From: Verrucomicrobiota bacterium
Lineage (GTDB): Bacteria; Verrucomicrobiota; Verrucomicrobiia; Chthoniobacterales; UBA6821
NCBI GenBank assembly: GCA_008932965.1
Contig: WBXG01000054.1
Span: 1 to 11,931 of the forward strand
Reading direction: 5' to 3'
DNA: 11,931 bases
Notes under the pieces: model-generated
Databases searched by the model: none
What the model saw: the letters and a program-made list of their open reading frames with translations, nothing else
Told to the model about the DNA's origin: nothing
Part shown: one piece after another, positions 1 to 11,931 of the stretch
Layout: each line of letters begins with the position of its first letter
Numbering within the stretch: position 1 is the first letter of the stretch
Translations under genes and position numbers: made by a program

Positions 1-2
1 AT

Positions 3-659
3 ACACCAAGAAAAAAAGAGGCCCTCGCTTTTCTTGGAAAAGCTAATATGGAGCTACTCTCCTCACCTCCAACGGAGGCTCAAGAAAACTATACAGTGGT
101 CAAAGGGGATTCCTTGGATCGAATTGCACGCAAACAAAAATCTAACCCTGAATTAATCCAACGCCTTAATCATCTCCCCAATATTAACCTTCAAATTGGA
201 CAGGTCCTATTCGTACCTCAACTGAGCACAAGTCTCGAAATCGATCGTCCCTTAGGAATAGTGATTCTGAAAAACCATGATCAGTTTTTAAAAAGCTATT
301 CTTTACTCTCCTTTCCTCCTAAAGGAAGTCAAAAAAAACCTCCTCAAACGACAACGATTGTTGACCGAATTGCTACCTCAGGAAACAAACGAACGGCTTT
401 TGGTGATAAAAAATATCCTGATAGTGAGCGTATTATTCTTTTACGTTCTAGCGGAAATATCGTTGCAGCTCAAGCTACTCCAATAACTCCAGCTCCTACT
501 ACCATAGCACCATCCCCCAATACCAGCACCAACACTGTTGCTACTGCTGATGTGACAGCAACGACCCCTGCGATGCCTCCTGGCTTTGTTCTCTCAAGAG
601 AAGATTTAATAGAACTTTTTCCTTTTGTTACCAAGGAGACATCAGTCACGATCGATTAA
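3..659 (+). CDS. LysM domain-containing protein, probably 5'-truncated by the window edge (alternative internal ATG at 48)
   Basis: Track ORF 48..659. The same frame has no stop codon back to base 3 (TPRKKEALAFLGKAN-MELL...), so the gene may start upstream of the window. YTVVKGDSLDRIARKQKSNPELIQRLNHLPNINLQIGQVLFVP fits the LysM consensus (Y-x-V-x-x-GD-S/T-L-x-x-IA ... N-x-L ... I-x-x-GQ-x-L-x-V/I-P). A Pro/Thr/Ala-rich linker lies near the C-terminus. No catalytic motif recognised. Confidence 0.6.
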   Translation, partial: TPRKKEALAFLGKANMELLSSPPTEAQENYTVVKGDSLDRIARKQKSNPELIQRLNHLPNINLQIGQVLFVPQLSTSLEIDRPLGIVILKNHDQFLKSYSLLSFPPKGSQKKPPQTTTIVDRIATSGNKRTAFGDKKYPDSERIILLRSSGNIVAAQATPITPAPTTIAPSPNTSTNTVATADVTATTPAMPPGFVLSREDLIELFPFVTKETSVTID

Positions 660-1012
660 ATTTTTAGTAGTAATCATCCGATTGAAATCTTCCAGAATGC
701 CTCTAGAATGTGATTCCGATTGGATTTTGCTAATAGAAAAAACATCTGCTGATCACGTCCCCTTTTCAATTTAATAGACTGTAAACTTAACAATGTTGCC
801 AGTTACATGATGATGACTAATCCGAATACTTTGTACCGAAGCGTCATGTGGTGCTATGCAACGCTCATTAGCACAAGGTGGGCGAAGAATGGTGATGCCG
901 GGCTCTTATGCCAATCCCATTTCAAAACCAATGCAGTAGCCATAGAGCTTTCTACAAGCCACATTAGATTTAGTGTGAAATATTCGGATGAATTCGTTAT
1001 CTTACCTTCTTT

Positions 1013-1957
1013 ATGACTCCACTACCCCTTGATTTTGAACAACCCCTACTCGAGCTTGAAAAATGTCTTGATGATTTAATTTCTCGTACCCCTGAGGATA
1101 CCCATCGCATTTCTGTGATGCAGGAAAAACTCGAACTTATGAGGGTTGACCTCTATAAAAACCTCACTCCTTGGCAGCGTGTCCAAATTGCACGTCACCC
1201 CTCCCGCCCCTATGCCCTTGATTATTTGGAACGATGTTTTACCGATTTTGTAGAGTTGCATGGTGATCGTTGTTTTGGAGATGATAAAGCGATGCCCGCT
1301 GGTATTGCTCGAATTGGCAAATATCGGTGTGTGATCATTATGCAACAGAAGGGACGTAACGTGAAAGAAAATGTCCTTCGTAATTTTGGAAGTCCTCATC
1401 CTGAAGGCTATAGAAAGGCATTACGATTGATGCGACTTGCTGAAAAGTTTTCTCTCCCGGTGATTACCTTTATCGACACACCCGGAGCCTATCCTGGGAT
1501 TGGTGCTGAAGAGCGTCACATTGCTGAATCTATTGCCGTGAATCTTCGTGAAATGATGCTGCTAAAAGTTCCGATTATTTCTGTTATTCTAGGTGAAGGG
1601 GGCTCTGGGGGAGCCTTGGGAATAGGTGTTTCAGATAAATCCCTCATGTTAGAAAATGCCTACTACTCAGTCATCAGTCCTGAAGGATGTGCTGCCATTT
1701 TATGGAAACACCGCAAACATGCCCCAGAAGCAGCTGCAGCACTAAAACTAACAGCTCAAGACCTCACTGATCTAAAACTCATTGATGGAATCGTTCCAGA
1801 GCCGCTTGGCGGAGCTCATCATAATGCTTCTATGGCAGCAACAGCAGTGAGACATGCAATCATCGAAGCTTTAGAAGAATTGGAAAAAAAATCACTTCCT
1901 GATCTTCTCGAGGAGCGCTATGCCAAATTCCGTAAGATGGGGATCTTTTCCGAATAG
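1013..1957 (+). CDS. accA: Acetyl-CoA carboxylase carboxyltransferase subunit alpha
   Basis: 314-aa ORF. The N-terminus LDFEQPLLELEKCLDDL and the core FGSPHPEGYRKALRLMRLAEKFSLPVITFIDTPGAYPGIGAEERHIAESIA ... SVISPEGCAAILWK match the AccA family as I know it from E. coli and other bacteria. Confidence 0.95.
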   Translation: MTPLPLDFEQPLLELEKCLDDLISRTPEDTHRISVMQEKLELMRVDLYKNLTPWQRVQIARHPSRPYALDYLERCFTDFVELHGDRCFGDDKAMPAGIARIGKYRCVIIMQQKGRNVKENVLRNFGSPHPEGYRKALRLMRLAEKFSLPVITFIDTPGAYPGIGAEERHIAESIAVNLREMMLLKVPIISVILGEGGSGGALGIGVSDKSLMLENAYYSVISPEGCAAILWKHRKHAPEAAAALKLTAQDLTDLKLIDGIVPEPLGGAHHNASMAATAVRHAIIEALEELEKKSLPDLLEERYAKFRKMGIFSE

Positions 1958-2643
1958 TCTTCGGTTTTTTTTGCTGAAACAGGATAGGGATGAACCACCA
2001 AAGTAATTTCTCCTTTGACGGCTTTTGAGGAAAAATGAATCAGTACCTCCTGGGGTGTTCCATGAACATACTCTTCAAATTTTTTACTCAATTCTCTTGC
2101 AACACAGAGCCGTGCCTCGGGTAATAATGTAGTAAAATCCTTTAAGCAGGCTGGGAGACGATGGGGAGATTCAAAATAAAGAGAGGTAATACCACGCTCT
2201 AAAAGTGCTTTTATTTCTGATCGTCGCTTCGATGCAGAGTTAGGAAGAAAACCTCCAAAGTAAAAGGGAACTGGAGGCAAACCACTTCCGACAAGTGCCG
2301 TTGTCACTGCTGATGGACCAGGAAGGACAGTATACGAAATTTTTTCATTGATACAGGCTCTTACCAGCCGAAATCCTGGGTCACTAATAGAGGGGGTTCC
2401 AGCATCGGTCAGGAGCGCTACCTCTTTGCCTGCATGCAGCACATCCATGATGAAGGGAAGACGTTGCTCTTCGTTATGCTCCTGGAAGCTAACTATTTTT
2501 TTTCGTACTCCAAGATGACTGAGTAGCTGCTCTGCACGGCGTGTATCCTCAGCAAGAACAAGATCACAGGAAGCAAGGACAGCTTCTACACGATGGGAGA
2601 GATCCCCAAGATTGCCAATAGGTGTTGGTAGAATAAAAAGCAT
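1918..2643 (-). CDS. rsmI: 16S rRNA (cytidine1402-2'-O)-methyltransferase, tetrapyrrole-methylase fold
   Basis: 241-aa ORF. LFILPTPIGNLGDLSHRVEAVLASCDLVLAEDTRR ... ALLTDAGTPSISDPGFRLVRAC ... YTVLPGPSAVTTALVGSGLP ... FYFGGFLP ... ESPHRL are the characteristic RsmI blocks. Confidence 0.9.
   Translation of the reverse strand: MLFILPTPIGNLGDLSHRVEAVLASCDLVLAEDTRRAEQLLSHLGVRKKIVSFQEHNEEQRLPFIMDVLHAGKEVALLTDAGTPSISDPGFRLVRACINEKISYTVLPGPSAVTTALVGSGLPPVPFYFGGFLPNSASKRRSEIKALLERGITSLYFESPHRLPACLKDFTTLLPEARLCVARELSKKFEEYVHGTPQEVLIHFSSKAVKGEITLVVHPYPVSAKKTEDYSEKIPILRNLA
1950..1972 (+). terminator. Candidate intrinsic terminator of accA (weak 5-bp stem + T8)
   Basis: CCGAA (1950-1954), loop TAGTC, TTCGG (1960-1964), followed directly by eight T (1965-1972). 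The stem spans the accA stop codon (1955-1957). The whole structure lies inside the 3' end of the opposite-strand rsmI ORF. The stem is short, so confidence is low. Confidence 0.35.
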
Positions 2644-2714
2644 TTGAGAATCTTACAAGTTGACCTCAGTTTTTCATACTAAATCTGTAAAGAATCAGGA
2701 AAATCTTTCTGATT

Positions 2715-2893
2715 AACCCGGATGTTTCATACTGATCGTGACGAGGAGGCCGCGAAGGCTGATGGGGTAAGGCAGACGAGCATTTTGATGCAGGGCTGTA
2801 TGTGTACATACTGCCCAAATCAAAATGTGAGTCTAACGCAACATCCATCTGACTTCCCAGCTGCTACAGATGATCGGTATGCAAATTCGGGTT
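2715..2893 (+). repeat. ~180-nt TIR-bounded structured intergenic repeat, copy A
   Basis: Aligns by eye with 5761-5942, 5942-6123 and 11861-11931. Terminal arms 2715-2737 and 2872-2893 pair (18 Watson-Crick + 1 G.U). Internal hairpins at 2748-2760 and 2781-2827. Long-range helix 2763-2775 with 2849-2859. Confidence 0.7.
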
Positions 2894-3755
2894 ATGCCAG
2901 TGCTGGCAATCCAAGAGGAAGGCTCATCTTATTGCCTCCTTGAAAAGCACGACGCATTTTGGAGAGAGCTGCATTTTGAAGTTGACGAATGCGTTCACGA
3001 GTCACTCCCATTTTTACACCAACTTCCTCGAGGGTGATCGGCTCGGAGCCATCGAGACCAAATCGGCTGTTAAGAATCGCACGTTCACGCTCATCAAGTT
3101 GACCGAGAATCTCGACTAACTCTCCCTGCATATCTTTTTCATTCAGCTGTTCAAAAGGATTGAAAGCCATTTCATCACTCACGATTTCCGAAAGCTCTGT
3201 AGTTCCATCATCACTTAAAGGGGCATCCAAGGAGGTAGGACGTACCGCTGACATTTTTAACTGAGCCACCTTCGAGGGAAGCATTCCGACCTCCTCAGCA
3301 ATCTCCTCATGAGTTGCCTCGCGCCCCAAGGCTTCAGCAAGGCTATCACCTACACGACGAATCTTTGCTAGCTTATCGACAAGATGAATGGGGAGACGTA
3401 TCGTTTTGCTTTGGTTAGCTAAAGCTCGTTTAATCGATTGTCTGATCCACCATGATCCGTAGGTGCTTAACTTACCCCCTTTTGCTGGATCAAAACGTTT
3501 CACCGCTTTCATTAAACCAATATTTCCTTCTGAAATAAGATCGAGAAGAGGTAACCCGAAATTAGAGAATTCTCGTGCAATCTTCACCACGAGCCGTAGG
3601 TTGGAACGAACCATCTCTGCAAAGGCGGCTTTGTCACCCTCCTTAATTAATAGTGCAAGCTCTACCTCTCGTTGAACCGAGATAAGCGGATAACATGAAA
3701 TTTCTTGAAGATATTTTTGTAAACTTGGATCAGTATTTTCAGAGGAATAATTCAT
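2892..3755 (-). CDS. RNA polymerase sigma factor, sigma-70 family (RpoD/RpoS-like, regions 1.2-4, no region 1.1)
   Basis: 287-aa ORF. LQKYLQEISCYPLIS (region 1.2), NLRLVVKIAREFSNFGLPLLDLISEGNIGLMKAVKRFDPAKGGKLSTYGSWWIRQSIKRAL (region 2), TIRLPIHLV (region 3) and ITLEEVGVKMGVTRERIRQLQNAALSKMR (region 4.2 HTH). Closely parallels E. coli RpoS/RpoD blocks. Confidence 0.9.
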   Translation of the reverse strand: MNYSSENTDPSLQKYLQEISCYPLISVQREVELALLIKEGDKAAFAEMVRSNLRLVVKIAREFSNFGLPLLDLISEGNIGLMKAVKRFDPAKGGKLSTYGSWWIRQSIKRALANQSKTIRLPIHLVDKLAKIRRVGDSLAEALGREATHEEIAEEVGMLPSKVAQLKMSAVRPTSLDAPLSDDGTTELSEIVSDEMAFNPFEQLNEKDMQGELVEILGQLDERERAILNSRFGLDGSEPITLEEVGVKMGVTRERIRQLQNAALSKMRRAFQGGNKMSLPLGLPALA

Positions 3756-3839
3756 AAATGATGGTTTTAAGAAGTTGATGTTTCTAACGGCATTAGACAG
3801 TTAGTCGGGGCCTGACGTTCATGTTTTTTAGAAAAGATT

Positions 3840-4106
3840 TTAGACTTTTAAAGCAATATTCATGTGCAAAAGCTTGCAGGGATTAAACAAGGGGGGAGCT
3901 CCAAAGCTCTCCCAATCGGAACCTAGGGCTGTATCACCAATCAGAAGAGTTCTTTTTTGGAAAGGTGATAGCTCTTCACAATAATCTAATAAGAAAATAT
4001 CCTCAGAGGATTGCTCTCTTGAGTCATTAAGAAGATCTCTAAGAGATGCTGGAGTAGTGTAACTGAGGGAACGTTGAACGATCGGCTTCTTGGGGGGAAT
4101 GAACAT
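3840..4106 (-). CDS. Hypothetical small protein (88 aa), directly upstream of the sigma factor on the same strand
   Basis: ORF only. It fills an otherwise empty 400-nt gap between the sigma gene and divergent comM. No recognisable motif. A weak purine-rich AGAGAG precedes the ATG. Confidence 0.3.
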   Translation of the reverse strand: MFIPPKKPIVQRSLSYTTPASLRDLLNDSREQSSEDIFLLDYCEELSPFQKRTLLIGDTALGSDWESFGAPPLFNPCKLLHMNIALKV

Positions 4107-4193
4107 CTCTCTTTGGACACAAGAATCACTTGTATGTTCATTAAAAAGTTTTAGCTTTTGACTTCAAAGAAGCTTTCTGATAGTTCCAACCTG

Positions 4194-5732
4194 ATGCTTA
4201 CCAAACTCTTCTCTGCTGCTGTTATTGGAATTGATGCTACCGAAGTAGAGATTGAAATTCATACAGGAGGATCAGGAGAACCTTCCATTATTGTTGTGGG
4301 ACTTCCTGATGCGATCGTACGAGAAAGCAAAGATCGAGTGATTGCAGCAATTAGCAACAGCGGCTACAAGTGGCCTCGCACCCGTACGACCGTTAATTTA
4401 GCTCCTGCTGATATTAAAAAACAGGGCCCTAATTTTGATCTCCCTATTGCCTTAGGAATGATTGCACTTGCCAATCAAGCAACACTGCCCCGTCTCCATC
4501 ATTGTTACATTGCGGGAGAACTGGCATTGACAGGGGAGGTTCGAGCTATCAAGGGAGCTCTTCCTCTTACTCTAGAGGCACGAGCACGGGGAAAAAAAGC
4601 GGTTCTTCTTCCTATTGCCAACACCCGAGAGGCTGCTGTAGTAGAAGGAATCGAGGTCTATGGCATTCGAACCTTGCGTGAAGCTTATGAATTTCTTTCG
4701 ATGCAACAAGAACTTGCCGCTGAAGAAGAAAATCATGATGCCTTGCTCGCAGAACAGCTCACCTTTGAAGTAGATTTTAGCGAGGTGAAAGGCCAACACC
4801 AGGTCAAGCGAGCAGTCGAAGTCGCAGTAGCAGGGGGGCATAACATTCTTCTTATTGGTCCCCCTGGATCAGGAAAATCGATGCTAGCACGACGCATCCC
4901 CTCTATCATGCCTCCCCTCTCCTTAGAAGAGGCATTGGAAAGCACAAAAATACATAGTGTTTGTGGTCTTCTTGATCATGGAAAGCCTATGATTAGCCAA
5001 CGACCCTTTCGGGATCCTCATCATACTATTTCTAATGTCGGTCTGTTAGGGGGGTCTGCAGCAATTACTCCAGGAGAAATCAGTATTGCTCATCATGGTG
5101 TTCTATTCTTGGATGAGCTTCCAGAGTTTCAACGCTCCACACTCGAAGTATTACGCCAGCCTCTCGAAGATGGAAAAGTCACCATTTCACGAGCAGCAGG
5201 AACAATGACTTTTCCTGCTATGTTCATGCTTGTTGCAGCTATGAATCCCTGTCCCTGCGGCTACTATGGTGATTTGAAACGTGAATGCCGCTGCACACCT
5301 CCTCAACGTGAACGCTACCGCCAACGCATTTCTGGCCCCCTACTCGATCGTATTGATCTTCATGTAGAGGCTCCCGCTATTGAATACCAAGAGCTCGTTG
5401 GGAAAGAACTTGCTGAATCCTCCTTTCAAATTCGTGATCGCATCATAAAAGCACGAAAACGTCAGCAGGAGCGCTTTTCAGAATCTACTAAGACTCGCTG
5501 TAATGCTCGGATGAACCCTCGAGAACTTCGCAAATATTGTAACCTCACAACGGAAGGAGATGCCATTTTCAAAAAAGCGATTACCGATTTGAATTTTAGT
5601 GCACGTGCCTACGATCGTATTTTAAAAGTAGCCAGAACGATTGCTGATCTCTCAGAATCTGAAGAAATAGAAAAAGATCATCTCCTTGAAGCACTAAGCT
5701 ATCGTAGCTTGGACCGTCAGTTGTGGCAGTAA
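4194..5732 (+). CDS. comM: Mg-chelatase-like AAA+ ATPase, ComM/YifB family
   Basis: The track ORF begins at TTG 4158. The first ATG (4194) gives [23 protein letters not shown], the typical YifB/ComM N-terminus. Walker A GPPGSGKS, Walker [11 protein letters not shown], the Zn-ribbon-like [16 protein letters not shown] and the C-terminal [18 protein letters not shown] block are all present. Confidence 0.9.
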
Positions 5733-5760
5733 CGCTCTTTCTTGTAATCCCCATTTGATG

Positions 5761-5942
5761 AACCCAGATATTCCTAATCATCGTGACGAGGGAGCTTCCA
5801 AGGCTGACGAGTCAAAGCAGGCGAGCATTTTGACGCAGGGCTGTAGGAGTCCCTCTACCGCTACAATTATAATTCGAGACTAACGCAGTAACAATGAGCT
5901 TTCCACAAGCCATAATAAATTTAGTATGAATGATTCGAAATA
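5761..5942 (+). repeat. ~180-nt structured intergenic repeat, copy B (degenerate, first of a tandem pair)
   Basis: The 5' block AACCCAGATATTCCTAATCATCGTGACGAGGGAGCTTCCAAGGCTGACGAG...GCGAGCATTTTGACGCAGGGCTGT aligns to copy A with a 1-nt indel. The small hairpin is kept as AGCT-TCCAA-GGCT (5793-5805). The right arm ATGATTCGAAATA runs straight into copy C. Confidence 0.6.
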
Positions 5943-6123
5943 GCCCAGATATTTGATACTGATCATAACAAGGAGGCCGCGAAGGCTGATAGGGTAAGGC
6001 GAGCGATGAAGTCTGACGACGGCTGCATGAGTACCTACTGGCCTAGGAAGACTTCGAGCTTGGGCGCAGCATCCACCCTCGCTTCCCGCTCTACGTAGGT
6101 GATTGGTGTAAAACATCCAGGTT
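5942..6123 (+). repeat. ~180-nt structured intergenic repeat, copy C (second of the tandem pair)
   Basis: Terminal arms 5942-5965 and 6100-6123 pair (16 WC + 4 G.U). GGCC-GCGAA-GGCT hairpin at 5975-5987. Long-range helix 5992-6003 with 6078-6087. Internal hairpin GAAGTCT/AGACTTC at 6008-6014 and 6049-6055. Confidence 0.7.
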
Positions 6124-6147
6124 AATGTTACTTTTTTTTGAAACTCT

Positions 6148-7479
6148 GTGTCTAAAACATCTCTCACCCCTATTGATTCCTCTTCTGCTATCAAGGTATT
6201 ACAAAAACTCCGTAATCATGGCTACCAAGCCTATTTTGCTGGGGGCTGTGTGCGTGATATGTTGCTGGGTGTAGAGCCGCATGATTACGATATCGCCACC
6301 GATGCCTTACCCGAAGCGATTCAAAAGATTTTTTCTCGTACGATTCCTGTGGGAGCTCAATTTGGAGTCATTATTGTCTTAGAAGAGGAGACTGAAATTC
6401 AAGTAGCAACCTTTCGCCACGATGGCACTTACTCGGATGGGCGCCATCCTAACCATGTTCTTTTTACAAATGCCACAGAAGATGCTAAGCGACGTGACTT
6501 CACCATCAATGGACTTTTCTATGACCCCATTACTAAAGAGATTCTAGACTATGTAGAAGGAGGTCATGACCTCTCCTTAAAAATCATTCGTGCCATTGGT
6601 CATCCTAAGGAACGTTTTCAAGAGGACAAATTGCGCCTCTTGCGAGCTATTCGTTTTGCGACCACATTAGCATTTGAGATCGATCCTGCCACATGGGAAG
6701 CTCTTTGCGATCTTGCTCCTGAGATCCATGCTGTGAGCGAGGAGCGTATCCGTGATGAAATAGAGAAGATTTTTCTTAGCCCCCATAGGGTACGTGGATT
6801 TGACCTCCTGGATCAGAGCGGTCTTTTGAATCAGATTTTTCCAGAAATAGAGGATCTCAAAGGGTGTGAGCAACCTCCAGAATTTCACCCTGAGGGAGAT
6901 GTTTTTGTACATACACGAATCATGCTCTCCTTGCTTCCCCCAAAAGCCTCCCTTCCCCTTGTCCTCTCGGTTTTATTTCATGATATTGGGAAACCATCTA
7001 CACGCACTGTTGATGAAAAAGGAAAAATGCGTTTCTACGCCCATGATCAGGTAGGGGCTAAAATGGCAGAGAGGATCCTTCAACGACTTCGTTTTTCTAA
7101 TAAAGTTATTGATTCTGTTATTCCTGCAGTGCGCCTTCATATGAGCTTTAAAGATGTTTCAAAAATGCGCCTTTCTACACTCCGTAGGATGATGGCACGT
7201 CCTACCTTTGAAGATGAACTCGAGCTGCATCGTGTCGATTGTGCTTCCAGTCATGGAATGCTCGACAATTATGAATTGCTCCTACAGAAAAAAATAGAGT
7301 TCGCCAACATCCCTCTCGTTCCAAAACCACTGGTTACTGGTAGAGACCTAATTCTCTTGGGAATCCCACCAGGGCCAGAATTTGGAAAGATTTTACATGC
7401 TCTTAAAGATGCCCAGTTAGAAAATGCCATTACAACTCAAGAAGAGGCTATAGCTTGGGTCAAGAGACAATTAATCTAA
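6148..7479 (+). CDS. cca: CCA-adding tRNA nucleotidyltransferase (class II, with C-terminal HD domain)
   Basis: 443-aa ORF with a GTG start (no in-frame ATG before the conserved head). YFAGGCVRDMLLG, DYDIAT and RRDFTINGLFYD are the Pol-beta head motifs. RAIRFA follows, then the HD motif VLFHDIGKP with a downstream H..D. Confidence 0.9.
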   Translation: MSKTSLTPIDSSSAIKVLQKLRNHGYQAYFAGGCVRDMLLGVEPHDYDIATDALPEAIQKIFSRTIPVGAQFGVIIVLEEETEIQVATFRHDGTYSDGRHPNHVLFTNATEDAKRRDFTINGLFYDPITKEILDYVEGGHDLSLKIIRAIGHPKERFQEDKLRLLRAIRFATTLAFEIDPATWEALCDLAPEIHAVSEERIRDEIEKIFLSPHRVRGFDLLDQSGLLNQIFPEIEDLKGCEQPPEFHPEGDVFVHTRIMLSLLPPKASLPLVLSVLFHDIGKPSTRTVDEKGKMRFYAHDQVGAKMAERILQRLRFSNKVIDSVIPAVRLHMSFKDVSKMRLSTLRRMMARPTFEDELELHRVDCASSHGMLDNYELLLQKKIEFANIPLVPKPLVTGRDLILLGIPPGPEFGKILHALKDAQLENAITTQEEAIAWVKRQLI

Positions 7480-7604
7480 TACAATTTTCAATAAATAATA
7501 AATCCCAAAAAAACTCGCTAAGATATTGCATAGCAGTCCTAAGAAATCATCAGATTTAAACAATTTTGTTTGTAAATAAGGAATTATTGTGCTAGTCCCA
7601 TTGA

Positions 7605-8423
7605 ATGCAATGGGAGTTGAACTTTTCTCGATCCAAATTAAGAGGTTACACGTTTTTTAATAGGACATTTTTGAATACTGTGGCACTACTTCTTGCCATC
7701 GGTTGGTCAATAAAAACAGTTGTTGATTACTCCAAAGCGGAAAAGAACTATGAGATTCTTTTAAAAAAAGAAGAGAAGGTCAAAAAATCATTGAGCAGAT
7801 CTAGACTTGATGAACTTAAAAGAGCACACGAAGAAGATGTGCTGATAGAAAATTTTCTAAGCCAATGGTTTAAAAATTACCAAATCATTTTGCCCAGAGA
7901 GCGTCTTTTTGAATCTCAAGAACAATTCGAAGATCAGTGGCAGAGGGATATAATAGCGATCCAAGAGAAAGCAAAAAAAAGATTCGTAACACTTCCAGTT
8001 CCCTTTTACTTAGGAAATTCTCAGCCACAAGGGGCCACTCACTCACCAGAAGAGTTATTGCAACATAGCAAAGAGGAATTTCACCTTTTCTGGATAGCAG
8101 ACCATCTTTGTGAATATCCAAATTACCAAATCGAAGAGTTCACTTATAAAAAAGATTTCAAAAGATTAGAATTCATCAATGCTGAAACATTAGGATCGCT
8201 AATAATAGTAATTAGAATCAATGAATCAACATTTCAAAAAATATTAAACGGGATATTAGCAAGTCCTTATTATCTTATTATAGAAAATATAACAATAGAA
8301 AATAATAATAAAATTGGGCCACAACATTTATTAGAAGAAAAAAATGATTCTATAAAAAAAATTTTAGGTGGTGATAAACTAAAAATTTCAATGAAAATAA
8401 CTTTGTTAGATTTTAGCACATGA
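7605..8423 (+). CDS. Membrane-anchored coiled-coil protein, Amuc_1100-like (PilO/PilN-like topology)
   Basis: 272-aa ORF. N-terminal TM FLNTVALLLAIGWSIKTVV, then a Lys/Glu-rich coiled coil. The C-terminal blocks ESTFQKILNGILASPYYLIIENITIENNN and IKKILGGDKLKISMKITLLDF line up with my recollection of Akkermansia Amuc_1100 (ESVLKAMNAITGMQDYLFTVNSIRIRNE and IKPYMGKEQVFVQVSLNLVHF). The stop overlaps the next start (ATGA). The family assignment rests on memory and needs an HMM check. Confidence 0.6.
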   Translation: MQWELNFSRSKLRGYTFFNRTFLNTVALLLAIGWSIKTVVDYSKAEKNYEILLKKEEKVKKSLSRSRLDELKRAHEEDVLIENFLSQWFKNYQIILPRERLFESQEQFEDQWQRDIIAIQEKAKKRFVTLPVPFYLGNSQPQGATHSPEELLQHSKEEFHLFWIADHLCEYPNYQIEEFTYKKDFKRLEFINAETLGSLIIVIRINESTFQKILNGILASPYYLIIENITIENNNKIGPQHLLEEKNDSIKKILGGDKLKISMKITLLDFST

Positions 8424-9472
8424 AAACAAGGAGATATTATTACTTACTTATTATCATTGGATGTATCATGATTGTCTTCTTTTTAAACATCATAAGAAAA
8501 AGTATTTTTAAAGAAATCGTTTTTTTAGATAAAAAAAAGGAAGACCTCTTCATGGATAGTAGTACTCAACATAGAAAAATATATCATCTACAAGATATGG
8601 AAGATCTATTAAAAATTCAATTATCAAGTAAGGGTATAGAAGATGGACACCTTTTTTCTACAAGAATTTATTATAGTAGAAAAGGCATATTACATGATCT
8701 CCAGGAAGAGGTAACGTTACTTTATCCACCTGTTCCTAATCAATGGCTTATTGATCATGATCTGGATTACTCCAATCCCAATATCCTCAACGAAGATTCC
8801 GATAATGATGGATTTACTAATTTAGAGGAGTGGGCAGGAGAGGAACCTTATCAGGCTCCAGGAACTCAATCATCAGATCCTAATAACCCCAATTCACATC
8901 CACTCCTGTGGACTAAATTAAGAGGCAATATCAATTCTTTGCATAAAAATAACTATTATTTTGATTTCATAGGAACAGAGAAAAATAATCAAGGAGAGTA
9001 TTTCCTTATACAACCACAAACTCCAATTCCCGATAAAAACACTCAAGGAAAAAACATACTAACTAAAAAAGTAAAGCATCTTAAAATAGGTGAACGAATT
9101 GCAGATTTACCGATCGCTCTCTCTTATTATTCGAATGATGAAACCATATATAAAGATATTCATTACGATATCAGCACACTCACGCTGAGGCAAAGTGTAA
9201 CAGGGGAATCTTGGTCACTAGTTAGGAAAAGTTCTTTTCATCCTCAATCCTCACTGGTTTCTATTATTGATGCTATTACGTTTGATTATAAATTAAATTC
9301 TTCGGCTCAGAAAATCTATGCCATCAACGGTTCTTTTTTTAAGTTAGAAGATTTAGAAGCAAGTGAAAGTGAAATATATCAACTGATAAGACTCGACTCT
9401 AAGGAAGCGGTAGTCGAACGCAATGGACATCATTATTCAATCCCAATTACTAATGAATTTAACAATCTTTAA
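8420..9472 (+). CDS. Membrane-anchored hypothetical protein with a thrombospondin-type-3-like acidic Ca-binding motif (position equivalent to Amuc_1099)
   Basis: 350-aa ORF, coupled to the upstream gene by an ATGA overlap. N-terminal TM YYYLLIIIGCIMIVFFLNII. DSDNDGFTNLEEWAGEE...SSDPNNPNS (8795-8896) resembles the D-x-D-x-DG-x-x-N/D-x-x-E repeat. Located immediately upstream of the secretin. Confidence 0.7.
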   Translation: MKTRRYYYLLIIIGCIMIVFFLNIIRKSIFKEIVFLDKKKEDLFMDSSTQHRKIYHLQDMEDLLKIQLSSKGIEDGHLFSTRIYYSRKGILHDLQEEVTLLYPPVPNQWLIDHDLDYSNPNILNEDSDNDGFTNLEEWAGEEPYQAPGTQSSDPNNPNSHPLLWTKLRGNINSLHKNNYYFDFIGTEKNNQGEYFLIQPQTPIPDKNTQGKNILTKKVKHLKIGERIADLPIALSYYSNDETIYKDIHYDISTLTLRQSVTGESWSLVRKSSFHPQSSLVSIIDAITFDYKLNSSAQKIYAINGSFFKLEDLEASESEIYQLIRLDSKEAVVERNGHHYSIPITNEFNNL

Positions 9473-11931
9473 CACCAATAAATTTTCTTTTTTAATCACC
9501 CTTGCATCTATTTTTTTTGGCTTAGAGAGATTTTCTTTTAGTAACACTCAAGAAGTAGGTCAAAAAGAGGAAAAACAAATTATTATTAATGCACAAAGAA
9601 AGATGGCAGAATGTAAAATGCATTTAGGAATAAATGCACTAAGGAATAAAAAATATCTTTTAGCCTTTAACTATTATAAAGGGGCCATTGATGAATTAGA
9701 GAAGCCAAAAGCAGCATTAATGCCGCTCTATCAGGAAGCTTTATACTTACTCAATAACACAGCTGTTTTGCTTATATTAGAATATTTATCATTTTATAAA
9801 TATGATGATGCAAAACATATTGCGTCTGTTATTACTAACAGAAAGTACTTTTTTGATTATCCTCCAAAAAATTATTTAGTACCAAAAATATCACATATCA
9901 CCGCAAAAAAGACTATCACTTTTACTCAAGAGAAATCAGAAACACTCGAGACGATTTTATTAAGAGCTATCGATTTTTATCAACAGGAGAATTGGAAAAG
10001 TGCTTCTGATTCATTTCATGAAGCACTTCGTATGGATCCTAATAACGATACATCGCTTATTGGCTTATTACTTATCCAACAACAAGAGAAATGTGAATTG
10101 AAGCTTCATGCTGATGAACAGCAAAACGAGATGTTAGAAAAGGTAGATCAGTCTTGGCAATTACCTATTTCCAGTTGTGAAAATGTTAATCAAACTACCA
10201 CAAATCTACCTATTACTAACAACATTGATTTGATTAGAAAAAAAATCGATAGGATTATTATACCAAACATAGAATTTATTGACACACCTCTTCAATCATC
10301 TCTAGAGCAGATCAGGAATCAAGCTTTCCTTTTAGATAGCGATGAAAATGATTCTAATAAAAAAGGCATTAATATTGTGTTAGCATGTAATTTAAAAAAA
10401 CTTATCCCTGAACCTAAGATTACATTATCACTATTAGATACCCCCTTGCATGAAATACTTAAATATGTAACACAGCAGGCACACATGCAGTTGAGAATTG
10501 ATCCCTATTCTATAGCTATTATTCCGGAAAATGAACCTCAAGAAATACTAGTAACTAAAGATTTCAGAGTCCCATCTGATTTTATTTCTCAAATTTCAGC
10601 ATCATTTCCCTCGAATTATATTAATAGTGAAAATAAGAGCTCGAAAAAAATAGAGGCTCTTTCCATAAAAGATATTTTACTCTCCCAAGGTATTACCTTT
10701 CCTCCTGGGGCTACAGCTCACTTTCTTCCTTCAAAGAACATTCTTGTGGTTAAAAACAGTCCATCAAACATCAACTTAATAGGCTCGTTAGTAGAAAATT
10801 CTTTCCCTAGTTCATTAAAACAAGTCGAAATTGAAGCCCGATTCCTTGAAGTAAAACAAAATAATAGTAAAGAACGGGGTGTTAATTGGCTTTTAGGAGT
10901 ATTCCAACTTGGAAACAATATCAATTCAGTAAGTAGCAGAATTGAAAACAAAACGAGGGATCCTGAATCAGAGCAGCATTTTTTAAATAATAGCAATCCT
11001 AATTCAAATTCTACGAATATTGAAAAGAATTTAGGGCAATCAGGCATAAGCGCTCATGCATTAGAAACATTATTATTTGGCAACCCAGCAGGGTCAGCGC
11101 TAGGCATGCTCACTCTGGCTGGAGTGCTTTCAAACAATCAATTTCAGGTTATACTCCGGGCTATTAATCAACACAAAGGAGTAGATCTCCTCTCTGCTCC
11201 TAAAGTCACTGTCTCTAGCGGAAAAAAAGCTACGATTCGAGTTGCTCGAGAATTCCCCTACCCAGCAGATTATTCTCCACCTCAAATTCCCCAAAATCAA
11301 GGCACTAGCGTCAATCCAGCGATTCCGACAACACCCTCCTCTTTCAAAAAACGTAATGTTGGAGTTGAACTAGAGGTCAAACCAATCGTTGATGCTAATA
11401 ATAATAGTATAGAGTTAAGCCTTTCTCCAGAAATTGTGGAGTTTCAAGGATTTGTTAACTACGGGAATCCTATTTTTTCACAAGCCCCTGTTTTTTTGGG
11501 AGGAATGACAAATGTTATTACTTCAACAACACACGTTCTTCTTACACAAAACAATATTAACCAGCCTGTCTTTAGCGTGAGAGAAGTAAATACCCAGGTA
11601 GTGCTCCACGATGGTCAAACAGTTGTTTTGGGTGGGCTTATGCGTGAGGATATTAAAAAAGTAGAAGAGAAGATCCCTGTTATTAGCAGCATTCCTATTG
11701 CAGGTTCCTTGTTTCGCTCTTCCTCCGAACAAAAAATTAAACGCAATCTACTCATTTTTGTCACAGTGCATCTCTTGGATCCCTCTGGTAAAATCACCCC
11801 TCCAAAACAAAACCCCTCCCCTAGTTCAAGAGTGACTAAAAACTCCAGAGAGGCTTCGTTAACCCGCATATTTCATACTGATTCGTCGCGAGGCGCCGCG
11901 AATCCTGATGCAGACAAGGAAGGTGATGGAT
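9453..11931 (+). CDS. Secretin-family outer-membrane channel with an N-terminal TPR-like extension (Amuc_1098/PilQ/GspD-like), 3' end not in window
   Basis: Not in the ORF track. I translated frame 3 codon by codon from 9414 to 11930 and found no stop. ATG 9453 gives a signal-peptide-like MNLTIFNTNKFSFLITLASIFFGL (alternative ATG at 9423). A TPR-like segment follows (LLRAIDFYQQENWKSASDSFHEALRMDPNN). Next come N-domain-like blocks (IIIPNIEFIDTPLQSSLEQIRNQ; LLSQGITFPPGATAHFLPSKNILVVKNSPSNINLIGSLV). The secretin core is VEIEARFLEV ... FQVILRAINQHKGVDLLSAPKVTVSSGKKATIRVAREFPYP ... VGVELEVKPIV ... QVVLHDGQTVVLGGLMRED ... KIPVISSIPIAGSLFRS ... KRNLLIFVTVHLLD. Confidence 0.85.
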   Translation, partial: MNLTIFNTNKFSFLITLASIFFGLERFSFSNTQEVGQKEEKQIIINAQRKMAECKMHLGINALRNKKYLLAFNYYKGAIDELEKPKAALMPLYQEALYLLNNTAVLLILEYLSFYKYDDAKHIASVITNRKYFFDYPPKNYLVPKISHITAKKTITFTQEKSETLETILLRAIDFYQQENWKSASDSFHEALRMDPNNDTSLIGLLLIQQQEKCELKLHADEQQNEMLEKVDQSWQLPISSCENVNQTTTNLPITNNIDLIRKKIDRIIIPNIEFIDTPLQSSLEQIRNQAFLLDSDENDSNKKGINIVLACNLKKLIPEPKITLSLLDTPLHEILKYVTQQAHMQLRIDPYSIAIIPENEPQEILVTKDFRVPSDFISQISASFPSNYINSENKSSKKIEALSIKDILLSQGITFPPGATAHFLPSKNILVVKNSPSNINLIGSLVENSFPSSLKQVEIEARFLEVKQNNSKERGVNWLLGVFQLGNNINSVSSRIENKTRDPESEQHFLNNSNPNSNSTNIEKNLGQSGISAHALETLLFGNPAGSALGMLTLAGVLSNNQFQVILRAINQHKGVDLLSAPKVTVSSGKKATIRVAREFPYPADYSPPQIPQNQGTSVNPAIPTTPSSFKKRNVGVELEVKPIVDANNNSIELSLSPEIVEFQGFVNYGNPIFSQAPVFLGGMTNVITSTTHVLLTQNNINQPVFSVREVNTQVVLHDGQTVVLGGLMREDIKKVEEKIPVISSIPIAGSLFRSSSEQKIKRNLLIFVTVHLLDPSGKITPPKQNPSPSSRVTKNSREASLTRIFHTDSSRGAANPDADKEGDG
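11861..11931 (+). repeat. ~180-nt structured intergenic repeat, copy D (truncated by window end)
   Basis: AACCCGCATATTTCATACTGATTCGTCGCGAGGCGCCGCGAATCCTGATGCAGACAAGG aligns to the 5' block of copies A-C in the same orientation. It shares the left-arm core TTTCATACTGAT with copy A and the CCGCGAA...CTGATG segment. Confidence 0.6.

Follow-up and report, generated by a model that had tools for sequence, protein, structure and literature searches.

A probable new family of non-autonomous transposons in freshwater Chthoniobacterales with in-frame insertions, stop-codon targets and orientation along GC skew

The window, that is, the whole stretch of 11,931 nucleotides that was analysed (contig WBXG01000054.1 of assembly GCA_008932965.1, Verrucomicrobiota), carries a LysM gene, accA, rsmI, a sigma-70 factor gene, comM, the gene for a CCA-adding enzyme and a secretin operon. 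Copies of a repeat of about 180 nt are located between these genes or at their ends, and a profile search with nhmmer found five of them and one relic, all on the + strand. The features discussed below are the following:

817-992, + strand: copy E, core 821-988, flanked by CTAA (817-820) and TGAA (989-992), between the LysM gene and accA
2659-2692, + strand: left-end relic of a further copy (GTTGACCTCAGTTTTTCATACTAAATCT...), just upstream of copy A, seen by repeat search and as a weak nhmmer match
2713-2895, + strand: copy A, near-consensus, with TTAA at 2713-2716, core 2717-2891 and TTAT at 2892-2895; nhmmer 168 bits
about 2717-2745 and 2863-2891, + strand: inverted-repeat ends of copy A
2892-3755, - strand: sigma-70 gene from the ORF list, with Pfam Sigma70 regions 1.2 to 4
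2892-2894, - strand: TAA stop codon of the sigma-70 gene, inside the right 4-mer TTAT (2892-2895) of copy A
3840-3843, no strand assigned: empty target site TTAG
5759-5943, + strand: copy B, core 5763-5939, left 4-mer TGAA, right 4-mer ATAG (5940-5943); nhmmer 108 bits
5940-6125, + strand: copy C, core 5944-6121, right duplication TTAA (6122-6125), head-to-tail with copy B; nhmmer 132 bits
9423-11931, + strand: ORF of a PilQ/GspD-type secretin (Pfam Secretin, residues 581-785, E 1.4e-33), which reads into copy D without a stop
11859-11931, + strand: copy D, cut by the window end, TTAA at 11859-11862, core from 11863, subfamily b; nhmmer 47 bits

The initial annotation had described copies A to D as homologous repeats on a single strand, and they were recovered as such by repeat search and MAFFT alignment, all on the + strand and with a mean column identity of 63%. 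Two features were absent from its list: copy E, a degenerate member of subfamily c that was found with the profile search (nhmmer E 1e-14, model positions 3-177), and the relic at 2659-2692, at whose site the syntenic contig L028 has two tandem copies. Copy B is old and degenerate, lies 28 nt past the comM stop codon and has the tetranucleotide ATAG at 5940-5943 in common with copy C. The window is evidently a whole metagenome contig whose end falls inside copy D, and in another assembly of this region the contig is interrupted within copy A.

Regarding the distribution of the family, a scan of GTDB species genomes with the DNA pattern ATACTGATN{10,14}GCCGCGAANNCTGA returned 67 stretches, 65 of which are in five freshwater Chthoniobacterales/Spartobacteria MAGs. 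The other two belong to unrelated genomes (L022 and L042), and neither is among the loci with profile matches. In 439 kb from the five MAGs, nhmmer gave about 182 non-overlapping matches, including 92 full-length copies, and each genome carries dozens of dispersed copies. Contigs break inside family copies, as the window does in copy D. The subfamilies are partly species-specific, and 10 copies that form a near-identical cluster are all from one MAG, which implies amplification after speciation. Moreover, neighbouring copies tend to be co-oriented (34:19), and tandem copies are head-to-tail in 14 cases and inverted in 2.

The core of the element measures 176 bp. Its left end is CCCGGATATTTCATACTGATCG and its right end is the inverted copy, CGATCrGTATGAAATATCCGGG; these terminal inverted repeats are present in about 90 copies, and the end sequence for comparison with insertion sequences is CCCGGATATTTCATACTG. 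The two halves form an imperfect palindrome over the full length, with about 72% complementarity. The element has no transposase of its own, and its only ORF is a read-through frame of 59-60 codons whose peptide has no Pfam domain.

The TTAA-like borders noticed in the initial annotation are real, and the target-site duplications that it suggested looking for were found as concordant pairs of flanking YTAR tetranucleotides: TTAA/TTAA in 34 copies, CTAG/CTAG in 17, TTAG/TTAG in 3 and CTAA/CTAA in 1. The inverted combination TTAG/CTAA was found in none, against these 55 direct concordant pairs. Near-identical copies within one subfamily are flanked by either TTAA or CTAG, so the tetranucleotide comes from the target and not from the element. 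The correlated outer bases favour flanks that are a duplicated 4-bp YTAR over a duplication of TA only, although, with most sites palindromic (TTAA and CTAG account for 51 of the 55 pairs), a 2-bp duplication in the style of IS630 or IS427 is hard to tell apart cleanly from one of 4 bp. Abutting copies have a single YTAR in common and a spacing of exactly 180 nt. With a core of 176 bp and a duplication of 4 bp, each insertion adds exactly 180 bp, which corresponds to 60 codons.

The evidence recovered for empty sites consists of one clean intergenic site and one intragenic ortholog pair. The intergenic site was located with L028, a syntenic contig of a close relative (amino-acid identity of 91% for the sigma-70 factor and 90.5% for ComM). 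When window positions 3700-3900 are aligned with L028 1080-1560, the relative shows TTAG, the element and TTAA where the window (...GATTTTAGACTTT...) has only the TTAG of 3840-3843, a tetranucleotide that is also the stop codon of an 88-aa ORF at 3840-4106 on the - strand. Furthermore, L028 does not have copies B and C, and exactly at the site of copy A, on the sigma-70 stop codon, it is occupied by a copy of another subfamily. In the more distant relatives L069 and L070 only remnants are found at the A and B sites and synteny is lost beyond them; L069 has a remnant at the sigma-70 stop codon, and both have a remnant of the first ~65 nt at the site of copy B. These two were the only relatives that a metagenome scan with ComM yielded.

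All these features are best explained if the repeat is a non-autonomous DNA transposon (MITE) of a freshwater clade of Chthoniobacterales (Verrucomicrobiota), a reading to which a probability of about 0.8 is given. A MITE origin had been mentioned as possible in the initial annotation, and it gains support from the inverted-repeat ends, the YTAR duplications, the empty site, the dozens of copies per genome and the assembly breaks. A transposase encoded elsewhere would cut YTAR with a 4-bp stagger, like IS5, and this would be a DDE transposase with IS5-like target chemistry that mobilises the element in trans. The folded-back rod described below would then be a property of the transposon and not of a host RNA gene. 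Concerning the autonomous partner, the 439 kb sampled showed no transposase-like ORF, no pair of inverted repeats at IS-like spacing that encloses a transposase, and no full-length IS with the same terminal inverted repeats; the all-against-all comparison of ORFs in the sampled DNA revealed no multi-copy ORF. MAGs usually lose IS copies. Two candidates for full-length elements, L045 1239-3243 and L037, proved to contain ordinary genes instead, for BrnQ-like permeases and a lipoprotein.

The element is compatible with coding sequences. Its stop-free frame is the one in which the target YTA reads as a Leu codon, usually one frame per strand, and it is open in 45 of the 92 copies on the + strand and in 61 on the - strand, compared with 5% of shuffled sequences; the other four frames are open in only 1 to 10 of the 92. 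When the target is a Leu codon (TTA or CTA), the protein gains 60 residues without a frameshift (L-TRIFHTD...EISG-L, with TRIFHTDRDEEAAK and HQPSRPPRHDQYEISG as examples of the encoded peptides). When TAR is the codon that is read, the target is a stop codon (TAA or TAG) and the gene stays intact. An explicit "design" can be read from this, in which 60 codons are inserted at a codon for Leu or at a stop and each strand keeps one open frame.

In fact, 18 of the 92 full copies (about 20%) are located in frames without a stop over 40 or more codons to either side. In some N-terminal cases the true start probably lies downstream of the copy, as in L029 compared with L014, and several of the internal ones look sound. 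In the glutamine-dependent NAD synthetase NadE (L053), two tandem copies contribute 120 residues that split the Pfam NAD_synthase domain, and the flanks align contiguously with a solved NadE. In a low-molecular-weight phosphatase (L006), the insert has TTAA on both sides, splits the Pfam LMWPc domain and, in the comparison with YwlE, separates helix 1 from the strand that follows by 60 extra residues. The ortholog of this phosphatase in another MAG (L020) does not have the insert, reading ...FKKM-L-PKNTEIEVASAG versus ...FKKM-L(60 aa)L-TSHHQFAVTSAG in L006. As judged from these alignments, in-frame insertion is directly validated for NadE and the phosphatase. GlnD, prephenate dehydratase (PheA) and a GT39 transferase also carry inserts. 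In the window, copy D enters the secretin ORF near its C terminus, where it is inserted at a TTA Leu codon of the tail and keeps the frame (...REAS-L-TRIFHTD..., with the translation ...NSREASLTRIFHTDSSRGAANPDADKEGDG). A search with the element peptide returned only small stand-alone hypothetical ORFs without a Pfam domain and no large host proteins; the contigs looked up for these small ORFs were redundant loci in which transposases were absent.

Of the 75 element edges beside gene 3' ends, 21 (about 28%) are at a distance of -1 to +2 nt from the stop codon, copy A at the sigma-70 gene being one of them. In intergenic placement, 17 copies are between convergent genes, 25 between co-directional genes and 5 between divergent genes.

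The structure of the repeat was analysed at the level of the family. When 88 copies aligned with MAFFT were given to RNAalifold, it predicted no pairs, and the rod of copy A together with pair counting was used instead. Copy A folds as one long interrupted hairpin rod, with -79 kcal/mol on the + strand (z -7.8) and -62 kcal/mol on the - strand (z -4.6). The initial annotation had described a conserved multi-helix fold. The fold-back itself is conserved, but the helices that it called P1, P3 and P4 are successive segments of a single rod with no multi-helix junction, and copies B (z -0.1) and C (z -0.3) fold no better than shuffles, unlike copy A. The compensatory changes reported there do hold across the family, since cells of the rod are changed on both sides of the pair 296 times versus 150 in shuffles, and the cells are paired in 73% of cases versus 32-48% when the partners are slid. 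The small hairpin P2 (GGCC-GCGAA-GGCT), which was thought to be kept, shows no covariation across the 88 copies. The mean fold z is -7.9 for the + strand and -6.2 for the - strand, and in 83 of the 88 copies stability is greater for the + strand, mainly because its mismatches are purine-purine.

The strand on which the fold is kept had been deduced from G.U pairs said to exist only on the + strand. In an alignment of the arms that gives wobble pairs no advantage, G.U and A.C number 6 and 5 in copy A and 6 and 10 in copy C, which does not bear out that statement for the window. In that first form the argument was dropped, as the global counts (507 G.U versus 391 A.C) and those of the subfamily consensuses (28 versus 27) are too even, and a signal appeared only after shared variants were separated from private ones. 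Private (copy-specific) changes at Watson-Crick positions within subfamilies are symmetric, with 42 G.U and 40 A.C, so the fold of an inserted copy decays neutrally. Variants shared by at least two copies of a subfamily, in contrast, comprise 35 G.U sites and 6 A.C sites, and among shared-variant transitions at paired positions 38 keep a wobble pair and 12 break the pair. The strand-specific pairing is thus seen in the variants that spread and not in the private ones. A mutational cause of the bias was considered and rejected, as C>T and A>G are not in excess at unpaired positions. The wobble bias of shared variants and the more stable + strand point to the propagation or persistence of the element itself and not to a host RNA function.

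The initial annotation recognised no known RNA class, and Rfam 15 gave no matches in the window at E<=1; in four other loci the sole match, MIR8001, is a chance one, as its 30.6 bits are far below the gathering score of 90. Scans of the copies for promoters and terminators showed nothing consistent. Orientation with respect to transcription, which was proposed there as a check, is even: the + strand coincides with the majority coding strand in 69 cases and opposes it in 69, co-directional spacers contain 9 sense and 16 antisense copies, and the copies inside genes are split 9:9.

Two explanations that involve the host have to be weighed with these results. The one preferred in the initial annotation was a set of structured non-coding RNA genes of ~180 nt, with P1 to P4 selected on the + strand transcript. 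The rod kept across subfamilies, the stability of the + strand and the preference for G.U in shared variants would agree with it, but the indifference to transcription, the lack of a consistent promoter or terminator in the copies and of a matching Rfam family, the private mutations without wobble bias, the shuffle-like folds of copies B and C and the decay of old copies do not; about a fifth of the copies are inside coding frames, and the target duplications and the empty site mark insertion by transposition. A host RNA gene family is not supported, what is left of the idea being a strand asymmetry at the level of the family, and selection of the pairing as structured RNA is considered very improbable. 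The other explanation, which would add to the transposon reading instead of replacing it, is that the host has co-opted some copies, either as 3'-end stabilisers, attenuators or RNase III sites or as surface loops of 60 residues that would modify proteins. Correia, ERIC and REP elements act as RNA hairpins in such roles (3'-end stabilisers, attenuators or RNase III sites). The enrichment of copies after gene ends and between convergent genes could reflect such use, as could the folding of both strands well below shuffles, the occupation of the sigma-70 stop-codon site in three related species and the persistence of in-frame inserts in NadE, GlnD, PheA and the phosphatase. Nevertheless, stop codons as targets and purifying selection against promoter disruption explain the distribution equally well, decay is visible in old copies (B and E as well as those reduced to remnants in L069 and L070), and only the small hypothetical ORFs mentioned above came out of the peptide search, so that co-option is given a small chance.

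Concerning orientation, the + strand of the element lies on the locally C-rich strand in 121 of 158 copies (46 loci versus 10), and in 74 of 91 copies (22 loci versus 4) when the gene-strand component is cancelled; the gene-strand effect is about zero in these genomes. The + strand of the element is itself G-rich, with a skew of +0.116, so unmasked relics cannot create this effect. The window, with a skew of -0.048 and five of five copies on the + strand, fits the rule, which explains why its copies had all been seen on the same strand. We infer that copy orientation is tied to a replication-linked strand asymmetry, with GC skew on MAG contigs of 6-20 kb as no more than a proxy for the direction of replication. 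Gene-strand bias was uninformative as a check of polarity (149 versus 163 genes).

In E. coli, Trinh and Sinden reportedly found in 1991 that asymmetric palindromes are deleted through the more stable hairpin on the lagging-strand template. The likeliest cause of the orientation of the MITE would be similar: copies whose stronger hairpin lies on the lagging-strand template may be lost faster through hairpin-promoted slippage, a model that predicts the observed polarity. Alternatively, insertion could be coupled to the replication fork. Stability did not differ significantly between copies that conform to the rule (57) and copies that violate it (22), which lends the slippage model no support. 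Loss by slippage alone leaves the wobble bias of spreading variants unexplained and, given the lack of a stability difference between the two groups, the folded + strand could also have a role in propagation. It should be noted that plain cut-and-paste transposition predicts neither the + strand wobble bias of shared variants nor the orientation along GC skew.

A rival reading is that the element moves like an IS200/IS605 derivative or a REPIN, mobilised as single-stranded DNA by an HUH enzyme of the Y1 type, with the folded + strand excised and inserted at the fork beside YTAR. Several observations would fit: the whole element is a long hairpin whose + strand (z about -8) is usually the stabler one, the bias towards G.U is found in spreading and not in private variants, the orientation is tied to GC skew but is independent of transcription, tandem copies are mostly head-to-tail, and a DDE partner was not found in the sampled loci. 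However, the left and right YTAR vary together within one subfamily, as expected of a target duplication but not of a right-end cleavage site that is inherited. The inverted repeats reach the very tips instead of forming subterminal hairpins, the local hairpin P2 lacks covariation, and no Y1 or RAYT gene was seen in the sampled loci. Moreover, the + strand lies on the C-rich strand, the reverse of the polarity of IS608-type elements, whose active strand is said (Ton-Hoang et al., in 2010) to be on the lagging-strand template, the G-rich strand. Single-strand mobility of this type is therefore unlikely. A further variant, regarded as a long shot, would have the element propagate through a single-stranded, folded-back + strand intermediate at the replication fork and still duplicate YTAR. 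If true, such an intermediate would account for the wobble-tolerant spreading variants, the tip-to-tip rod and the GC-skew-locked orientation, and the pathway would be distinct from both classical DDE cut-and-paste and IS200/IS605. With the rule of orientation and the different behaviour of shared and private wobble variants, a link between replication and the mobility or persistence of a MITE becomes testable from sequence data.

Compared with known systems, the object is a new MITE family with a behaviour like that of the Rickettsia palindromic elements (RPEs) and a replication-linked orientation. Both are short palindromic repeats with an open frame, of about 150 bp in RPEs and with a unit of 180 bp in the Verrucomicrobiota family. 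To our knowledge, RPEs have no clear terminal inverted repeats, YTAR duplication or empty site, all of which are present here, and the Verrucomicrobiota family, unlike RPEs, also targets stop codons and follows GC skew. RPEs are repeatedly present as in-frame inserts of housekeeping genes that are unrelated to one another (PMC10969869). As the hosts belong to different phyla, a relationship in sequence is not expected and the likeness is a functional analogy only. The family would be a second, well-defined system, outside Rickettsia, in which a mobile palindrome is routinely found in frame inside conserved enzymes, and one whose insertion chemistry can be read from its ends, its duplications and its empty sites. 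Intragenic ERIC and the QMITE1 of Coxiella are also MITEs with ORFs that give in-frame fusions with host genes (PMC10969869, PMC5896051), with a frequency of in-frame copies far below that of RPEs (PMC10969869). They are unrelated to the Verrucomicrobiota family in sequence, host and duplication.

The insertion itself resembles that of other groups. Correia elements of Neisseria, Nezha and other IS630-type MITEs are similar in their size of 100-200 bp, long inverted repeats, TA-centred target, folding as hairpins in transcripts and position next to genes, but they duplicate TA only, while the correlated outer bases favour 4 bp in this family. We know of no 60-codon design and no replication-linked orientation in them. 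REPINs with RAYT and the elements derived from IS200/IS605 are likewise long, hairpin-forming, non-autonomous repeats with compensated changes in their arms, and IS200/IS605 elements reportedly show strand-specific behaviour and a link with replication (Ton-Hoang, also in 2010). They are extragenic, with subterminal hairpins and no target duplication, in contrast to the duplication, the intragenic copies and the tip-to-tip inverted repeats of the Verrucomicrobiota family, whose polarity along GC skew is also opposite to that expected from IS608. IS5 ends start with GG in ISfinder, and the ends of this family start with CC. The IS5 group has terminal inverted repeats and makes 4-bp YTAR duplications (PMC5009759), as is the case here; the differences are that no IS5-like transposase with the ends of the family was found in the sampled loci and that the family targets almost only the palindromic TTAA and CTAG. 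The annotation of freshwater Verrucomicrobia MAGs is also affected by these copies, which give rise to contig breaks, spurious hypothetical proteins of 60-100 aa and enzymes with inserts of 60 or 120 residues.

The site at the stop codon of the sigma-70 gene is filled in three related species, by differing subfamilies of the 180-nt element or by a half-remnant. The occupants are the following (here and below, loci with the prefix L are other contigs, mostly from MAGs of related freshwater Chthoniobacterales):

Window 2713-2895, (+) strand: copy A of the 180-nt element
L028:75-255: occupant in the contig syntenic with the window
L069:1004-1072: occupant of the same site

This site could be either a hot spot that has been refilled or the place of an old copy that was overwritten by conversion.

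Regarding the structure of the family, the right arm of the copies at L030:6904-7083 and L038:3458-3636 is the reverse complement of a left-arm variant and not the usual right-arm sequence; hence, new palindromes seem to originate by the inverted duplication of one end. Furthermore, one MAG carries a tandem duplication of a BrnQ-like permease gene (L037:1843-4445, L045:1273-2430), and since fragments of the 180-nt element border the duplicated block, there are hints of an element-mediated rearrangement.

Mini elements of ~51-56 nt, consisting solely of both inverted-repeat ends of the 180-nt element face to face, were also observed:

L036:920-975: mini element
L068:7040-7090: mini element

A second repeat of ~80 nt, which contains GGGGAGACTGCCTTTAGGCCGCCCTGAAAGGGC and is unrelated to the 180-nt element, was found as follows:

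L028:1258-1335: ~80-nt repeat
L036, L060, L038, L058, L023, L068, L017 and L054: pieces resembling it

This repeat is absent from the window; it sits inside many copies of the 180-nt element, at position ~50 of the nhmmer profile, and the reverse nesting was seen as well, with a 180-nt element inserted in the TTAG of the ~80-nt repeat.

The open frame of the element is called in public annotations as stand-alone hypothetical proteins of 57-107 aa (P0001-P0034, returned by the search with its peptide); these calls are probably artefacts that the repeat causes in annotation. In Rfam, a sub-threshold match to the plant microRNA precursor MIR8001 (L033:7037-7082), which scores 30.6 bits where the gathering score is 90, spans the junction between two tandem copies; this match is a palindrome artefact.

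Concerning the other genes of the window, two ORFs precede the secretin gene:

Window 7605-9472: ORFs of 272 and 350 aa, immediately upstream of the secretin gene

Neither of them matched any Pfam family, and their products are presumably assembly proteins for a pilus or for secretion, of a type not yet described. Moreover, accA (+) and rsmI (-) are convergent, and their 3' ends share 40 nt (window 1918-1957).

Follow-up and report, generated by a model that had tools for sequence, protein, structure and literature searches.

Amuc_1100 of Akkermansia muciniphila is active on the host, and the Amuc_1098–Amuc_1102 locus is needed for mucin acquisition in Akkermansia; the system has been heavily studied for these reasons. 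Amuc_1101 has the architecture of GspL: an actin-like domain in the cytoplasm is joined by a TM helix to a ferredoxin-like domain in the periplasm. In type IVa pilus systems (Pseudomonas, Myxococcus) the PilMNOPQ order runs from PilM through the bitopic PilN and PilO, both with ferredoxin-like cores, to a connector and the secretin. The classical pilMNOPQ operons that we know of contain no ATPase, pilin or peptidase genes, and the lack of such genes beside a locus of this type is therefore not unusual. In Akkermansia the proteins of the cluster are among the abundant proteins of the envelope (PMC5332112). The locus is MUL2, in which secretin-coaE-rho synteny is conserved; in Chthoniobacterales the locus is described as less conserved (PMC13174399).

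Three co-directional, overlapping genes occupy positions 7605–11931 of the window (the whole 11,931-nt stretch of DNA that was analysed), as claimed in a preliminary description. The ORFs were found again, as were the ATGA overlap of the first two genes at 8420–8423 and the order of a TM and long-helix protein, a TM protein with an EF-hand-like loop, and a secretin. The likeness to the distal part of the Akkermansia Amuc_1102–1098 cluster proposed at that stage also holds, with the Amuc_1100, Amuc_1099 and Amuc_1098 models matched in order. The region is probably the PilO-like/connector/secretin half of the known Amuc_1102–1098 machine, split from its PilMN-like partner. Its features are:

7480..7604, + strand: AT-rich spacer of 125 nt between cca and the first gene; in related loci an Amuc_1101-like gene stands here
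7605..8423, + strand: 272-aa bitopic protein (protein 1), divergent Amuc_1100-family member (HMM, family profile, AF2/Foldseek)
8420..9472, + strand: 350-aa Amuc_1099-family protein (protein 2; NCBIfam Amuc_1099_fam 78.2 bits, alignment)
8795..8830, + strand: EF-hand-like loop DSDNDGFTNLEE, residues 126–137 of the 350-aa protein (alignment of 16 homologues)
9423..11931 and past the window end, + strand: secretin 1, Amuc_1098-like, starting at ATG 9423 or ATG 9453 (HMM)
11163..11777, + strand: Pfam Secretin (PF00263) channel domain of secretin 1 (E 1.4e-33)
11858..11931, + strand: MITE-like repeat of ~180 nt, of which the left end is present, inserted at the secretin 1 3′ end (divergence from the near-identical contig L003)

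The cca gene lies directly upstream and ends at 7479, 125 nt before the first gene, and no PilM, pilin, peptidase or ATPase gene was found in the upstream part of the window; both points agree with the earlier account. The 20-nt overlap given there between the 350-aa gene and the secretin applies to a start at ATG 9453 and becomes 50 nt with ATG 9423, because secretin 1 has two in-frame ATGs; gene callers in public records chose 9423. The spacer is the rearrangement junction and presumably holds the promoter of the split-off unit, although a promoter and terminator consensus scan of 7300–9700 gave no promoter site within it and a total at chance level. An Rfam search of the window matched no family.

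Two contigs that are 98–99 % identical to the window (L003 and L004) extend beyond it. In both, secretin 1 (828 aa at full length in L003) is followed after a 10-nt gap by secretin 2 (671 aa), coaE and rho. As secretin 2 is directly downstream, the module contains four genes and not the three first described. The two secretins are paralogous (35 % identical), and secretin 2 scores 575 bits with Amuc_1098_fam. Secretin 1 comprises a signal peptide, a TPR-like N-terminal region and the secretin domain (residues 571–775 counted from the 9453 start, E 1.4e-33). Its best NCBIfam model is Amuc_1098_fam (NF042912; 549.6 bits, E 1e-164, model positions 32–801 of 805), not GspD, PilQ or MshL, with runner-up models at ~126 bits; among its PDB sequence matches PilQ and GspD are about equal in strength. 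The NF042912 cutoff is missed (550 vs 750 bits), and since the full-length L003 secretin scores 551.7 bits, the shortfall reflects divergence rather than truncation. Over 17 kb on the upstream side and 7.5 kb on the downstream side, the near-identical longer contigs showed no pilus gene; the usual partners are not adjacent, as had been stated, and are not just downstream either.

The end of the secretin ORF in the window is not a natural one. Its last ~74 nt (11858–11931) belong to a mobile repeat that is read through in frame, and the window and contig L001 diverge from L003 after ...CATACTGAT. The repeat is the probable reason why the contig stops here. Further copies are located in the window at 2713–2858, 5761–5887 and 5941–6098. 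Another copy, inside the 1101 gene of contig L088, is 95–97 % identical to the window-end copy; the other copies are 74–83 % identical among themselves. Genes of the window lineage thus carry in-frame insertions of this ~180-nt mobile repeat.

Protein 1 contains a hydrophobic stretch around residues 21–36 and, in the AF2 model (pLDDT 75), a single predicted helix over residues 12–91; its architecture is one of N-terminal TM segment, long helix and alpha/beta core. NCBIfam Amuc_1100_fam (NF038287) aligns with residues 199–240 only, at 35.2 bits (E 8.5e-9) against a cutoff of 180 bits. Pfam gave nothing useful for proteins 1 and 2, and a PDB sequence search with protein 1 alone gave a chance match only. 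However, phmmer with protein 1 finds canonical Amuc_1100 family members (E 4e-8 and 5e-6). A profile of 24 family members including protein 1, all 24 of which match NF038287, matches the Amuc_1100 crystal structures 6KNY/6LAD/6LAF with an E-value of 1e-31, the match to 6KNY/6LAD spanning profile positions 33–294. The iterated Amuc_1100 HMM was built without proteins in which 1100 and 1099 are fused. In the PDB, the first ten Foldseek matches of the model are without exception chains of Amuc_1100, with E-values from 3e-5 to 6e-4 and target-normalised TM of 0.62–0.70, at ~12–15 % identity in the structural alignment. Next come PilO 2RJZ, 5UVR and 3JC8 chain O, with weak E-values (2RJZ E 0.024, prob 0.99; 5UVR E 0.12, target-normalised TM 0.67). 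One Amuc_1100-family member also matches the GspM model (E 1.7e-5). Protein 1 is thus an Amuc_1100-family member, predicted to have the Amuc_1100/PilO fold, and is proposed to be a divergent PilO/GspM-like inner-membrane alignment protein. The earlier statement that nothing but topology ties the small proteins to type IV pilus or type II secretion platforms is therefore not supported, given this predicted fold and the GspM match of a member of the protein 1 family. By the curated NCBI cutoffs, which both protein 1 and secretin 1 miss, neither is an equivalog, and this speaks against the preferred reading of a split Amuc_1102–1098 machine.

Among the three window proteins, only the Amuc_1099 match passes its NCBI cutoff: protein 2 scores 78.2 bits with NF042425 (E 8.4e-22; cutoff 50 bits). 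A TM anchor at the N-terminus is followed by a helical linker of poor prediction quality, the EF-hand-like loop and a beta-rich region, the N-terminal helix being predicted in an AF2 model of pLDDT 82. The loop is of canonical EF-hand-like form (D126-S-D-N-D-G-F-T-N-L-E-E137), and its DxDxDGFTNLEE pattern is conserved in 16 homologues, with D126, G131 and F132 invariant and D130, N134, L135 and E136 nearly so. Judged from these residues, the loop probably binds Ca; one protein 2 orthologue also gives a weak match to a bacterial TSP3-repeat. The family has 1416 cluster representatives at E≤1e-3. A PDB profile search with it gave no match, and Foldseek with the protein 2 model gave nothing significant in the PDB, the best matches being eIF5A/EF-P-like small barrels at E>0.05. 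Fusion proteins of 1100 and 1099 (552–587 aa) occur in several independent assemblies, with the 1099 TM anchor dropped, as would fit two interacting periplasmic proteins. Judged by its gene position and these fusions, protein 2 is the probable link between the inner-membrane ring and the secretin. A fold likeness to PilP or GspC is undetectable in protein 2, a second point against the preferred reading.

When set beside the described systems, the locus is closest to Akkermansia Amuc_1098–Amuc_1102 (MUL2 and secretin; NF042912, NF042425, NF038287, NF045709, NF042424), with the same model order and, for the first protein, a predicted fold like that seen in the Amuc_1100 crystal structures. The coaE and rho genes also lie downstream in the window lineage, as drawn for Akkermansiaceae (PMC13174399). 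Unlike the Akkermansia cluster, it has no Amuc_1102-like gene and no adjacent Amuc_1101, carries a second, paralogous secretin, and is very divergent in sequence, with two of the three HMM scores under cutoff. The type IVa pilus PilM-PilN-PilO-PilP-PilQ set follows the same logic and order, from an actin-like PilM to a secretin, and in its classical arrangement likewise stands apart from ATPase and pilin genes. In Verrucomicrobiota, however, PilM and PilN are fused, and here the fusion is unlinked from the operon; protein 2 differs from PilP, a beta-sandwich lipoprotein that attaches to the N0 domain of the secretin, in that it has the EF-hand-like loop and no PilP fold (Foldseek) or lipoprotein signal was detected in it; and there are two secretins, that of the window with a TPR-like N-terminal region. 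The GspM match of one Amuc_1100-family member and the near-equal GspD and PilQ matches of the secretin recall the GspL-GspM-GspC-GspD set of type II secretion, but gspE, gspF and pseudopilin genes are not linked to the locus. The gene order also differs from that of gsp operons, and searches of protein 2 revealed neither an HR nor a PDZ domain (Pfam, Foldseek).

Gene order was surveyed in 80 species-representative genomes, with 64 loci having enough upstream sequence. An Amuc_1101-like gene stands directly upstream of the 1100 homologue in 62 of these, and in 55 of the 62 an Amuc_1102-like pilin-like gene lies further upstream (seven sampled genes score 90–141 bits against a cutoff of 55). Two tandem secretins are present in 31 of 53 loci. 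The common order in related Verrucomicrobiota is Amuc_1102-like gene, Amuc_1101, 1100, 1099, secretin(s), coaE, rho; the window follows it from 1100 onwards, with cca in the place of Amuc_1101. By its domain matches, Amuc_1101 is a PilM–PilN fusion: PilM models (TIGR01175, PF11104) match residues 52–352 of 578, an LNLLPPS motif precedes the TM helix, and in one relative (P0048) the PilM_2 and PilN Pfam domains are both above cutoff. The idea of a stand-alone module is not borne out, as this fusion and the pilin-like gene so regularly precede the same genes and a relative with the same gap keeps its PilMN-like gene on another contig of the same assembly.

In that relative (L012; GCA_019747735.1), contig 9 carries 1100-1099-secretin-secretin-coaE-rho without 1101, and contig 29 an epimerase gene followed by a 310-aa 1101 remnant. 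Epimerase and 1101 followed by unrelated genes are also seen in L088, L089 and L091. In the window lineage, which belongs to an AT-rich Chthoniobacterales clade, and in two relatives, the operon is interrupted between the 1101 and 1100 genes. By rho identities the window lineage is sister to the unsplit L008 with L012 outside that pair, so that 1101 has been separated at least twice independently. L088 and L089 are probably relatives of the window organism, as their shared repeat subfamily and comparable divergence from L008 suggest, and the window organism itself would then keep a PilMN-like gene. The rho gene of L088 was dropped as an argument against the window lineage; it is a paralogue, 47–49 % identical to the rho of L003, L007, L008 and L012, and argues neither way on kinship.

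Could the 1100-like and 1099-like proteins and the two secretins form a self-contained channel or scaffold that works without a pilin-like or PilM-type partner? Repeated separation of 1101 would fit such autonomy. So would the absence of any 1102-like ORF, even at E≤1, in ~27 kb (L092 and L003) or at the AT-clade loci, and the intact state of four genes under purifying selection. In P0037, P0039 and P0041, moreover, the PilM part of 1101 is cut to ~90 residues, with most of the ATP-binding domain lost. However, P0032 keeps a recognisable PilM region, and the PilN-like half of 1101 survives in all the cases seen, which leaves the PilO-like protein a partner. Since ATPase and pilin genes are missing from classical pilMNOPQ operons too, little can be concluded from their absence in the neighbourhood, and with ~38 kb of the source genome viewed, partner genes may sit elsewhere. 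An autonomous module is accordingly unlikely.

The base composition raises two further readings. GC content falls from ~45 % to ~31 % exactly at the module start (~position 7500), with the cluster genes at 32–35 % and the flanking housekeeping genes at 41–46 %, as would be expected if foreign DNA had been acquired behind cca. However, the sister lineages L008 and L007 show the same dip at the ancestral position, and the secretin-coaE-rho linkage is common to the AT clade, GC-rich Chthoniobacterales and Verrucomicrobiales, and extends to Akkermansiaceae (PMC13174399). Those homologues that are named or located come from Chthoniobacterales or other Verrucomicrobiota, and third-position GC differs far less than total GC, which points to relaxed amino-acid constraint under AT pressure. 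Horizontal transfer was therefore rejected as an explanation for the lower GC; an acquired island is highly improbable. The low GC, together with an identity to L008 of 42–62 % for the cluster proteins against 85 % for rho, could instead mark the leftovers of a machine being lost under AT-biased drift. Lost or truncated partner genes and the mobile repeat in the 3′ end of secretin 1 and within 1101 of L088 would agree with such decay. Yet each lineage examined, deeply divergent as these are, has all four ORFs at full length, no invariant column of either the 1100 or the 1099 family is lost, the repeat insertions preserve the reading frame, and dN/dS between the window and L003 is below 1 (0.24–0.5, from only 6–17 substitutions per gene). 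A decaying remnant without a working system is thus quite improbable.

The preferred reading, a known machine split in two, would run as follows. The ancestral unit would have been epimerase, 1102, 1101, 1100, 1099, secretin, secretin 2, coaE and rho. The pilin-like 1102 may have been lost from the locus in the AT-rich clade, after which a rearrangement would have cut the unit between 1101 and 1100. The 1100-1099-secretin-secretin 2 block would have kept its link to coaE-rho and moved behind cca, with the PilMN-like gene staying beside the epimerase gene elsewhere in the genome. That the window looks partner-less is mainly due to this cut just upstream. The machine would be of type IV pilus/type II secretion-like kind, with the window encoding its periplasm-to-outer-membrane half. 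The helix and the alpha/beta core of protein 1 may be the parts by which it pairs with the periplasmic, PilN-like half of Amuc_1101. Protein 2, whose gene position is that of PilP/GspC in classical systems, would be anchored in the inner membrane and span the periplasm by means of its EF-hand-like loop and beta-rich region, and secretins 1 and 2 would form the outer-membrane channel. These contacts and the periplasmic location are inferred, and the ATPase, platform and pilins would be encoded elsewhere in the genome. The function may be substrate capture or uptake, as proposed for Akkermansia, though mucin acquisition need not hold for the freshwater organism of the window. As the 1101 remnants of some relatives lack most of the PilM ATP-binding domain and 1102 was not found at any AT-clade locus, the machine may work unlike that of Akkermansia. 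It is conceivable, if rather unlikely, that a pared-down PilN-like/PilO-like/Amuc_1099 scaffold with two secretins serves as a pilus-independent, motor-independent conduit or envelope tether; if so, it would represent a naturally occurring, minimal secretin system.

The three genes, which evolve fast, are copies of the final three of a pilus-like envelope machine known from Akkermansia and other Verrucomicrobiota; the original observation is real and largely ordinary, and the locus is neither a self-sufficient new system nor a new kind of system. For annotation, both sub-cutoff proteins (protein 1 and secretin 1) can be named with reasonable confidence. The window represents a natural dissection of the Amuc_1098–1102 system, in which the 1100-1099-secretin(s) block behaves as a unit that can be separated yet keeps its link to coaE-rho, the 1101/1100 junction has been broken more than once, and the pilin-like gene is dispensable at the locus across the whole AT clade. 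Together with the 1100-1099 fusions, these patterns support a role of Amuc_1100 as a PilO-like inner-membrane alignment protein contacting Amuc_1099. They do not fit Amuc_1100 as a pilus subunit. The patterns of split, loss and fusion also suggest testable interaction pairs.

The module begins 125 nt beyond cca, which ends at 7479 and encodes a 443 aa product with PolyA_pol head, RNA-binding and HD domains. The other upstream genes in the window encode a LysM protein, AccA, a tetrapyrrole-type methylase, a sigma-70 factor and a YifB-type AAA protein, and GC content falls from ~45 % to ~31 % at the module start.

Genes of the module in the window and just past its end
7605–8423, + strand, protein 1 gene, ORF of 272 aa
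8420–9472, + strand, protein 2 gene, ORF of 350 aa
From ATG 9453 or in-frame ATG 9423 (the start taken in public gene calls), open at the window end, + strand, secretin 1 gene (protein 3), ORF
L003 (near-identical contig) 13501–15516, just past the window end, secretin 2, a paralogue without the N-terminal TPR-like region in the window lineage

The 272 and 350 aa ORFs share the ATGA at 8420–8423. Protein 1 has an N-terminal hydrophobic segment followed by a single long predicted helix, protein 2 is anchored at its N terminus and carries DSDNDGFTNLEE, a canonical EF-hand-type loop conserved across the Amuc_1099 family, and protein 3 contains a secretin domain. ORFs, helix prediction, conserved loop and secretin domain thus confirm the three-gene arrangement and the protein features put forward in the preliminary description.

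Contigs L003, L004 and L092–L094 are 98–99 % identical to the window. In these, secretin 1 has a full size of 828 aa, and secretin 2 (671 aa, 35 % identical to secretin 1) starts 10 nt after it, followed by coaE, rho, diacylglycerol kinase, peroxiredoxin and aconitase. Successive gaps along the 1100-like and 1099-like genes, secretin 1, secretin 2, coaE and rho (L003 9186–17649; window from 7605 onward) are −4, −20 or −50, 10, 16 and −4 nt. The module consists of four genes, tightly packed up to rho. With spacing this tight, the pilus-like genes may share a transcript with coaE and rho, both of them essential, which could account for phylum-wide retention of this linkage. The 17 kb upstream hold mutS, thiG, rmuC and genes for a PIG-L protein, a binding protein and an RND pump besides the window's own genes. 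No pilin, PilM, peptidase or ATPase genes were found there or in the downstream stretch through aconitase in the near-identical contigs; where the missing partners might have lain just downstream, secretin 2, coaE and rho are located instead.

All three proteins match the NCBIfam models for Amuc_1100, Amuc_1099 and Amuc_1098, and the Akkermansia families named in the preliminary description are correct. Protein 1 scores 35 bits (E 8.5e-9) against a cutoff of 180 for Amuc_1100_fam, with only a short C-terminal stretch matched. A phmmer search from protein 1 reaches canonical Amuc_1100 family members in related loci. A 24-sequence alignment including protein 1, in which 24/24 members match the NCBIfam model, matches the Amuc_1100 crystal structures 6KNY, 6LAD and 6LAF over almost the full length (E 1e-31). 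The ten best Foldseek PDB matches of the AlphaFold2 model of protein 1 (pLDDT 75) are Amuc_1100 chains; ranked after these are Pseudomonas PilO (2RJZ, 5UVR) and the PilO chain of a Myxococcus pilus-machine model. Structural likeness of Amuc_1100 to PilO/PilN is described in a preprint (bioRxiv 10.64898/2025.12.30.696933). Secretin 1 scores 550 bits (E 1e-164) against a cutoff of 750 for Amuc_1098_fam, aligned over model positions 32–801 of 805, and secretin 2 scores 575 bits without the N-terminal ~146 model positions.

Protein 2 passes the Amuc_1099_fam cutoff (78 bits; cutoff 50). Its structure model is confident (pLDDT 82) and beta-rich from residue ~165, and it has no significant match among PDB folds. 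The family is large, with 1416 cluster representatives at E≤1e-3. Several independent assemblies encode 1100–1099 fusion proteins of 552–587 aa, in which the 1099 part begins past its own membrane anchor, i.e. the anchor has been dropped. Such fusions fit two periplasmic partners.

1100–1099 fusions
L011 (related locus) 3724–5418
L020 (related locus) 8819–10273
Related proteins P0012, P0015, P0017 and P0020–P0023

Scanning a single genome for each species gave 332 loci with an Amuc_1099 relative, of which the best 80 were used; nearly all of these 80 are from Chthoniobacterales, Terrimicrobiaceae or Verrucomicrobiales MAGs. Genes were assigned with HMMs derived from these loci in iterative rounds, with spot checks against NCBIfam. 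The canonical order is an NAD-dependent sugar epimerase/dehydratase, Amuc_1102-like (~205 aa), Amuc_1101-like (~580 aa), 1100, 1099, secretin, often a second secretin, coaE and rho. Among the best 80 of 332 loci, 1101 adjoins 1100 in 62 of the 64 with enough upstream sequence, 1102 adjoins 1101 in 55/62, and two secretins are present in 31/53. The secretin duplication is an old one, found widely in Chthoniobacterales; none of the sampled Verrucomicrobiales-type loci has a second secretin.

Amuc_1101 consists of a PilM domain (residues ~52–352), a membrane helix preceded by an LNLLPPS motif, and a PilN-like region, an architecture shared with GspL; in one relative the PilM and PilN Pfam domains are both above threshold. 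The whole 1102–1098 cluster corresponds, in Verrucomicrobiota, to pilMNOPQ or gspL-M-C-D preceded by a pilin-like gene. As for classical pilMNOPQ operons, genes for motor, platform and pilin would not be expected beside the verrucomicrobial cluster.

The closest relatives (L007/L010, L008, L009, L011, L012 and L020) are AT-rich, with 42–52 % identity in the 1099 protein. No 1102-like gene was found at the locus in any of them, and their 1101 is short and divergent (97–138 bits versus 529 for a typical 1101). Within the clade, just three members have no upstream 1101: the window lineage, L009 and L012, where the upstream neighbours are cca, ribD on the other strand and an ECF sigma factor, respectively. 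In rho identity the unsplit L008 is the sister of the window lineage, with L012 outside this pair; the break between 1101 and 1100 therefore occurred at least twice.

A search with 1101 proteins of the clade recovered P0039 (310 aa), encoded on another contig of the L012 assembly (GCA_019747735.1) directly behind an epimerase gene and followed by unrelated genes. The same arrangement is found in L091, L088 and L089; the 664 aa 1101 homologue of the latter two (P0032) is 47 % identical to that of L008. Short 1101 derivatives of 250–311 aa (P0037, P0038, P0039 and P0041; L090 9900–10832, L091 1381–2304) were also seen. These, P0039 included, retain only ~90 PilM residues, the LLPPS motif, the membrane helix and the PilN-like domain, and the actin-like ATP-binding domain has been deleted from 1101 in one sub-lineage.

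A MITE-like repeat of ~180 nt, with terminal inverted repeats of ~25 nt (TTAACCCGGATATTTCATACTGATCG...) and a single-strand DNA fold at z = −5, occurs in at least four copies in the 12 kb window.

Copies of the MITE-like repeat
Window 2713–2858
Window 5761–5887
Window 5941–6098
Window 11858–11931
L001 (related contig) 5036–5175
L088 8215–8444
L088 9022–9134, reverse
L088 9735–9889
L008 19508–19653

The repeat probably explains why the contig ends at the window edge. In the window and L001 one copy lies in frame in the 3′ end of secretin 1, where L003 has only a 31 nt remnant; the Amuc_1101-like ORF of L088/L089 has two or three in-frame insertions and is still open (664 aa). The repeat resembles Rickettsia palindromic elements in this. 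A hypothetical ORF of 106–125 aa in public gene calls (window ~2440–2800; L003 4024–4380) is probably spurious, since it runs into the copy at 2713–2858 and has no Pfam match. A copy in L088 is 95–97 % identical to the window-end copy, versus 74–83 % among the other copies, which is suggestive of L088 belonging to, or lying close to, the lineage of the window. L088 also encodes (159–1559, minus strand) a 466 aa Rho-like protein with Rho_RNA_bind and ATP-synt_ab domains, only 47–49 % identical to rho of L003, L007, L008 and L012. This protein is a divergent Rho paralogue, the second in the AT-rich clade.

In all members of this clade the cluster genes lie 8–13 GC points under flanking housekeeping genes (window 7500–11931 versus 1–7500; L003, L007, L008). 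A foreign origin was rejected, as the dip is clade-wide and the downstream coaE–rho linkage is intact. The dip is absent in one GC-rich relative, and is read as relaxed amino-acid constraint under AT pressure. The pilus-like genes evolve much faster than their neighbours (42–62 % identity versus 85 % for rho). Despite identities of 42–62 %, all four ORFs are uninterrupted in every lineage examined. Residues invariant across the 1100 and 1099 families are retained, and dN/dS between the window and L003 is 0.24, 0.35 and 0.5, on few substitutions.

In the best-supported reading of the machine, protein 1 would be a PilO/GspM-like partner to the PilN-like half of a 1101 protein encoded elsewhere. 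Protein 2 would act as a connector, anchored in the inner membrane and probably carrying a calcium site; its position is comparable to that of PilP/GspC, but no fold similarity was detected. Secretins 1 and 2 would form the outer-membrane channel. A scaffold with two secretins that works independently of pilus and motor is improbable. The preliminary description, in which the module lacks its usual partners, is only partly right: none of them adjoins the four genes, but these probably make up the distal part, about half, of a widespread system that is already known, cut from its PilMN-like gene by rearrangement. Cluster proteins are abundant envelope proteins in Akkermansia (PMC5332112). The MUL2 locus is tied to mucin acquisition, and particle attachment has been proposed in a paper on aquatic Akkermansiaceae (PMC13174399), in which secretin–coaE–rho synteny and weaker conservation in Chthoniobacterales are also described. 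In a clade in which no pilin-like gene was found at the locus, the module is a reduced version of this known system.
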